Shown in pieces: positions 1-64,000 of a stretch of 64,000 nucleotides of DNA. The number at the start of each line of letters is the position of its first letter. Position 1 is the stretch's first letter. Under the pieces are notes generated by a model, which was not told the DNA's origin, made no database searches, and was given only the letters and a program-made list of their open reading frames with translations. Source of the DNA: a virus. Location of the stretch: the IMG/VR virus record IMGVR_UViG_3300032288_003288, one strand, 5' to 3'. A program made the translations under genes and the position numbers.

Positions 1-297
1 ACTCCTACCACTCCACCTCCACAAGAAAGGAGCGCGCCAGCTGGTCAACCACCGAGAGGAAATGTACCAGCTCCTAGATCTGATAGACCAGCCGCGGATC
101 AAGCTATTCAGCAGGTAGCCATTCAGCAGGCAGCGGATCGCAGAAGAAGAAACGCCGCAGTAAATGGAGGAAATACTCAGACGAGAGGCGGTAATACCCG
201 AGCGGGTGGAAATACTACCAATCGTGGAGGCACTGGGGGAGGAAACAGGCGACCGGTAGAATCTTCAGGTGGTCTGTGGAAATCATTGTTCGGATAA
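1..297 (+). CDS. C-terminal end of a Pro/Gly/Arg-rich protein (partial, begins before window)
   Basis: Frame 1 open from base 1: TPTTPPPQERSAPAG...SSGGLWKSLFG-TAA at 295-297, followed by a terminator. Confidence 0.7.
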   Translation, partial: TPTTPPPQERSAPAGQPPRGNVPAPRSDRPAADQAIQQVAIQQAADRRRRNAAVNGGNTQTRGGNTRAGGNTTNRGGTGGGNRRPVESSGGLWKSLFG

Positions 298-328
298 AAA
301 AAGAGGGAGCCGAAGCTCCCTCTTTCTC
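296..328. terminator. Bidirectional rho-independent terminator
   Basis: AAAAAAAGAGGGAGC-CGAA-GCTCCCTCTTTCT hairpin between convergent genes. Confidence 0.9.
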
Positions 329-1237
329 TTAGTCATCCTGCAACTTCTTGAAGAAGTCGTCTAGATCCTCATCTTCATCAGAGGAACCTGCCAGTGCAGG
401 AGCGGCCGCTTCCTTCAGCTGAGGCGCAGGAGCTTCAGTGTGCCAAGGAACATCGTCCTCATCGACCGTAGCACGAGCAGCTGCAGTGGTAGCAGTGCCA
501 GTCAGACCGAGAACACGATTAAGCTTGGCTTCCAGCTCAGCGAACGACTTGAAGTTAGAACGATCGAGGAAGGGCTGCAGCTTGTGCTCGCTCTTGTAGA
601 TCGCTTCCAGCTCGTCGTCACCAGCCAGCGGACGTTCGGCATCGAACTCAGACTTGTCGTAGTTGCGATAGCCTTCTACCTGGCGAATCTTCAGCTTGAA
701 GTTGGCGCCGTTCCAAAGATCAAACGGATTGATCGGAGCGTCGTCAGGAAACTGAGGATTCATGAGGTCATTGATCTTGTCGAAGATCTTCTTGCCATAC
801 TTGTACAAGAAAACCTTGCCTTCGTTTTCCGGGTTTGCCGGATCAGAGACGACATAGATGTTCGAGATGTAGGTCAGACGACGCTTCTGCTTGCGAGCCT
901 GTTCCTTGTCCTTGTCGTTGCCTGAATTCCAGAGCTTGGAATTGTACTCGCCGACAGGATCCTTCTCACCGATGGTGGTCAGTGAGTTCTCAATGTACCA
1001 ACCGGCGGGGCCCTGGAATCCATGATCCCAGATACGAATGAACGGCAGATCTTCACCGTCAGGAGCAGGAAGAAAGCGAATGACAGCGTAGCCGTTGCCA
1101 GCCTTGTCTACGCTAGGCTTCCAAAAACGATCGTCGTCGTTGCTGTTGCTCTGAGTGGTGGTATTCAGCTTGCTAAGGGCTTGATTAAGCTTATCGAAGC
1201 TGTTCGCCGACTGGCGCTTGAGGTCTGCAAATGACAT
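329..1237 (-). CDS. gp32: Single-stranded DNA-binding protein, T4 gp32 family
   Basis: DDRFWKPSVDKAGNGYAVIRFLPAP, WYIENSLTT, YKYGKKIFDKI, YDKSEF; acidic C-terminal tail. Confidence 0.97.
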   Translation of the reverse strand: MSFADLKRQSANSFDKLNQALSKLNTTTQSNSNDDDRFWKPSVDKAGNGYAVIRFLPAPDGEDLPFIRIWDHGFQGPAGWYIENSLTTIGEKDPVGEYNSKLWNSGNDKDKEQARKQKRRLTYISNIYVVSDPANPENEGKVFLYKYGKKIFDKINDLMNPQFPDDAPINPFDLWNGANFKLKIRQVEGYRNYDKSEFDAERPLAGDDELEAIYKSEHKLQPFLDRSNFKSFAELEAKLNRVLGLTGTATTAAARATVDEDDVPWHTEAPAPQLKEAAAPALAGSSDEDEDLDDFFKKLQDD

Positions 1238-1305
1238 ATGTGTGTTTCCTTATATTGCGTTGTATTGCGAGTTATCCACTTTGACATAATGATATTCTAT
1301 ATATC

Positions 1306-1881
1306 TCACTCCACAAACTTGTTCTTCAATATTTCGCGACACTTGAATGCATCGTAGTTGAAGAAAGGCTTGTACTTGACGAGCTTGGTATATAGGTCTG
1401 GCCAAAGCACGTTGTCTTGTATGTGCTTGTTCCAGTGCGGGAAAAAACCGACAATATCGTTGAGGATAATGACGGTCTCTATAGACACCTCGCCTTGTCT
1501 ATAAAGCTTGAGCAGCAATGGATGCTGTCCATTGTCTACCTTAAAGTTATCGTTGAAGTTTGTACATAGTTTTTCTAAATCTTGCGTAAAGATATAGGTC
1601 AGAGACTGCTGTCTCTTCTGCCATGCAACGTAGTTGTCTTCAGCCTCATTCGTAAAGAGGTCTCCGATCCAAGTAACCTTTGAGGCTATTAGATTGGAGA
1701 CCAGATACTTTAAAGGATCTTTATGTTTGGAGAGCTTGTAATACTGATACTTGTCTTTACGAGTATCGAAAGACGCCGCGTTGGCGTTGACCTTGCCGTT
1801 GTACTTAAAGTAGTCGTAGGCAGGTTTCGTGAAATGCATCTTCAGAGCTTGAAAAAGCTGGTATGTTTCGAATGGTGACAC
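1306..1881 (-). CDS. gp59: Helicase loader, T4 gp59 family
   Basis: ALKMHFT..YDYFKYNGK motif; conserved gp33-gp59-gp32 order. Confidence 0.93.
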   Translation of the reverse strand: MSPFETYQLFQALKMHFTKPAYDYFKYNGKVNANAASFDTRKDKYQYYKLSKHKDPLKYLVSNLIASKVTWIGDLFTNEAEDNYVAWQKRQQSLTYIFTQDLEKLCTNFNDNFKVDNGQHPLLLKLYRQGEVSIETVIILNDIVGFFPHWNKHIQDNVLWPDLYTKLVKYKPFFNYDAFKCREILKNKFVE

Positions 1882-1893
1882 GCTGTGCCTCCG

Positions 1894-2130
1894 TCATATA
1901 GGTAGTTTAGCTCGCTTAGGAAGGAAGTTAAGATCTTCTGCTTCGTTCCGCAGCCTCGCCTTGATCCGCTGGTTGTTGCGAATAAGTGAGGCTGCGGCTT
2001 CTATTTCCAATCCATTCTTTTCACAGTAATGAATGACAGCGTCGATATAGTCAATGTTATGATTAGCCACGATCTTATCGATCTCAATGCTAAACTTCTC
2101 TGTACTCATTACTTTTTCCAAATGATCCAT
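1894..2130 (-). CDS. gp33: Late-transcription co-activator, T4 gp33 family
   Basis: FSIEIDKIV..YIDAVIHYCEKNGLEIE..EAEDLNFL; synteny. Confidence 0.92.
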   Translation of the reverse strand: MDHLEKVMSTEKFSIEIDKIVANHNIDYIDAVIHYCEKNGLEIEAAASLIRNNQRIKARLRNEAEDLNFLPKRAKLPI

Positions 2131-2132
2131 AA

Positions 2133-2690
2133 TTATCCTTGATAAAAGATGTGTGTGTCGATCTTGATTAGTCGCCTCATACGCCAGCCGGGATTGACAT
2201 AGTCGGCATGATAGAATTGAGCTCCACCTGTCACGTCACCGATGTTTCCAATATAGACCTGCTCGGCGATTTTCTTGGCTTCAGCGTAAGCATCGTGATC
2301 AGTCACACGCTTACCACGTTCGCAGACCCATGAAAATTGGCACACTCTACTTGTTCGTTGTGATATAACTGCACAAGGAGTCTTAGGAAAACGTGGATCA
2401 GACACTCTGTTCATGACCACGTTATTGACAGCGATCTTGCCGTCTCGCGATTCGTATGCTGCTTCGAAGTATGTGTTTTCTGCCATACACGCGATCTGTC
2501 TACGATCGGCAGCATTTAGATATACGGGCACTTTTTCTACGCGTTCAATGATTTGAACTTCTGTTTCTGGTATATTAGCATATGCTTTTGCTGCAACCGA
2601 AAGTGTCAGAGCTACAAAAATCGTAGTAACGACGCCTAAAAGCTTTTCTCTTGTAGTTAGATTATTTATTTTTTGAATTAGAGAAGTCAT
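2133..2690 (-). CDS. Cell wall hydrolase, SleB/Hydrolase_2 family, with N-terminal membrane anchor
   Basis: CMAENTYFEAAYES..VVMNRV.DPRFPKTPCAVI.Q..QFSW, GAQFYHADYVNPGW, HIFY. Confidence 0.92.
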   Translation of the reverse strand: MTSLIQKINNLTTREKLLGVVTTIFVALTLSVAAKAYANIPETEVQIIERVEKVPVYLNAADRRQIACMAENTYFEAAYESRDGKIAVNNVVMNRVSDPRFPKTPCAVISQRTSRVCQFSWVCERGKRVTDHDAYAEAKKIAEQVYIGNIGDVTGGAQFYHADYVNPGWRMRRLIKIDTHIFYQG

Positions 2691-2699
2691 TGTAACCTC

Positions 2700-2940
2700 T
2701 TAAGTCAATGACTTTGGCATGTAGAGACGACGATACGAGTGCATCGCAGCACTCCGTCAGTCAATACCGCTATAGAAGATACAAGACATCATGGTAAAGG
2801 TATCTTCCATCCATCCCTCTCTTACTAGGAATGCAAAATCATTATTGTTTTCGTCGGTGGATATAATCTCGATCATATCCGCTTTCTAGCCAACTTTGAC
2901 TTGAAGCTTTGTAAGAGTCAATGGAGTGGCAACACCCCCT
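2700..2940 (-). ncRNA. Candidate ~240-nt structured RNA / leader upstream of the cell wall hydrolase
   Basis: No long ORF; several hairpins on the minus strand (GGGGTG/CACTCC, TTGACT/AGTCAA, GGATATGAT/ATTATATCC, GAAGATAC/GTATCTTC, GAGTGC/GCACTC); promoter directly upstream. Confidence 0.6.
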
Positions 2941-2950
2941 ATTGATAATT

Positions 2951-2981
2951 TATTTATACTATATGGGTGCTCAGAAGTACA
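2951..2981 (-). promoter_or_regulatory. Composite early-type/late promoter
   Basis: TGTACT-N17-TATAAATA; TATAAATA is the T4 late promoter consensus. Confidence 0.75.
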
Positions 2982-3017
2982 TCCTTTTATGGCGACTCGT
3001 AGCACCCATATAACACC

Positions 3018-3434
3018 TCATAGATCTGCTTTACGAACTAAATCTTTGTATCCTCGCCATGACGGATGGATATTATCTGGCTGGACGTAAGAAGTAGAGA
3101 TGATGGTATCATTGTGTGCTGCAGCGATCTGTCTAACTGTGTTGTTGACGTTAGACTTACAGAAACCTCTGTTACAGGGAGGCATGATCCATACCACATT
3201 CACAGAACGAATTCGGTGACGAACCTTATTCAGTTCTCTGTAAGTGTTGATGTACCTGTGATCATTAGTACCTAGGCTGATCACGACCTTATTGGCTTCG
3301 AGCTTTACATTGCCCCAGCGTTTGTTCCACTGCCAAGTGTTGTAGCCGCCCTTAGAATAAGATACGCATTCTTTGGGAGCAAACATCTTGGTGCCGACGG
3401 CGATACTATCGCCAATAATCAAACATTCAAGCAT
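3018..3434 (-). CDS. SGNH/GDSL-type hydrolase
   Basis: IIGDSIAVG, ISLGTND, DNIHP blocks; start moved to MLECL (3434, AGGAG RBS) because the upstream part overlaps the tmRNA. Confidence 0.85.
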   Translation of the reverse strand: MLECLIIGDSIAVGTKMFAPKECVSYSKGGYNTWQWNKRWGNVKLEANKVVISLGTNDHRYINTYRELNKVRHRIRSVNVVWIMPPCNRGFCKSNVNNTVRQIAAAHNDTIISTSYVQPDNIHPSWRGYKDLVRKADL

Positions 3435-3454
3435 ACTATTTACTCCTATGATAT

Positions 3455-3765
3455 TGGGCCCGTTCTGTTCCAAGGTGGAGCCCATACCCGTGAGATCACG
3501 CCGCTAGGCGAGATTCAAGGACACCGTTATCGTTGGCATCTATACGTTGTGACCGCTCGGTCAGCGAATCAGTCTCGAATCTTCCTATTCCGTCCCAGTC
3601 GATCCTAGTTCACCCCCATCATAAGCGCTCAGTGTTGCTGAGAGGAGAATCCCGGTCCTCGGATGTGCAACCATCCTACATACCACTCCTGTTGCAACGC
3701 TTATGGTGGAGGTGGCGGGTACTGCCCCCGCGTCCTCGGAACCTTTATTGTTGATTGTCATCAAC
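3455..3765 (-). ncRNA. ssrA: Two-piece (circularly permuted) tmRNA, alphaproteobacterial type; tag ANDNGVLESRLAA
   Basis: T-arm and 3' acceptor strand GCGGGGGCAGTACCCGCCACCTCCACCA (CCA at 3706-3704) lie upstream of GGGGGTGAACTAGGATCGAC (starts 3617); tag frame 3537-3496 ends LAA-TGA; outer ends approximate. Confidence 0.95.
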
Positions 3766-3774
3766 TGATAGATT

Positions 3775-3805
3775 TATTTATACCAAAATACTTCAAATAT
3801 GTAAA
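3775..3805 (-). promoter_or_regulatory. Composite early-type/late promoter of tmRNA
   Basis: TTTACA-N17-TATAAATA. Confidence 0.75.
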
Positions 3806-3808
3806 TGC

Positions 3809-4246
3809 TTAGTTGCACCAAGATTGCTTGGCATCACCAAAATATGGACGCGCATAGCCGTTGGAGATCAGCTGTTCGCGAAGGCTCTTGCCATCAAGAA
3901 CCACGTCGCCGAGTACACGACCACCAAACTTGTCCCAATCATACAGCACGTACTGTTTCTTGGCAGCTCGAGCAATCAGATCCTTAGTGAAGGCACTTGC
4001 TGCCTGACCTTTGGCATCTTCAGCTGAGCACTTGGCACGAAACCCCTTCTCAGGCGTGTCCACGCCGAATATGCGAATCGCAATCTCCTTCTTAAGAGGA
4101 GCTTGGATCCACAGTGCTTCTACGACGACAGTATCACCGTCTGTAGCTCGTAGAATGTTGGCATCATACGTGACGCCTGTAGGTGTTTTTTGCGCAAACG
4201 CTGGAGTCGCCAGCGCCAACAGCGCAAGAAATGCAAGTTTCTTCAT
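3809..4246 (-). CDS. Thermonuclease (SNase-like) with signal peptide
   Basis: MKKLAFLALLALATPAFA signal; DGDT, IRIFGVDTPE, DKFGGRVLGDV, LISNGYA. Confidence 0.93.
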   Translation of the reverse strand: MKKLAFLALLALATPAFAQKTPTGVTYDANILRATDGDTVVVEALWIQAPLKKEIAIRIFGVDTPEKGFRAKCSAEDAKGQAASAFTKDLIARAAKKQYVLYDWDKFGGRVLGDVVLDGKSLREQLISNGYARPYFGDAKQSWCN

Positions 4247-4265
4247 TATTGGTTTTTTCTCTCTA

Positions 4266-4655
4266 TTATTGGCAGGTGCGAGTGACGTAGATATTTCCCC
4301 AACGATCTACCTGCTGACTAGTTACGCAATAGTGGTCGTAATAGTTACGAGCGTCAGGGTTGTACTGATAGTTGTAGTAGGTAGGAATATCGCGCCGATT
4401 CTGAGGCGGATAGTTCGGTTCACGATCATAGTAACGATCGTCACGGCGGTCATTGTCAGATCCTGAGATCAAAGCACCGATGATGATGCCGCCGATCAGA
4501 GGAGCTACCCACTTACCTCCACCGCCATGACGATGGTGTTCAGAATGGCCTCCGCGATCGTGATGACGATCGCGCGCCAGGGCAGGCGAGGCGATCAGGG
4601 TACAGGCTACTGTAGCTGCAAGAATCTTCTTAATCATGTTTGCTTCCTTCTTCAT
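4266..4655 (-). CDS. Secreted His/Gly-rich hypothetical protein
   Basis: Signal peptide ASPALA, glycine-zipper-like segment; alternative start 4637. Confidence 0.7.
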   Translation of the reverse strand: MKKEANMIKKILAATVACTLIASPALARDRHHDRGGHSEHHRHGGGGKWVAPLIGGIIIGALISGSDNDRRDDRYYDREPNYPPQNRRDIPTYYNYQYNPDARNYYDHYCVTSQQVDRWGNIYVTRTCQ

Positions 4656-4664
4656 TATAGGCCT

Positions 4665-4693
4665 ATATTACTCTGTTTTTGATAATAAGTACA
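4665..4693 (-). promoter_or_regulatory. Phage early-type sigma70 promoter
   Basis: TGTACT-N17-TAATAT, member of a repeated motif. Confidence 0.75.
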
Positions 4694-4717
4694 TGCTTAT
4701 TTTTAGGCCCTAAGTCT

Positions 4718-4906
4718 TTAATATATAAAGCCATTTTCATCAAGAATCAATACAGATTGTTCAGACGGTGCGCCAATACATCTGGCCAGAGTCTGAGCTT
4801 CCTTCTCGGAGCGCGTATTAAAGCGCACGAAAAAGATACTCGGAAGGTCATTTTGATCAAAAGTAAGACAACTTACTGCATACTGTACAGGAGCACTATT
4901 TCCCAT
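4718..4906 (-). CDS. Hypothetical protein
   Basis: 62-aa ORF in gene-dense minus-strand run. Confidence 0.5.
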   Translation of the reverse strand: MGNSAPVQYAVSCLTFDQNDLPSIFFVRFNTRSEKEAQTLARCIGAPSEQSVLILDENGFIY

Positions 4907-4917
4907 ACATCTATTTA

Positions 4918-5208
4918 TTAGATTGTCAATCCCGTAGTCTGCTTAATGTAAGCGTCTGCCACAGGCTTATGAGTCTTGACGATGGCCAAGATCTGACTGC
5001 GCGGGATGGTGATCTTGGTGTCAGGATCTGCTGTGAGAACATACGGCATAAAGCCGAAGCCTTGCTGAGCCATCATAACTACCATAGGCTTGATAAGTTT
5101 AATCTCGTCAGGTCCAGCAGAGTCATCGAAGCGAGCTACAACCTCGTCTCCACCGACGAGCTTGATAGTGATGGTATCTCCGTTCTTGTAGGGAGTTTCA
5201 ATCAACAT
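4918..5208 (-). CDS. Conserved phage hypothetical protein (possible Sm-like fold)
   Basis: TITIKLVGGDEVVARF..KPM..FMPY..YIKQTTGL pattern; GGAG RBS. Confidence 0.75.
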   Translation of the reverse strand: MLIETPYKNGDTITIKLVGGDEVVARFDDSAGPDEIKLIKPMVVMMAQQGFGFMPYVLTADPDTKITIPRSQILAIVKTHKPVADAYIKQTTGLTI

Positions 5209-5228
5209 TCTTATTCTCCAAATTTATC

Positions 5229-5420
5229 TTAAAATCTCGTACACTTAATAACTAACTCTCTGACAACATCACAGAGCAGATCAAAGTCTTTGTTCGCATG
5301 CGCGATATGAACAGCTTCAAGAAAGTGTTCACGCTCCAAGACTTTGCTGGCTTCGATGGCGCCGCATTCATGCTCATCCATGTAGCGGCGCACATCTTCA
5401 TTAGTATAGTTACGCTGCAT
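5229..5420 (-). CDS. Hypothetical protein
   Basis: Overlaps the stop of the upstream gene. Confidence 0.6.
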   Translation of the reverse strand: MQRNYTNEDVRRYMDEHECGAIEASKVLEREHFLEAVHIAHANKDFDLLCDVVRELVIKCTRF

Positions 5421-6372
5421 CTGCCATTTCCACGGCAGTTTCCAGCGCCTTGGTCTTGAGCGTCTTGTTCTGACCGTACCAAGCCGACTGAAGGCGAGTA
5501 TCAGCCGAACGACCGATGATGTGATCAGTCATATAGGTAACAGTGTTGAACAACTGCCAGAAAGAACCTTCGCCGAACTCAGCACCAGGCTGAGTGTGCA
5601 TCAGGTCGAGAGCAGCGGTGGCCGACTTCGAGAGATCCTTCTGCGAATCTTCCTTGCTGGTCAGGACCGGGAAAACACGCTTGAAGTAGTCTACGACGTC
5701 TTCGTTCTTGTAGCGCTTCTGGCTGAGGTGCTGAGCCATTTCCTTGTACTGCTCGAGCTTGTGCTTGGCAACTCCCAGCGTTTCCTTGACCATGTCAGCG
5801 TCGAACTCACGACGATGGCTGACCTTGACCATCTGCTTGGCAGTCTGATTCAGCGAGAGAGTCAGCGTGTTGTTGCAGACCACGCGAATAGGAGTGAAGC
5901 GAACGTCGATCGACTGACCGTAGGAGTGCGGGTTGGTGAAGAGCAGGTAGCTGTCTACCTGGTCCTTGCCACCGAAGAGCTCGAACGACTCGTTGACCTT
6001 AGCCAAGGCCCAGACGATCTTGCCGTCGCGAAGCGAACCAGCGGTGTGCATCTCCATGTCACCAGCACCAACGAAGTCGTTGAAGAACTCGAAAGCTTCG
6101 TGGTTCTGCATCGGATTCCAGTCGTCAGTGATGACGTCGATCACCTTCTGGTCGAGCGAGCGAACCAGCGCGCGGTGACCAGTAGCCAACTTCTGACCAC
6201 CAACCTCAGCGAAGAGATCCACCGGATCTACTGTCCAGTCGAGGCCAGCTGCCTGCAGCATCTGCTCAGGAGTCAGGTCGTTAGGAACCTTGGTGCCGAG
6301 ACCGTGCCACGGAAGATCACCAGCGTAAGCCATAGAAGCCTGACCATTTACCATTTCAATCATATGTGCCAT
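5410..6372 (-). CDS. DUF932 / TIGR03299 phage-plasmid protein
   Basis: PWHGLG, AGLDWTV, TAGSLRDGKIVWALAK, TPIRVVCNNTL. Confidence 0.92.
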   Translation of the reverse strand: MAHMIEMVNGQASMAYAGDLPWHGLGTKVPNDLTPEQMLQAAGLDWTVDPVDLFAEVGGQKLATGHRALVRSLDQKVIDVITDDWNPMQNHEAFEFFNDFVGAGDMEMHTAGSLRDGKIVWALAKVNESFELFGGKDQVDSYLLFTNPHSYGQSIDVRFTPIRVVCNNTLTLSLNQTAKQMVKVSHRREFDADMVKETLGVAKHKLEQYKEMAQHLSQKRYKNEDVVDYFKRVFPVLTSKEDSQKDLSKSATAALDLMHTQPGAEFGEGSFWQLFNTVTYMTDHIIGRSADTRLQSAWYGQNKTLKTKALETAVEMADAA

Positions 6373-6403
6373 AACAAAATTACCTCTTAGTGTTGATATT
6401 CTT

Positions 6404-6432
6404 AATCTACTACGCTTTTGAAAATAAGTACA
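6404..6432 (-). promoter_or_regulatory. Phage early-type promoter
   Basis: TGTACT-N17-TAGATT. Confidence 0.75.
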
Positions 6433-6449
6433 CTAGTTTTTTAAAAAAA

Positions 6450-6653
6450 TTAGTCGATCATGATCTTAGCCCCAGCTGCCATCAAGATCAGACCGCCGAT
6501 AGACTGCAGAGTCATCTGCAAGCCACTCATAGGCTCACCAGCGACGCAGTCTGCTGCAGCACGACATTCTTCGTAGAAGTCCGAGCTACCGGCAGTGCCG
6601 ATGATCAGGAAGAAGCCGCCGAGGACCATAATGTAACCAAGAGTCTTCATCAT
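6450..6653 (-). CDS. Small two-TM membrane protein
   Basis: Two hydrophobic segments; GGAG RBS before MMKTLG. Confidence 0.7.
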   Translation of the reverse strand: MMKTLGYIMVLGGFFLIIGTAGSSDFYEECRAAADCVAGEPMSGLQMTLQSIGGLILMAAGAKIMID

Positions 6654-6765
6654 TATCTCCAAATAAAAAGGATCAGAACGCCGGCTCACTTAGCAATATC
6701 TAGCAATTTACGAAAAGCCATTCGGGACGTTCTGATCAAGTAACCTCTTAACTGATTATAGGTCT

Positions 6766-6794
6766 ACCTTACTCTAGTTTTCAAAATAAGTACA
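6766..6794 (-). promoter_or_regulatory. Phage early-type promoter
   Basis: TGTACT-N17-TAAGGT-AGACCT. Confidence 0.75.
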
Positions 6795-6885
6795 TGCCTA
6801 TTTCGAAAAAAGGATAAAATATTTTATCTAACAATATCAATGGTCTAGTTCTTATCCTTCCATTGACCACAGAATGCGCTAGGCT

Positions 6886-7014
6886 TTACCTCAGGAAAAC
6901 ATTCCATCCTTTAACATCATACACAGGAGGACTGATTCTGCATTGACCGATCTGGCCCGCGAACTCGTCCTGCTTTAAATAGACATAATATCTACACGAT
7001 TCACATAGTCTCAT
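6886..7014 (-). CDS. Small Cys-containing protein, possibly frameshifted
   Basis: MRLCESCRYY..GQCRIS with GGAG RBS; a Cys-containing continuation FPEVKPSAFCGQW lies in another frame. Confidence 0.45.
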   Translation of the reverse strand: MRLCESCRYYVYLKQDEFAGQIGQCRISPPVYDVKGWNVFLR

Positions 7015-7028
7015 TACAACTACTCCAA

Positions 7029-7271
7029 TTATGACGTCAGCTTCTGGTGAGCCATGGTGATGTGCTTACACTTACCATGATGGGTAAATCCCATACACTC
7101 GCACTTCCACCCAGACTCAGTCAGGGTAGTCAGGTAGGTCGTACCCATACAGTTGGTATACGGCCACTGAAAGCCAGCGTAGAAGTGGCCCCTGTAGTTG
7201 ATTCCAGGCAGAGCCAGAGCCTTACGGTCATACTTGTTACGCCGCTTAGGAGCAGGATTACGTCTGTCCAT
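7029..7271 (-). CDS. SWIM zinc-finger protein
   Basis: WKCECMGFTHHGKCKH (CxC...CxH). Confidence 0.8.
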   Translation of the reverse strand: MDRRNPAPKRRNKYDRKALALPGINYRGHFYAGFQWPYTNCMGTTYLTTLTESGWKCECMGFTHHGKCKHITMAHQKLTS

Positions 7272-7542
7272 TGGCTACTCCAAAGATACTGGACCATGTC
7301 TCAAGACGCTCTCTTTTGTTGTATCTTGACGTGTTCATTATGTTCTCATCGATCAGATCATGGTCAACCATCAGAGCTACCATGCACAGCAGATCGCCTA
7401 CCTCGGCGGATAGGTGCTTCTTGTTGATTACACCTTTCCACTCAGACTCTAGGCCAAAGCGCAAGACTTTACTGATGGCTTGAGTCACCTCAGCACATTC
7501 CTCTGCTGCGATCAGCAGGATCTCTTTATCTTTATCGTTCAT
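7258..7542 (-). CDS. MazG-like nucleotide pyrophosphohydrolase domain protein
   Basis: EECAEVTQAISK...AEVGDL. Confidence 0.8.
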   Translation of the reverse strand: MNDKDKEILLIAAEECAEVTQAISKVLRFGLESEWKGVINKKHLSAEVGDLLCMVALMVDHDLIDENIMNTSRYNKRERLETWSSIFGVANGQT

Positions 7543-7742
7543 TACCATTCCTTAAAGTCGCCAGAATCACACTGATCGTTGAAACCGGCCGCATATGCGG
7601 CGAGTTCTTCTTGAGTCAGATCCTCGACTCGCTCAGACGAGTATGTGCCGGACTTGTAGTAGTGCGGATCATAAGGACGCCGATAGTAGGCATCAGCCGA
7701 CCCCCGATCGTATGGACCTCCGTGACGCTTGTCGTAAGTCAT
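7542..7742 (-). CDS. Conserved phage hypothetical protein
   Basis: HGGPYDRGSADAYYRR..AYAAGF; coupled to neighbours. Confidence 0.75.
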   Translation of the reverse strand: MTYDKRHGGPYDRGSADAYYRRPYDPHYYKSGTYSSERVEDLTQEELAAYAAGFNDQCDSGDFKEW

Positions 7743-8098
7743 TAGTACTGCTCCAGAGGGTTGAAGCCAAACGAAGCGCAGCGATAGAGCTGACCGTCGT
7801 GTTCGACAATGTCGCCGACCGACATCGAGCTGCAGCGCTTCAGACGCTCGATCTTCGACTCATCGTTCCAGAGATTCATGAGGCTGAAAGCTTCTTCGAG
7901 GTTATCTGCGTCAACGTTCGCGACGTGATCGTAGTGCTTGAACGTTTCGGCCTTGAAGGTCTTCTCGAACGAGCGGTTGAAGTACGCCTTGATGCGATCG
8001 TTCTCAGGCATTTCGCCCGAGTTGTTCACGAGGTTGATCTCGTAGTCGCTCAACTGGATCTGGTAGACCTTGATCATGTATGTTCCTTTCTTCATCAT
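7742..8098 (-). CDS. YodL-like domain protein
   Basis: KVYQI..LEEAFSLMN..SMSVGDIV..ASFGF; alternative start 8077. Confidence 0.75.
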   Translation of the reverse strand: MMKKGTYMIKVYQIQLSDYEINLVNNSGEMPENDRIKAYFNRSFEKTFKAETFKHYDHVANVDADNLEEAFSLMNLWNDESKIERLKRCSSMSVGDIVEHDGQLYRCASFGFNPLEQY

Positions 8099-8104
8099 GG
8101 TCCT

Positions 8105-8133
8105 ACCTTACACTAGTTTTCAAAATAAGTACA
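8105..8133 (-). promoter_or_regulatory. Phage early-type promoter
   Basis: TGTACT-N17-TAAGGT-AGGACC-ATG. Confidence 0.75.
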
Positions 8134-8194
8134 CAAAAAAACGCACCCAGAGCCTGTCCAAGTGCGTTTTTTATTTTGCTTTAGAATCAAAGGT

Positions 8195-8866
8195 TTATCT
8201 GGAGTGATACCTTTTGACCAGTTCTGTGGCCTTCTGAGCGTAGTTCTTAGGATACTCTACGAACACCTGAGGCTCTGGGTTGTCATCCACAGCTATCAGG
8301 ACAGCTACCTTCTTGGCCATCAGGCCAGTCATTTCCCAGAGCATGTAGGAGTACAGGCTGGCCTGTAGGAAGTAGCCCTCGATCCATTCCTTGCGCTTGA
8401 GCTTGGACGAGGTCTTGTAGTCGATGATGGCTAGCTCGCCGTCAAAGTCAGCGATCAGGTCACACGTTCCTGCCACCTTGAGGTAGTGGCTGACGAGCAT
8501 CGACTCGATGCCTCTGATGTTGTCTACCCTACGATCAATGACTGACTTGAGCTGCTTGAAGGCGACCAGGTTGGTCAGTCTGCTGGTGTCTACCATGTTT
8601 CCTAACACATAGTCTTCACACATGCTATGGACGTTAGTGCCTCGAGTGGAAGCAAAGCTAGAGACTCTGTCTGCTTCTGCGTCGCCTACTCTCTTGCGCC
8701 ATTGGTCTAGTGCAGACTTGTCAGTCATGGCTCCTAGGACGGTGGTGACAGAAGGATACTTCCTTCCATCCTCTGTTACATAGTATCTAGTACCGTCTTC
8801 TTCTACACGACTAAGCGGCTCAAAATTGAGCAAGTCAATGTTAAATGGCTTTCGATCCAAGACCAA
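8195..8866 (-). CDS. PD-(D/E)XK (Cas4-like) exonuclease
   Basis: YPSVTTVL, RGTNVH, AGTCDLIA, IIDYKTS, Q.SLY; start uncertain (TTG 8866 chosen). Confidence 0.9.
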   Translation of the reverse strand: MVLDRKPFNIDLLNFEPLSRVEEDGTRYYVTEDGRKYPSVTTVLGAMTDKSALDQWRKRVGDAEADRVSSFASTRGTNVHSMCEDYVLGNMVDTSRLTNLVAFKQLKSVIDRRVDNIRGIESMLVSHYLKVAGTCDLIADFDGELAIIDYKTSSKLKRKEWIEGYFLQASLYSYMLWEMTGLMAKKVAVLIAVDDNPEPQVFVEYPKNYAQKATELVKRYHSR

Positions 8867-9602
8867 GCTTCTCGCGGGTGATAATGTATTCACGAACCAA
8901 TTTGCTCCTAACAATGTCGTTCTGATCAAATTCAATATACTCAAAATCTGACAGCTTGTAAATGATTTTCATGAAGTCTTTTAGACCGTTACGCTCTTGT
9001 TCTCTCGTAAGGTCTGACTGACGGAAGTCTCCGCAGAAGATGACTTTGCAGTTGCTGCCGATGCGAGTGATGACCGAGTCTAGTTCCTGATAGGTCATGT
9101 TCTGCATCTCGTCTACGATCACGTAGCAGTCGTTCATTGTAATGCCACGAACGAACGACGTAGACACAAAGTCGATAGCAGCTTTCTGCTTTAGAATGTC
9201 GTATGCATCTCCGCGACCAAACAACTCAGTTGAGATGGAGTAGTACGGAGCCTCGTAGACCTTCATCTTTTCTTTCTGACTGCCGGGCAAGAAACCCATG
9301 TCTCTCGTGGGCACTACAGACCGAACCACATAGATCTTGTTCTGCAGACCAGAGCCATCGATCAACTCGCGCAGTGTCAGATACAGAGACAAGAACGTCT
9401 TGCCTGTACCAGCCATGCCGTGAAGCATCAGATGCTTACCACGTTCAAAAGCCTCGAACGTCAGACGCTGATTCTCTGTCAACGGCTCAATGTATCTGAG
9501 ATTAAAGTTTTCTGACTTGAAGTTTGGTCTATTCAGGAGAACTTCGTCACCAGTCTGCCTAAGAATACGCTTTTGTCTTTTAGTAAGTCTCGGCTGATTC
9601 AC
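8841..9602 (-). CDS. phoH: PhoH-like ATPase
   Basis: GMAGTGKT, GFLPG, RGIT, IVDEMQN, GDFRQSDL, DIVRSKLV. Confidence 0.96.
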   Translation of the reverse strand: MNQPRLTKRQKRILRQTGDEVLLNRPNFKSENFNLRYIEPLTENQRLTFEAFERGKHLMLHGMAGTGKTFLSLYLTLRELIDGSGLQNKIYVVRSVVPTRDMGFLPGSQKEKMKVYEAPYYSISTELFGRGDAYDILKQKAAIDFVSTSFVRGITMNDCYVIVDEMQNMTYQELDSVITRIGSNCKVIFCGDFRQSDLTREQERNGLKDFMKIIYKLSDFEYIEFDQNDIVRSKLVREYIITREKLGLGSKAI

Positions 9603-9603
9603 T

Positions 9604-9894
9604 TTATGTCCTATTCTTATACTTGTTTACAGCTTCTCTGACTTTGACAGACTTGGTATCTTTTGCACCGTGTTTTTCTGCAAGAGGAGAGCCGGGGTTT
9701 GCATCTGCGACTCTTCTCAACATGTCATTGAAACCGGAGTCGGTCTTGATGCCACCTACACCACCTACCACATTCACCTTATAGACCAGCCGAATGTCTG
9801 GGTTTTCAGCGAGAAACTCCTTCATGCTGTCATATGACATGAATTCGTCCCACTTCTCGTCAGTGGTAGTGTCATGAAATTCATAGAGAGGCAC
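9604..9894 (-). CDS. Conserved T4-like hypothetical protein (FmdB-like N terminus)
   Basis: MPLYEF....E.WDEFMS..FL.ENP; position next to phoH. Confidence 0.75.
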   Translation of the reverse strand: MPLYEFHDTTTDEKWDEFMSYDSMKEFLAENPDIRLVYKVNVVGGVGGIKTDSGFNDMLRRVADANPGSPLAEKHGAKDTKSVKVREAVNKYKNRT

Positions 9895-10052
9895 TATTCT
9901 TCGTCGATCTTTAGAAGAGTGTCGATGTCTTTCGCTCGAAGAGCACTGATCAGGTGTTTTTCTTTACGATGATTTTGAAGATCACGGCGATTGGGAGTGT
10001 AATCGTCTTCAAGAAACTCTTTAAGCTTCTTGATGTTCTGCTTTTTCTTCAT
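9894..10052 (-). CDS. Small hypothetical protein (52 aa, below ORF-track cutoff)
   Basis: MKKKQNIKKLKEFLEDD...LLKIDEE-TAG fills the gap exactly. Confidence 0.6.
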   Translation of the reverse strand: MKKKQNIKKLKEFLEDDYTPNRRDLQNHRKEKHLISALRAKDIDTLLKIDEE

Positions 10053-10461
10053 GGATCAGACCCGGAAATGCTTTGTTGATGTGCTTTACTGTAAGTCCCT
10101 TGACAGGGAGTTTCTTGTCTTTAGCAGACAGAAGGAGTTTGGCGTCGCCAGGATGTATAGTCTCCAACATTTCAATGAAGAGCTGTTCACGCCTGACCGG
10201 TCGCATATTTACATTAGCATGTTCTAAGAATAGGTAGAGACGACGAGCTTCAGTGTACATCATGCCGTGTGTCTCAGGCTCAGGAGCTTCGTTATAAGGA
10301 GGCTCGCCTTCTGGCAATAGCCACTTGACTCGTGGATCCAAAGCAAACTGTAGGATCATCTTCAGCGGCTCGCTCTCGTTTTTTTGAAGGAAAGCAATCT
10401 TATCCTCTTCCTTCTTTTGAGCTGCAGCTTGAGCCACGATTTCGAATATAGCTAACTTCAC
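10021..10461 (-). CDS. Conserved T4-like hypothetical protein
   Basis: LPEGEPPY, EARRLYLF, RREQLFIEMLE.IHP.DAKLL; follows RNase H. Confidence 0.85.
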   Translation of the reverse strand: MKLAIFEIVAQAAAQKKEEDKIAFLQKNESEPLKMILQFALDPRVKWLLPEGEPPYNEAPEPETHGMMYTEARRLYLFLEHANVNMRPVRREQLFIEMLETIHPGDAKLLLSAKDKKLPVKGLTVKHINKAFPGLIHEEKAEHQEA

Positions 10462-11313
10462 TTAAAAGTCTCCAATGCTCTCAATGAGATTCTTCATTCT
10501 CTTTTGAATAAAGTAGTTGAGAAGGTTCTTCCTAGACTTGCCTTCCTGGTTTATATATTCATCCAAGATTTTCTCCCTGATCTGGGGAGGAGTAAAAGAC
10601 AGGTCGACTAGCTGTTGGTTGCGCTTATAGTTACGCAACATCTGCTCGTCACAGAACTGTTCAGGTTGCTGAGTAACCCAGTGATCAAGCTTCTTCTGTC
10701 CTAGAGGACGCTGACGCTGACCAACCACAAAGGTGTTGTCAGCAGACAAGAAGTTAGGCACACCGTCGCCTACGTCGCCGCGCATGATGTGCTCGTTGAG
10801 GAAGCGAGTAGGATCGTTCGTAATACGCCACTTCTTCTGGACCGGGTCGTACTGCTTGACGTTGAAGTACTTCTGCAGCTGCATGAAGTCCTTGTCGCCT
10901 GACACGATCAAGATCTTTTCGCTGGTGTTGGCATACTTTTCGACCAACACTCCGATGACGTCGTCAGCTTCTGCGCCGTCTACGTGAATGACCCTGTACG
11001 GGAAGTTGTTCTTGATGTCTTCGCGCACGCCGTTCAAGATCGTAAAGATCTTGTTCCAGTCCAGCTCGCTGGCATCACGAGACTTCTTGCGATTGGCCTT
11101 GTAGTAAGGAAAGATTTGCTTGCGCCAGTTGTTGCCAGCGTCTGCTGCAATGACCATCTCTCCGTATTCCGAACGGAACTTGGCATTGTATGAGCGCAGT
11201 GAGTTGAGGATCATGTGGCGAAGGAGATCCTCGTCCACTTCGATGTTAGTGTGATTACCGATCTGCGACATAAAGTTCGAGATCATCACTTGGTTCAAGT
11301 CAACAATAATCAT
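10462..11313 (-). CDS. rnh: T4-type RNase H (5'-3' exonuclease)
   Basis: IIVDLNQ, YYKANRKKSR, EADDVIG, SGDKDFMQL, GDVGDGVPN. Confidence 0.96.
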   Translation of the reverse strand: MIIVDLNQVMISNFMSQIGNHTNIEVDEDLLRHMILNSLRSYNAKFRSEYGEMVIAADAGNNWRKQIFPYYKANRKKSRDASELDWNKIFTILNGVREDIKNNFPYRVIHVDGAEADDVIGVLVEKYANTSEKILIVSGDKDFMQLQKYFNVKQYDPVQKKWRITNDPTRFLNEHIMRGDVGDGVPNFLSADNTFVVGQRQRPLGQKKLDHWVTQQPEQFCDEQMLRNYKRNQQLVDLSFTPPQIREKILDEYINQEGKSRKNLLNYFIQKRMKNLIESIGDF

Positions 11314-11328
11314 AGCTATATAAGAGTA

Positions 11329-11694
11329 TTACTCTTCTCCAGTTTTATCTACAACGATATCTAGGTCATACTTATATTCTAGATTTCCATCTTCGTGTTC
11401 GAACAGAGAGAACGAAGATTCAGTGAAGTCGTGCAGCGCGTGTTCTAGGTCTAGTGACTTATAGACCAGCGCCTTGAAGCTCTCGCAAAATAAAGCTAGA
11501 TCCTTGCCGCACTTTTCACTGTCGATATCCAATCCTCCTTCGAGGATGATCTGAATAATATGCGGAAAGGCCATAGTCATCATGTAATCTGCGCGAGCTT
11601 TGCGAAGAGTTGCTATAGATTCATGCAACTCTTCAAGCGATTGCGGTGGACTCTCGCCCTTGGCTTTAGGAAATATGATAACATTATTTGTCAT
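11329..11694 (-). CDS. Hypothetical protein
   Basis: NVIIFPK N-terminus; coupled to upstream gene. Confidence 0.7.
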   Translation of the reverse strand: MTNNVIIFPKAKGESPPQSLEELHESIATLRKARADYMMTMAFPHIIQIILEGGLDIDSEKCGKDLALFCESFKALVYKSLDLEHALHDFTESSFSLFEHEDGNLEYKYDLDIVVDKTGEE

Positions 11695-12824
11695 TTAATG
11701 ATCCGCAACAGGATGGTATCTGTATTTATACGTCCGTTAGGCTTGGACTCGACAGTCTTGAGATCATCCATTATCTTTCTTAGTGCCACACGCCCTGCTC
11801 CAAGCAACTGCTGTATGGTGATATCTGGCTTGCGCAAGCTTTTGGTCGATGACTTGTCGACATCGTAGCCAATAAGCGTGGTACCCTTCACTTGGATCCC
11901 AGTTGGGCCAACAGCGTCGTACCTCGTCAGCCTCTTGTACTTTGTATTGTAGGTCCATAGTTGCTGACATCCCACGATCTCGACGGGGTTAACAGATACG
12001 ATCTTGAGAGGAGCGAACTCCTTCTGGAACTTGAGCTTCTCGACCTGCTTGGCCAGAGGCTTCTCGCGAATCGTCTTTGGCTTGCGAACCTTGGTGACCT
12101 TCTTGTTGCCGATGTACCGATTCAGATCATCGATGACCGCCTGCATGAAAGCACGTTCATCCTTTAGCTTCTTACCAAAAGCTTCTTTGACCTGCTCATC
12201 GTCGCTCATGACCTCGTCATAGATCGGCTGGTAATAAGCCAGCATGAAGCGAGCTGCAGCAGGAGTGGCTGTGTACTTCTGCAGAAACTCATACATCGAT
12301 CCACGCTCATCGATGACTTTGCCTTCGGCGTCAGACAGAAGCTGATTGTTCCTGGCCTTTGTGCGAGCCTGAATGTCGACGATCGGCTTTGCCTTAGGAA
12401 CCTGAGGCTGCTCTTCAGTCTCTTCATCGAGACGGATGCGAGCTGCTCCCATCTCCTCGATGCGAGTGACGATCCATTCCTTGTTCTCTGCAGCAAGCTT
12501 AGTACCGTTCAGCGCCATCTTGGCGATCCAGCCAGGGGTGGTGCTGACGAGTTTATCAGGGATATCGCGAACGATCTTGCTGAGGTCTGCACGACCTTCG
12601 ATCTTGAGATACTGAAGCAACCACTGCTTTGCCTTGGAGGCATCGTACATGTAGTTGTACCAGTTGAGGACTTCCGTCAGACGAGGATCTCGCCGACCAG
12701 TCAGTTCCTCGAGGATGGGCTCGTCGCCCATGTACTTGCTATCGAGCGAAGCGTTGCGACGGTTCGAGATAGGCTTCTTCTTGATCTTCTGTGTGATGCT
12801 CTTTTTAGCCACGTTTTTCTCCAA
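11691..12824 (-). CDS. Conserved T4-like hypothetical protein
   Basis: 377-aa ORF; LNWYNY, LWTYNTKYK.L..Y, VKGTTL, KSLRKP, NGRIN..TILL. Confidence 0.85.
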   Translation of the reverse strand: MEKNVAKKSITQKIKKKPISNRRNASLDSKYMGDEPILEELTGRRDPRLTEVLNWYNYMYDASKAKQWLLQYLKIEGRADLSKIVRDIPDKLVSTTPGWIAKMALNGTKLAAENKEWIVTRIEEMGAARIRLDEETEEQPQVPKAKPIVDIQARTKARNNQLLSDAEGKVIDERGSMYEFLQKYTATPAAARFMLAYYQPIYDEVMSDDEQVKEAFGKKLKDERAFMQAVIDDLNRYIGNKKVTKVRKPKTIREKPLAKQVEKLKFQKEFAPLKIVSVNPVEIVGCQQLWTYNTKYKRLTRYDAVGPTGIQVKGTTLIGYDVDKSSTKSLRKPDITIQQLLGAGRVALRKIMDDLKTVESKPNGRINTDTILLRIIK

Positions 12825-12834
12825 TCTATGATTA

Positions 12835-12863
12835 AATCTACCATAGATTTCAAAAAATGTACA
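12835..12863 (-). promoter_or_regulatory. Phage early-type promoter
   Basis: TGTACA-N17-TAGATT. Confidence 0.7.
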
Positions 12864-12885
12864 TGTTTATTTTTATTAAATGTTA

Positions 12886-13482
12886 TCAATACTTTAGGTC
12901 TTCAGGATCTAGGTAGGTATGGCGAGCCCTGATGTTTTGAGCTATGAAGTGCATGATGGCTTGACTCACGTCCTCTACGATACCGTAGTTTCCTGATGGG
13001 ATGTGAATGGCCACGTCTGCCAATTCTTTGGCCTTTCCTCCATCGAACCCGAGGATGGCGATCGACTTCATGCCGATCTCTTTGGCCATCTTGAGAGCAT
13101 TGATGATATTAGGACTGTTGCCGCTCGAGCTGATGGCAATCAGCAGGTCGTCTTGAGCTGCTGACCAAGATAGCTGCTTAGAAAACACATGCTCAAAGCC
13201 GATGTCGTTGGCCACAGCAGTCATCATAGAATCGTTGCAGTTCAGAGACACGATCTTCGGAAAGAAGTTTGTATCGCATGCCACGCCTTTGACGCAGTCA
13301 CATACCAGATGGTTTGAGATGGCAGCAGAGCCGCCGTTACCACATGAGTAGATCGTGCCACTGGTAACGTAGGCTTCTACGATCAGCTCTATCGCACGTT
13401 CAACCTTATTGGCTTCAACGTTATCCAAAGCCTTTGATAGATGGTCAGAGTACTCGAATAAGCTCTTAATCACGGTAGACAA
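12886..13482 (-). CDS. gmhA: Phosphoheptose isomerase (SIS domain)
   Basis: CGNGGSAA.SNH, TAVANDIG, ISSSGNSPNI, GFDGG. Confidence 0.93.
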   Translation of the reverse strand: MSTVIKSLFEYSDHLSKALDNVEANKVERAIELIVEAYVTSGTIYSCGNGGSAAISNHLVCDCVKGVACDTNFFPKIVSLNCNDSMMTAVANDIGFEHVFSKQLSWSAAQDDLLIAISSSGNSPNIINALKMAKEIGMKSIAILGFDGGKAKELADVAIHIPSGNYGIVEDVSQAIMHFIAQNIRARHTYLDPEDLKY

Positions 13483-14413
13483 CGCGTGCTCCTTCGTGTG
13501 CGCATTGAATGATTAGACACTCGCGATCACTAAACTCTTCATGCAGAGCAGGATCGTCTTCTGACAGGGCTAGCATGTATCCTCCGCCGCCGGCACCGAG
13601 AAGCTTGGCACCCCATGCTCCTGCCTTCATGCAACGATCGTACATCTCGTCGATGGTACTGTTTGAGATGCTGTCATCCATCTGCTTCTTTAGTTGCCAC
13701 GCAGACACCAACAGAGCTCCGTATTCTTTGGCAGTCATAGGCGGTTGACCATATGTCATGTCTGCCATATCGGCCAGAGAACGAATTACGAACTGTTTAG
13801 CGTCGAAGTTGATGTTGCCGAGTATCTCAGATGCATGTCTCTCGATGTTAGTAGGGATCAGAGTAATGTAGGGTTCAATGAATGCGGGATTCATGCGACT
13901 TACTCTAATGTTGCCTTCATTACTATACTTGATATAGTTCATTCCACCAAGAGCAGACGCATACTGATCTTGCTTACCGATCTTCCATTCACACATGTCT
14001 AATTCAATATGACATGCTAGTTCGGCTACGTCGAGTTGATTGTACACATCTCCCATTCCAATGTATTCTGTAATGGCCCTGATCAGTGCACAAGTAAAGG
14101 CAGACGATCCACCAAGACCTGTACCGATCGTGGGAATGTCTGCGAAAGATGTGATCTCGATGTTAGATCGAATGTTGAAGTACTTCAGAACGTTCTTGAC
14201 GATCTCGTTCTGGAGATCTTCTACGTCAGTCACGCACTCTTGTTTTGAATAAGAGACTTTGATATGATTCTGAGGAGTGTACATGACAGCTACATAGACG
14301 TAGCGATCAATGGCCATGGAAATGGTAGCTCCACCCCATTGCATGAAGTGGGCCGGAATGTCCGACCCACCTCCGAAGAAACTAATTCTAAGCGGCGCTT
14401 TTGACAGAATCAT
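13466..14413 (-). CDS. hddA: GHMP kinase, D-glycero-D-manno-heptose 7-phosphate kinase type
   Basis: APLRISFFGGGSD, GTGLGGSSA, GKQDQYASALGG, GAKLLGAGGGG. Confidence 0.9.
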   Translation of the reverse strand: MILSKAPLRISFFGGGSDIPAHFMQWGGATISMAIDRYVYVAVMYTPQNHIKVSYSKQECVTDVEDLQNEIVKNVLKYFNIRSNIEITSFADIPTIGTGLGGSSAFTCALIRAITEYIGMGDVYNQLDVAELACHIELDMCEWKIGKQDQYASALGGMNYIKYSNEGNIRVSRMNPAFIEPYITLIPTNIERHASEILGNINFDAKQFVIRSLADMADMTYGQPPMTAKEYGALLVSAWQLKKQMDDSISNSTIDEMYDRCMKAGAWGAKLLGAGGGGYMLALSEDDPALHEEFSDRECLIIQCAHEGARVVYRD

Positions 14414-15407
14414 TCGTTGCTTCCCTGCGTGCCTTATCTGCCTTGAGCGAGTTGATCAGCGCCTTCCAGCGAAGCGAGATCTTGTCCCAACCGAAGCGAT
14501 TGTCGGTGTATGCTTTGATGAACCCGAGCATGTTGGTCATGTCGTTGTTCATGACGTTCTCGATGGTGTACATCAGGTTATGAGCAAAGATGTTGGCGTG
14601 CATGTTGGGATCCGTATGATCGCCATCATACTGCACAGTCAGACCAGCAGAAGTATCGGTCAGAGCTGAGAAGTTAGGATGGACCGCAACGCAACCAGCA
14701 CTCATGGCTTCAATCAGTGAACGACACGAAGTCTCAGGCCAAATACATGGATATGCAAAGATGTGTGCCTTCTGATAAGCTTCACGAACCACTTCGTTAG
14801 GCTGCCATCCGTAGTAGTTGATCTTAGGATGATCGCGGCATGCCTTGAAGAGCGACTCAAACTGGGCATCACGCTGCTCCCACTTAGGACCATAGATGCC
14901 GAATGAGGAATAAACATCCAGCTCGATGTTGTCATACTTCTTACAGAGAGACATAAACACTGGCACCAAGATCTCAAGGCCGCGATGCGGCGTCGAAGTG
15001 TAGATAAGACGAATGGTGTCCTTCTTGTTCTTCTCGACAGGATCGAACGGAATAGGATCGATGCCAGTCTCGATCACGCAACTCTGTGCACTGTACGGGA
15101 CTCCGAGGAAATCGCGATAGTGCTGATACTGCCAGTTAGAAGAGAATACCAGCTTATCGAAGCGGGCCCGACTGTCCTTTTCCTTGAGATGCTTGCACTC
15201 AGGATCCATGGCCAGATCATGAAGATGGTAGATCTTAATCTTGTCATCGTGTAGCTCGCGTACGCGAGACGAGATGATCTGTACGCCTTCTAGTTCTTCA
15301 CGCGTAAGACGGTTGAAGAGGGCTCGTGTGGTCAGCTCAGTGCCACCTTGCGAGTCTTGATTAAGTTCATTGAACTCGATCAAGTCTTGGTTCTTAAGGT
15401 CTTTCAT
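14388..15407 (-). CDS. Glycosyltransferase (GT-B, GT4-like)
   Basis: GGTEL, YTSTPHRGL, YPCIWPETSCRSLIEAMSAG (EX7E). Confidence 0.9.
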   Translation of the reverse strand: MKDLKNQDLIEFNELNQDSQGGTELTTRALFNRLTREELEGVQIISSRVRELHDDKIKIYHLHDLAMDPECKHLKEKDSRARFDKLVFSSNWQYQHYRDFLGVPYSAQSCVIETGIDPIPFDPVEKNKKDTIRLIYTSTPHRGLEILVPVFMSLCKKYDNIELDVYSSFGIYGPKWEQRDAQFESLFKACRDHPKINYYGWQPNEVVREAYQKAHIFAYPCIWPETSCRSLIEAMSAGCVAVHPNFSALTDTSAGLTVQYDGDHTDPNMHANIFAHNLMYTIENVMNNDMTNMLGFIKAYTDNRFGWDKISLRWKALINSLKADKARREATNDSVKSAA

Positions 15408-15724
15408 TGCAATGCTCCAGTAAAATACATATCAGAATTGATGGCTTTATCGTCGATCCAAATATCATAAGATGGCTTGCCCATCCACAGCTCTTTATAC
15501 TTGCATCCCCATGAGTCAAGTTGATTTTTTGTCAACTCAGCCCAATCGAGGCCAGTCGAAGAGCCACGTGCAGTCCAATAGATGATGGTCTCTCCTGCAT
15601 CGTGTAGCTTGTTGATTGCTTCGATGCGACCGGGCAAAGGTTCTGCCTTGTCGTACTGACGAGATCCATCTTCGCCAGTAAACGAAGTGCAGATGGTGTC
15701 GTCGATGTCGACCACATAGATCAT
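15404..15724 (-). CDS. Small HAD phosphatase (capsule-biosynthesis type)
   Basis: VDIDDTI, WTARG, MGKP, WIDDKA. Confidence 0.88.
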   Translation of the reverse strand: MIYVVDIDDTICTSFTGEDGSRQYDKAEPLPGRIEAINKLHDAGETIIYWTARGSSTGLDWAELTKNQLDSWGCKYKELWMGKPSYDIWIDDKAINSDMYFTGALQ

Positions 15725-16029
15725 CTATCAGTCTCCGAAAACCCGATTACAGAGTCGTAGCGAAATGAGCGCCAACCCTCCTTCTCGAGGTCGTATACGG
15801 CCAAGATGTCAGGATTTTGAGTCTTCTTCTGCACCGACTCTTCTATATCTATCTGTGCAGGCAGGAGATCGGGATTGAGGGTGCAGAGCATATCTCGCAC
15901 AGTCCCGTCTTTCTTGATAAAGTTGACCTTGAGGACCTTAGTCTTCAGCTGGTCTCGGAGAAAAGTATTCCTCCACGATGTCTCGCTCGACGCTTGGTTC
16001 GAACCATTCTGTAAGTTTGTCAAATCCAC
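15721..16029 (-). CDS. WYL_2 / SH3-like beta-barrel protein
   Basis: VNFIKKDGTVRDMLCTL..VYDLEKEGWRSFR; start uncertain. Confidence 0.8.
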   Translation of the reverse strand: MDLTNLQNGSNQASSETSWRNTFLRDQLKTKVLKVNFIKKDGTVRDMLCTLNPDLLPAQIDIEESVQKKTQNPDILAVYDLEKEGWRSFRYDSVIGFSETDR

Positions 16030-16219
16030 CGATGTTCACTCCGTCAATAATAATAAATGGGACACTACGCACGTTAGGAAAGATACTCACGAAATCTTCT
16101 CGCGTAATATCTGATCCTATACCAACTTGAGTGTATTGTAAACCCTTTTGTGTCAAAAGATTCTTGGCCGCATCACAATACGGACAGTTTTCTTTGGTAT
16201 AGACAATGATCTTACTCAC
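15938..16219 (-). CDS. nrdC: Glutaredoxin
   Basis: CPYC, SVPFI, IGGFD; GTG start at 16219. Confidence 0.92.
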   Translation of the reverse strand: MSKIIVYTKENCPYCDAAKNLLTQKGLQYTQVGIGSDITREDFVSIFPNVRSVPFIIIDGVNIGGFDKLTEWFEPSVERDIVEEYFSPRPAED

Positions 16220-16481
16220 TCTCTTTACTCTTGTAAATGCTATAAGATTTGTTAGGATCGCCCCAATAGGCATTTGATCTCACTCTGATAAAAGGTTGAT
16301 TAGTGCCTCTTGAGGGATTGGGAATGGATAACCATGGGTTCTTACCCCGGCGCCATGCTTCAAGCTTGGTTAGATACTTATCTAGCTCTGTACGACTCTG
16401 ACGAACCTCTTTAACTCCGTTCACGATAGAACGACGTTCACCTTTGGATGTCTGCGACGTACGTGTTCTCTTCTTACCCAT
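16212..16481 (-). CDS. Conserved basic phage hypothetical protein
   Basis: TSKGERRS, AWRRGKNPW.SIPNP..TN.PFIRV. Confidence 0.75.
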   Translation of the reverse strand: MGKKRTRTSQTSKGERRSIVNGVKEVRQSRTELDKYLTKLEAWRRGKNPWLSIPNPSRGTNQPFIRVRSNAYWGDPNKSYSIYKSKESE

Positions 16482-16492
16482 TAATTAAGTCC

Positions 16493-16582
16493 TCACTTCT
16501 TACGAGCTGCACGAGCCTTACGCTTTGTAGAGCCGATCTTGCGGCGCCCTTTGCGCGGTCTATTTTTTGATGGCCATGGCAT
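16493..16582 (-). CDS. 29-aa very basic peptide
   Basis: MPWPSKNRPRKGRRKIGSTKRKARAARKK-TGA with strong AAGGAG RBS; below ORF-track cutoff. Confidence 0.7.
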   Translation of the reverse strand: MPWPSKNRPRKGRRKIGSTKRKARAARKK

Positions 16583-16594
16583 AATATATCTCCT

Positions 16595-16984
16595 TCACGT
16601 TAATATGCCTTTGTTGATAAGAGTCAGATCATGTTCTCTGTCTATATACTTATACTCGACCCGGACTGGCTCGAACTGCATTATAGCAGAAAATACATCT
16701 TGGATGTTGAGAGTCGAGCATGTGTACACGTCCAGTTGCATCAGGCCAGGATCTTCTTCGTCCCAGATATGCAACGCGATGTGTGATGTCTCGATGATAG
16801 TGACTGCTGTGAGTCCTTGATTTCCCGGCATCGCAGAGTAGACGGCGTATGGCCCCATCAAAATCTTCATTCCGATGGTCTTGACAAGATTACTCATCCA
16901 GTCCTGAATCATCTCTGGGCTTTTGGGAGGATTGTTTAGAGTCGCCCGGACTATAAGATGTTTGTGCTCAAGAATCTTAGACAC
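16595..16984 (-). CDS. speD: S-adenosylmethionine decarboxylase proenzyme
   Basis: GLTAVTIIETSHIALHIW (pyruvoyl cleavage motif), LDVYTC. Confidence 0.88.
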   Translation of the reverse strand: MSKILEHKHLIVRATLNNPPKSPEMIQDWMSNLVKTIGMKILMGPYAVYSAMPGNQGLTAVTIIETSHIALHIWDEEDPGLMQLDVYTCSTLNIQDVFSAIMQFEPVRVEYKYIDREHDLTLINKGILT

Positions 16985-16985
16985 T

Positions 16986-17420
16986 TCATAAAATCTCCGT
17001 ATTGTTATCGATATTCTTTTTAAAACAAAGGGCTTTCACGTGACTCGTCTGTACTTTTACAGCTGCCCAACTGTTATAGTAGTCCTCATCAAGGATCGCA
17101 TCTACTTCGAACATATACTTCATCTCGTAGTAGTTGCATTCGCCTCTTGTTTTACATAGTCTAAGAATACGCCTCACGAACTTGTCTGTACCGTACTTTT
17201 CGACATCTTCTCTCAGAGAAGGCGACGAACCGTAATAGTCTTTCCAATCCGATTCAACACGGATTTTTTTACGTTTGCCTCGTACTTGTTTGTATCCGGC
17301 TTTGGTTAGGTATTTTCTACCTATATACTTTTTTCCGTTGACTGTACACGTTATTTCGTAAACAAAGCCGTAATAGTCGTCAACATTTTCAAATTCTTTA
17401 TCTTCTATCAACCAAGTCAT
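16986..17420 (-). CDS. GIY-YIG family nuclease (free-standing)
   Basis: GFVYEIT..NGKKYIGRK, YYGSS, F.R.IL, YYN. Confidence 0.82.
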   Translation of the reverse strand: MTWLIEDKEFENVDDYYGFVYEITCTVNGKKYIGRKYLTKAGYKQVRGKRKKIRVESDWKDYYGSSPSLREDVEKYGTDKFVRRILRLCKTRGECNYYEMKYMFEVDAILDEDYYNSWAAVKVQTSHVKALCFKKNIDNNTEIL

Positions 17421-17449
17421 AGTATCTTTCCGGTAGAAAGATCTATTTA

Positions 17450-17605
17450 TTATAGTCTGGTGTTATCTACAGACTCCCAATCGTAAACTGCTTCTTCTTC
17501 AATAAGCATCTCTTCACCGCAGAATGGACAAAAAGAAGTGGGTAGATCTGCATCAGAGATCACTCTGAACTCTTCTTCACAGCTTGAACACGTGATCCAA
17601 TCCAT
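17450..17605 (-). CDS. Small zinc-ribbon protein (51 aa)
   Basis: MDWITCSSCEEEF...FCPFCG; AGGAG RBS. Confidence 0.75.
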   Translation of the reverse strand: MDWITCSSCEEEFRVISDADLPTSFCPFCGEEMLIEEEAVYDWESVDNTRL

Positions 17606-17633
17606 TGTTAGGTTCTCCTAATCTTTTTGTTTC

Positions 17634-18719
17634 TCATAGCGAGAATCCCCTGAATGTATCTGCATCGACATCTTTTTTGACACCGCCGATGACATAGCTA
17701 GTGATCTCGGTTTCCTGTGGTGCCACTTGAACATCAGAGCCGCTGATCCACTTCTGTGTCCACGGCAACGGATTTGCACCTGGCTTACCGTTCAAGCCTA
17801 CTGCTCCCATTCTCTTGGCAGCGATATGATCTACGTATTCAGCGAGCAGCTGTTCGTTCAGACCGATCATCGATCCGTCCTTGAATAGATAACTCGCCCA
17901 AGCCTTTTCTTGGTCGACCACTTTGTAAAACATATCAATACACTCATCCCGTGTATCTTCCCGAATCTGTTCAAAGTCTGGATCTTCTTTTGGAAGAATC
18001 TTGAGGAGCTGCTGAGTTGAGGCAAGGTGAACGTTCTCGTCCCGTGCAATGAGTTTGATGATCTTAGCATTTCCCTCCATCTTCTTGACTTCGGCGAAAG
18101 CCCATGAGCATGCAAACGAGACATAGAACCGTACTCCTTCGAGCGCATTCACCGCATTGAGACAGAGCCAAAGAGCCCGCTTATGATGATACGTATCTTT
18201 CTTGTTTCCACCAAACAACGAGCGCTGATTGTTATGTGTGATCAGACGATCGTAATACTTGCTAATGTCCTGTGCGCAGTCTACGATTTCCGGAAGATCG
18301 AGCATCTCGTCGAAGACTTTCGACGGGTCGTTGTAGACGTTACGAATGATGTGAGTGTAGGACCGAGAATGTATCGTCTCAAAAAATGCCCACGTCTGGA
18401 TCCAGGTTTCAAGCTCAGGTATCGAACACACAGGAAGAAAAGCCATAGAAGGGGCTCGACCCTGCACGCTATCAAGAAGGATCTGACGTTTGAGATTCGA
18501 TGTGAAGATGTGTTTTTCATGGTCTGTTAATGCCTTAAAGTCCTTACTGTCGCGAGACAGATCGACCTCTTCTGGACGCCAGAAGAAGCCGAGTTGTTTC
18601 TCAGTAAGTTTTTCAAAAATAGAGTGACGCTGCTTGTCATAGCGAGCTATATTGACGGATTCTCCAAAGAAACACTTTTGCTCAGTTGCATCAAACTTAT
18701 TTGTATTGAATACGGTCAT
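17634..18719 (-). CDS. nrdB: Ribonucleotide reductase class Ia beta subunit
   Basis: FFWRPEE, LDSVQ, ETIHSRSY, LEGVRFYVSFA, RDENVH, APQETE. Confidence 0.98.
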   Translation of the reverse strand: MTVFNTNKFDATEQKCFFGESVNIARYDKQRHSIFEKLTEKQLGFFWRPEEVDLSRDSKDFKALTDHEKHIFTSNLKRQILLDSVQGRAPSMAFLPVCSIPELETWIQTWAFFETIHSRSYTHIIRNVYNDPSKVFDEMLDLPEIVDCAQDISKYYDRLITHNNQRSLFGGNKKDTYHHKRALWLCLNAVNALEGVRFYVSFACSWAFAEVKKMEGNAKIIKLIARDENVHLASTQQLLKILPKEDPDFEQIREDTRDECIDMFYKVVDQEKAWASYLFKDGSMIGLNEQLLAEYVDHIAAKRMGAVGLNGKPGANPLPWTQKWISGSDVQVAPQETEITSYVIGGVKKDVDADTFRGFSL

Positions 18720-19261
18720 TCAACTCTCCAGATACTTGTATTCAATTTAAGATCCTTTGGCCAATCGCCTTCTGTATATGACTTGTCGTGGAATCTCATC
18801 TCATTGGTCGGCATTATCGATAGTCGTCCATTGTCTAGCTGTAAAAACATAAACTCTTTAGACTGAGATGGATCTTGAGTGAATCCATCATACATGGGCA
18901 CTACTGTAAACAAGTATCTGCCCATATGATTACCATTTTTTACCTCTGCCCTCTGTCCGTTTAAGTAGTCGTACTTGACTACAGAAAACTGATCGCCGTA
19001 ACAATCCCAAATCTGACAGTCGAGTAGAGACCATTCGGGTTCAGGATTCTCAGAGAAAGCTATGGCATGCGGAGGAACTCCCCGATAGACTGCTCCACAT
19101 TCTAACATTACATGACATCCCCACGAATGTCCTGCTTTTGCATGTAAAGCAAACCAAATACACGATTCAAATGTATTTGGTTTAGCGTTTTTTCTAATAA
19201 AAGAAGAGTCTACATAACAGTATATGTGGTGTGGAATATTACCAGAACCGGTGTAAAGCAT
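18716..19261 (-). CDS. Conserved phage hypothetical protein
   Basis: GAVYRGVPPHA, QIWDC, LDNG...PTN; between nrdA and nrdB. Confidence 0.75.
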   Translation of the reverse strand: MLYTGSGNIPHHIYCYVDSSFIRKNAKPNTFESCIWFALHAKAGHSWGCHVMLECGAVYRGVPPHAIAFSENPEPEWSLLDCQIWDCYGDQFSVVKYDYLNGQRAEVKNGNHMGRYLFTVVPMYDGFTQDPSQSKEFMFLQLDNGRLSIMPTNEMRFHDKSYTEGDWPKDLKLNTSIWRVE

Positions 19262-19265
19262 TTAA

Positions 19266-19451
19266 TTAATAGACCCATTCGATAGAGTGATAAGCGACAG
19301 TGCGTCTAAAACGATTGCCCCGATATTCTAATACTAACTCTACAGCCGTACTATCTTCTCTTCGCGAGTACTGCAGAACTCTATATATCTTTCCGATGTC
19401 GTCCCAAGAATCGTTGTTGATACGAATCTTATCGGTAACTAGATCGTGCAT
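19266..19451 (-). CDS. Hypothetical protein
   Basis: 61-aa ORF overlapping nrdA stop. Confidence 0.55.
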   Translation of the reverse strand: MHDLVTDKIRINNDSWDDIGKIYRVLQYSRREDSTAVELVLEYRGNRFRRTVAYHSIEWVY

Positions 19452-21712
19452 GAATCGCAGTCATCTTGACTAATTTGCCCAACAGCAAGAGGTTCTTCGA
19501 TCTTCATCTCACCAGAACCATCGAACGTGTTGAAGTAGTACAGAGTCTTGCCTCCATACTTATAGTGCATCAGAATGTGCTTAAGCATCTCAGACATCGG
19601 GATCTTCTCGTCTTCATAGTGACGAGGATTATATGACGTGTTGACCGAGATAGCCTGGTCGATAAACTTCTGCAAGACTGCCATGATCTTGAGATACCCT
19701 TCGGGAGAAGGTTGATCCCAAAGCAACTCGTACTTGTTCTTAAGACGCTTGAGCTCAGGCACCACCTGCTTCATGACTCCGTCCTTCGATTGCTTGATCG
19801 AGACGAGTGCACGAGGAGGTTCGATGCCGTTGGTCGAGTTACTGATCTGGGCAGAAGTTTCTGAAGGCATCAGAGCCATCAACGTGGAGTTGCGAATACC
19901 CCATTGATTAGCTCGAAACGCCAGAGCATCCCAATCCATCTTATATTCTGGAGCGACTAGCTCGTCTACTTCTTTCTTGTAAGTATCAATCGGCATAATG
20001 CCAGAGCCATACTTAGTGTCGACGAACTTAGGACACGGCTTCGTCTCTTCTGCCAGATCTACTGAAGCTTTGATCAAGTAATAGGACCAAGCCTCGGCGT
20101 ATTCATGAACCAGATCAAGGTTAGGATTGGAATAAGTGCTATCATTCTTAGCCAACCAATAGGCGAAATTAATAATGCCAATTCCAAGAGGGCGGCGAGC
20201 CATAGTACCCAATTGGGCAGCTCGAATCGGGTAACTTTGGTAATCGAGGAGCGCGTCGAGTGCTCTAACGGCAATCGTACACGGCTTCTCAAAGTCACTA
20301 GGCTTCTTGATTTTGCCCCAGTTGATGGCTGCAAGTGTACAGAGTGAAATCTCTCCATCTTCATCATGAACATCCTTTAGTGGAGTTGTAGGCAGTGTGA
20401 TCTCGCAACAGAGATTAGACATCTTGATAAGCGCCTTGTCCTTATCAAACGAGCCATGATCGTTGGCATGATCAACATTCATCAGATAGATTCGTCCAGT
20501 ATCCTTACGTTCGGTGACGAATGCACTAAATAGATCGATGGCTGGGACGACTTTCTTTCTGATCTTTGTGCTTCTCTCATACTTCTCATAGAGTGTACGG
20601 AACGCATCAACATCTCGAAAGAACGCTTCGTAGAGATCCGGGCAATCATGAGGTGAGAAGAGGGTGATATTACCTCCAGCCAAAAGTCTTTCATACATCA
20701 CCTTATTGAACTGAACGCCATAGTCTAGATGACGTATGCGATTGTCTTCAGTGCCTTTGTTGTTCTTCAGGACAAGAAGATCTTCCACTTCGTAATGCCA
20801 GATGGGATAATAGAGTGTCGCCGCTCCACCTCGGACACCGCCTTGGCTACAGCTCTTAACAGCAGATTGAAAATGCTTCCAAAAAGGAATAACGCCAGTG
20901 TGACTAGCATCACCATAGCGAATAGGAGATCCAATAGCCCTAATACGACCAGCACCAATCCCAATTCCAGCTTTCTGACTAACGTACTTGACGATCGAGG
21001 AGGATGTTGCATTTATGGAATCCAATGAGTCGTCAGTCTCGATAAGTACACACGAGCTAAACTGACGTTGAGGGGACCGAACTCCTGCCATGATAGGAGT
21101 AGGAAGGCTAATATCAAATGTACTGATAGCATCATACAAATCCTTTACCCACTTAATACGATCTTTCTTATAGTTCTGAAACAACGTCATAGCAATGAGC
21201 ATGAACGCCATCTGAGGCGTCTCATAGTATTTACCTGTGACGCGATTTTTGATGAGATACTTGCCACGAAACTGTTCCATGGCAGCATAAGTTAACAGGT
21301 TATCGCGGTCATGGTCGATGTACCGATCGAGTTCCTGCCACTCTTCGGGAGAATATGCATCATAGATCGCCCAGTCATAGTAACCAGCAGTAGCTACTTC
21401 AAAGTAGTGTGTGATCAGAGACATTGGTTCATACTGACCATACACTTCTTTACGAAGGTGGTAGTTGATCAGACGACCAGCAACGTACTGATAGTTGGGG
21501 TTCTCTTCGGAAATCAAGTCAGCAGCAGCCTTGATCAGAGTCTCCTGAATGTCAGAAGACTTGATGCCGTTATAAAACTGAATGTGAGTCTTTATTTCTA
21601 GATCTGATACTGATACACCAGTCAGGCCTTCGCAAGCATGAGAAGCAACCTTATGGAACTTATTGATGTCTAGTGGTTCTTTAGTTCCATCACGCTTGGT
21701 TACTTGAATCAT
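19439..21712 (-). CDS. nrdA: Ribonucleotide reductase class Ia alpha subunit
   Basis: ATP cone (VTKRDG), QFSSCVL, SNLCCEI, KTLYY, C-terminal CDSC. Confidence 0.98.
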   Translation of the reverse strand: MIQVTKRDGTKEPLDINKFHKVASHACEGLTGVSVSDLEIKTHIQFYNGIKSSDIQETLIKAAADLISEENPNYQYVAGRLINYHLRKEVYGQYEPMSLITHYFEVATAGYYDWAIYDAYSPEEWQELDRYIDHDRDNLLTYAAMEQFRGKYLIKNRVTGKYYETPQMAFMLIAMTLFQNYKKDRIKWVKDLYDAISTFDISLPTPIMAGVRSPQRQFSSCVLIETDDSLDSINATSSSIVKYVSQKAGIGIGAGRIRAIGSPIRYGDASHTGVIPFWKHFQSAVKSCSQGGVRGGAATLYYPIWHYEVEDLLVLKNNKGTEDNRIRHLDYGVQFNKVMYERLLAGGNITLFSPHDCPDLYEAFFRDVDAFRTLYEKYERSTKIRKKVVPAIDLFSAFVTERKDTGRIYLMNVDHANDHGSFDKDKALIKMSNLCCEITLPTTPLKDVHDEDGEISLCTLAAINWGKIKKPSDFEKPCTIAVRALDALLDYQSYPIRAAQLGTMARRPLGIGIINFAYWLAKNDSTYSNPNLDLVHEYAEAWSYYLIKASVDLAEETKPCPKFVDTKYGSGIMPIDTYKKEVDELVAPEYKMDWDALAFRANQWGIRNSTLMALMPSETSAQISNSTNGIEPPRALVSIKQSKDGVMKQVVPELKRLKNKYELLWDQPSPEGYLKIMAVLQKFIDQAISVNTSYNPRHYEDEKIPMSEMLKHILMHYKYGGKTLYYFNTFDGSGEMKIEEPLAVGQISQDDCDSCTI

Positions 21713-21863
21713 TCTCTCTGCTCTCTCTTAAAATAATAGTTCCGTCAGTTTCAACGATAAAGACCATGTTGGTGCCTTCATCCCATCCCATTTTTTCTAG
21801 AAGTTCAGGAGGTAATTCTATATATAACTCTCCGTCTTCATTTTCTTTGACTATCAGTTTCAT
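21690..21863 (-). CDS. AbrB/MazE-like small protein (57 aa)
   Basis: DGELYIELPPELLEKMGWDEGT..F pattern. Confidence 0.65.
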   Translation of the reverse strand: MKLIVKENEDGELYIELPPELLEKMGWDEGTNMVFIVETDGTIILRESRENDSSNQA

Positions 21864-21866
21864 ATT

Positions 21867-22025
21867 TCACCAGTGCCTTATAGCGTTTGCGACAATAAAA
21901 ATGTTCGTGATTACTGCTTGTATAATTAAAAATGTTCGAACCCAGGCAACTCGATCAGATTCATTGTCACAGTCCGATGCCTTCTCTCCTAGCGCTTTGA
22001 ACCAAATTCGTTTCCATGATTTCAT
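21867..22025 (-). CDS. Small conserved membrane protein (52 aa)
   Basis: MKSWKRIWFKALGEKA..DRVAWVRT..ITNIFIVANAIRHW; ATGA overlap with thyX stop. Confidence 0.7.
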   Translation of the reverse strand: MKSWKRIWFKALGEKASDCDNESDRVAWVRTFLIIQAVITNIFIVANAIRHW

Positions 22026-22726
22026 GGAAGTTTACTTTCGAAGTCTTTCCACATTGCAATCTCTGCAACTGCATCACGGATATCTGGGAAATGTTGCATG
22101 ATAATTTTCCAGCACTGCTCGGCTACGATGCGATGTTCCTTCTGTGTGGCCTTATCCGTACGAAGCTGACAGTAGTGAACCCACGATCGAAGCGATCCGC
22201 TCATGATCATGACCGACTCAGTGTTACCCTCAGGAAGAACAGCTCGAGCTTGCTCCTTGGCGATGCCGCGCTCTGTGGCCCACTGATATGCAAACTGCGC
22301 TGCATTGATAGCTTGCTGCTGGACTACATTCCACTCTTCGGCCAGTCGGTTTTCATCTGGAGTCAGTTCGACCGAATTCTGTCGATTCTTGGCATCTTGC
22401 AGTCTGGCTTCCCGTCTAACAAATCCAAGATCCTTGGTTGGATCAGCGTAACGCTGACTGTACTCTTGGAATGAGAAAGAACGATGCCGCAAGATCTGGC
22501 GGGCGATATCTCGGGTGGTCTTGATTTCCATTGAGACATGAACCATCTCCAAAGGTGACCAGTGCTGGTTCTTGATGAGATACTGCACAAGCTTAGATGC
22601 AGTGGCGGTATTGTTTTGATTTGATGGGTTGGATACACGAGCACTCCATGCCACCAGTTCATTTGCAGTAGCACAACCAGTATAGGCGCTAGGCTTAGTA
22701 AGACCGATTAGATTTACTTCACTCAC
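22022..22726 (-). CDS. thyX: FAD-dependent thymidylate synthase
   Basis: HWSPLE, QILRHRSFSFQEYSQRY, EQARAVLP, TQKEHR. Confidence 0.97.
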   Translation of the reverse strand: MSEVNLIGLTKPSAYTGCATANELVAWSARVSNPSNQNNTATASKLVQYLIKNQHWSPLEMVHVSMEIKTTRDIARQILRHRSFSFQEYSQRYADPTKDLGFVRREARLQDAKNRQNSVELTPDENRLAEEWNVVQQQAINAAQFAYQWATERGIAKEQARAVLPEGNTESVMIMSGSLRSWVHYCQLRTDKATQKEHRIVAEQCWKIIMQHFPDIRDAVAEIAMWKDFESKLP

Positions 22727-22905
22727 TTAATAACTCCATACATAAGAGGCTCAAATAACTCTGGCTCACCGATCTCGTCGAAAAATAATTTCATCAGCTG
22801 ATCACCCACCGGCTTTTTATCAGATTCGGTAGTTTCAAGTAGAGTTTTTTCCCGACGTCGAATAATTTCAATATAAAATAGCATTTTCTTCTGATTTTCA
22901 GTCAC
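22723..22905 (-). CDS. Hypothetical protein
   Basis: Coupled small ORF. Confidence 0.55.
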   Translation of the reverse strand: MTENQKKMLFYIEIIRRREKTLLETTESDKKPVGDQLMKLFFDEIGEPELFEPLMYGVIK

Positions 22906-23086
22906 TTACAAAACTCCTCAAAAGACGCTGTAGTTCAATATCATGTGCAGCTTGTAGACTCTCTACTTCAGAGAGTTGGGACTTAGTCAATGTTTGCTTG
23001 ACAATTTTGCCTCCTGCTAGACGACCATTCATGATAACTTCATCAGACCAAAACAAATTAACTAGATCAAAATATTCCTCAGGCAT
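22898..23086 (-). CDS. Hypothetical protein
   Basis: Coupled small ORF. Confidence 0.55.
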   Translation of the reverse strand: MPEEYFDLVNLFWSDEVIMNGRLAGGKIVKQTLTKSQLSEVESLQAAHDIELQRLLRSFVSD

Positions 23087-23451
23087 TAAATAAAATCCTC
23101 TAGAGTTGCTGATGTCATGCCGATGTGATAGGGCTTCTTACGTCGAATCATGTTCTCGATCATGTTACGAGTGCCGCGAGATTCTCCATCCCAGATAATG
23201 ATGGCTGCGTCTGCATAGATCGCCATGTCTCGATTACGAATTGGACCTGCGCTGTTGCCGTGGCTGTTCCAGTTAGCAGGCATCTCCTTGATAGGAATAT
23301 TATTAGTTCTTGCCCACTGTTCGCCGAGTCTATCTACTCCGACAGCACAACCTGTGACGACTTCTGTGATGTCGTATCCAGAACTTTGAATGGTTTTTAC
23401 GACGAGAGCATAGTCTTCGATGTTACGAGAACCTGCAATGATGACCTTCAT
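23086..23451 (-). CDS. SLOG-family (DUF2493/YspA-like) protein
   Basis: IIAGSR, VTGCAVGVD, AGPIRN..M, WDGESRGT. Confidence 0.88.
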   Translation of the reverse strand: MKVIIAGSRNIEDYALVVKTIQSSGYDITEVVTGCAVGVDRLGEQWARTNNIPIKEMPANWNSHGNSAGPIRNRDMAIYADAAIIIWDGESRGTRNMIENMIRRKKPYHIGMTSATLEDFI

Positions 23452-23717
23452 TACTCTACCTCAAAAGTCTTTACTGTCTGGAACCGAGTCTTGGACACGA
23501 ACTTGGCAGTGCGCAGAAACTCTACACGTTCGCGAGCATCCGTGTAGTCGACGTACTTGCCGTCGTTGAACCACCACCAGCGATCGAGGCCCAAGATCCA
23601 ACGAGGCTTGCGGCGATACTCTACCAACCATTGACCGTCTGTTCTAAAGATGCGGAGTTTGGTAATTTCGATCTGATCAAACTCCACGCCGTATTCATTT
23701 GTTACTGGCTCTGTCAT
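23451..23717 (-). CDS. Hypothetical protein
   Basis: Coupled ORF. Confidence 0.65.
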   Translation of the reverse strand: MTEPVTNEYGVEFDQIEITKLRIFRTDGQWLVEYRRKPRWILGLDRWWWFNDGKYVDYTDARERVEFLRTAKFVSKTRFQTVKTFEVE

Positions 23718-23974
23718 TAGTTTGCTCCATTTCCACGATGCGCAAAGAAGTCAGGACTGTAATACACCTTCCTCGGATTGAGGCTTTCTTGGTGTAGCGA
23801 GTTGACACTGTTTGCTGCAATGACTGTGACGCGAGAAGCAAACTCTTCTCCTCGAAGTTCGACGATCATTGCTCGGTTCTTTTCAATCATGTCGTAGTTA
23901 TAACATACCCAATAGATCTCATCTTGAATCGTCTCAGGTATTTTCATGATGGCATTGGTGATGGCTTCGCTCAT
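23717..23974 (-). CDS. Hypothetical protein
   Basis: Coupled ORF; start set to MSEAIT. Confidence 0.6.
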   Translation of the reverse strand: MSEAITNAIMKIPETIQDEIYWVCYNYDMIEKNRAMIVELRGEEFASRVTVIAANSVNSLHQESLNPRKVYYSPDFFAHRGNGAN

Positions 23975-24993
23975 GAATCTTTTCTCCATACGGCCAAGCG
24001 CATCTTGGCCTGCAAATCTTTGTAGGTATTCTGATCGATCATCTGTCTGATAGTGTCAGGACTCATTCCCGCCATTACCATGTCGTTGATGTCCTTGTAC
24101 ACTAGGCCGTCAGGCCAAATACACACATTATACTTATTTGCTATGGCCGCTTCGATCTTCTTGACGGTGTCTTTGCTGCGAGGTTCGTTGTCGTATACCA
24201 CTACTGTATTACCAGTATCGATAAAAGTACATCTTTTTATCTCATTTTCTATCTTACCGCCGCACGAGGCCAGGCTGTTTGGAATAAACATGGCGTCGAT
24301 GGGACCTTCGAACACGTATACAGTCTTGTCAGGATCCACGGCATCGAGACCAAACAATTTAGGTTTACTCTCGTCGACGATTATGGTAATGTACTTGAGT
24401 GGATCGTCTTTCTTGAACGATCTGCCCTGAAACCCGATGATCTCTCCGTCCTTGTCCAGCATAGGGATCACCAGACGAGGCTCATCCTTTGTAATGTCCA
24501 CATACTTGTCAGAACGAACCGAGTTGACCCACTTCTTAAACTTAGGAGCGAAGTAGAGCTTGTAGTGCATGTTAGAAGGGATCGCTCGCTTCTCGACGTA
24601 TGCCTTGACAGGATGCCCGACTTCGAGCTGAGATACCTTACGCAGCGACTTGAGGATCTTGATGTCTGCATACTTGATAGGAGTCTTCTTCGGCGGAGGC
24701 ACAGAGACGTGCCGCGTCCCTCCATTTTCTGCCATAAACTCGAGCGTATACTCCTTATGAAGGATCGGGTCGAGTGTATAGAGAAACTTAGAGAACCGCA
24801 TCGATGCGTTGCAGTTGTGACAGTAGAACCGAGTCTTGTCGCCGTTAGATAGGATCCAACCGCGAGCCTTGGACTGGTTTTTCTTTGAATCTCCGCAGAT
24901 AGGGCAACGGAAGTTGAAGTTGCCGCCCACCCTCTTAAATCTGTCGAGGCGGGCCGAGAGAAGATTACTGTATTTTGTATCGAGCCAATTCAT
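23971..24993 (-). CDS. gp61: DNA primase, T4 gp61 family
   Basis: FRCPICGDS..KARG, CHNC, GFQGR, EGPIDAMF, DNEPR, KDINDM. Confidence 0.97.
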   Translation of the reverse strand: MNWLDTKYSNLLSARLDRFKRVGGNFNFRCPICGDSKKNQSKARGWILSNGDKTRFYCHNCNASMRFSKFLYTLDPILHKEYTLEFMAENGGTRHVSVPPPKKTPIKYADIKILKSLRKVSQLEVGHPVKAYVEKRAIPSNMHYKLYFAPKFKKWVNSVRSDKYVDITKDEPRLVIPMLDKDGEIIGFQGRSFKKDDPLKYITIIVDESKPKLFGLDAVDPDKTVYVFEGPIDAMFIPNSLASCGGKIENEIKRCTFIDTGNTVVVYDNEPRSKDTVKKIEAAIANKYNVCIWPDGLVYKDINDMVMAGMSPDTIRQMIDQNTYKDLQAKMRLAVWRKDS

Positions 24994-25016
24994 ATCTACT
25001 CCAATGACGATAACTC

Positions 25017-25045
25017 ATTATACGCCTAGGAGCTGAAGATGTAAA
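25017..25045 (-). promoter_or_regulatory. Phage early-type promoter
   Basis: TTTACA-N17-TATAAT. Confidence 0.7.
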
Positions 25046-25050
25046 TGTTT

Positions 25051-25521
25051 TTAGAAGAGACTTGAGAAATTAATTTGACCGATCACGTAGCTGATAATTG
25101 CTGCCCCGCCCACGGCGATCCAGATCAGCTTTTCCAAAGTAGTTATGCGAGTACTCAGGCTCTCGTGTTGCTTGGTAGACTCTACACGGAGCTCTTTGAT
25201 CTCTTTCATGATATCGTCGTATTGCTTGTCTATCTTTTCTGACATTTGTTTTTCACCTGAAGAGATGCGACCATGAAGCTGCTGTATCTTATTATCGTTT
25301 TCCACCCTTCTACTTTCAACTAGATCAATGGTGCTCTTTGTTAGAATCTCTTGACTCGTTAGTTTGGCTTCATGGACGGCCAGAAGTTTCGAAACTCCAG
25401 TAGAAATGTCTGTCAACTTTTCAAGAGTAGAGTCGAGGCGGTCTACGAGTAGACCGACCTTAGCCATATCTTGTTGCAAGTCAGTAACGTCTTCTTTGAT
25501 TTTCTGAACGTCAGCGACCAT
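25051..25521 (-). CDS. Coiled-coil protein with C-terminal TM helix
   Basis: LLAVHE..L, RITTLEKLIWIAVGGA; start set to MVADVQ. Confidence 0.75.
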   Translation of the reverse strand: MVADVQKIKEDVTDLQQDMAKVGLLVDRLDSTLEKLTDISTGVSKLLAVHEAKLTSQEILTKSTIDLVESRRVENDNKIQQLHGRISSGEKQMSEKIDKQYDDIMKEIKELRVESTKQHESLSTRITTLEKLIWIAVGGAAIISYVIGQINFSSLF

Positions 25522-25522
25522 T

Positions 25523-25756
25523 TTATTCGATTGGATCCACTGGTTTTCTAGGAGCAAACTTCTCTACACCAGTAAAACCAAACCCTGCGATGACGATCAT
25601 CATGACAGCATCGATTAGATTGTCGTCGACGTTGTAGTCCCAAAATAGATTGGCGACATAACCCACCATGACAAGAAAGGCGCACAGGACGGTAACCACT
25701 CTCTTGGTGGATGGGACGCCTGCTGCATCGCCTAGCATTTTAGCTAAGTAGTTCAT
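25523..25756 (-). CDS. Two-TM membrane protein, holin candidate
   Basis: STKRVV + two TM segments + EKF; near spanins. Confidence 0.65.
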   Translation of the reverse strand: MNYLAKMLGDAAGVPSTKRVVTVLCAFLVMVGYVANLFWDYNVDDNLIDAVMMIVIAGFGFTGVEKFAPRKPVDPIE

Positions 25757-25811
25757 GATTGACTCCGATTTCTGTTATCATAATGAATCAACCATCAAAT
25801 AACATTTTTAT

Positions 25812-26096
25812 TTATTTCTTTTTACGACCCGGCCGATTCTTGCCTTTGACTGCGTCGACTACGTCTGCTGCCTGATCAACTACTTCTGCTGCAGCTTCCT
25901 TGATATCTACTAGCTCTTCTTTAACACGCTTAGCACGACGCTTGGTTTCTGCTTTAGCTTCGTTGATGATCCTATTAGCATCTTTGATCTTAGCTTCTGC
26001 AACTGCTTGAGCTACAGCTGCGTCTTCTGCTGTAATGCGACCGTCATTGTTTAAATCAAAAATCGCTTTGATCTTTTCCCATAGATTCTTTAACAT
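25812..26096 (-). CDS. Hypothetical protein with EF-hand-like loop
   Basis: DLNNDGRITAED. Confidence 0.65.
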   Translation of the reverse strand: MLKNLWEKIKAIFDLNNDGRITAEDAAVAQAVAEAKIKDANRIINEAKAETKRRAKRVKEELVDIKEAAAEVVDQAADVVDAVKGKNRPGRKKK

Positions 26097-26097
26097 G

Positions 26098-26352
26098 TTA
26101 TACCTTCCCCGTTCCTCTCGATAGTGCGTTAGAAATCAATCTACGCGCAGTTTGCATGAGCAAATCATTCCCGTTACTCATGTTCATTATCACCAAAGCG
26201 GCCAGAACCATCAAGACTCCTGTCTTGTTTGGATCTTTGGCGCTCGAGAACCTCTGCAGAGCCATAGCTGCCATGCTAGCATAGGCTTTCTTGCTATTTA
26301 GGTCTCCGACCTGAGTAAGGCTATACTCGTTGTCGTCTTCTCTCGGTGTCAT
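26098..26352 (-). CDS. Hypothetical protein
   Basis: Coupled ORF. Confidence 0.6.
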   Translation of the reverse strand: MTPREDDNEYSLTQVGDLNSKKAYASMAAMALQRFSSAKDPNKTGVLMVLAALVIMNMSNGNDLLMQTARRLISNALSRGTGKV

Positions 26353-26864
26353 TTGTTTTTCTTTTCTTCTGCCATCTCATCTACGGCGCGCTTATTGTCA
26401 TTGATCCATTGTTGCAAACTTGTAAGTTGTTGACTGTTTTGCAGGCATCTGTTGTAGTTGCCGATGATTCCGAGGAGGGCTTGAGTGTCCGTAACTCCTG
26501 AGGGGGACGCATCAGAAGCTCTGGAGGCGTCGGCATCACTGGATGTGGCACTAATGTCGTGCGTGTACACCCAGCCGTTAGACATAACAGACTGACTAGG
26601 CACACTGTTTTGAGCGATGTCACGATAGACATATTCTTTTTCCCTAATAGTGTTGACTCTATCAACGTATTCTGTGACTACGTTGTTACTGATCTCTGCG
26701 TTCTTCTTTTCGAGCTCGGCGATCTGTTCAGACTTTTCAGCTGCAAATCTAGCCAGCTCTGCTTCAGCGTATGCAGATCCCTTCATGTACCCAAACACGA
26801 ATACACCCACAATGATTGCGGCAGCCGCTAATAATTTATATGGGAGTGGGATCATACCGAGCAT
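26349..26864 (-). CDS. Inner-membrane spanin (Rz-like)
   Basis: N-terminal TM, coiled coil, C-terminal NYNRC..N..QL..LQ.W; start MLGMIP. Confidence 0.8.
   Translation of the reverse strand: MLGMIPLPYKLLAAAAIIVGVFVFGYMKGSAYAEAELARFAAEKSEQIAELEKKNAEISNNVVTEYVDRVNTIREKEYVYRDIAQNSVPSQSVMSNGWVYTHDISATSSDADASRASDASPSGVTDTQALLGIIGNYNRCLQNSQQLTSLQQWINDNKRAVDEMAEEKKNK
26381..26632 (-). CDS. Outer-membrane lipoprotein spanin (Rz1-like), embedded in Rz
   Basis: Lipobox LTAG-C followed by Pro-rich TRTTLVPHPVMPTPPELLMRPPQEL, alternate frame inside Rz. Confidence 0.8.
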   Translation of the reverse strand: MSIVTSLKTVCLVSLLCLTAGCTRTTLVPHPVMPTPPELLMRPPQELRTLKPSSESSATTTDACKTVNNLQVCNNGSMTISAP

Positions 26865-26865
26865 A

Positions 26866-27924
26866 TTATTTTCCAGTCGTAAATGGCTTGAATCTCTTGA
26901 TTGGTTTGCCAAATAGCTTCTTGTTCTTTGGATCTGCAACAGCTCCCGAAGACATGTTGTTGGTAGGAACCCCACCAGCAGCGCCCATTTCTTCGTCTAC
27001 CTTGTCTACCTTGGCATGAGCTTTGGCCTTGGCCAGCCCACCTTCAGTGTCTCGCCAATCTTTTCTTTGACCCCACTTGCTCAGAGACTTGAGCGCAGTG
27101 GTTCCATCTGAACGTGTATAGCGCTTTATGCTGGGTTTTCCAGGTGCACGAGCTTCGCTCAGCTCTGTGCTCATATAATCTGTAGCCGTCTGAAGATAGT
27201 CGTAAGCTAGAGTGATCTTCGATTGGACCCATTCAGGAAGGTCTGTGTCGGGCTTAAGCATACCATGCATCTTGTCCGCATGCATCATGATGCCCTTGAG
27301 CTGAGACATGACCATCTCGCCTTCGTATCCATATTCTCTTGAATCTTTTGCTTCAGCCATCTCTCTTAAGTCCTTGTCGGCACCATGATACGTACCTTTG
27401 CCTTTACGAATGTAAGCATTTACACGAGCGTGACCCCATTGCTGAGGCGTAGTTCCTGGTCTGTGACCAGAATTCCATGCTGCAACTCCTCGCTTATACA
27501 CCGTCTTGAGTGTAGATAGCGAGATGCCTGTCTTCTTGGCCTTTGCGGATAAAGAAGAGTCTGCCTCATTGACTTCGTCTTTCTTATCTTTTTTAGAAAG
27601 ACTTTTCAACACGTCTCTTTGCTTGGCGTGAGTCTTGACAGACTTGTCGAGCTGACCAACAAATTTTTTCAGTTTCTTGTTGACAGCATCAGGAATCTCT
27701 ACTTCTTGCTCTTTCATCATTTTTCTAACTTCTATGGTAGCCTTGCTTGGTCTAGTTTTTGCTCTAGCATCCCCTGGCGCAGGTTCATATGCACGAGGAT
27801 CGCGATCAGAGTACTTACTCATCTTCTTCCAATGGGCTTTTCTAGCTTTTGCAGTAGAAGCGCTGAGCTTACCGACATATGGCTTCGGTAATCCAGACTC
27901 CTTGTGCTTGTCTACTTTGTCCAT
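26866..27924 (-). CDS. Putative internal virion protein (DUF5824-like domain)
   Basis: KAKKTGISLSTLKTVYKRGVAAW.SGHRPG.TPQQWGHARVN; basic modules separated by Glu sites. Confidence 0.75.
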   Translation of the reverse strand: MDKVDKHKESGLPKPYVGKLSASTAKARKAHWKKMSKYSDRDPRAYEPAPGDARAKTRPSKATIEVRKMMKEQEVEIPDAVNKKLKKFVGQLDKSVKTHAKQRDVLKSLSKKDKKDEVNEADSSLSAKAKKTGISLSTLKTVYKRGVAAWNSGHRPGTTPQQWGHARVNAYIRKGKGTYHGADKDLREMAEAKDSREYGYEGEMVMSQLKGIMMHADKMHGMLKPDTDLPEWVQSKITLAYDYLQTATDYMSTELSEARAPGKPSIKRYTRSDGTTALKSLSKWGQRKDWRDTEGGLAKAKAHAKVDKVDEEMGAAGGVPTNNMSSGAVADPKNKKLFGKPIKRFKPFTTGK

Positions 27925-28316
27925 CAGATCTTCCTAAGAACGTCTACGATATATTGGTCTAGAGGTATTTCACTACTGATAATCGTCTCGTTTTGAAACC
28001 CAATTCCTGTAACAGTTTCTGGCATTCGACCTAAAAATACCAAGAATGGTTTTAAGTATTGATGATAGTTCTTAAGTCTAAATAACAATAACTTTGTAGC
28101 AGAATTGCCGAACACGTTATACAAGATAATCAAGTGATTGAGGATTAGTCTCTCTTTTAATTCACCAGTCTCTACATACTTGTTAAAGTGTCTCTTGATA
28201 TACTTTATACGTTTTAAATCTTCGTAAAACTCTAGCGTGTCAAAGCACTCTGGATTATCATAGTGTTTTGCAGCATACAATACAAAGTTGGTCTCATCTA
28301 CTTTATCATCTATCAT
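27924..28316 (-). CDS. Conserved T4-like hypothetical protein
   Basis: YAAKHYDNP.C, EFYEDLKRIKYIKR, ERLILNHLI.LYNVFG. Confidence 0.85.
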   Translation of the reverse strand: MIDDKVDETNFVLYAAKHYDNPECFDTLEFYEDLKRIKYIKRHFNKYVETGELKERLILNHLIILYNVFGNSATKLLLFRLKNYHQYLKPFLVFLGRMPETVTGIGFQNETIISSEIPLDQYIVDVLRKI

Positions 28317-28567
28317 TATGTAATTCGTACTTTGACGACTCCTGCCGCTGTGTAGTATAGTTGACCTAATAGAACGCCTGCTGTGTTTGCGGCAGCATCA
28401 TCAGCAAATGGGCCTTGAACGACTGCTTTACGAATAGTCGCCAGAGTGGCAGACTTGGTCGAGTTAGCGGAGACATCCACCAATGGGAAGAGGTCTCCGC
28501 TAGCAATCGAGTTGTTGGCGGTTCCAATAGATGTCAGTTCAGATATTTTCTTGGCACGATCTGACAT
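28316..28567 (-). CDS. Putative small virion structural protein
   Basis: KKISELT, ADDAAA..AGV..GQLY. Confidence 0.65.
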   Translation of the reverse strand: MSDRAKKISELTSIGTANNSIASGDLFPLVDVSANSTKSATLATIRKAVVQGPFADDAAANTAGVLLGQLYYTAAGVVKVRIT

Positions 28568-28578
28568 ATGTTATATCC

Positions 28579-29451
28579 TTACGCGTCTGGTAGAGTCTTA
28601 TCGTCAGTCGCGTCGTTTGTGAAGTTGCCGCCGAATGCAACGAGCGTCTCATACTGTACACGACCAGCGCGACCGCCAGTACCGACTGTGCGAAGTAGCC
28701 AGCCAGTGTGAGCAGCGCCCTTGGTATAGCCACGCTCTGTGAGAATAGCCACAGCTGTAGCTGTCTCTCCAGTCAAGGTATGAGTTTCGCCTGGGTTTGT
28801 AACACGAGCGTCTGTAAGATCGATAGCTGTACCACCCTTGGTAGCTGAGATCTTGACCGACGTAGTGTTGGCAGCTACTACGTAGTAGTAAGAGTTGCCT
28901 GTCAGCGGAGCGATAGCTGTGTTATTTGTCGGCACAGTGTAGTATACCTTATCACCCACCAGCAACTTCGAGTTGGCTGTCGAGATGAGAAGTGTGTCCG
29001 CCGTGTTGCTGAAACCAGTCGAGTTGGCTGTGATGTTGATCGCAGCAGGAGCAGCTATCGTTACAGATGGAACAGACGTGTATCCGCCCACCGTTACGTT
29101 TGCTGTCACAGCTGTGACACGACCAGTAGCGACTGTCGAGTTTGCAAGAACCGTGTTAGCACCACCAGATGTATTGGCTACTGTGACAGCTGCGTTTGCC
29201 GCATAGCCAGAACCTGCGAAGGTGATGATGTACTGTTGAACCGCCGCGTTGCCGCTGACACGAATTTCTGTAGCATCAAGACCAAATTGACCGACGCCTT
29301 TGTTCATTGCAACATTGTTGTTCTTGAACGCTTGCACGGTCGTGTTACCAAACAGATTAGTCTGGTTGGTCGTATTAGGTGTTAAGTTCACTGCTGTAGT
29401 GGCCCAAAGGACCGAATTCGCAGCATCGTCTGTTTTTCCCCACTGGGCCAT
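28579..29451 (-). CDS. Putative virion structural protein
   Basis: MAQWGKTD, Thr/Ala-rich beta content, HTGW..RT.G.GGRAGRVQYETLVA. Confidence 0.8.
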   Translation of the reverse strand: MAQWGKTDDAANSVLWATTAVNLTPNTTNQTNLFGNTTVQAFKNNNVAMNKGVGQFGLDATEIRVSGNAAVQQYIITFAGSGYAANAAVTVANTSGGANTVLANSTVATGRVTAVTANVTVGGYTSVPSVTIAAPAAINITANSTGFSNTADTLLISTANSKLLVGDKVYYTVPTNNTAIAPLTGNSYYYVVAANTTSVKISATKGGTAIDLTDARVTNPGETHTLTGETATAVAILTERGYTKGAAHTGWLLRTVGTGGRAGRVQYETLVAFGGNFTNDATDDKTLPDA

Positions 29452-29488
29452 TAGTTTTCTCCTGTTAAGGCTCGATGTTCTTATTTAT

Positions 29489-29752
29489 TTATTTAATAAT
29501 ATCAGTCAAGTAATCAGAATCTCGGTCTATAATGAAGGTAGTTTTAGTTTCTTCTGAAGAATTCTTAAACATTTTTAAGTTTTCTTGAGGAGCATTACGA
29601 GCAGCTATTCGAGCTTCTATCTCTTGCGCGCGCTTCTCTCTTTCAATTCTAAGCTTTTCTTTTGCGATCTTTTGATGAATAGATTCGAGACCAGAAGTCT
29701 TTTCTTCGACTTCTCGACCTTTGACTATTATCTTAGATGCATTGATAGCCAT
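29489..29752 (-). CDS. Hypothetical protein
   Basis: Coupled to upstream gene. Confidence 0.6.
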   Translation of the reverse strand: MAINASKIIVKGREVEEKTSGLESIHQKIAKEKLRIEREKRAQEIEARIAARNAPQENLKMFKNSSEETKTTFIIDRDSDYLTDIIK

Positions 29753-32376
29753 TACTGTCCTGCCTCTTTCTGCAAGAATTCTTTTTCGCGCAGCTTGTCT
29801 TGATAGTCCAGCTTTTCTTTGGCTGTCTTCATACCAGCGTGCTTGTCGAGGATGCGGGCTGCTTGAACTCCTGTGACATGATGCTTCTCTCCAGTATGAA
29901 GAGTTACATGATGACCACCTGTCATGCTAGTAGAAGCCTTACGTAGCTGATTGATAGGATTCTCGCTAGAAGGGCGATCACCGAGATTGGTGTATCCTTT
30001 AGCACGAAGCTTCGAGATCAGCTCTTTGTCTTTGACAGGATGGAGCTTACGATCCTTGTTCCATGGATGCTGGATCATGATCTTCGGCCGACCTTCGACC
30101 AACTCTTCGAATGCCTCGTCCAGCTCATTGACCTGAGGAGTAAGCCACTTGGCTTCGAACTCTTCAGCTGAAAGGTTCACGGCATCCTGCTCAAACTGCT
30201 CGAACTCTTCCTTGTAAGGTTGATTCATTCCCTTAGAAGCAAGCTTTAGACCAACAGAGCGCTTACGAACGCGTTCAGCTGCCTGCGCATGGAACTGCTT
30301 GTTATCTTCTTTGTTTCCAAGATCGTGCTTTAGTTCGCCACGAGCTTCTTCCTCATCGCCGCGGGCCATAGCGTGATAGCTCTTGCGCAATTTGTCTGAA
30401 ATCTCGTCGATCTGCTCAGCTTCTTCTTTCTTCAGCATGCTCATGCCCTTCTGACGGCGATTCCATTTCTTTACTTCGTCAGGATTCATGCTGTGAGCTT
30501 TGTTCATGATGTATGATGAAGCTTTCTTAGCGTACTCAGTTTTCGTCTTTGCAGAGATCTCGTCGATCTGCTCAGCTTCTTCACTCATATACTTGCGCTT
30601 GATTTCATTGGCTGCGCCCATGGCTGCAGCTGCAAGAGCGTGACTACCATTCTTCTTGAACATCTTGTGTGTGGTCATGTATGTATCAAGATGACGCTTG
30701 ACTGCATCTTTTGGCATGTTCTTAAGTTCAGCATGTGCCTGAGGAGTAAGGAACGATTCATCAAGCTCTTCTGAAACAATACGTGCACTCTTAGTAGAAA
30801 CTAATCCACGATAGTGATTTAATGCTTTATATGCATTGGTTGGGTGTACAGGTACTTTCTTTTTATGGCCGAGAAGATGGGTTATTTCAATATACTGTTT
30901 GTTCTTTGAGAGCTCGTCGATCTGCTCGACTTCTTCATTGGCAATCTTACAAATGGTGTTCTTACGGTTATAGTACTTGCGTGCTGCATCAGCATCTACA
31001 TTGCTCTTGTGCCAATATTTGTGTACTTGCGGTACTGCCTTCTTGACATATGCATCCTTTGCTACGGCTGAGATCTCGTCTAGCTCTTCAACTTCTTCAG
31101 TGGCATTGACTTTTGCTTTTAGCGGTGAATTCTTATATTGATCGGGATAGAGTTTTGCAGAAGCAAGATTTGCAGACTTCATGTGCCTGTCTGCGTCTTT
31201 ACCGCCTTCTAGTCCTTTACGCAGCATTCTACCGCCAGCATTACGTAAGGTTGTCTTTGAGAGCTCGTCGATCTGCTCGACTTCTTCCATAACATAAAGA
31301 TGTTTTGTACCTAGCTTTTTAGCTGCCTCGGCATGTGCATCCCTTAAAGTTTTTTCGCCTGAGGAAAAATGCATCTCGTGTTCTTTCGGTGAACCGTAGA
31401 GCTTTGTAGTAAAAGCCCATGATCCAGTGCCGCGTGCCTTCTTGCCGTGATTGCGTTCATATCTATTATGCATGATGCCTTCGATGATCTCAATGTCTTC
31501 ATTAGCCTTTTTGGCTTTCCAAGCAGTGGCGTAGGCGATCGATCTTTCTTGATCGGTCAGTCCGCCCTTCGAGTAACCCTTCTTGATGTGCTTGACCATA
31601 CGCTCAAACTTTTTACCGGGAGGAGCTACTTCTACCACATCATTGCACTCGCCGCAACACTCAGGAGTGCCGCAGTTGTTGTGCTCTACTTCTTCTTTGA
31701 AGTTTTCGGACTTATAAGTCTTCTTGAAGTGGGCGAAACGGGACGTGATGTTGCTGTCTGTCGGCTCGCCAGCAATGTGACGACCGTGAGCTGAGTCGAG
31801 GAAGTGCTTGACCATTACGTTGGGCTTCTTGGCATCTTGCAGATGACCTTTTGAACTCACAAGCTTCTTAACCTTGGCATGCATGGCAGAGTACTTCTTC
31901 TCACGATCTTCATCGCCAGAAGCTTCTACTGAGCCGTGATAACCATATGTAAGATTGCCCGACTTGATCTTTGATGAAGCTTCGTCAAGATCCACCTCTT
32001 CGTTGGCTTTCATAGCCTTTTTGGCAAGGTGCTTGGCAACGTTCTTGATGGTGTTTCCATACTCATCTTTACGCGTGCCGGTTGTACGTGTAGGATTCTT
32101 TGGATCTTCTTTCCAAGGTAGATCTTCCTCTTCCTTATAAAGAGTACCGTCCTTCTTATACTTCGATGCAACTTTGTTCTTTAGAGTCCCGATCGTCTTT
32201 GCTCCATGAATGGTAGCCTGACGCTGACGAGTATCTCCTGCGACCTTGACAGGAGTCTGATAGTCTTCGCAGGTATTCAGCGATTCCGCCGCATCCTTTT
32301 CTTTCTTTTGCAAAGTTTTCTTGACTTCGTCTAGAAGACCCTTAGAAAACTGATCTGTTAATTTCTTGCTGAACAT
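29752..32376 (-). CDS. Large modular internal head protein with repeated EE(V/A)EQIDE(I/L)S linkers
   Basis: 874 aa; Lys/His-rich modules separated by recurrent acidic linkers. Confidence 0.8.
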   Translation of the reverse strand: MFSKKLTDQFSKGLLDEVKKTLQKKEKDAAESLNTCEDYQTPVKVAGDTRQRQATIHGAKTIGTLKNKVASKYKKDGTLYKEEEDLPWKEDPKNPTRTTGTRKDEYGNTIKNVAKHLAKKAMKANEEVDLDEASSKIKSGNLTYGYHGSVEASGDEDREKKYSAMHAKVKKLVSSKGHLQDAKKPNVMVKHFLDSAHGRHIAGEPTDSNITSRFAHFKKTYKSENFKEEVEHNNCGTPECCGECNDVVEVAPPGKKFERMVKHIKKGYSKGGLTDQERSIAYATAWKAKKANEDIEIIEGIMHNRYERNHGKKARGTGSWAFTTKLYGSPKEHEMHFSSGEKTLRDAHAEAAKKLGTKHLYVMEEVEQIDELSKTTLRNAGGRMLRKGLEGGKDADRHMKSANLASAKLYPDQYKNSPLKAKVNATEEVEELDEISAVAKDAYVKKAVPQVHKYWHKSNVDADAARKYYNRKNTICKIANEEVEQIDELSKNKQYIEITHLLGHKKKVPVHPTNAYKALNHYRGLVSTKSARIVSEELDESFLTPQAHAELKNMPKDAVKRHLDTYMTTHKMFKKNGSHALAAAAMGAANEIKRKYMSEEAEQIDEISAKTKTEYAKKASSYIMNKAHSMNPDEVKKWNRRQKGMSMLKKEEAEQIDEISDKLRKSYHAMARGDEEEARGELKHDLGNKEDNKQFHAQAAERVRKRSVGLKLASKGMNQPYKEEFEQFEQDAVNLSAEEFEAKWLTPQVNELDEAFEELVEGRPKIMIQHPWNKDRKLHPVKDKELISKLRAKGYTNLGDRPSSENPINQLRKASTSMTGGHHVTLHTGEKHHVTGVQAARILDKHAGMKTAKEKLDYQDKLREKEFLQKEAGQ
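30401..31287. repeat. Dispersed intragenic direct repeats encoding the acidic linkers
   Basis: Exact 34-bp pair 30903-30936 / 31254-31287; exact 26-bp pair 30401-30426 / 30557-30582; shared core CTCGTCGATCTGCTC. Confidence 0.9.
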
Positions 32377-32387
32377 GTTTTTCTCCG

Positions 32388-32999
32388 TTAGTCCGCATCT
32401 ATGATTTTAATTTTTCGTTGAGCTTTCTGTGATCTTCTGATCAAGTAACGTTTGATATTATCTATGTCCCTGTCTCCTGCACCCTGTACATTCGCAGGAT
32501 CTGGATGAGACGTCTTGGGAGGGCCACGAAATCTGGGATCGTCTGAAGGATGCAAGTGATCCTCAGGATCTATGTGATGATGATGTTGACCCGTGTCAGT
32601 AAGCTGAGCACGAATAGCGTCTAGATGGTTCTTAACAAAGCCATGCTTTTCCAACATGCCTGGACCCATCTGCTCTGCGTTGTGCAAGATGATAGATGCG
32701 AGTTGCTCTGCTCTGTTGACGTTGTCCTGAGAAGCCATCTTCGTATTCAGTACTGATCTTTCTAGATCAAACAGCTTGTCGAGGTTAATGGCAGTAATCT
32801 CTGCAGGGACAAAGTCTGTGTCAGGCGGCAAGTCAGCGTACAGCTTCTGTGCCATGGGGCACATCTCAAACGACTTGGTGGTGTATGTGCCAACCGTTAC
32901 TTGGTCGTTCTGATCAGTCTCTTGCTCAGGACGCAGCGTACGCTCGTCGATGCGAGCCATAACGCGTCTAATTGAGCTTTCGACCGAGCGATATCCCAT
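32388..32999 (-). CDS. Hypothetical virion-region protein
   Basis: YRSVESSIR, VGTYTTKSFEMCP.AQKLY, KIKIID; start MGYRS. Confidence 0.7.
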   Translation of the reverse strand: MGYRSVESSIRRVMARIDERTLRPEQETDQNDQVTVGTYTTKSFEMCPMAQKLYADLPPDTDFVPAEITAINLDKLFDLERSVLNTKMASQDNVNRAEQLASIILHNAEQMGPGMLEKHGFVKNHLDAIRAQLTDTGQHHHHIDPEDHLHPSDDPRFRGPPKTSHPDPANVQGAGDRDIDNIKRYLIRRSQKAQRKIKIIDAD

Positions 33000-33442
33000 T
33001 ACACGATCTTCCCGTAAGAACGAAGCATCCATGCATGCTTGGCGTGTTGATCCATACGATCTTCTAGAAAGTTGACTAGACCGTTTAGACCCATACTGTC
33101 AGCAAGGTCGCGTGTCTGCTTAAGAGTGTTGCGCAGCGTATCGTTATCGGCTCTAAGAATAGAGACCATCATCAGCGGAGACGGGACAGTGTTTTCACCA
33201 GTAATCCCCGACAACTCGCCGAAACGTTCTAATGAACCCGGTGCATAGGCATCTAGCGCACGAATCTGTTCAGCCATAGGATCGATGGCGCCGTAAACTT
33301 CCTCGTAAAAGTTACCAAAGAAGTCATGAAACTGTTGAAAGTCCGGACCTTCCACGTTCCAGTGGAAATAGTGCGCCTTCAGATAAAGGGCAAAAGACTC
33401 TGCGAGAGTCTTCTTCATCAGTTGAACTAATTCATCCATCAC
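32999..33442 (-). CDS. dps: Dps-family ferritin-like protein
   Basis: KAHYFHWNVEGPDF.QFH, D.MAEQIRAL, KHAWML. Confidence 0.95.
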   Translation of the reverse strand: MMDELVQLMKKTLAESFALYLKAHYFHWNVEGPDFQQFHDFFGNFYEEVYGAIDPMAEQIRALDAYAPGSLERFGELSGITGENTVPSPLMMVSILRADNDTLRNTLKQTRDLADSMGLNGLVNFLEDRMDQHAKHAWMLRSYGKIV

Positions 33443-34992
33443 TCTTCACCCTCATCTTCTTCGTCTTGAATTTCTAGTTGCTTTCTCTTGTTCATCTCTT
33501 TGATTACCGCAGGATGATGTTCGAAAGCCGGCTTAAACTTAATACCGATGTCGTCGGCGGTCAACGTCGTTCCGATGCCTGCAGCAGCCACGATGTTGAA
33601 AGACTCGTTGATGCTTTCAGAAGTGACCTTCTTCTCTATCTCTTGCTGCTTGGTAGGCGAACGCTTACCTTTGTCGTTTCTCGGGACGTTATAGATCGTT
33701 TGGCGAACTTTGGTTGGTTCTCCAGGAGTGTCGTCTTTATATGTGTTGGTCAGGTCTACTGTGCCGACTTCACGCTTATACGGATCGAGATTCATCTCTT
33801 TCATCGAAGCGTCTTTAAAAGCTTGTTTGGTAGGAGCACCCTTCGAACCTGGCTTACGAGGCTTTTCTCCACGCGCTCGCTTGGCATGGATGTTTGCCCA
33901 CAGACCATTCTTTTCGAACAGCTTGTCGACTTCTGACCGATTGTCAGGAAGCGTCTCGATCTTGCCTTCTACAATGACCTTCTGCCACTTGCCGTCGATC
34001 TTTCTCATCTCGACCATTGGCTTGGCTGAAGGTTGTAGGTCTGCATCTTCTGTGTAGTAAGTGCGACCTTTATTTAAGAAAGAGTTTACACGAGCAAAAG
34101 CTTTCTGTAAAGCGTACGTCTCATTTTCTTCTGTACGATAGCCACGCTCGAACACTTGAAGGATGGTATCCATGTCGATACCGCTCTTGTCGCTTTTCTT
34201 GAGAAGCGAACGATAGGCAGCTTCGCTGATTTGAATCTTGTCGTCTTCTGGCGTCAACAGGCTTTCTGCGAGTCTGTGAACCGAGAAGTTGTGCTTGAGT
34301 GCACGAATCTTGGGATCTACGCTCTCTGCTACCAGATCATGAATGAGAGGTAGGAGCTGATCGTTGTTGGTCAGATCTAAATCGTTCAAGAAGTCAAATG
34401 ACTCTGAAGTTATTGACGTCGATCCGGATTGTGGTCCTGTCATCTTTGTGCCGTGTAAGAACGACTGCAGCCTACGTTGCTCTGCTGCCTTGACACGTGG
34501 AATCAAGCGCTGAGCGATCTTCTTGATCAGCTTAACGCGCTTGTCGACCTGACGATCTATCGCTTCTTTTTCTGTAGGACCAAGAGTAGCATACTCTGCG
34601 CCTCGGCGGCCGGCGACTCTCATGCGCACGCGCTGACGGGCTAGTTGAAATGCTCTCTTTTTGATGATTTGTGGCGGAGCCATTTTTCTTTGAGCTATTT
34701 TTTTGGCTCTCTGAATCTTACCTTCCCAACGACGTATGATCATAGCACGCTTCTGTCGTTGCTGTATATTCAGAGCTTCTACCATGAGGCCTTCTGCCTC
34801 TAGCTCTTCATTCATTTGTTTTCTCAGCTCGATGATGTAGGTCAAGACTACGTCATCCACGTTCTGCTCTTTTACGTCTAGCTGAGGATTGACGACGACT
34901 TTATCGAGCGGTTTGCCTGTGACCGAGTTGCCAGTACGCTTCGGATCAGGTTTTAGTAGTTTAGGTTTCTTAGTCTTATCATTCTTTTCCAT
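33439..34992 (-). CDS. Putative internal virion protein
   Basis: Basic modules after Glu sites; second KKSDKSGI..VFERG..FARVNSF module; GLWANIHAKR. Confidence 0.75.
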   Translation of the reverse strand: MEKNDKTKKPKLLKPDPKRTGNSVTGKPLDKVVVNPQLDVKEQNVDDVVLTYIIELRKQMNEELEAEGLMVEALNIQQRQKRAMIIRRWEGKIQRAKKIAQRKMAPPQIIKKRAFQLARQRVRMRVAGRRGAEYATLGPTEKEAIDRQVDKRVKLIKKIAQRLIPRVKAAEQRRLQSFLHGTKMTGPQSGSTSITSESFDFLNDLDLTNNDQLLPLIHDLVAESVDPKIRALKHNFSVHRLAESLLTPEDDKIQISEAAYRSLLKKSDKSGIDMDTILQVFERGYRTEENETYALQKAFARVNSFLNKGRTYYTEDADLQPSAKPMVEMRKIDGKWQKVIVEGKIETLPDNRSEVDKLFEKNGLWANIHAKRARGEKPRKPGSKGAPTKQAFKDASMKEMNLDPYKREVGTVDLTNTYKDDTPGEPTKVRQTIYNVPRNDKGKRSPTKQQEIEKKVTSESINESFNIVAAAGIGTTLTADDIGIKFKPAFEHHPAVIKEMNKRKQLEIQDEEDEGEE

Positions 34993-35050
34993 CAGAGTTT
35001 CCCTAAGGCTTATCTGTTAAACGGGTTTGCCGTAGCCTTGACCGTATACC

Positions 35051-35058
35051 TATTTATA
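35051..35058 (-). promoter_or_regulatory. T4-type late promoter
   Basis: TATAAATA. Confidence 0.8.
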
Positions 35059-35068
35059 ATAAATCAGT

Positions 35069-35347
35069 TTAGCAGTTCCAACGCTTAAGGGAAGCGGCCT
35101 TACGGGTCGGTCTGCCCTTCTCGTCCTTCATAGGACCGGGCATGCCGCTCATGCGAGCGCAGAAAGACTTACGTCTTTTGGCTGCCTCGCCGTCTGGATC
35201 TAGTTTGCTAGGCGGAGTAGTGACTGCCATCTTGACGCCAGCCGCCTTAGCTCCCTTACGAGTCAAGCCAGCGCCGTCTTCGGTCGGTCTCTTGTGGCCT
35301 TTTGTGTCTTCTCCGCGTTCTGTTATGAATTCTTTGAACTTGATCAT
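35069..35347 (-). CDS. Small basic virion protein (DUF6321-like)
   Basis: MIKFKEFITE N-terminus; RRKSFCARMSGMPGPMKD.KGRPTRKA.SL.RWNC. Confidence 0.8.
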   Translation of the reverse strand: MIKFKEFITERGEDTKGHKRPTEDGAGLTRKGAKAAGVKMAVTTPPSKLDPDGEAAKRRKSFCARMSGMPGPMKDEKGRPTRKAASLKRWNC

Positions 35348-36657
35348 GTGACTTCTTCCCATGTCATGGCTCCGACCGCGTCGTTGCCATTGGCTGCACC
35401 AGTAGCAGCAAGAGTAATGGTAACACCAATGTTGTTAGCAGCAAAAGGATCTCTTTCAAATTGATACGCAAAGAGATCGGATCTAGATAAGTTAACTGCT
35501 GCGCCGCCAGAACCTGCAGCCACATTTACATAACCGATCTGTGCATCTCTACCACCGGTGATAGCTGTAGCTGTAGTGTCATATTCTATTGCAGAATCAT
35601 TAGACGTATTAGCAAAGTTAGCTCCAGTTAGAGTTCCACCAATAATGATCTTATACCTGTAGCTGGTATTGTTTGTAACACCAAAGAACTCGACATCTTT
35701 TAAAACAGCAACAGCATCTTTAAAAGAATCTCTTAATCTCAATGAAACGATAGGAGTAAATGTTCCAGCCGTGGGAAGATCTTTTGGTGAGGTGATGGGT
35801 ATACTAACGCTTCTAGCTCTACCGTTTAGTTCATATCCGCCTTCTGATATGACTGTAGAGCATATCTGCTTAAGCGTAGAGTTGCTGGCAGTGTTGGCGG
35901 TATTTTTAATCTCATATCTACAAGGCAACGTGGCAGTGGTCATATATGTCGTGGTGTTTACGTTGTCGTTATGAAATATATGAGCAGGTAGCATTATGCC
36001 ATCTACAACAAATCCACATCTAACGTCACCAACACCGAGCCATTCGACGTCTATCCAGAAGATATTAGACTTGGTGATGTTTAGTCCGCCTGAATGTTCA
36101 GCTGATGTGCTCTGACCAGAAAAACCTGTTCCATCGAAGCTATCGACGTTCCAGTTTGATTGAGCTATTCTATTATCTGTAGGAGTTCCTGTGACGTTGC
36201 TCCGAAGGACCAGATAGTTTCCGCTACCATCATTTTCTAAAAAGATCCCGTTCTCTGTATTGAAGTATCCTACTCGCTGAGTTAATCCAGCTTTAGGAGT
36301 ATTCATACAGAAAGTATTTAAGATGAGTAGAGATTTGCCAGGCTGATAAGAGAATACACGCTTGGTTTCTCTATAGACGTGAGAGTTATTGGCAGTATCT
36401 ACGTTCATATTTATGACCGATTCGTTGGTCATGTGCTCGGTATTAGAAGTGCCAGCAGTATTTGTCGACCACTTGTCGTTGTCTTGATAACGATGAGAAG
36501 AATCGAAAAGAGTGTACCCTGTAGAGGTGCGAAGTCTACCAAACGCATCTGTTACAGTTCCTGACGGAGTAAGTCTGTTGTCTAACATGTTTACTTCGTA
36601 TAGAGTCTTGTTATGAGACCTATGCAGTATCTTTTGATCTGATCTCCACTGCGCCAT
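35344..36657 (-). CDS. Putative virion structural protein
   Basis: DAFGRLRTS, YQPGKS, EWLGVGDVRCGF, TATLP.RYEI, W.E C-terminus. Confidence 0.8.
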   Translation of the reverse strand: MAQWRSDQKILHRSHNKTLYEVNMLDNRLTPSGTVTDAFGRLRTSTGYTLFDSSHRYQDNDKWSTNTAGTSNTEHMTNESVINMNVDTANNSHVYRETKRVFSYQPGKSLLILNTFCMNTPKAGLTQRVGYFNTENGIFLENDGSGNYLVLRSNVTGTPTDNRIAQSNWNVDSFDGTGFSGQSTSAEHSGGLNITKSNIFWIDVEWLGVGDVRCGFVVDGIMLPAHIFHNDNVNTTTYMTTATLPCRYEIKNTANTASNSTLKQICSTVISEGGYELNGRARSVSIPITSPKDLPTAGTFTPIVSLRLRDSFKDAVAVLKDVEFFGVTNNTSYRYKIIIGGTLTGANFANTSNDSAIEYDTTATAITGGRDAQIGYVNVAAGSGGAAVNLSRSDLFAYQFERDPFAANNIGVTITLAATGAANGNDAVGAMTWEEVT

Positions 36658-37268
36658 TAACTAATCCAGTTCTTGAATGTGGCGATGAACATCTCTGAGA
36701 TACCGATGCCCTTACGAACGTCATGATACAACTCGTCTTTATGAGCTTTGCTCATGCCGCTCGGAGCCATCTTATGAAACTCTTCTCTATTTCCTGCTGC
36801 AGCGTGTCTACGCATCGCAGTGCCAGAGGCTGCAGCTAGACCTTCGCCGCCTTCTGATCTCTCGGCCCCGACTGACTTGACTTTGATACTCTTGAAGTTG
36901 TATCCGCCATGTCTACCTTCTTTGCCGTTGTACTTGTGTAGAAGATCATGGAATTCCTTGACACGATCTGAACCGACATGCATAGTCACGTGAGTGTAAC
37001 CGGCTTTGTGTAGCTTAGACATCTGAGCCAGCAGAGTAGGATGATCTTTACCCATGGCCTCTACGTTGGCACCAGGAACTGCACGCTTGAGATGTTTGAC
37101 CTTCTGTTGCGGAGTCAGAGGATTCTTCTTGGCATCGTGTGAGCCAGTCGTCAGGATCTTGTGATCTGCGCCTTCCTTCTTAGCAGCATCCATAACTTGC
37201 TTGACTACCATAGCATGTCCAGCGTGGACTGGATTGAATCTGCCTTGAGTTATATGGATGGCTTTCAT
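36657..37268 (-). CDS. HxGH nucleotidyltransferase (T4-like cytidyltransferase family)
   Basis: GRFNPVHAGH, KNPL, VGSDRV.EF, SGTAMR. Confidence 0.88.
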   Translation of the reverse strand: MKAIHITQGRFNPVHAGHAMVVKQVMDAAKKEGADHKILTTGSHDAKKNPLTPQQKVKHLKRAVPGANVEAMGKDHPTLLAQMSKLHKAGYTHVTMHVGSDRVKEFHDLLHKYNGKEGRHGGYNFKSIKVKSVGAERSEGGEGLAAASGTAMRRHAAAGNREEFHKMAPSGMSKAHKDELYHDVRKGIGISEMFIATFKNWIS

Positions 37269-38413
37269 TTCTTTGTTACTCTTGATGCTCTGAGCATTTC
37301 GCTGCGGGCTCTGTTGGCTTTCGAGAAACCTTCGCGATCAACGATCTTGATCGGGCTAGTTCCTCCTGCCACGTAGCCTTCGCCGCCTGCCTTGTTACCG
37401 CCAATATGAGTTTCAAATCCTCCGGCTCCATGACTGTCCAACGCACGAGCCAGATGATTGGTGGCTTGCTGTACGTGATGATGGATCTGCAGAGATCTGT
37501 TGAATGCCGATGCATTCTTCTTGACATGCTGTAGAGCAGCTTCTTTGGTCGCGCGCTTCTCATCTTTCGCTTTCTGTGTCTTGACAGAATCAATCTTCTT
37601 GTCATGATGTGCAGCCAACCATGTCGCATAGCCGCGTGTTGAAGGCTTCTCTCCTGAAGAGACGGTCGAGTTGATGTACGTTCTCATGGTAATCTCATGA
37701 CCAGCGAGGTGCTGATACGAGTGGCCTTTCATGAGTTTAGTGGCAGCTCTGAGATGCTGATCTACTAGCTTCTTATGTTCAGGCGCAATGTTTCTTTCAG
37801 CGCCGCTGACGACGTGCGATACTCTATGTACGTCTGGATGTTCACCGAACTCTGAGTCGTCTGTGATAGGATGAGGCTTCTTGTCTTTGCCCTTCAATTC
37901 AGTATGAATGACGGTGCTGACCTTAGACTTGGCAAGCTTCTTACCTTCTGCAGAGTTGGCAGGAGTCTTGTACTCGATCGTGTTTGGAGTATGAGATATC
38001 TGGCCGTCTTTGGTCTCGCGAGTCTCAGGAGTCGACATGAACCCACCTTGATACTCGCCAGCTCTGTTAGGCAGCACTTTGCTTAGATGCTTATGTAGAG
38101 CTTTTAGCGGACCAGCAAGATATGGCTTATGGCCGTGTTGCTTGTCGATATCCTTTTCAGAGAAGTTATATGTGGCGCCTGGGCCTTTGTACTTCACTCC
38201 GACCTTGCCATCGGCAGTGCGAATGGCCTGATACGACATCTTGTCGTCGATCTTGCGAGTGATAGGTGCAGCTCCACGCAATGAAGCACGTAGCGTACGA
38301 ACTGCATGCGCAGTAGCCTTAGGTCCATCAAACGTTCTGTCTGATGGATGCTCGAGATGTTGAATACCTGCTGCAGCAGTTGCTTCTGTTAGATAGTCTA
38401 AGAACGTCTTCAT
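37265..38413 (-). CDS. Conserved T4-like protein (DUF6267-like), possible ligase-like fold
   Basis: MKTFLDYLTE, HLEHP, KIDD, YQGGFM, TPNTI.Y, EGYV, KIVDR..FS.AN. Confidence 0.75.
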   Translation of the reverse strand: MKTFLDYLTEATAAAGIQHLEHPSDRTFDGPKATAHAVRTLRASLRGAAPITRKIDDKMSYQAIRTADGKVGVKYKGPGATYNFSEKDIDKQHGHKPYLAGPLKALHKHLSKVLPNRAGEYQGGFMSTPETRETKDGQISHTPNTIEYKTPANSAEGKKLAKSKVSTVIHTELKGKDKKPHPITDDSEFGEHPDVHRVSHVVSGAERNIAPEHKKLVDQHLRAATKLMKGHSYQHLAGHEITMRTYINSTVSSGEKPSTRGYATWLAAHHDKKIDSVKTQKAKDEKRATKEAALQHVKKNASAFNRSLQIHHHVQQATNHLARALDSHGAGGFETHIGGNKAGGEGYVAGGTSPIKIVDREGFSKANRARSEMLRASRVTKK

Positions 38414-38438
38414 TATTTTTCCTTCAGTCTCGGACTAT

Positions 38439-39428
38439 TTATTTCTTTCTGCGAGTCGGAAACTGGTTAAACATCTTCTGATACTTCGAGAAGTTGAGGA
38501 TCATCTTGGTGTTCCAGATCTGCTCATCTCCGTCGTCTGTGGTGACGTGAAGAGTGGCATTGGTCCAGATATTGCCAGTCATCTTGGCATCGATCACGGG
38601 CTTACCGATCTTCTCGATCATCTTCTGCATGAAGTTGCGGTATGCATCTTCTGCACCCTGAACATTCATCTTGATGTAGCGATCGATCATCTCTTGATTA
38701 GGAACACGAATATCGCCTTCACCTGGCCTAGACATGGTATTCTTTGCCTTGGTGATGGAGCGATACAGCGAGCGCTTCTGCTCCACCATCTTATATTCAT
38801 TATAGCTCTTGGTCCTAGGTACTGCCTTATCGAGATCCCAGTCATGCTTCTTGAGGAAGTCGAGACGATCTTCAATAAACTTGGTTGCTTGCTTGCGAGC
38901 CATCTCTTTGTACTCGTTCAGGTGGCTTTCGAAGATCTTGATCAGCGAAGAAGAATCTGCAAACTTACGAGCCATAACTGCATTCGAAGCAGCCTTGACT
39001 TCAGCACGCTTCTGACTCACTTTTACGACCTTGCTCTTTAGAGCTTTGAGGTCTTCACCGACCGGCTTCCATGCCTTGATATATTCACGAACATCTTTAA
39101 GCATGTTAGAGTATGCAGGTACCTTCTTCTTTTCCAACTTACCGAGCAGCTTCTCGATCTTATTATGACTGGTGAATCCGTCGAAGTTGGTATAGTAGAG
39201 CTCAGTAAGATCTTCGTCATCGCGGTGGTTACGAACCAGATCGAGAATAGAGTCTGGCTTAGCAGACCACTTACCGCTACCCATGACTCGCTTAGCTTGA
39301 CTGACGAGGTCGATGTACTGAGGGTTCAGGATCTCGCCAGCCTTCTTATAGGCAGCGATAGCCCTGACAATCTCTTCATGAGTCGTCATGCGAGTCGACT
39401 CAGTGATGTATTGATTAAACGTCTTCAT
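38439..39428 (-). CDS. Putative internal virion protein
   Basis: MKTFNQYITE N-terminus with GAGGA RBS. Confidence 0.75.
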   Translation of the reverse strand: MKTFNQYITESTRMTTHEEIVRAIAAYKKAGEILNPQYIDLVSQAKRVMGSGKWSAKPDSILDLVRNHRDDEDLTELYYTNFDGFTSHNKIEKLLGKLEKKKVPAYSNMLKDVREYIKAWKPVGEDLKALKSKVVKVSQKRAEVKAASNAVMARKFADSSSLIKIFESHLNEYKEMARKQATKFIEDRLDFLKKHDWDLDKAVPRTKSYNEYKMVEQKRSLYRSITKAKNTMSRPGEGDIRVPNQEMIDRYIKMNVQGAEDAYRNFMQKMIEKIGKPVIDAKMTGNIWTNATLHVTTDDGDEQIWNTKMILNFSKYQKMFNQFPTRRKK

Positions 39429-40030
39429 CGTATCCTCTTGATAGAACCGTCGCTGTTGACGAACCACGCCTCAAAGGTTACATTTGGATATTCTTTCTGA
39501 AGATCCAGAAATGCCCTAAGATTGCTCATGGCATCGTCGTAGAGTCGTGTTTTTGTATAGTTTTTTGTATTTAGGTATCTACGAAAAACTACTTTCTTTG
39601 CTTCAGCAGAAGAATCTATGTTCAAATTGCCTGAACGCTCAACGTGCATCTGATCGATAGGAAGACCGTGGTCACGGAACGTCTGAAGGAACATCTTCTT
39701 GTCGTCAAAATCTGATCGAGCCGTTACGATGATCGCTCGACTGTGTGGGTTCTTCTTTGCCTTGACGATTGCCTTAGCCTTTTCAATCATTCTCACTACT
39801 GGCGTAGAAGTCTTACGAAACACCTCTGCCGACTTGAACTCGCGAAAGTCGTATTCCTCACCAGGCTTGCGTTGATATGTGTTGAACTCTTGGTTGTCTA
39901 GCATTCGAACGACTTTGCCGTCCTTGACAACAGCAACCTTTGCCTTGGTATGGAACAGCGTCTCATCGATATCGAATATCGTGAGAGTCCCTTTGCCTAC
40001 AAATTCTTTGAATCGATTAACCTTTACCAT
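39425..40030 (-). CDS. HAD-superfamily phosphatase (polynucleotide-phosphatase-like)
   Basis: IFDIDETL, IVTAR, K, LYDD..SNL. Confidence 0.85.
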   Translation of the reverse strand: MVKVNRFKEFVGKGTLTIFDIDETLFHTKAKVAVVKDGKVVRMLDNQEFNTYQRKPGEEYDFREFKSAEVFRKTSTPVVRMIEKAKAIVKAKKNPHSRAIIVTARSDFDDKKMFLQTFRDHGLPIDQMHVERSGNLNIDSSAEAKKVVFRRYLNTKNYTKTRLYDDAMSNLRAFLDLQKEYPNVTFEAWFVNSDGSIKRIR

Positions 40031-40036
40031 TATAGT

Positions 40037-40065
40037 ATTCTACCAAAGTTTTGAAAAAATGTACA
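40037..40065 (-). promoter_or_regulatory. Phage early-type promoter
   Basis: TGTACA-N17-TAGAAT-ACTATA-ATG. Confidence 0.75.
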
Positions 40066-40074
40066 TAGCCTATT

Positions 40075-40896
40075 TTAGACACTACCCCTAGTTTCTATAC
40101 GAAAGGCCACGCTAGATATGCCTCCCCTGGACTTGGCCCGGAGATCCATCTTGACCTTGGATCTGATCTTGGTGACATAGGAATCATCGATCATATAGAA
40201 GCCTGAAGGCGAGATAATAGAGTCTGCGGCAGCTCCCTTGTATCTGGTCAGAGTCTTCTTCCCCGTCATAGCCTCATAGATCAGAGCATCCATAAAATTG
40301 GTATTTTTCTGAGCAAAGTCAAGGATGGCGTTGACCAGAGCTGGCTTATTATTCTTCAGCCAGAGGTCGTAGCTACGGTCTTGAACTACCTTGCCGTTAC
40401 TGATAAACTCGTCGATCAGCTTCTTGTTTCCTGAAGCTTGGATTCTGCCGATATTTTTAGATGAGAGCAGCCGAGTAGGCATAGTTTTGAGTTCATCGAT
40501 GATCGACAGCAAGACTTTCTTGGCATTCTGATCTGTGAGTGAACCAGCTGCAGCTTCAAACAACTCGGCCGTGCTGGCTCCTTGACCAGATGCCAACTGA
40601 ATACCACCCGCCATCTTTACAGATACAAAGTATTTTTTTGAAGAAGTGATCAGAACGATGTCAGTTTTTGGTTCAGGTTTGGCATAGATCGATCCTACAC
40701 CCGGAATGTTTTCATCAGAGTGCCATGCCTCAATATTTTCACCTAGTTTCTTGATAATGTGCTCTACACATTTTTCGGCTTGATTGAGAATCTTGCTCGA
40801 ATATGTCTTCTTAGCTTGAACTGGTGTCGTAGCGTTTCTCGCTCTAATAGACTCAACTATCGCCCATTCTAGGTCGACGCCTTCTGATGCTGCCAT
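40075..40896 (-). CDS. Restriction-endonuclease-like PD-(D/E)XK protein
   Basis: PKTDIV...VSVK..GG.QLASG, EAMTG. Confidence 0.65.
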   Translation of the reverse strand: MAASEGVDLEWAIVESIRARNATTPVQAKKTYSSKILNQAEKCVEHIIKKLGENIEAWHSDENIPGVGSIYAKPEPKTDIVLITSSKKYFVSVKMAGGIQLASGQGASTAELFEAAAGSLTDQNAKKVLLSIIDELKTMPTRLLSSKNIGRIQASGNKKLIDEFISNGKVVQDRSYDLWLKNNKPALVNAILDFAQKNTNFMDALIYEAMTGKKTLTRYKGAAADSIISPSGFYMIDDSYVTKIRSKVKMDLRAKSRGGISSVAFRIETRGSV

Positions 40897-40915
40897 TGAA
40901 TAAACTCCTTCGTCT

Positions 40916-40923
40916 TATTTATA
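40916..40923 (-). promoter_or_regulatory. T4-type late promoter
   Basis: TATAAATA. Confidence 0.8.
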
Positions 40924-40926
40924 GAC

Positions 40927-40962
40927 AAAAGAAAACCGGCCCGCACATCGCTGTGGGGCCGG
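40927..40962 (-). terminator. Rho-independent terminator
   Basis: CCGGCC...GGCCGG stem followed by TTTTCTTTT on the minus strand. Confidence 0.75.
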
Positions 40963-40991
40963 CTGTGTTAATCTAATACCTATAGATCAGA

Positions 40992-41126
40992 TTATTTTCC
41001 TGTACCGGGCACTCGTGGTGCATCAGGCGAATCTTTATCTTTAACAATCTTATTTTCTACAAGACCGCGCTGAACTAACGCTTTCTGTTGATTAGAAATG
41101 AATTTTGAGTAACGGTCAGTTGACAT
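40992..41126 (-). CDS. 44-aa late protein
   Basis: MSTDRYSKFISNQQ...PGTGK; own late promoter, GAGGA RBS and terminator. Confidence 0.7.
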   Translation of the reverse strand: MSTDRYSKFISNQQKALVQRGLVENKIVKDKDSPDAPRVPGTGK

Positions 41127-41163
41127 TTTATTTTCCTCGAATAAGGACAGATATTATCTACAG

Positions 41164-41171
41164 TATTTATA
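41164..41171 (-). promoter_or_regulatory. T4-type late promoter
   Basis: TATAAATA. Confidence 0.8.
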
Positions 41172-41174
41172 AAA

Positions 41175-41726
41175 CTACAAAATCCAGTCTGGAGGATTGC
41201 GATTCTTCCAACTGTGCATTCGTGCTTTGCCGTACTTGTAGTAGTTTCGATAGTTGGTGATGGGATCTTGACTGACGATGTATTGAACATCCATGCAACT
41301 AGGCATGCGAGTCATGTCCCATTCCTTGAGACCGAATGGAGGAGACTGGATCTGATAGCCTAGCTTGGTTATGGTCGCGTGAACTTTTCCATAACGAAAA
41401 GTATACTCATCCCCAAGAGCAAAAAGATGATCAACCAGCCAATTATAGTTGCTAACAGATTGACGAGTCCAAATAGCAGAAGGGTGATTAATGTGAGTAG
41501 CACTATAAAGAATATCATTTCTGTCGTCTTTCAGCGTCCAGATTTTCTTACGTCGAGTCTTACCCGTGGGGTGTGTCTGTGCAATAGTCTCGACCATCTC
41601 GCCGTCGAGCAGGCGATGGGCAGTGGACAAGAGTTGCGCAGTCTCGAGAATCATCTTGACTACGTGCTTGTCTACCATCCACTCTGCGCACTGTTTTGGG
41701 GATTCATCGAGATAAAAGATATTAAT
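41175..41726 (-). CDS. Pyrimidine-dimer DNA glycosylase / DenV-like protein
   Basis: NIFYLD..P, DKHVVKMILETAQLLSTAH, THINHPSAIW, EYTFRYGK.H, YRNYY; probable ATT start. Confidence 0.88.
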   Translation of the reverse strand: MNIFYLDESPKQCAEWMVDKHVVKMILETAQLLSTAHRLLDGEMVETIAQTHPTGKTRRKKIWTLKDDRNDILYSATHINHPSAIWTRQSVSNYNWLVDHLFALGDEYTFRYGKVHATITKLGYQIQSPPFGLKEWDMTRMPSCMDVQYIVSQDPITNYRNYYKYGKARMHSWKNRNPPDWIL

Positions 41727-41727
41727 T

Positions 41728-41853
41728 TTATGTCTCCGGATCATCGAGCATCTCGTCACGCTCTTCGTCTGTCGTGTCGTTGGTAATTAGACTATACGCC
41801 AAGAGAGCTAAAATTGACATGATAAAACCGAATAAAATTATTTCACTTGTCAT
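41728..41853 (-). CDS. Small single-TM protein (41 aa)
   Basis: MTSEIILFGFIMSILALLAYSLI + acidic tail. Confidence 0.5.
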   Translation of the reverse strand: MTSEIILFGFIMSILALLAYSLITNDTTDEERDEMLDDPET

Positions 41854-42118
41854 AGTCGACCACATTCACAAACTTGAATTTCTGCTGACGATCCCAATCC
41901 TTGAGATAGTCGTTGTCTTCATCGAACTGACGAATGTACTCGTCGTCTGTGATCTCTCGAACAGACGTGATGACCTCATCTAGGTGCTTCTGAGAAAACT
42001 CTGCCAGATTTCCGTCATGGTTCATAACGACTTCATCGGTAGCATGAACTGGATCCTTGGCTTCGATGACGTATCGCATGCGAAACATCGATATAGCTTC
42101 TACGAGATACTTAGCCAT
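41843..42118 (-). CDS. Hypothetical protein
   Basis: SMFRMRYV, EFSQKHL.E, FDEDNDYL. Confidence 0.75.
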   Translation of the reverse strand: MAKYLVEAISMFRMRYVIEAKDPVHATDEVVMNHDGNLAEFSQKHLDEVITSVREITDDEYIRQFDEDNDYLKDWDRQQKFKFVNVVDYDK

Positions 42119-42356
42119 CTTTCTTTCTCCACTTAAACCCGAACACTAGTTCATGCATCTTACGATGAAGCCAATTAGGCTCCTTACCTTCGTCTGGCGT
42201 AAAGAAGACATTGCCGATCAATTCAACCGTCCATGCAGACTTCTTAGGCATACTAAATGTGTATGATCCTATAGAAGCTGAGAAACTTTCCGCATCAGTC
42301 CCAGAGACTTTCGTAGTATTTAGCGAAGAGTCGAAGTCCGTTTTGCTTTCGTTCAT
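42111..42356 (-). CDS. Hypothetical protein
   Basis: PNWLHRKM..LVFGFKW; start MNESK. Confidence 0.6.
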   Translation of the reverse strand: MNESKTDFDSSLNTTKVSGTDAESFSASIGSYTFSMPKKSAWTVELIGNVFFTPDEGKEPNWLHRKMHELVFGFKWRKKDG

Positions 42357-42984
42357 GGTGCTTCTTCTTTCCTTCATGATCAACCCAATACGGCGGCTTA
42401 GATCCATCTTTTTGATGATTGAAACTGATGCTGTTCAGTCCCTTACGATCCTCTATAGGTGTAGAGATCATCTCGAGCTGGTCGATATTGTGATGGAACT
42501 GCGCATCGTCGTCTTGCAAAGCATATTGGTCGAATGCCCAGATCATCTCGTTTAGGACATATTCCCACTTGGCTTCGCCTTTGGCATCGTCTTCGTGCGT
42601 CCAAGTGTCTGGAGTCTTACCGATTACACAAAGCTCTTCAGGAACATCTTCGTTGTCGACGAACGGAACGCCGTTCTTGATCTCCTTTAGCTTCTTCAGC
42701 AGAGGAGCGATGACGATGCCTAGAGTATGATCCATAGACCACACATCGTATCCGTCGATGTGAACCTTTACACGTCGCTTGCGGCTGTTAGACCAACGAT
42801 TGATAGGACGAAACAGAGTAGATAGACCAGAGAATATTCCATATACTACCTTATCATACCAAGTGTAGTCGTCTTCATTAAAACAGTAGTTGTCTGTCTG
42901 CGCCATGCGCATATAATCGTAGCGCCGTTCCCAACTGTAGACTGGAATCAAGTCGCTACGATATGGCCCGATATTGATACGCAT
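42295..42984 (-). CDS. Conserved phage hypothetical protein
   Basis: DVWSMDHTL..I.PLL, W.YVL.EMIWAF, GL.LF.KYY.SLWD. Confidence 0.8.
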   Translation of the reverse strand: MRINIGPYRSDLIPVYSWERRYDYMRMAQTDNYCFNEDDYTWYDKVVYGIFSGLSTLFRPINRWSNSRKRRVKVHIDGYDVWSMDHTLGIVIAPLLKKLKEIKNGVPFVDNEDVPEELCVIGKTPDTWTHEDDAKGEAKWEYVLNEMIWAFDQYALQDDDAQFHHNIDQLEMISTPIEDRKGLNSISFNHQKDGSKPPYWVDHEGKKKHHERKQNGLRLFAKYYESLWD

Positions 42985-43229
42985 TATTCGTAGATCTTCT
43001 TCAACTGTTCAGGAGTCGCGAACCAATTGAGCAGTGCATCTGTAGCAGCAACGTGACGCTGCAGCTCGGCCTTGTCGTACTCTTCGTCTGCCCAATCAAA
43101 GATAGCCGGGCGACCGCCATTCTTGATCGACTCAATGTCTTTGAGCCAATTTTCACGACACGCCGCCAACTGATCGACCACAATCTGATCGATCATCTCA
43201 TCATTAAGTTCAATAGTATACTTGTTCAT
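42984..43229 (-). CDS. Hypothetical protein
   Basis: Coupled ORF. Confidence 0.65.
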   Translation of the reverse strand: MNKYTIELNDEMIDQIVVDQLAACRENWLKDIESIKNGGRPAIFDWADEEYDKAELQRHVAATDALLNWFATPEQLKKIYE

Positions 43230-43393
43230 CGCTGAGATTCCTTATACTCATTATAACGCTCGGCGATGTCTATCCACCGCCGCATTGCCTGATCACCTTC
43301 GCCGCGCTTGTTCGTAGCTCTATAAAGACTAGCACCATTATAGGCGATAGCGTACAACTCCACAGCATCACGTATAATATCTTTGCTCATCAT
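43226..43393 (-). CDS. Small hypothetical protein (55 aa)
   Basis: MMSKDIIRDAVELYAIAY...KESQR; ATGA overlaps on both sides. Confidence 0.55.
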   Translation of the reverse strand: MMSKDIIRDAVELYAIAYNGASLYRATNKRGEGDQAMRRWIDIAERYNEYKESQR

Positions 43394-43776
43394 ACTACCT
43401 TCTTATAACGATTGACTGTGCCGTCGGGTTCTACTACCATCAATTCATCTTGATACGAAGCCATGACTCGATACTCGTCTTCGGCAATGACTCGATCATG
43501 ATCGCGAAGAGCACGCATCACAGCATTGGCTATGCCATACTTATTACGATTCGTGTCGATAGCTTCCTGTACGGCCTGCGCACACTTCTTATAGACCTCG
43601 TCGGGGATAGACCAAGACATGTCTAGCGCGTCTTCAAACTGACCTACGCGGCGCAGATATGCCTGACCACCATCGACTGAGATGGCACCACACTGACAAG
43701 TTACAAAGTCATGACGATGCTTGGAGACGATGAAGTCGTGGCACTTCTTACAGACTGCTGCGTTCTGTACAATCAT
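43390..43776 (-). CDS. Zinc-finger hypothetical protein
   Basis: CKKC.D.I.S.HRHDFVTC.CG.ISVDGG..YLRR. Confidence 0.8.
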   Translation of the reverse strand: MIVQNAAVCKKCHDFIVSKHRHDFVTCQCGAISVDGGQAYLRRVGQFEDALDMSWSIPDEVYKKCAQAVQEAIDTNRNKYGIANAVMRALRDHDRVIAEDEYRVMASYQDELMVVEPDGTVNRYKKVV

Positions 43777-43958
43777 ATGAATTTCCAATCTCTAATGGGA
43801 CTGAAGCTAAGAGTCGTCTGATCGAATGAGTTGTAGACAGCGGCTTCGAAGCCAGACTTCTCGGCCTTTTCCATGGCATCGTACAGGCTGTCGCCCTCGT
43901 AGATGGCGTATCCATGGTTAACCAGATGGGTGACAATCATAGGTTCGTCCTTCTTCAT
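43773..43958 (-). CDS. Hypothetical protein
   Basis: First gene after early promoter; alternative start 43940. Confidence 0.65.
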   Translation of the reverse strand: MKKDEPMIVTHLVNHGYAIYEGDSLYDAMEKAEKSGFEAAVYNSFDQTTLSFSPIRDWKFI

Positions 43959-43967
43959 TATAGGTCT

Positions 43968-43996
43968 ATCCTACCATAGTTTTAGAAATAAGTACA
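43968..43996 (-). promoter_or_regulatory. Phage early-type promoter
   Basis: TGTACT-N17-TAGGAT-AGACCT. Confidence 0.75.
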
Positions 43997-44008
43997 TGCC
44001 TATTTTTT

Positions 44009-44428
44009 CTATGACCTGCGCTTGCCAGTAGAAGGATCTGCAGCGTCTTCTTTAGAGAGTACCACCAGTCCGCCTTTGTTATAGGCCTGACCGACGATGT
44101 AGTTGCTGCTGACCTCGAGTTTGGCCTGCTCGTAAGCAGTGTTTTTGGTATAGTGAACACCGATCTCGTTCTGAGAAGGATATCTTCGACGATGATCGCC
44201 TATCTCGTATTTAGGCATGGGAGTGCCACGAAGCTGAGGCTTGTAGTTGCCTTGACGATACGCCACGTACTCTTCCAGCGTCTTTGGCTTGATGCCGAGT
44301 TTCTTGGCGCGCTTGCAGTCTTCGCGCCAGTCGAAAGCCCACTTTGTGAACTTGCTGTCGCTGACTTTAGATTTGCGATTACCGCGATTGGTTGTGGTCC
44401 AGGCCGGACCAAGGAGATGCATGCTCAT
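44009..44428 (-). CDS. Conserved T4-like hypothetical protein
   Basis: MSMHL, QAYNKGGLVV. Confidence 0.75.
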   Translation of the reverse strand: MSMHLLGPAWTTTNRGNRKSKVSDSKFTKWAFDWREDCKRAKKLGIKPKTLEEYVAYRQGNYKPQLRGTPMPKYEIGDHRRRYPSQNEIGVHYTKNTAYEQAKLEVSSNYIVGQAYNKGGLVVLSKEDAADPSTGKRRS

Positions 44429-44430
44429 GA

Positions 44431-44682
44431 TTACTTCTTCTTGAAACCGCGGAGGAGGCGACCGATGTCTGCGTCATCGAACGAGCCAGTGTTGTACCAG
44501 ACTCGAGCTGCCACGCATTCGATTTCCTCACGGCCGCACGAGACCTCGTTCTTGCAGCCGATGCAAGGGATGTCACGATCGTTTTCGGGGGTGTTAAGAG
44601 GGACTTGAGAAGCTTTGCTCCGGCCGTTGACAAAGGCCGTGTCAGTCCAGATCGAAAAATATTCCATGCTCATGTGATTCAC
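44431..44682 (-). CDS. Cys-containing hypothetical protein
   Basis: PC.GC.....C.....EC. Confidence 0.6.
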   Translation of the reverse strand: MNHMSMEYFSIWTDTAFVNGRSKASQVPLNTPENDRDIPCIGCKNEVSCGREEIECVAARVWYNTGSFDDADIGRLLRGFKKK

Positions 44683-44701
44683 CTTCAGTTGTTATTCTTA
44701 C

Positions 44702-44730
44702 ATCCTACTATAAACTGAAGAATATGTACA
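44702..44730 (-). promoter_or_regulatory. Phage early-type promoter
   Basis: TGTACA-N17-TAGGAT. Confidence 0.7.
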
Positions 44731-44762
44731 TAGCCTATTTTTTCTTTACATTTCAAAGACAT

Positions 44763-44905
44763 AAAAAAATGGGGACGGCCGTAGCCGCCCCCAACGGGTG
44801 TGTAGCAGGAGGAACCCCACCTTTGATCCTGCCTCTTCCAATCGCTTCTGTTAGAAAGCACTTGCCGCTTCATACATCCGTATGAACCACACCACGGACT
44901 GCACC
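44763..44905 (-). ncRNA. Candidate ~140-nt late small structured RNA with own promoter and terminator
   Basis: TATAAATA at 44915-44908; three internal hairpins closed by GTGTGG/CTACAC; terminator GGGGGCGGC-TACG-GCCGTCCCC-ATTTTTTT. Confidence 0.7.
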
Positions 44906-44910
44906 CCTAT

Positions 44911-45156
44911 TTATAACACTTCGTGAGTTTCCGGATAACAATGAATCGTTTTTTGTAAAAAAAATGCTGGAGTCCAGCCGTCGAAGCCTCCTCCGAAGTT
45001 TAGGTGTCGACAAAGATCCTTCGCCTTCTTGTATGGAAGAGCTTCAGCTACGGTGTATCCTGTAGGAAGTTCGAGGATGTCAGCTCCTCGTTCTACGTAT
45101 CTATTAGATTCGTTTCCATAACATTGTCTGTCGTTGATAAGCCTATACTTCATCAT
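44911..45156 (-). CDS. Hypothetical protein
   Basis: LNFGGGFDGWTP.FF. Confidence 0.7.
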   Translation of the reverse strand: MMKYRLINDRQCYGNESNRYVERGADILELPTGYTVAEALPYKKAKDLCRHLNFGGGFDGWTPAFFLQKTIHCYPETHEVL

Positions 45157-45560
45157 TTTTCCTTGATCCTCTTACGTAGTTCAGAAGAAGACAGATGGTG
45201 CTGCCTCGAGTTGTAATATACGTAAATCCTTTTGGCTTCACATATATCCTTACCGGTAAAGTCTTTGTCTCTATAGTCTTCGCCGATAATTCTGACATCG
45301 AAGCGGCGTGATTCCAAGATTAGTTTCACTTCCTCTTCGGTGGTGTAAGGGATAATCTCATCGACGTACTTACATCCTTTCAACTGGATGTACCGTTCAT
45401 AGAGAGACTGAATAGGCCGATTCTTTTCTGGACGATCGACCGTGGGATCTGACTGCAGACCTACGACTAGATAGTCGCAAACGTCCTTGGCTTCCTCAAG
45501 CATGAGGATATGGCCAGCATGTAACAAATCAAACGAGCTAAATGTAATACCTACTGTCAT
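45153..45560 (-). CDS. Cytidylyltransferase, TagD/RfaE domain II family
   Basis: SFDLLHAGH, CDYLVVGL, ER...L..CKYVDE, R....SSS.LR. Confidence 0.92.
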   Translation of the reverse strand: MTVGITFSSFDLLHAGHILMLEEAKDVCDYLVVGLQSDPTVDRPEKNRPIQSLYERYIQLKGCKYVDEIIPYTTEEEVKLILESRRFDVRIIGEDYRDKDFTGKDICEAKRIYVYYNSRQHHLSSSELRKRIKEK

Positions 45561-45566
45561 AATACC

Positions 45567-45917
45567 TCAACTATAGTGGACGAATGTCATGAGCTTCCAT
45601 TCTTCGTCCATGTAATGTGCAAATTTAGGAAACAATCGAATGAATTCGTTTTTAGCTTTAACTTTATAGCTCTTAAGCCAATCGGGCTCTATTTCTACCC
45701 ATACATCTCCTTCGTCTCCCCAGCGAAGATTTCCAGAATCGAAAAAGATCTTGCCGAAGATCATATAACTGCCACCCATGCCATCCATAATTACATCTAG
45801 ATCTTCGCTAGCCTTGAGCTCGTCATAGACTTCTTCCTCGGCTTCGGAGAATTCATTGTCATATTTGTCGATCTTTACACCGTAGACAGTGTAATAATGA
45901 ATATTAATTCCCATCAC
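45567..45917 (-). CDS. Hypothetical protein
   Basis: Coupled to gp41 stop. Confidence 0.65.
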   Translation of the reverse strand: MMGINIHYYTVYGVKIDKYDNEFSEAEEEVYDELKASEDLDVIMDGMGGSYMIFGKIFFDSGNLRWGDEGDVWVEIEPDWLKSYKVKAKNEFIRLFPKFAHYMDEEWKLMTFVHYS

Positions 45918-47320
45918 TTAAATCCACTAAACTTTGCGCGATCAAACTTACTGACTGGCTTGCTCTCGTTCTCTAGTCGTTCTCCTACAGGAGTTCTATC
46001 CATTACAGAGCCAGTATCTACGAGATCTTCTTGCGCCGAGTCTTCTGCATCGTACAGCTTCATTCTAGCACGATCGACGCCAACCACAAATCGCTTATAC
46101 ATCGAAGGATCGTTGTAGCGATTCTTGAGCTGCTTGATCATGATCTGACCGAGTTGCTCGAGCTCTTCGGTAGAGATGAGAGCAAACATAAAGTCGGCGG
46201 TAGCGGGCAGACCAAACGATTCTGAGGTGTCAGTCAGGCCGACGTCAGAGTTGTCATAGCCACTCCGAGTAGTCTGCGTTGCCGAGATGACAGGAACATT
46301 GAACTCAACAGCCAGACCACGAAGTTCTTCGGCGATGGCCTTGATTAGAGTATATGAGTTGACGTTAGAACCCATCTTCATACGAGAAGATGCACAGATG
46401 TTGAGATAGTCGATGTAGATAATATCGGGAACGAAGTTCTTCTTGATCTTCAGTTCGTTAAGAAGATGTCTGAAGTTACCGCTGCCAGCGCTGGCAGTTG
46501 GATATTCCTTGACGATCAACTTACCTGTAGTCTTACCACGAACCTTACTCAGCATCTTATAATAAGTGTCCTGCGGCAACTCAGCCAACTGATCGATGGT
46601 CACATTCAAAAGATTGGCGTCGATACGCTCTGCGATCTTCTCTTCACTCATTTCCAGGGTGATGTACAGAACATTGTACCCGTCCATGAGATTGGTAGCC
46701 GCGCAGTGACACATAAACAGAGACTTACCGACGCCAGTTCCAGCCAAGGCAATATTGAGAGTCTTACGCGGAACACCTCCTTTGGTGATCTTGTTCATGT
46801 AGTCGAGATTGAACGGGATACGGAATTCCTTGGTGTGATAGAACTCATAGCGTTCTTCCACATTCTCGAGGAAGTCGTGACCGATGCTGGTATCGAACGA
46901 CACGGCCAGAGCATCAGACAGTAGCTGAGGAATGCTGCCTTTGCTCAGGTTCTTGGCCTTGTCGTCGATAATCTTGATCGACTCCATGATGGCATTGTAG
47001 ATCGCTTTGTCTTGGCAAAACTTTTCGGTCTGATCGACGAGCCACTCGATGTCATTACCAGTAGGCTCATCGAGCTTGGTAATGATCTCTTTGGCATTGA
47101 CAAACTGCTCGTCGCTCAGACCTTCGATGTTGTTCACATCGATCAGAAGGGCTTCTTTAGTAGGTGCACTGTTATACTTCTTGACGTAGTCATCAATCAG
47201 GTTATAGACTTTCCTTTCGACGATGTCATGAAAGTATTCACCACGCAAGAACGGAATAGTCTTGCGAGCATACTCTTCATTATGAATAAGATTGCTAAAG
47301 ATTGCCTCTTCGATTTTCAC
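45914..47320 (-). CDS. gp41: Replicative helicase, T4 gp41 family
   Basis: AGTGVGKS, TLEM, KEYPT, IDYLNIC, SESFGLPATAD, KQLKNRY. Confidence 0.97.
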   Translation of the reverse strand: MKIEEAIFSNLIHNEEYARKTIPFLRGEYFHDIVERKVYNLIDDYVKKYNSAPTKEALLIDVNNIEGLSDEQFVNAKEIITKLDEPTGNDIEWLVDQTEKFCQDKAIYNAIMESIKIIDDKAKNLSKGSIPQLLSDALAVSFDTSIGHDFLENVEERYEFYHTKEFRIPFNLDYMNKITKGGVPRKTLNIALAGTGVGKSLFMCHCAATNLMDGYNVLYITLEMSEEKIAERIDANLLNVTIDQLAELPQDTYYKMLSKVRGKTTGKLIVKEYPTASAGSGNFRHLLNELKIKKNFVPDIIYIDYLNICASSRMKMGSNVNSYTLIKAIAEELRGLAVEFNVPVISATQTTRSGYDNSDVGLTDTSESFGLPATADFMFALISTEELEQLGQIMIKQLKNRYNDPSMYKRFVVGVDRARMKLYDAEDSAQEDLVDTGSVMDRTPVGERLENESKPVSKFDRAKFSGFK

Positions 47321-47574
47321 TCAACTACCTCTTCATATGTCTGTTCAAAGATATCAGGTTTGCATGGATAGAATTCACCTGCAACACCTTTGATGATGAA
47401 GTCTCCAACAGATGCATCCATGATACCTTCCGGCGTATAGATCTGTAAGACATTATACGGTACCATTCTACGAGCTTTACCAATAAATTGTGAGACCTCT
47501 TCTAAGTTTTCTCCGGTCCACAGAATGGCTTCGACCACAACTGGCTTCTTACGAAACTTAGGCAATGTCTTCAT
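47317..47574 (-). CDS. Conserved phage hypothetical protein
   Basis: RKKPVVVEA, TPEG, GDFIIKGV.GEFYPCKPDIF..TYE. Confidence 0.85.
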   Translation of the reverse strand: MKTLPKFRKKPVVVEAILWTGENLEEVSQFIGKARRMVPYNVLQIYTPEGIMDASVGDFIIKGVAGEFYPCKPDIFEQTYEEVVE

Positions 47575-48640
47575 CCTCTTCTAGAATGTCGTACACTTCG
47601 CTCATGACATCTTCCTTCATGATGTCACCATTTCCGACAGCATACTTTTCTTCGATGTACTTCTTGAAGGAAGGAGCCTGTAGAATGGGCAGCCAGAAAT
47701 CGGCAGTGTAGGTATCAGCATGGCGATAGTTCTTTTCAAAGATTTCGCCAGTCTCGAGGTCGACCTTCTGATACCAACCGACCTTAGGCTTGATAACGTG
47801 GCCAGACTCGAGAGCCATGTCCAACAGACCTGACCACTTGCTGATACCATCTTGCCACGACACTTCGATAGGGATCTTGCTCTTTTCCTTGACGAAGCGT
47901 GACTTCTCGACGTTGATGATAAAGTTGTAGCCGACTGTGTCCTTGCCATCCTTTTCCTGCTGACGACCAAGGATATAGATGTTGTCAGCAGAGTAGTAGA
48001 TACCAGTGCCGCCGCTAACGACTGGCTTCGAGTACATTTCCTGTGTCATGTAAGTATGATTGACCACGACCAGAGGAATGTCCTTGAGGTTGAGATGCGG
48101 CGTGACCATACGGAACAGAGACTTGATCTGCTTAGCGCGACTCATGTCGGCAGCAGAGTTTTGCTTGAGAGCATCTTCGACTTCCTTCTTGGAAGCGAGG
48201 TTGCCTACAGAGTCGATGACAATGATCACGCGTTCATCGCGAGTAATATTCTCGAGCTGAGCCATGATGTCGAACTTCAACTGCTCGACGTCAGTGATAG
48301 GAGTATGAAGCACTCGCTTGGTGTCGATCTTGAAGGTCTCGAAGTATGACTGCGGGGTGCCGAACTCAGAGTCATAGAACATGAGGACCGAACCAGGATA
48401 TTTGTCCATGTAAGCCTTGGCCATAAGCAGGCTGAACGAAGTCTTGAAGTGCTTCGAAGGACCAGCCCAGATGGTCAGGCCTGGAGTGAGACCACCGTCG
48501 AGCTTGCCTGAGAGGGCGATGTTGATCGCTGGCACCGAAGTGGGGATCATGTCCTTCTTGGTGAAGAACTTGGATTCTGACAGGATATCAGTATCCTTGA
48601 TAGTGGTATTCTTACGTAGCTTATTGAGAAGATCAGACAT
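47558..48640 (-). CDS. uvsX: RecA-like recombinase
   Basis: AGPSKHFKT, YDSEFG, DSVGNLASKKE, VSGGTG, KSRFVKEK. Confidence 0.97.
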   Translation of the reverse strand: MSDLLNKLRKNTTIKDTDILSESKFFTKKDMIPTSVPAINIALSGKLDGGLTPGLTIWAGPSKHFKTSFSLLMAKAYMDKYPGSVLMFYDSEFGTPQSYFETFKIDTKRVLHTPITDVEQLKFDIMAQLENITRDERVIIVIDSVGNLASKKEVEDALKQNSAADMSRAKQIKSLFRMVTPHLNLKDIPLVVVNHTYMTQEMYSKPVVSGGTGIYYSADNIYILGRQQEKDGKDTVGYNFIINVEKSRFVKEKSKIPIEVSWQDGISKWSGLLDMALESGHVIKPKVGWYQKVDLETGEIFEKNYRHADTYTADFWLPILQAPSFKKYIEEKYAVGNGDIMKEDVMSEVYDILEEDEDIA

Positions 48641-48664
48641 AATAACTCCTTTGCAACATTATGC

Positions 48665-48693
48665 AGTATACCTCATTAACGATGTCAAGTACA
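48665..48693 (-). promoter_or_regulatory. Phage early-type promoter
   Basis: TGTACT-N17-TATACT. Confidence 0.7.
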
Positions 48694-48701
48694 TAGTTTT
48701 A

Positions 48702-48950
48702 CTAGCTAGCTATGACAGCTTGCAGCTTCTTCTTGAACTCTTCGATCTTGGCAGCTCGATTTGGCCAATGAATGTACGCATTCTTGTCTGCGTCTTTGGC
48801 CAAATTATTGAGAAGCGGCAAGACGAGCTTATACATCAGCTCTGCCTTTTGTTGACCTTCTACTGTGGCAGCCTCTGCCTGCTGAAAGATGTCGTCGCTG
48901 ACAGTAGTAAAGCCGAAGTCGAACTCTTCGTCTAGATCTAGGATTCCCAT
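48702..48950 (-). CDS. Conserved hypothetical protein
   Basis: FDFGFT, PLLNNL, YIHWPNR. Confidence 0.8.
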   Translation of the reverse strand: MGILDLDEEFDFGFTTVSDDIFQQAEAATVEGQQKAELMYKLVLPLLNNLAKDADKNAYIHWPNRAAKIEEFKKKLQAVIAS

Positions 48951-51439
48951 TAGAAAAATGCCTCCAGTGTTGCTTTCTTTTCTGACTGCCAGTCGATCTT
49001 ATCGAGGATCAGGGCCAGCGCGTCCAAGTATGACTTATCGAATTGCTTGTCGTAGTCGATGTAGCGTTCCAGATCAAACTCCTTAGGCAACTCGTCGGGA
49101 CAAGAGATCACGTTGGTCGAGTATGGATTCGGGAACTTCAGATAGCAGAACTTGATCTTGTCGGCGTCTGCTATGGTCTGATATTTATTCGAGAGGCCTT
49201 TCGTCCTCACGAGATGATTAAACAAAAGACTGCCTTTGACATGGATAGGAGTGCCAGACTTGTACATCTCGGCACCACGACCTTTCCACTTTGAGATCTC
49301 AGACACTCCACGAGGGAATGCAATGGCATGGAACGGCATGGTCTTGAACTTGGTTCTAAACTCGGTGATGTACTTCTGCAAGTCTGCTTCGGTGCCGTTC
49401 ATGATGATCTCGAATGATTCCTTCAGACCGTCACGACAGAACGAAGGAGTCGAGGACTTGACAGCCTCGATGCCCGACATCTTGAGCTTTGCCTTTTCAT
49501 AACGAACGCCTTCGAGGTCCCATACATTGAGGATGTACCGCTTCTTGGCAATCCATATGGCCTTGTCGGCGATGGCTTCACGCTTCATGAACATCTTCTG
49601 AGCATAAGAACCCATTCGATCAGCCAACTGCTGATATGCCTTGTCGATGAAAGGCTCGAGAACCTTGCTGCAGATCTTGTCGACATACTCGACGATCTTT
49701 TTCTTGTCAGTCTCGTCGGGCATAGTGGACTTGATCAATGGGCCGAGACACAGATACACAGAGTCTGTATCAGAAGCCACGACATAGTCCATGTTATCGG
49801 ACTTAAGTAGCTTGTTCAGATACTCGTTGAGTCTGTCTGCGATCCAACGGATCGATAGCTGACCAGACATGGTGATGGCTTCGGCGTGGTTGATGTCATA
49901 CCAACGGAAGTACTTGTTGCCGAGTGCACCGTAAGCTGAGTTCAACTGAATCTTCTTGGCCATCTGCAGGTTGTTGAGTCGAGCTACTTCTTTGTAGAGC
50001 TCGCGATCCTTAGTCTTCTCATATTCCTTCTTGACCTCGATCATCTGGTTCTTGTAGTGAACACGATCATCGTACATCTTGGCCATGATGGCACCAAGAA
50101 AACCTTGCTTGTCTTTACGATACATGCAACCATTGGCAGCTACAGACATGCCTGTATCTTCGATGCCGTATCCATTGAGGATCTGATCGATGGTAGGAAA
50201 GCTGTTGAGCTTCTCGACAAAGGTTTCAGGCGAGATGTTGTACTGCTGAATGAGGTGCGGATAGAGTGAGTTGAGGTCGAACGAGACCACCCACGGATGC
50301 ATGCCCGCTTGTACCTCCTTCACATATCCACCTACCAGAGGATCTGAAGTGGTGTTACGTGGCTTCTGCGGAACCACGATGTTCCGATCCATGAGATAGT
50401 TGTGAATGATCACGTCCCACGGATTCACAGAAGCCAGTGTGTCGTCGTAGTTGATCTTGGCGTCATAAGCCAGAGCCATGACCAACTCGATCAGCTTCAT
50501 CTTGTCTTCGAGCTTCTCGATCAGGACAGTATCCTGAATGTTGTACTCGATGAATCGCTGTGGATTCCTCTTGAAAAGATCATCGAGCGACGTGTAGCCT
50601 TCGTCTCGATAGTCGACCTTCTTCTCTCCGAGCTCGACGCTGGCGATATGATCGAGTCTGTACGACTCTTGATTTGTGTAGGTAAACTTCTTATAGAGTG
50701 CCATGTAATCCATGACAGACACGCCGATGAGGTCGTATGAGGTAGACTTCTGACCGCGGATCTCGATCTCGTATGGCTTGATGATGCCCCATGGAGACAG
50801 CAGCTTGACATACTCGTCGCCGAGGACACGCTGAATTCGATTGACGAGATATGGAATGTCGAAGAACTCGATGTTCCAACCAGTCACAATGTCAGGATTG
50901 TAGAGGCTGCCAGACCATACCTCGAGGAACGACTTCAGCAGAGCAGCCTCGTCCCAACACTTGTAGTAAGTGACAGTAGGATCGTCAGTCTTGAAGTCTA
51001 CACAGCCGAAGGTCGTCTTCTTTCCATTACGAGAGATGGTGATGGCAGTGATCTCACGATTGGCTGTGGCGATGTCTGGAAACCCATCAGACGAGTCAGT
51101 CTCGATGTCGAGAGACACAACGGAAACGAGGGACGGATCATACTTGATCTGCCCCTTGAAATAGTCGTAGATGAATAGGTAGATGAAGTTGGTCAGGCCG
51201 TAGATCGGCATGCCATGAACGTTCTCGTGCTTCTTCAAAAAGTCAGCAGCATCGTACATAGACGTGAAGTCGACTCGACCGACAGACTTGCCTTCGAGTG
51301 TCTTGTACTTCCCGTCGACCCCGCTCTGAACGAAGAGGTAGGGCTTGTAATCTAATGCACGCTTGACTTGTTTACCGTTTTGAATGCCACGTACCAGGAT
51401 CTTGTTGCCTTTGCGATGGACGTTCGTGTAGAATTGCAT
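48950..51439 (-). CDS. gp43: Family B DNA polymerase, T4 gp43 family
   Basis: DIET, GWN..FFD, SFDLNSLYP, KIQLNSAYG, SDTDS, KKRY, PCNA-binding tail TLEAFF; start MQFYTN. Confidence 0.98.
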   Translation of the reverse strand: MQFYTNVHRKGNKILVRGIQNGKQVKRALDYKPYLFVQSGVDGKYKTLEGKSVGRVDFTSMYDAADFLKKHENVHGMPIYGLTNFIYLFIYDYFKGQIKYDPSLVSVVSLDIETDSSDGFPDIATANREITAITISRNGKKTTFGCVDFKTDDPTVTYYKCWDEAALLKSFLEVWSGSLYNPDIVTGWNIEFFDIPYLVNRIQRVLGDEYVKLLSPWGIIKPYEIEIRGQKSTSYDLIGVSVMDYMALYKKFTYTNQESYRLDHIASVELGEKKVDYRDEGYTSLDDLFKRNPQRFIEYNIQDTVLIEKLEDKMKLIELVMALAYDAKINYDDTLASVNPWDVIIHNYLMDRNIVVPQKPRNTTSDPLVGGYVKEVQAGMHPWVVSFDLNSLYPHLIQQYNISPETFVEKLNSFPTIDQILNGYGIEDTGMSVAANGCMYRKDKQGFLGAIMAKMYDDRVHYKNQMIEVKKEYEKTKDRELYKEVARLNNLQMAKKIQLNSAYGALGNKYFRWYDINHAEAITMSGQLSIRWIADRLNEYLNKLLKSDNMDYVVASDTDSVYLCLGPLIKSTMPDETDKKKIVEYVDKICSKVLEPFIDKAYQQLADRMGSYAQKMFMKREAIADKAIWIAKKRYILNVWDLEGVRYEKAKLKMSGIEAVKSSTPSFCRDGLKESFEIIMNGTEADLQKYITEFRTKFKTMPFHAIAFPRGVSEISKWKGRGAEMYKSGTPIHVKGSLLFNHLVRTKGLSNKYQTIADADKIKFCYLKFPNPYSTNVISCPDELPKEFDLERYIDYDKQFDKSYLDALALILDKIDWQSEKKATLEAFF

Positions 51440-51464
51440 GCATGACTCCGCTAGGTTCAAGATC

Positions 51465-51472
51465 TATAAATA
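51465..51472 (+). promoter_or_regulatory. T4-type late promoter for plus-strand lysis genes
   Basis: TATAAATA. Confidence 0.8.
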
Positions 51473-51524
51473 CCACTGTGCGTGCTACAAGTACATAGAT
51501 TTAGTAAGAATAAGGAAAATAATA

Positions 51525-51974
51525 ATGAGCTTACTATCGTTCTTCTCAGCTCCAGAAGTCACGTCCTTTGAACAGTTAGAATTGGAAAAAGGAAAGATTC
51601 AATTAACCATCATGAAGATGGCTGCAACCATTCTTGGTGTCATCATGATGGCTGTCGTCTTTATCTTTCTGATCGGTATGTTTGTACCAAATCACTTGAT
51701 CGACAACAACGAGATCTTCAAGATCATTGGACCTGCATTCTCAACGATCGTAGGTGCTTTTGTCGGTGCATTTGCTACCATGATGGGTATGAAAACTGCC
51801 GAATTTGATCCGAATGTCAAGACTCAAGAGCTAGGCAAAACAGATCATAAAGCTCTCGCTGAAGCACACAAGATCAACGCTGAAGCAGAAGGCATCGAAA
51901 TCGACAACGAGATCAAGATGATGAAGGCTGTCGACGAATATCTCGAATCAGACGAAGATCACGGTCCATTCTAA
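51525..51974 (+). CDS. Two-TM membrane protein, holin candidate
   Basis: Two TM helices, IDN.EIF.IIGPAF.TIVG; directly upstream of endolysin; TAAGGA RBS. Confidence 0.7.
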   Translation: MSLLSFFSAPEVTSFEQLELEKGKIQLTIMKMAATILGVIMMAVVFIFLIGMFVPNHLIDNNEIFKIIGPAFSTIVGAFVGAFATMMGMKTAEFDPNVKTQELGKTDHKALAEAHKINAEAEGIEIDNEIKMMKAVDEYLESDEDHGPF

Positions 51975-51984
51975 TAGGTGACAC

Positions 51985-53166
51985 ATGACACAAATAACAG
52001 AACACTTCACTTTGGCGGAACTAACGACTTCGCCGACTGCCAAGAAACTTGGCTTATCTAATACTCCTACTCCTGAACACATCGCTAATATGAAATACTG
52101 TTGCGAGAAGATCCTCGAACCAGTGCGTGCAAAGTTTGGCCCTGTTCAAGTCAACTCCTCTTATCGAGCTCCAGCCGTCAACAGAGCCGTAGGTGGATCT
52201 AAGACTTCTCAACACGTCAATGGTCAAGCTATCGACTTCGAAGTTCCTGGAGTAGACAATAAGACGGTCGCAGATTGGGTTGCAGACAACCTAGAGTTCG
52301 ATCAGGTCATCCTCGAGTTCTACACCAAAGGCGACAAGAATTCTGGATGGGTACACGCTTCTATTAAAAAGGAAGGCGGTAATCGTCGTCAGCGTCTGAT
52401 TGCGACGAAGTCGAAGACGGGAGGGACTCAGTATACTCCTGTGGCGGATTTTGACCCTTCGACTCTTCCTGGTCAATCTGCTGCAGCACGTCCTGCAACA
52501 TCTGGTCAAGCCACGCCTCAATCTCGGCCAGCTCCATCTTCTTCGGGTCTCGGTCCATTGGCTGCTCTCCAAGCTAAGTGTGGTGTTACCGCTGACGGTA
52601 AATGGGGACCTGGTACTTATAAGGCTGCGCGCGCCTACTTCAAGCTTACAAACAATCAGGCTGCGCACTTCTTCGGTCAGTGTTCACACGAGTCTGGCGG
52701 GTTCAAGGTATTCTCAGAAAACCTTAACTACTCTGCAGACGGTCTGAACAAGATCTTTCCTAAGTACTTCATCAAGGCTGGCAGAAACGCTGCTCAGTAT
52801 TCTCGTAAGCCCGAGAAGATCGCCAACGTCGTCTATTCAAATAGAATGGGCAACGGCAACGAAGCATCAGGTGACGGCTGGAAGTTCCGCGGACGAGGTC
52901 CTATTCAGTTGACTGGAAAGGACAACTATCAAGCGTTTGCCAACCACATCGGTCGTCCTGATATCATGACCAATCCTGACGTGGTAGCTTCAGAGTTGGC
53001 CTTCGAATCAGCTATCTTCTTTTTCGAAAAGAATGGGTTGTTTGCTATCGCCAACAAAGGTGTGACAGATGCCATCATTACTCAGATTACACGCAGAGTC
53101 AACGGAGGCACACACGGCCTCGATGATAGACTAAAGAAGACTAAGCAATACGCGGCTTGGGGATAA
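51985..53166 (+). CDS. Dual-domain endolysin: peptidase M15 + PG-binding segment + GH19 glycosidase
   Basis: SYR...N..VGG...SQH..GQAID, WVH; ADG.WGPGT; HESGGF, ENLNYS, RGRGPIQLTGKDNY, TRRVNGG..GL.DR. Confidence 0.92.
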   Translation: MTQITEHFTLAELTTSPTAKKLGLSNTPTPEHIANMKYCCEKILEPVRAKFGPVQVNSSYRAPAVNRAVGGSKTSQHVNGQAIDFEVPGVDNKTVADWVADNLEFDQVILEFYTKGDKNSGWVHASIKKEGGNRRQRLIATKSKTGGTQYTPVADFDPSTLPGQSAAARPATSGQATPQSRPAPSSSGLGPLAALQAKCGVTADGKWGPGTYKAARAYFKLTNNQAAHFFGQCSHESGGFKVFSENLNYSADGLNKIFPKYFIKAGRNAAQYSRKPEKIANVVYSNRMGNGNEASGDGWKFRGRGPIQLTGKDNYQAFANHIGRPDIMTNPDVVASELAFESAIFFFEKNGLFAIANKGVTDAIITQITRRVNGGTHGLDDRLKKTKQYAAWG

Positions 53167-53169
53167 ATT

Positions 53170-53199
53170 GAAGGGGAGCTTTCGCTCCCCTTCTTTTTT
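53170..53199. terminator. Rho-independent terminator between convergent genes
   Basis: GAAGGGGAGC-TTTC-GCTCCCCTTC-TTTTTT. Confidence 0.9.
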
Positions 53200-53296
53200 A
53201 TATAGTCAGTAATGCGTAGAAACAAAAGCCTACCATTGCAAGCACAGAAATTGCAGCGGCCCGAGAAACGGGCACGACATACTTATGATTAAACAT
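53198..53296 (-). CDS. Small hydrophobic peptide (32 aa)
   Basis: MFNHKYVVPVSRAAAISVLAMVGFCFYALLTI directly after hsp20 stop. Confidence 0.45.
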   Translation of the reverse strand: MFNHKYVVPVSRAAAISVLAMVGFCFYALLTI

Positions 53297-53297
53297 C

Positions 53298-53816
53298 TTA
53301 CTTCACTTTCTTCTGGTCTACGAACGAAGCGCCTTCGTCCTTGTCTTCATCGGTGGTGATATCGATCTTCTTGGGCTTGTTTTCCTCAGGGATGATGGCT
53401 TCGAGGCCGATCTTGAGGATGCCGTTGAGAAGCTGAGCACCAGCCACCTCGACATTGTCAGCAAGCGTGAAGTGCCGCGTAAACGGACGCTGAGCTAGAC
53501 CATGATAGAGATATGCGGGATATGTGCCATCAGGAAGAGCTTCGTCTCCTGACTTGGCATTGCCCTTGATAACGAGCTTATCGCCTACAAGTTCGAGTTC
53601 GATGTCTTGCTTGCCGAAGCCAGCGACAGCCATCTCGATGACGTAGCGATTCTCGTCTACTTTCTTGATGTTGTATGGAGGATACTTGGCTTCTTGAGCC
53701 AGCTTGGCAGCCTGTTCGGCTGCGGTAGCGATCTTCTTGACTATTGGATCAAATCCAACGAAGAAACGATCGAAGTCCTTAAAGGTATGGTTAAAGTTCC
53801 ATCCAGTCATATACAT
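53298..53816 (-). CDS. Small heat-shock protein Hsp20 (IbpA-like)
   Basis: YPPYNI, IEMAVAGF, GLAQRPFTRHFTLAD, A.L.NGIL.I.L, PEE.KPKKI. Confidence 0.96.
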   Translation of the reverse strand: MYMTGWNFNHTFKDFDRFFVGFDPIVKKIATAAEQAAKLAQEAKYPPYNIKKVDENRYVIEMAVAGFGKQDIELELVGDKLVIKGNAKSGDEALPDGTYPAYLYHGLAQRPFTRHFTLADNVEVAGAQLLNGILKIGLEAIIPEENKPKKIDITTDEDKDEGASFVDQKKVK

Positions 53817-53864
53817 TCTCCTTTTCAGCGAGGTTAATTAAGTCTACCCATTAGGCGTAGACAT
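53817..53864 (-). promoter_or_regulatory. ROSE-like RNA thermometer in hsp20 leader
   Basis: CTCGCT-GAAA-AGGAG hairpin sequestering the SD with a bulged G, preceded by hairpin GTCTAC/GTAGAC; TATAAATA at 53874-53867. Confidence 0.75.
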
Positions 53865-53874
53865 GGTATTTATA

Positions 53875-54294
53875 TCAAACATATTCATATCGAACGCCAG
53901 CCTCACGGAACATGGCGATCGTAATGTCCCAACGAAACTTAGGGACGTCTTCAAAGATTGGCCGTGAGACCACCCGTTTGATGCCTTTCTGAATGATTGT
54001 CTTGGCACACTCGCTGCACGGGAACAGAGGCGAGTAAAGTGTGCACCCATCAGTCATGATAGGTGCATTGTCGAGAGCGTTGCGTTCAGCATGAGCGACG
54101 AAGAGATACTTCATCTCACGATCATCAAGACGCTCTTCGATATCGAGGACTCCACGAGGAAATCCGTTAAAACCCACTGAGACGACACGCTTCTTCTCGT
54201 CTACCACCACAGCACCCACCTTGGTGCGTGGATCCTTAGACCATGTTGCTACGTGTTCTGCCAGCTCTAGAAAACGCTGGTCCCAATTAGTCAT
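53875..54294 (-). CDS. cd: dCMP deaminase
   Basis: SKDP.TKVGA, GFNGFPRG, HAERNA, PCSECAK. Confidence 0.95.
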   Translation of the reverse strand: MTNWDQRFLELAEHVATWSKDPRTKVGAVVVDEKKRVVSVGFNGFPRGVLDIEERLDDREMKYLFVAHAERNALDNAPIMTDGCTLYSPLFPCSECAKTIIQKGIKRVVSRPIFEDVPKFRWDITIAMFREAGVRYEYV

Positions 54295-54295
54295 A

Positions 54296-54532
54296 TCAAT
54301 ACTCCGGGCCGTGGGTGGTATCAGTCTTTTTGTAGACCTGAAACCAGTCTACACCATAAGCAGGGCAAATGTAAATGCTTTCCGGAAGATTGTTATCATC
54401 CTTCTCGCCACCTTCGCCGCAGATAAAATAGATTTCACCAAGCTTTTCTGCCAGCACCTCATGCTTGAGGATCTTACTAAGCTTGCGCAATTGCTTCAGT
54501 TCGCCTTCATAGGCTTCAAGTTCGAGGTTCAT
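54296..54532 (-). CDS. Hypothetical protein
   Basis: FICGE.G.KD.N.LPE.I.ICPAYG. Confidence 0.75.
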   Translation of the reverse strand: MNLELEAYEGELKQLRKLSKILKHEVLAEKLGEIYFICGEGGEKDDNNLPESIYICPAYGVDWFQVYKKTDTTHGPEY

Positions 54533-54764
54533 TGTAAGGATCCACTAAAATATCAGAAGGCACACACCGTGGGCCCATGTCTGTGTACGCGGGAACGAGA
54601 CCTTCAGCATAACAACTTTCCATGAAACGGAAAGCCTCTTCCTCTTCGCGCGTCTGATCTTGCATGGTCGCGACCACGAGCCACGTAAACCCGATAATCA
54701 GGAGCCAAAAGAACGTACGATAAGTGAAGAATTGATCTCTGATCTTTTTCAATGTATCAATCAT
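54516..54764 (-). CDS. Single-TM hypothetical protein
   Basis: TM + C..G.V...TD.G.RC; start MIDTL. Confidence 0.65.
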   Translation of the reverse strand: MIDTLKKIRDQFFTYRTFFWLLIIGFTWLVVATMQDQTREEEEAFRFMESCYAEGLVPAYTDMGPRCVPSDILVDPYNEPRT

Positions 54765-54957
54765 ATGGAATTCCTGGATCTTGCTTCTTGCCGCTATGAT
54801 GGTCGTCAGTGACGCAGACAGTCTTGGCATTGGTATGCTTGATAAGGACCTGCTGCTCCACCTGACGACACGTCGTATAGCTGGACAGTTGCACTTCTTT
54901 CTTGTTCACGAACTCTCCGTGAGTGTCGAAGAAGAATATGATAAGCCAATACTTCAC
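54757..54957 (-). CDS. Hypothetical protein
   Basis: Coupled ORF. Confidence 0.6.
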   Translation of the reverse strand: MKYWLIIFFFDTHGEFVNKKEVQLSSYTTCRQVEQQVLIKHTNAKTVCVTDDHHSGKKQDPGIPYD

Positions 54958-55223
54958 TGATTGACTACTACGCGCTCAACGATCTTGGCTTCTTTGAGAT
55001 CGGCAGGTGTCGCGCAGCGCTTGCCAGCATCAGTCTCAACGTCTACCATTCCCATGGAATAACAGATAGCCGATGCTGCTTTAGCTTCTGCCCGCTTTTG
55101 GTTATCATCTTCAATGATGCCGACCAGCATGTAAAATGTAAGTACGACCATCATAACGATGAACATAGGAAAACTAAACAGACGATCGAAGATGGTGTTG
55201 ATGATTTCCTTGGCATTCTTCAT
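54954..55223 (-). CDS. Single-TM hypothetical protein (similar to 54516-54764)
   Basis: TM + CY..G.V...TD.G.RC. Confidence 0.65.
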   Translation of the reverse strand: MKNAKEIINTIFDRLFSFPMFIVMMVVLTFYMLVGIIEDDNQKRAEAKAASAICYSMGMVDVETDAGKRCATPADLKEAKIVERVVVNQ

Positions 55224-55317
55224 GATATAAAAACTCCAATGATATAGGCAATCACTAGCATGATTGCGAGGTGCATAAAACAGCCAGGATATTGCATATC
55301 TCTCTGACGTGGATGTC

Positions 55318-55524
55318 TCAACGGAAGGCTCCTATCAGGAGGATCCCCACGATGAAGGCATTGACCGTAAAGAGTGCATTGTCTTTAGTCTTGGCTGCAA
55401 CTCCTGCCCATAGCAGACCTCCTGCAATGGACAATGCGATGTCAGCTGCGTGTACATCAAAGGCTCGGCATGCTGCAGCTGCTACGACACATGCCGTTCC
55501 TATCCATTTTATCGCATTAAGCAC
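55318..55524 (-). CDS. Small multi-TM membrane protein
   Basis: IKWIGT..V, LWAGV...KD.AL..VN; GTG start. Confidence 0.6.
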   Translation of the reverse strand: MLNAIKWIGTACVVAAAACRAFDVHAADIALSIAGGLLWAGVAAKTKDNALFTVNAFIVGILLIGAFR

Positions 55525-55990
55525 TTGCTTTGGCCTTTTCTTTGTGAATTGCCCACTTATGGTAGAGGCCAATCTCGCGGCCGTAGGCCTCGATTTCCCA
55601 TGGCGCATCGAAGTATTCGTCTTCGTGTGCAGCCGGAGTCCAGTATTCTCCCTTCCAGCGAGTGGCCATCTTGAAGCCTTTGCCTTTGGCGATGGTCAGT
55701 TCCTTGCCAAGCTCGTTGCGAATGTACTGCTTGACATGGACCATTTCATGGGCCAAAGTCCGAATCAGAGGATCGTCTCCACGCTTGCCGCGGAGGGTGA
55801 TGGTGAACCAACGGGGGTTCTTGATGCCGTCCTCGTCGGCGCACTCGCCTTCATTGTCGAGCTTCTTGTCACGCTCAATATCGAGCTGATACCCGATGCG
55901 GCCTAAGCCGAGCGCTTTCGAGAAGAACAGCGCTGCTTCCCTGAGCTCGACGACCTGTTCTTCGGTGAAGCCTGTGACATTGATCTGCAT
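55517..55990 (-). CDS. HExxH metallopeptidase-like protein
   Basis: TLAHEMVHVKQY, PWEIEAY. Confidence 0.85.
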   Translation of the reverse strand: MQINVTGFTEEQVVELREAALFFSKALGLGRIGYQLDIERDKKLDNEGECADEDGIKNPRWFTITLRGKRGDDPLIRTLAHEMVHVKQYIRNELGKELTIAKGKGFKMATRWKGEYWTPAAHEDEYFDAPWEIEAYGREIGLYHKWAIHKEKAKASA

Positions 55991-56015
55991 TCTCTTCCTT
56001 TCCAATTATAGGTCC

Positions 56016-56044
56016 ATTATACCCCAAAACCAATAATATGTACA
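56016..56044 (-). promoter_or_regulatory. Phage early-type promoter
   Basis: TGTACA-N17-TATAAT-GGACCT. Confidence 0.78.
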
Positions 56045-56073
56045 TAGAAAAGATTTCTTTTCAAATCAAAGAC

Positions 56074-56274
56074 TTACCGCTTGAACGCAGAATTAAGCAA
56101 CCATTTCATACAGATGTAAGGCAGAGCCAGAGCTAGTCCCAAGAGCCACAACGAAAAATAAATCGCTATCATGGCCACTATGGCGCTGACTCCCAGAGCA
56201 AACAATATAACTATTGTCAGAATCTGAGCTATCTCAGAAGCCAAGAAGGCTAACTCTTTAAGCATCTTCATCAC
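56074..56274 (-). CDS. Hydrophobic membrane protein
   Basis: Long hydrophobic stretch. Confidence 0.55.
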   Translation of the reverse strand: MMKMLKELAFLASEIAQILTIVILFALGVSAIVAMIAIYFSLWLLGLALALPYICMKWLLNSAFKR

Positions 56275-56441
56275 TTACTACGCCTACGTGTTTTTGAAAA
56301 GAACGTGTTAGATAGCTCTTCATAGTTTGTCCAGGTGAATTCTTTAGACTCACACTTAGGACAGCCGGCTGAGCCAGACTCTTCTTCCCATTCGTGACCA
56401 CACTTTTCATTGTCACAACGAAACTTACCGATCCACTTCAT
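56271..56441 (-). CDS. Zinc-ribbon protein
   Basis: C....CGHEW......CPKC; AAGGAG RBS. Confidence 0.7.
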   Translation of the reverse strand: MKWIGKFRCDNEKCGHEWEEESGSAGCPKCESKEFTWTNYEELSNTFFSKTRRRSK

Positions 56442-56442
56442 T

Positions 56443-57138
56443 TCATACTCCTTGTAATTCTCCACCGATCGACTTAAAGTATAGTGCTGCGTCTTTTTCA
56501 AAGAAGTAAGAGTTGTTTTGCTTCTGAGGCTTGCCAGTGTAGCGCGTCTCAGCGATCTTTACAAACTTCTCAGGCACAAGAGGCAACACTTCTGCCTCAA
56601 GCTTCTGTCCTTCCCAACAAGACACTGTCTCTAACTCGAGCTTCATGGAAACTACGTTCTGCAGAAACTTCTGAGCTCCTTGCAGGATCTCATACGCTGC
56701 TCCCTCTGCATCCACAATCAGGCTGAACGTCTTTCCTTGCGAGAGCGGGACTTCGAAGTAGTCGTCCAGAGTACTACATGGCGTTGTATATGTCTCGAAC
56801 ATGGTAGCGTTATCTACCATATGAATTCCAGAAACTCTGTCGTTACCACGAGTATGCTCTCTTCCAGCATCGTCGATCCTGCTCACAGGTCTATATATCT
56901 CTGTAGATCCAGTATGATTGGTGATGGTCATGTAGTTGACCGGTTTGCCTAGACAGCGCTTAAAATAATTGATCGGGTTACACTCGAACCCGATCAACCT
57001 GCTGTATGGACTAAACGTGCCGTAGGTCTTGAGACTCTCTCCGTCAAAACTACCGACTTCAACGATGAAGTCTGGGACTAACATACTGTTGGTCAGACCA
57101 AACAGCTTGTCTAAGACTGGTTCTCTATTGTAGATCAT
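56443..57138 (-). CDS. FkbM-family methyltransferase-like protein
   Basis: VEVGSFDG, GFECNP, TLDDY, VDAEGAAYEILQG. Confidence 0.8.
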   Translation of the reverse strand: MIYNREPVLDKLFGLTNSMLVPDFIVEVGSFDGESLKTYGTFSPYSRLIGFECNPINYFKRCLGKPVNYMTITNHTGSTEIYRPVSRIDDAGREHTRGNDRVSGIHMVDNATMFETYTTPCSTLDDYFEVPLSQGKTFSLIVDAEGAAYEILQGAQKFLQNVVSMKLELETVSCWEGQKLEAEVLPLVPEKFVKIAETRYTGKPQKQNNSYFFEKDAALYFKSIGGELQGV

Positions 57139-57324
57139 TATCTGTAGGATACTTTCCTGGAAACATGGCTTCGTCTAGGTTTCCCCAATCGATGTCATCG
57201 AGCTTATCTAGTTCGTCCTTCAGAAGACGGTAGCCGATATAGCCTATAGCAGCCAGAGCTGCCACTCCTACTAAAAGTGCAGTCGTGTTTTTCTTTGCCA
57301 TATCGGCTACCTTTCTCTCACATA

Positions 57325-57801
57325 TTAGAAGCGGAGGCCGACGCCGACCAGACCGCCATGCTTGCCCTGACCACCTTCGAAGTCAGTATAGCGATACTCT
57401 GCCTTGGCATAGACCGGGCCAGCGAGGTTCACTTCAAGACCACCGCCGAGACGAAGGCCTTCGGTGTCAACGCCAGCTGCCTGACGCCAGTTCGAGTAAC
57501 CTGCCTTGCCATAGACAAGCACGTTCTCGTTCAACACGTAGCCGAGTCGAGCACCAACGCCGATATCACGACGATCGAACACGTTGTCCACGTTGGCTTC
57601 AACGCCAGCTACGATGTTACCGAACTGAAGGTCGTAGCCGACGCCAGCACCGTAGGTCACATCAGTAGGATCAACGCCAGCTGTCACGTCATCAGCTCCG
57701 GCTGTAACTTCCACACGAGGACCAGCGAAGTCGCCAGCCAGTGCAGGAGTCGCAAACATTGCCGCAGCAGCTGCAGCGGTCGTAATCATCAGATTCTTCA
57801 T
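57325..57801 (-). CDS. Outer-membrane beta-barrel protein (Omp25/RopB-like porin family)
   Basis: Signal ATPALA; YG..VGYD, GARLGY, LVYGKAGY, GGGLE, KAEYRY, terminal Phe. Confidence 0.9.
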   Translation of the reverse strand: MKNLMITTAAAAAAMFATPALAGDFAGPRVEVTAGADDVTAGVDPTDVTYGAGVGYDLQFGNIVAGVEANVDNVFDRRDIGVGARLGYVLNENVLVYGKAGYSNWRQAAGVDTEGLRLGGGLEVNLAGPVYAKAEYRYTDFEGGQGKHGGLVGVGLRF

Positions 57802-57965
57802 ATTAATTACCTCATTTGTTTCAATAATGATTGATATGGCTCAATCATAGGCCTCTGACAGTCGGTGAATCACAGACTGCCAAAACTCTTTAAACTTGGG
57901 ATCTTGCGCATTCATCATGGCTCGACGAGCGTTGACGATACGGCGCAGAGTGATAGCGGGAATCA

Positions 57966-58541
57966 TTAGCTGTTTTCCTTCAACCAATTCAGGATATTTT
58001 CTGGAGAGGTTTCACCATATGGATCAGTCTCACAGTTCCAGGTCTTTCCAGGTTCAACGAACCACTTCTCGATCTTGCCGTTGTTGACGACGCAAGCGTA
58101 ACGCCAAGACCGATATCCGAAGCCAAGATTGAACTTTCCTGTTTCCATACGCATGGCACTCGTAAACTCACTGTTGCCATCAGGAATAACTTTGACCTTC
58201 TTGATCTTCTGATCCTTAGCCCACTTGTTCATGACAAAGGCATCGTTGACGGAGATGCAATAGATGTCCTTGATGCCGAGAGCCTTGAACTCAGAAAACT
58301 TTTCTTCAAAGCCAGGAAGCTGGTATGTAGAACAGGTGGGTGTGAAGGCGCCAGGAAGTGAGAAGAGGACTACGCGCTTACCAGCAAAAAGCTCAAACGT
58401 GGTCACGTCTTGCCAGCGATATGGATTAGATCCACCAATCGACTCATCCCTGATGCGGGTTTTAAACACTACAGAAGGAACTACTTCAGGCAGATCAGTA
58501 TACTCTTCAATTCCCTCTGAAGAAACTAATTTATTATTCAT
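57966..58541 (-). CDS. Peroxiredoxin (Prx5/redoxin type)
   Basis: LPGAFTPTCS, SVNDAFVM..W, DGN.EFT, RSWRYA; start MNNKL. Confidence 0.95.
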   Translation of the reverse strand: MNNKLVSSEGIEEYTDLPEVVPSVVFKTRIRDESIGGSNPYRWQDVTTFELFAGKRVVLFSLPGAFTPTCSTYQLPGFEEKFSEFKALGIKDIYCISVNDAFVMNKWAKDQKIKKVKVIPDGNSEFTSAMRMETGKFNLGFGYRSWRYACVVNNGKIEKWFVEPGKTWNCETDPYGETSPENILNWLKENS

Positions 58542-58548
58542 GATAACC

Positions 58549-58890
58549 TCACTTTTTTTGTTTAAGCCAGTTATTATATAGTAATTTATGTTCCTCTTTG
58601 AGAGGTTTAGATGCATCCACACGAATCATGTTATATCTTCCTTGAGTCTTCATTCTATTGTGGACTATAAAGTTACAATTACTCGGTTTGAGTTCTTCAG
58701 GAAGATCTTCTGTCATCCATGCGCATAGGTATCTTCTACACACTTCAGGGCGTTGATCGTAGATCGCACAACCATGCACCTCTAGTTTGTTTAGAAAGTG
58801 ACATGGCTTTCCTCGATGCATTGGAATTCCATGGATATCGGCGCTCAAAGCTCCTGAACAACAGGCTGTGCACTCACCACACTCTCTCAT
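58549..58890 (-). CDS. YkgJ-like CxxCxxCC zinc/iron-chelating protein
   Basis: CGECTACC, C.FL, C.IY..RP..CR.Y.C.W. Confidence 0.85.
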   Translation of the reverse strand: MRECGECTACCSGALSADIHGIPMHRGKPCHFLNKLEVHGCAIYDQRPEVCRRYLCAWMTEDLPEELKPSNCNFIVHNRMKTQGRYNMIRVDASKPLKEEHKLLYNNWLKQKK

Positions 58891-58902
58891 ATGAATCCTT
58901 TA

Positions 58903-59373
58903 AAGGCGAAGCGGAAGGATTTGGTTATACCTTCAAGACCCAGTCAATTACCTATCGTAATCTCGGTCAACGATCCGTTTGCCGGTTGAGCGGGAGACCA
59001 ATCCCCGGATCTACTTTAGGTCCACTGACAAGGACCTTATTCAGTCACGCTTCTTACACCACCCGTCGGCAGTGATCTTGGATGCCCTGTGGGATCCTCC
59101 CCCACGTACCCCTGAATGCAGGGGATCTTAGTCTAACTGCACGACGACCGTGTCCCAGATCAAGGGCAAATTTGGCCCGCCCTATGTCCGCCGGGCTCCA
59201 GCAGACATTCATCTCGCTCTGACCGACGGGCAATCAGAGTCATATCCTATCATTACTGAGACCACGAGGCGATAGGATACCGGCGCGGAATATGCGGGTT
59301 AAGCAGTTCAAGTTCAAAGACTCTCATAGTGTGCCTTGTCAAGGCAGTTGCAACTACCTTTAACTTCCCGCAT
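58903..59373 (-). ncRNA. Large structured RNA, GOLLD-like
   Basis: ~470 nt without a credible ORF, immediately 3' of tRNA-Asn, dense short- and long-range pairings; family assignment from context and recollection only. Confidence 0.7.
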
Positions 59374-59379
59374 CTAAAA

Positions 59380-59454
59380 TGGCTCCGGCGGTAGGATTCG
59401 AACCTACGACCACTCGATTAACAGTCGAGGGCTCTACCGCTGAGCTACACCGGA
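59380..59454 (-). tRNA. tRNA-Asn(GTT)
   Basis: TCCGGTGTAGCTCAGCGGTAGAGC-CCTCGA-CTGTTAA-TCGAG...GGTTCGAATCC...GGAGCCA. Confidence 0.97.
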
Positions 59455-59505
59455 ATAACTTATGTATTCTATATATACTGTGTTTTAGGATATGTACATG
59501 TATTT

Positions 59506-59589
59506 TGGTAGGGACGGCGGGACTCGAACCCGCAAGGATTTACCGAGGCATTTTAAGTGCCTTGCGTTTACCGATTTCGCCACGTCCCC
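59506..59589 (-). tRNA. tRNA-Leu(TAA)
   Basis: GGGGACGTGGCGAAATCGGTAAACGC-AAGGCA-CTTAAAA-TGCCT, variable arm, GGGTTCGAGTCCC, encoded CCA. Confidence 0.97.
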
Positions 59590-59595
59590 AAAAGG

Positions 59596-59781
59596 TTACT
59601 TGACGGGCGTAGTCGTCTCCACAAAGTCACAGACCAGCTGGAAAAACTCGTCTTCGTCTTCTGACTCCATTCGCATGAGCTTGTCACGAACGTTTTCGGT
59701 TACACCATGAACATAGAAGTAGTGAGCAATAGCACGCTCCACTGTGGGCATGCCAAAGTATTCAATCGTATTGCTCTTCAT
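59596..59781 (-). CDS. Hypothetical protein
   Basis: Coupled early ORF. Confidence 0.65.
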   Translation of the reverse strand: MKSNTIEYFGMPTVERAIAHYFYVHGVTENVRDKLMRMESEDEDEFFQLVCDFVETTTPVK

Positions 59782-59984
59782 TACATGTCCTCCAGAAGAT
59801 CGATGATACGAGAGATGATTTCTTCGAAGTCATCATCAGGATGATAGCCGCAGTCAATGACCACGTCGTTATACATTTCCTGAATGTAGTCGCGGATCTC
59901 GACGCCATGAACGCCTGTGATGGCCTCATAGACAAATTCAAAAGGATCGTCCTGTGCAAGGATCATCTCATTCACACCAGTCAT
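59781..59984 (-). CDS. Acidic hypothetical protein
   Basis: Coupled early ORF; HPDDDFEEI. Confidence 0.65.
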   Translation of the reverse strand: MTGVNEMILAQDDPFEFVYEAITGVHGVEIRDYIQEMYNDVVIDCGYHPDDDFEEIISRIIDLLEDM

Positions 59985-60196
59985 TATATATACCTCGCTT
60001 CCAAATCAGTTTCAGTAAAAGCTGCCACCACGTCTACATAGTGATCGTCTTCGTAGTAGCGTAGCATCATGCCGCGTTCTTTGGCTTCACGACAGAAGGC
60101 TTCGACGCGCTCTAGTGCCAGTTCAGGATTTTCCCTAATCCAGCTCTTGTACATGTGCTTCTGAGCGCACGAAGCCATGGGAGAAATCTGAGACAT
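59984..60196 (-). CDS. Hypothetical protein
   Basis: Coupled early ORF. Confidence 0.65.
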   Translation of the reverse strand: MSQISPMASCAQKHMYKSWIRENPELALERVEAFCREAKERGMMLRYYEDDHYVDVVAAFTETDLEARYI

Positions 60197-60474
60197 TATG
60201 CAACTCTCTTCTGAATAGCAATATCGCGGAACGTCACCACGAACTTCATCATCTCCAGCGACGTATCAGCCAGTCGAGCGATCGAGTACTTGGAAGGTGA
60301 CTTTTCATTGTAGAACTGAACATAGATCCAATCGATCAGGTCGTCAGCTGCGTTGTAGTCCTTCATGATCTTGACAACTTCGCCACGAATGGTGCCTGCG
60401 GCAGACTCATAACGAACGCGGTCGCCGATGAGGATCGTCTTGGGATAAGCCATGTTTTCTTCCTTCTTCATCAT
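60196..60474 (-). CDS. Hypothetical protein (SH3-like)
   Basis: IGDRVRY.S.AG..RGEV; alternative start 60453. Confidence 0.7.
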   Translation of the reverse strand: MMKKEENMAYPKTILIGDRVRYESAAGTIRGEVVKIMKDYNAADDLIDWIYVQFYNEKSPSKYSIARLADTSLEMMKFVVTFRDIAIQKRVA

Positions 60475-60480
60475 AGGTCC

Positions 60481-60509
60481 ACCTTACCCCATAATGGAGA
60501 ATATGTACA
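60481..60509 (-). promoter_or_regulatory. Phage early-type promoter
   Basis: TGTACA-N17-TAAGGT-GGACCT-ATG. Confidence 0.78.
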
Positions 60510-60533
60510 TGCCCTTTTTTAATTAAAATGAAA

Positions 60534-62579
60534 TTATTTTGAGGAGGCCCTGTAGACCCCGTCCCAGTTGGCCGGCGGGCTGTCCTGGAGCTCCCTGATG
60601 CGAGCTTCCATCATCTTATAGTAGTCTTTTAAGGCCCCTGCCCAAACGTGTTTCATGACAACAGCCATGTTTAGAGCTCTGTCCCATTCACCTTGTCTGT
60701 AGGCATCAAGGAATCGGAAGTGAGCAATTTCAGAGCTCTTGTCAATCTTTCCTAAAACGGTATAGATTCGGGCCGGTTCGGTCTTGCCTTTGACAGCTAT
60801 AAGATCTAGCTCTACGACCTGATACTTTGCTCTTACATACTCGGCGGTTTTTGGCCCAATAATGATTTTAACCCCGTAAGGTTTGGATTGTCCTTCCAGT
60901 CTCGAGGCGAGATTAACCCCGTCGCCAAGACAAGTATAGTCAAACCGCTGAGTAGAACCCATATTGCCAACCACAACGGTGTCAGTATTAATGCCAAGAC
61001 CCATGCCAAAAGCAGGAATGCCTTCTTGAGATATCTCTTCATTGAATTTCTCCAAGTCTTTAAGCATCGCCAGACTAGTCTTGACGGCGTTCAGCGCATG
61101 CTCCTCGTCGTCAAGCGGAGCATTCCAAAATGCCATCTGAGCGTCGCCTATATACTTATCTAGCGTGCCGTTATTTTCTATGATTCTAGAGGTCATGGCA
61201 GTCATGTAGCGGTTCATGATCTTTGTCAGACCTTGAACGTCCTTGCCATAGTGCTCTGAGATTGTGGTAAATCCACGTACGTCTGTGAACATGATAGACA
61301 GCTCACGGGACTCTCCGCCGAGCGTCAACAACTCTGGATTTTTTTGTAGCTTCTCTACCATTGCTGGTGAAAGATACGTACCAAACTGCTTCTTGATCTG
61401 CATCTTCTGCATGTATTCAGAGATGTACTTGGCAGTAAAGATGTGTACGTAGATCAGTATAGCTGCAGCAAAATTAAAAGTGACGTCTAGCAGAATATTC
61501 TTGCTGCCAAACAGATAGAAAGGTATGTACATATAGGCAGACAGGAGTATAATGATATATATCCAGGAAAACCTAAATCTAGACAACACTATCAGCGCCA
61601 GCGCGAGGAATACGAATGAGCCAAGATCCACCAAAGGAATCCAATTTGGAATCGACGCAGATTCACCATTCAGAAGAGTCTCTAGAATGCTGGCCTGGAG
61701 TTGATGGGGATTCTGCGCACCTGAGGGAGTCGCTACAGGGTTCGCGATACCAGCAGCAGTTACGCCAACTATCACTATTTTACCACTCAGGTCTGGTAAA
61801 GGACCCTCACCAATTTCGATTGACTGAAATCGAAAGTTCGGATTGATAAAGATCCGACCATACTCATCCGTCTTAATTGTTTCATATGAAGGAACTCGTA
61901 ATGCTTCAACACCCGTCACATTCACTTTCGCCTGATACGAGGGATCTCCCGCAGCTACTCGAAGCATTTCTAAAGCAAACGCTGGATAGTATTCACTGCC
62001 TGAAGTCGCAAGAAGAGGAACTCTCCGAACGACTCCATCTGATTCGGGAAGAGTCGAAGTTACTCCAACACCAACTGCGGCTTGCTGAAGAACTTCAACA
62101 TTTGATATTACGCAAGGATAATCCGGTAGATAGTCGGTGGCCTGACCATCTCCAATCACCGCAACGCCAATCGTTCGAGGATTGCGGGTTTCTTTACTTG
62201 GACACGATGGCAGAGTCGTCTGTGATAAAACTACCGGAGCGCTTCTGAAACTGCCTGCAAGTTCTTTGTCACCTCCGAAACGATCGGGATCAGGATAAAG
62301 AATAGTAGTGCCGACGAGACCAGCGCCAGCAGAATACAGGTCTGAATGAATCTTGACATATGTACCTCGGGGAAATGGATATTGACCGTACGTCTCAATC
62401 GCCTTTTCGCCGATGTTTGCCAAGACAATCTGTTCAGACTGCTTAGAATTATCTAACATGAGGAAGTCATAAAACTTCAGTCTAGTAGCTTCTACTAGAT
62501 ATGGATCAAGCAGCTTCACCGCCAAAAGTAGCGTGAATGTAAGGACTGCCATCCAAGGTGAAAGTACTATCTTTTTCAT
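60534..62579 (-). CDS. CHASE2-domain class III adenylate cyclase
   Basis: N-terminal TM; CHASE2 (G.YPFPR, DGVVRRVPL, GKIVIVG); 3 TM; MFTDVRGFT.ISE, DKYIGDA, VVGNMGS..RFDYT.LGD.VNLASRLE, VKGK. Confidence 0.95.
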   Translation of the reverse strand: MKKIVLSPWMAVLTFTLLLAVKLLDPYLVEATRLKFYDFLMLDNSKQSEQIVLANIGEKAIETYGQYPFPRGTYVKIHSDLYSAGAGLVGTTILYPDPDRFGGDKELAGSFRSAPVVLSQTTLPSCPSKETRNPRTIGVAVIGDGQATDYLPDYPCVISNVEVLQQAAVGVGVTSTLPESDGVVRRVPLLATSGSEYYPAFALEMLRVAAGDPSYQAKVNVTGVEALRVPSYETIKTDEYGRIFINPNFRFQSIEIGEGPLPDLSGKIVIVGVTAAGIANPVATPSGAQNPHQLQASILETLLNGESASIPNWIPLVDLGSFVFLALALIVLSRFRFSWIYIIILLSAYMYIPFYLFGSKNILLDVTFNFAAAILIYVHIFTAKYISEYMQKMQIKKQFGTYLSPAMVEKLQKNPELLTLGGESRELSIMFTDVRGFTTISEHYGKDVQGLTKIMNRYMTAMTSRIIENNGTLDKYIGDAQMAFWNAPLDDEEHALNAVKTSLAMLKDLEKFNEEISQEGIPAFGMGLGINTDTVVVGNMGSTQRFDYTCLGDGVNLASRLEGQSKPYGVKIIIGPKTAEYVRAKYQVVELDLIAVKGKTEPARIYTVLGKIDKSSEIAHFRFLDAYRQGEWDRALNMAVVMKHVWAGALKDYYKMMEARIRELQDSPPANWDGVYRASSK

Positions 62580-62582
62580 GGC

Positions 62583-63725
62583 CTATTTATTAGATTGCCA
62601 TATCGTTATGCTGCCCTGTGATCTGCCCATGCCTGAAGTAGGCCACTTATGGTCAGCAAAGTTGAAGTAGTCTATCAGTCCATTCTGAACAACGATGATC
62701 TCTGTGTCTGTAGTCTTTTCTAAAAAGATGGTGGTCAGTTGACCGGCATCTTGTGACAAGCTAGAGTAGACCCAACCAACTTGCACCTGTTTCTCTAGAT
62801 ACGGTGAAACGTTTGTCTGCAGAGTAGCTACTAATTCTTTTTCAGGATTAAACTCTTTGAAGATCTGATACAGTTCGTCTTGAGTGGGAGGTTGCTGAAT
62901 GATTACAGCCACCTGTTCTATAGAAGCTCCTACGTCCGGATCTTGATTGTCGTCTGCCGCTGCTGCAGCAGGATTGGTGCTCTTTTTGAGATCTCTGCGT
63001 GCTCGACCGATGACACTTTCTCCTGAATCACTAGCAGGCGCCGAGATTTGGAGGTTATTGTCAAGCTGCTTCATGGTCATGTTGACGGTGGTAGGCGGAG
63101 ACGGAGGGACGAACGAGCTCTCGACGACGGTCGCCTGAAACGGCTGATTCATTGTCACCACTCCGCTTGCAGTGATCACCTCGATCTCTCCGACCTCGCA
63201 GTCGTTCGTGTCTTTGAACATGTCTGCGTCGTCGAAGCACGCTGGCAACAGAACGACCATGGTCCTTCCAGCCTCGTCGACTGACATGACAAAGTCTGTG
63301 CCTCTAACTCCGATGGTGGCTGTAGGCGTTCTAATGTTGACACCCTTTGTATTGCCATGAGCGATGCCTCCAGACGCATAGCGAACTGTGCCTAAAGCTA
63401 CTTTGAGCCCTAGTCGACCTTTTGCTTTTGCATTTCCGTCGAATACAAAGTCATCGATGACGAGTCTAGAGTTCTCAGTGATATTAACGTTGGTAGAATC
63501 AACAAACGTAATCCTAAAACGTCCTTGAGAAGTCGTAGAAATTGTATCGTTCTTTTCTATCCCAGATCCTCTTGCCGCTGGCATAGTTCTTGCGGCCCGT
63601 TTTATGGAGCCAGCGCCTTTAAACTCTGTTATCGACCCGATTGATGCCATCGCAGGAGTCGATAACGCGAGTAGACTAATTAACAGTAGTAGACTAATTA
63701 ACAGTAGTAATGTTATACGTGCCAT
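62583..63725 (-). CDS. FecR-domain periplasmic protein
   Basis: Signal peptide; D.I.T, ITF.D...V.ITENS.LVID, IRTPTATIGVRGTDF, GEIEV. Confidence 0.9.
   Translation of the reverse strand: MARITLLLLISLLLLISLLALSTPAMASIGSITEFKGAGSIKRAARTMPAARGSGIEKNDTISTTSQGRFRITFVDSTNVNITENSRLVIDDFVFDGNAKAKGRLGLKVALGTVRYASGGIAHGNTKGVNIRTPTATIGVRGTDFVMSVDEAGRTMVVLLPACFDDADMFKDTNDCEVGEIEVITASGVVTMNQPFQATVVESSFVPPSPPTTVNMTMKQLDNNLQISAPASDSGESVIGRARRDLKKSTNPAAAAADDNQDPDVGASIEQVAVIIQQPPTQDELYQIFKEFNPEKELVATLQTNVSPYLEKQVQVGWVYSSLSQDAGQLTTIFLEKTTDTEIIVVQNGLIDYFNFADHKWPTSGMGRSQGSITIWQSNK
63670..63705. repeat. Perfect 18-bp tandem duplication
   Basis: AGTAGACTAATTAACAGT x2, encoding LLISLL twice in the FecR signal peptide. 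Confidence 0.9.
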
Positions 63726-63999
63726 TGCTACCGACCGCTTGAATATTGATTATAGTCTCTGTAGCGCCTTGTTGATTCGTATTGACGATGTTACCAGAAC
63801 CCGTAAAGTTCGTATACAACGAATGTCCAAAAGTACCTCCTAGTCCAGTCTGTGTAACGTTGAAGATGTTCTGATCTCCTGTCACTAAGACAGTCTGAGT
63901 GGCATTAGGACTATCAACGTCCAAGTAGAACTCGTTGTTGTTACCGTTGACATCCATTGAATTGCGAATGTTTTCTCCGTTACCAAGAAACTCAAAACG
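63694..63999 (-). CDS. Curlin-like beta-solenoid repeat protein, C-terminal part (runs off window)
   Basis: Frame open to the edge (RFEFLGNGENIRNSMDVNGNNNEF...); repeats V.G..N...V.Q (TGDQNIFNVTQTG, TGSGNIVNTNQQG, VGSNGTYNIT). Confidence 0.7.
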   Translation of the reverse strand, partial: RFEFLGNGENIRNSMDVNGNNNEFYLDVDSPNATQTVLVTGDQNIFNVTQTGLGGTFGHSLYTNFTGSGNIVNTNQQGATETIINIQAVGSNGTYNITTVN

Positions 64000-64000
64000 A

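Follow-up and report, generated by a model that had tools for sequence, protein, structure and literature searches.

The non-coding stretch of about 470 nt that follows a tRNA-Asn gene on the minus strand of the viral record IMGVR_UViG_3300032288_003288 is, judging from its sequence, a composite, in which an uncatalogued RNA of about 200 bases, here called motif A, precedes a manA RNA of the short kind. We consider it probable that the two form a tandem of unrelated, independently conserved minus-strand RNAs downstream of tRNA-Leu and tRNA-Asn and are released as free RNAs. The initial annotation had described one ornate RNA, either a compact GOLLD variant or a new large non-coding RNA processed together with the tRNAs. 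Its observation was largely right, and its interpretation as a single GOLLD-like RNA was wrong. The proposal of a new RNA holds for the 5' 200 nt, which form a new conserved structured RNA, and fails for the 3' 171 nt, which are the known manA. The manA RNA itself has been described before; motif A is absent from Rfam 15.

The window, that is, the whole stretch of 64,000 nt that was analysed, encodes a gp43-type DNA polymerase, UvsX, a DnaB-like helicase, NrdA and an endolysin, and by this gene content it belongs to a T4-like phage that has not been cultured. The contig that contains it is about 158.5 kb long. Nine T4 late-promoter boxes TATAAATA were counted in the window against 1.4 expected. 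The DNA polymerase is at most 52% identical to that of any cultured phage, the nearest being those of T4-like cyanophages, and at the DNA level only tRNA matches to cultured phages were obtained. A two-piece (permuted) tmRNA of the alphaproteobacterial type is encoded at 3453-3809 on the minus strand (RF01849, 100 bits; RF04321, 97 bits), and its type hints at an alphaproteobacterial host. Permuted tmRNAs are also present within or beside tRNA arrays in three related contigs (L001, L018 and L026), and in L018 and L026 the tmRNA is followed by manA 216 nt further on. Upstream of the RNA cluster, at 60534-63725 on the minus strand, the window carries genes for a CHASE2-adenylate/guanylate cyclase of 681 aa and for a FecR-domain protein of 380 aa, and downstream of the cluster a redoxin-family gene and an outer-membrane beta-barrel gene, all of them unusual cargo for a T4-like phage. 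The features of the locus are as follows.

59506..59589, minus strand: tRNA-Leu (UAA), called by ARAGORN, Rfam tRNA 61.9 bits; first gene of the small RNA cluster
59380..59454, minus strand: tRNA-Asn (GUU) with encoded CCA, called by ARAGORN, Rfam tRNA 71.6 bits
59174..59373, minus strand: motif A, an uncatalogued structured RNA of about 200 nt with 12 distinct homologues, covariation and no Rfam match
59373-59367 / 59298-59292, minus strand: motif A, predicted stem P1
59279-59271 / 59251-59243, minus strand: motif A, predicted stem P2
59239-59234 / 59222-59217, minus strand: motif A, predicted stem P3, with the invariant loop UUGCCCGUCGG at 59233-59223
59208-59198 / 59194-59184, minus strand: motif A, predicted stem P4
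59186-59174, minus strand: motif A, invariant tail CAUAGGGCGGGCC
59075..59173, minus strand: linker B, about 100 nt with local hairpins, homologue not detected
58904..59074, minus strand: manA RNA, short subtype (RF01745; score 55.3 bits, cut-off 55.2; E=2e-11; full model, positions 1-192)
58549..58890, minus strand: downstream gene for a 113-aa CxxCxxCC-type protein, from the ORF list, with a weak Pfam PF03692 match

Motif A starts 6 nt downstream of the CCA of tRNA-Asn, in agreement with the earlier statement that the RNA begins a few bases after this tRNA, and the T4-like genes of the window likewise bear out its placement as a phage-encoded RNA beside tRNA genes. No credible ORF was found in the stretch of about 475 nt between tRNA-Asn and the ATG at 58890, and no promoter or terminator signals were found in 58300-60600, so that none separates the tRNAs, the RNAs and the gene. 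Relatives of the CxxCxxCC gene lie inside tRNA arrays in L001 and L010, with many tRNAs on either side; the relatives of its protein were distant only (31-44% identity), and neither motif A nor manA was found with any of them.

Motif A is, as far as comparison of sequences goes, a real and uncatalogued family of phage RNAs, and it is the new part of the locus. The folding energy departs only modestly from that of shuffled sequences, with z values of -2.3 (whole stretch), -2.2 (5' 305 nt) and -1.8 (antisense of the 5' 305 nt), and because thermodynamics alone proves little at such modest values, the case rests on homologues. A first search with a 19-mer of the window around the loop returned two IMG/VR contigs. 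The second search used a two-block pattern, TGCCCGTCGG ... CATAGGGCGGGCC, whose blocks are common to the window and those two contigs, and matched 7 IMG/VR, 9 metagenome and 1 MAG stretches. The match in L042 was a false one in GC-rich coding sequence and was removed, and after dropping it and the duplicates, 12 distinct sequences constitute motif A. The core common to all copies runs from P3, whose invariant loop is (U/C)UGCCCGUCGG, through an A-rich linker and a P4 closed by AUG/CAU to the invariant tail CAUAGGGCGGGCC, and the copy in the window has every element, namely P1, P2, P3 with its loop, the AUG...CAU P4 and the tail.

The covariation among these copies argues for a conserved fold. 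On a model-based alignment, 92% of the cells of P3 and P4 were paired, with double changes in 8 of the 11 pairs; none of 500 shuffles paired as well, and the slid controls fell to 20-46% paired. All six pairs of P3 show double changes, and eight G-U cells fix the strand. The 5' domain varies by clade, with the closing stem P1 and the long hairpin P2 always formed. P1 reads AUGCGGG/CCCGCAU in the window and AUUGUCG/CGACAAU in L028, which amounts to four double changes in seven pairs, the window arms UAUCCUAUC/GAUAGGAUA correspond to UAUUCUAUC/GAUAGAAUA of L028, and P1 and P2 also covary in the cpn10-linked clade. The motif A model R1 gives the window 63.6 bits, a match by construction since the window is in the seed alignment; the motif A model had 0 matches in 561 kb of control DNA from unrelated phage loci. 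The Rfam 15 families did not match the window copy or six homologues at E<=1-10, and a literature search for the invariant sequences returned unrelated primers only. ARAGORN at an 80% threshold called the P1 domain a tRNA-Val, which was treated as a false positive because the homologue L028 is without that arm.

The loop segment GCCCG can pair with CGGGC of the tail, and a putative H-type pseudoknot is therefore possible. As both partners are invariant, covariation gives no signal either way, and their invariance is partly built in, both having been required by the search pattern. The invariant loop and tail were also considered as a copy or antisense of E. coli 16S, 23S or 5S rRNA, with nothing beyond chance, and no further targets of the invariants were found within the window. 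Pistol-type RNAs have a hairpin loop that pairs with a 3' strand, an A-rich linker, an intervening hairpin and many invariant nucleotides, a topology that motif A may resemble. Motif A nevertheless has no match to the Rfam Pistol family, its conserved nucleotides differ, and a cleavage site was not identified. It seems to us improbable that the core of motif A is a small catalytic RNA, such as a self-cleaving ribozyme that cuts the array, or a ligand-binding RNA of the riboswitch aptamer kind. The hairpin-loop-to-3'-tail pairing, itself putative, is a pattern of such RNAs, about 23 invariant nucleotides in loop and tail stand beside freely covarying stems, and motif A occurs both in tRNA arrays and before a gene; this is set against the absence of any match to Rfam ribozymes and riboswitches at E<=10 and the fact that neither a cleavage site nor a ligand can be proposed.

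By its match to the Rfam model and to other copies, the 3' part of the stretch (171 nt) is a short-subtype manA RNA. It reaches the gathering score over the full model, with a borderline value (55.3 against 55.2 bits). What counts against the manA label is precisely that the score lies only at the Rfam cut-off and that the P6/P7 part is missing. Relatives were collected with a pattern made from two conserved manA blocks, which gave 12 IMG/VR loci; each of them scored as manA, with 58-73 bits, and the window copy is 75-84% identical to phage-contig copies in this range of scores. RNAalifold on 11 phage manA copies including the window showed compensatory (double) changes in 29 of 47 pairs, and the window conforms to the consensus in P1, P2, P3, P4, P5, P8 and P9. 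Within the inner three-hairpin domain of the model (P5, P6 with a GNRA loop, and P7), the P6/P7 positions are mostly deleted and of low posterior probability, as they are in all short-type relatives. In the window copy, the first hairpin carries a CGACGG loop, the junction is GUGACUGAAUAA and the terminal hairpin is GAAGG-UAUAACCAAAU-CCUUC; the junction and the GGUAUA...AAUCC of the terminal hairpin, on which the search pattern for relatives was built, are both exact, and the UUGG and AACCG loops form a candidate kissing pair.

In its match to the full model, its GACG-type first loop, its GUGACUGAAUAA junction, its UAAAGU segment, its UGGU and AACC loops that could kiss and its GGUAUA...AAUCC terminal hairpin, the 3' part resembles the described manA RNAs (RF01745; PMC2864571; 10.64898/2026.07.01.735769), and, as with those, its place is directly before a gene of a marine phage of the T4 type. 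It differs from typical manA in having 171 nt against 192 model positions, with P6/P7 largely missing and the score at the cut-off, and from other manA in being preceded by another structured RNA. The short subtype lies at the end of, or within, tRNA arrays, where the long type is seldom found.

Every hairpin arm named in the initial annotation was present in the sequence by an inverted-repeat listing. Of these, ATGCGGG/CCCGCAT (59373-59367 / 59298-59292), TATCCTATC/GATAGGATA (59279-59271 / 59251-59243) and ATGTCTGC.../...GCGGACAT (59208-59184) show compensatory changes in the homologues of motif A, AGGTCC/GGACCT (GGTCC/GGACC) is P3 of manA and covaries, and GAAGG...CCTTC is the manA terminal hairpin and covaries as well. 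Among the homologues collected here, as had been suggested, the helices of both RNAs covary. The long-range helix GCCCGTCGG/CCGACGGGT fared differently: its eight Watson-Crick pairs exist, but two complementary 8-mers between the spacer and manA arose in 18% of 2000 dinucleotide shuffles (P=0.18), and its arms belong to other hairpins. The first arm is the loop of the P3 hairpin of motif A (CUCUGA/UCAGAG, 59239-59217), which had been missed, and the second is the first manA hairpin, which is backed by covariation, so that the structures compete.

These results bear on the reading that motif A, the spacer and manA fold together as one ornate RNA of about 470 nt, be it a GOLLD-like particle or a capped manA protomer, which we regard as very improbable. 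In such a fold, the motif A loop GCCCGUCGG would dock on the manA first-hairpin loop CCGACGGG, and UGACAAGG would dock on the manA P3 loop CCUUGUCA. The 5' part does contain two perfect 8-nt complementarities to two manA hairpin loops, a number within chance by the shuffles above. The CGACGG loop that most short-type manA copies share is exactly complementary to the invariant CCGUCG of motif A, and the two RNAs are neighbours again in L034, but the complementarity there is only 6 nt. The second docking site falls within an insertion that L028, the nearest homologue, does not have, and the spacer is unconserved. The covariance models of GOLLD and ROOL, the check that had been proposed for the family label, gave no match even at E<=10, either over 1.3 kb (58400-59700) or over 309 nt (59070-59378), and with neither family detectable the idea of a compact GOLLD variant was abandoned. 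The stretch consists of two structured parts, each of which is found elsewhere without the other: motif A was present without manA on contigs of 22-96 kb, the contigs checked for co-occurrence being 12-57% complete, model R1 did not match on five manA contigs, and the two are adjacent only in the window and in L034. Motif A and manA usually lie apart and occur independently, and therefore do not behave as one RNA or as a single large RNA of the GOLLD type. The same complementarity could make them partner RNAs, in which the invariant loop CCGUCGG kisses the CGACGG loop of the first manA hairpin (8-9 bp here). We treat this as a long shot; if true, motif A would be a further phage RNA that caps, loads or regulates the cage formed by manA, giving a hetero-RNA assembly from a tRNA-cluster transcript.

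Linker B, which lies between the two RNAs, appears to be a lineage-specific, unconserved spacer, and had no blastn match in any fetched locus. A decayed tRNA found no support from Rfam (no tRNA or other hit at E<=10 on 309 nt), from ARAGORN (nothing there down to a 70% threshold) or from an HMM of 84 phage tRNAs, which gave nothing there at E<=100 and found both real tRNAs. Its 3' end, ...AGGGCAUCCA-AGAUCA, resembles the junction of tRNA-CCA, (G/A)AUAUCA and manA in L017, L022 and L023, a resemblance at most suggestive of a lost tRNA. A second, tandem manA in the spacer was not found with Rfam at E<=10. The spacer was also rejected as coding sequence, since it has stops in all frames and is unlike the 121-aa ORF at the same position in L016 (3560-3925), where that ORF is inserted between the tRNA and manA. 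Neither blastn nor model R1 showed homology to the spacers of L015, L020 and L021. In those three loci, a non-coding spacer of 235-250 nt runs from a tRNA-Asn-like gene to manA (L015:1448-1697, L020:12892-13124, L021:5429-5674); it is 86-92% identical among the three, every reading frame is interrupted by stops, no Rfam family matches it at gathering, and it falls outside motif A. It may be another array-resident RNA.

The genomic context of the relatives carries the argument from conserved structure to free RNAs. In 8 of 9 distinct loci, a tRNA or tmRNA on the same strand lies no more than 450 nt upstream of short-type manA. Long-type manA is very common in IMG/VR (at least 120 exact pattern matches), and among the matches listed (L044-L123) 3 of 80 have a tRNA within 500 nt. 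The tRNA-array habit is, in these loci, specific to the short subtype. The manA of L034 lies between tRNA-Pro and tRNA-Leu; in L017, L022 and L023 a tRNA is followed after 9 nt by manA, with motif A absent, and elsewhere manA comes after other spacers, an ORF or a permuted tmRNA. In the preprint on manA (10.64898/2026.07.01.735769), the word tRNA occurs 0 times, and the placement of manA in tRNA arrays is absent there. For motif A, 6 of the 12 sequences have tRNAs on the same strand at a distance of up to 1.5 kb; in L032 it is flanked by tRNA-Pro on one side and tRNA-Gly on the other, in L040 an intrinsic terminator follows, and in L028 an 11/12 sigma-70 promoter lies upstream. Between motif A and the next tRNA in L031 (1903-2297) and L033 (1425-1822), both on the minus strand, further hairpins are common to both loci and differ in a compensatory manner, for example CCUGCA...UGUAGG versus CCUACU...AGUAGG, which points to either a longer RNA at this place or an additional structured one.

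Two sets of downstream genes count against free RNAs, or at the least suit another reading as well. The manA of the window ends 13 nt before the ATG of the 113-aa ORF, a 5'-UTR position, and 9 of the 11 short-type loci have an ORF that begins 13-29 nt after manA; this arrangement fits the classical leader reading equally well, and the first description of manA was that of a candidate riboswitch in 5' UTRs (PMC2864571). In 5 of 12 sequences, some 30 nt separate motif A from a cpn10 gene downstream (L029, L030, L034, L037 and L038), the gene encoding a Cpn10/GroES-type co-chaperonin (PF00166, E=2e-11 for L034), and it could have a cis-regulatory role there; for manA RNAs, the chaperone gene ibpA has been reported as a frequent downstream neighbour (Weinberg et al. 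2010, PMC2864571). It is thus conceivable, if unlikely, that manA, with or without motif A, is a 5' UTR that controls translation of the CxxCxxCC gene, and that motif A does likewise for cpn10 elsewhere. The mechanism, for which we hold out just as modest a prospect, would be a switch in which the last hairpin of manA gives way to another pairing, one that masks the ribosome-binding site, and vice versa; the site, AAGGAUU (58900-58894), is complementary over 7 nt to AAUCCUU in that hairpin (58921-58915). Such a match carries little weight, given that the arms of the hairpin resemble SD or anti-SD sequences in any case. The ORFs after short-type manA are heterogeneous (113, 95, 170, about 200 and 488 aa), and in L016, L017 and L023 the late-promoter box TATAAATA stands between manA and the ATG of a conserved 95-aa ORF, which together weaken the reading as a dedicated riboswitch, though manA may still serve as a leader. 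Moreover, tRNAs and not mRNAs follow the manA of L034 and the motif A of L032, and a terminator ends the motif A of L040.

Free RNAs cut from a tRNA transcript are the likeliest mechanism, and the basis for it is genomic context: short-type manA and motif A often sit in tRNA arrays, and the L040 terminator and the L028 promoter favour the same reading. From this context we infer that the genes are co-transcribed, where processing occurs and where the RNAs end. Both tRNAs would share one transcript with motif A and manA, as proposed because promoter or terminator signals separating them are absent, and the nucleases that trim tRNAs would then release motif A and manA as free folded RNAs. The release is modelled on the relatives in which either RNA lies flush between two tRNAs. 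Once motif A is released, the invariant loop and tail would be the parts by which it acts. The tRNA cluster of phage T4 offers a parallel, as its species 1 and 2 (rnaC/rnaD) are stable non-tRNA RNAs made from the same precursor transcripts as the tRNAs. These RNAs are smaller, about 120-140 nt, and they are not known to carry the motifs of motif A or manA.

GOLLD (RF01998) and ROOL (RF03087) are likewise phage-encoded and lie beside tRNA genes; both form RNA-only cages and both are found near phage tRNA islands (PMC12286853). Members of the manA family are reported to form RNA-only cages as well, and in vitro kissing-loop pentamers of manA reportedly assemble into decamers and a 60-mer cage (10.64898/2026.07.01.735769). 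Unlike GOLLD and ROOL, to which there is no detectable similarity in sequence or structure, the RNAs described here are two separable modules of 200 nt and 171 nt, compared with more than 500-800 nt. Even so, short manA behaves genomically like GOLLD and ROOL, since it resides in tRNA clusters of phages and in some cases abuts a tRNA on either side, and this is a concrete setting for asking what manA cages do. Motif A adds a further uncatalogued folded RNA to the phage tRNA-array niche, and its conserved loop and tail are easy targets for mutagenesis, binding and cleavage assays. In this phage, motif A and manA are adjacent, and their conserved loops are complementary.
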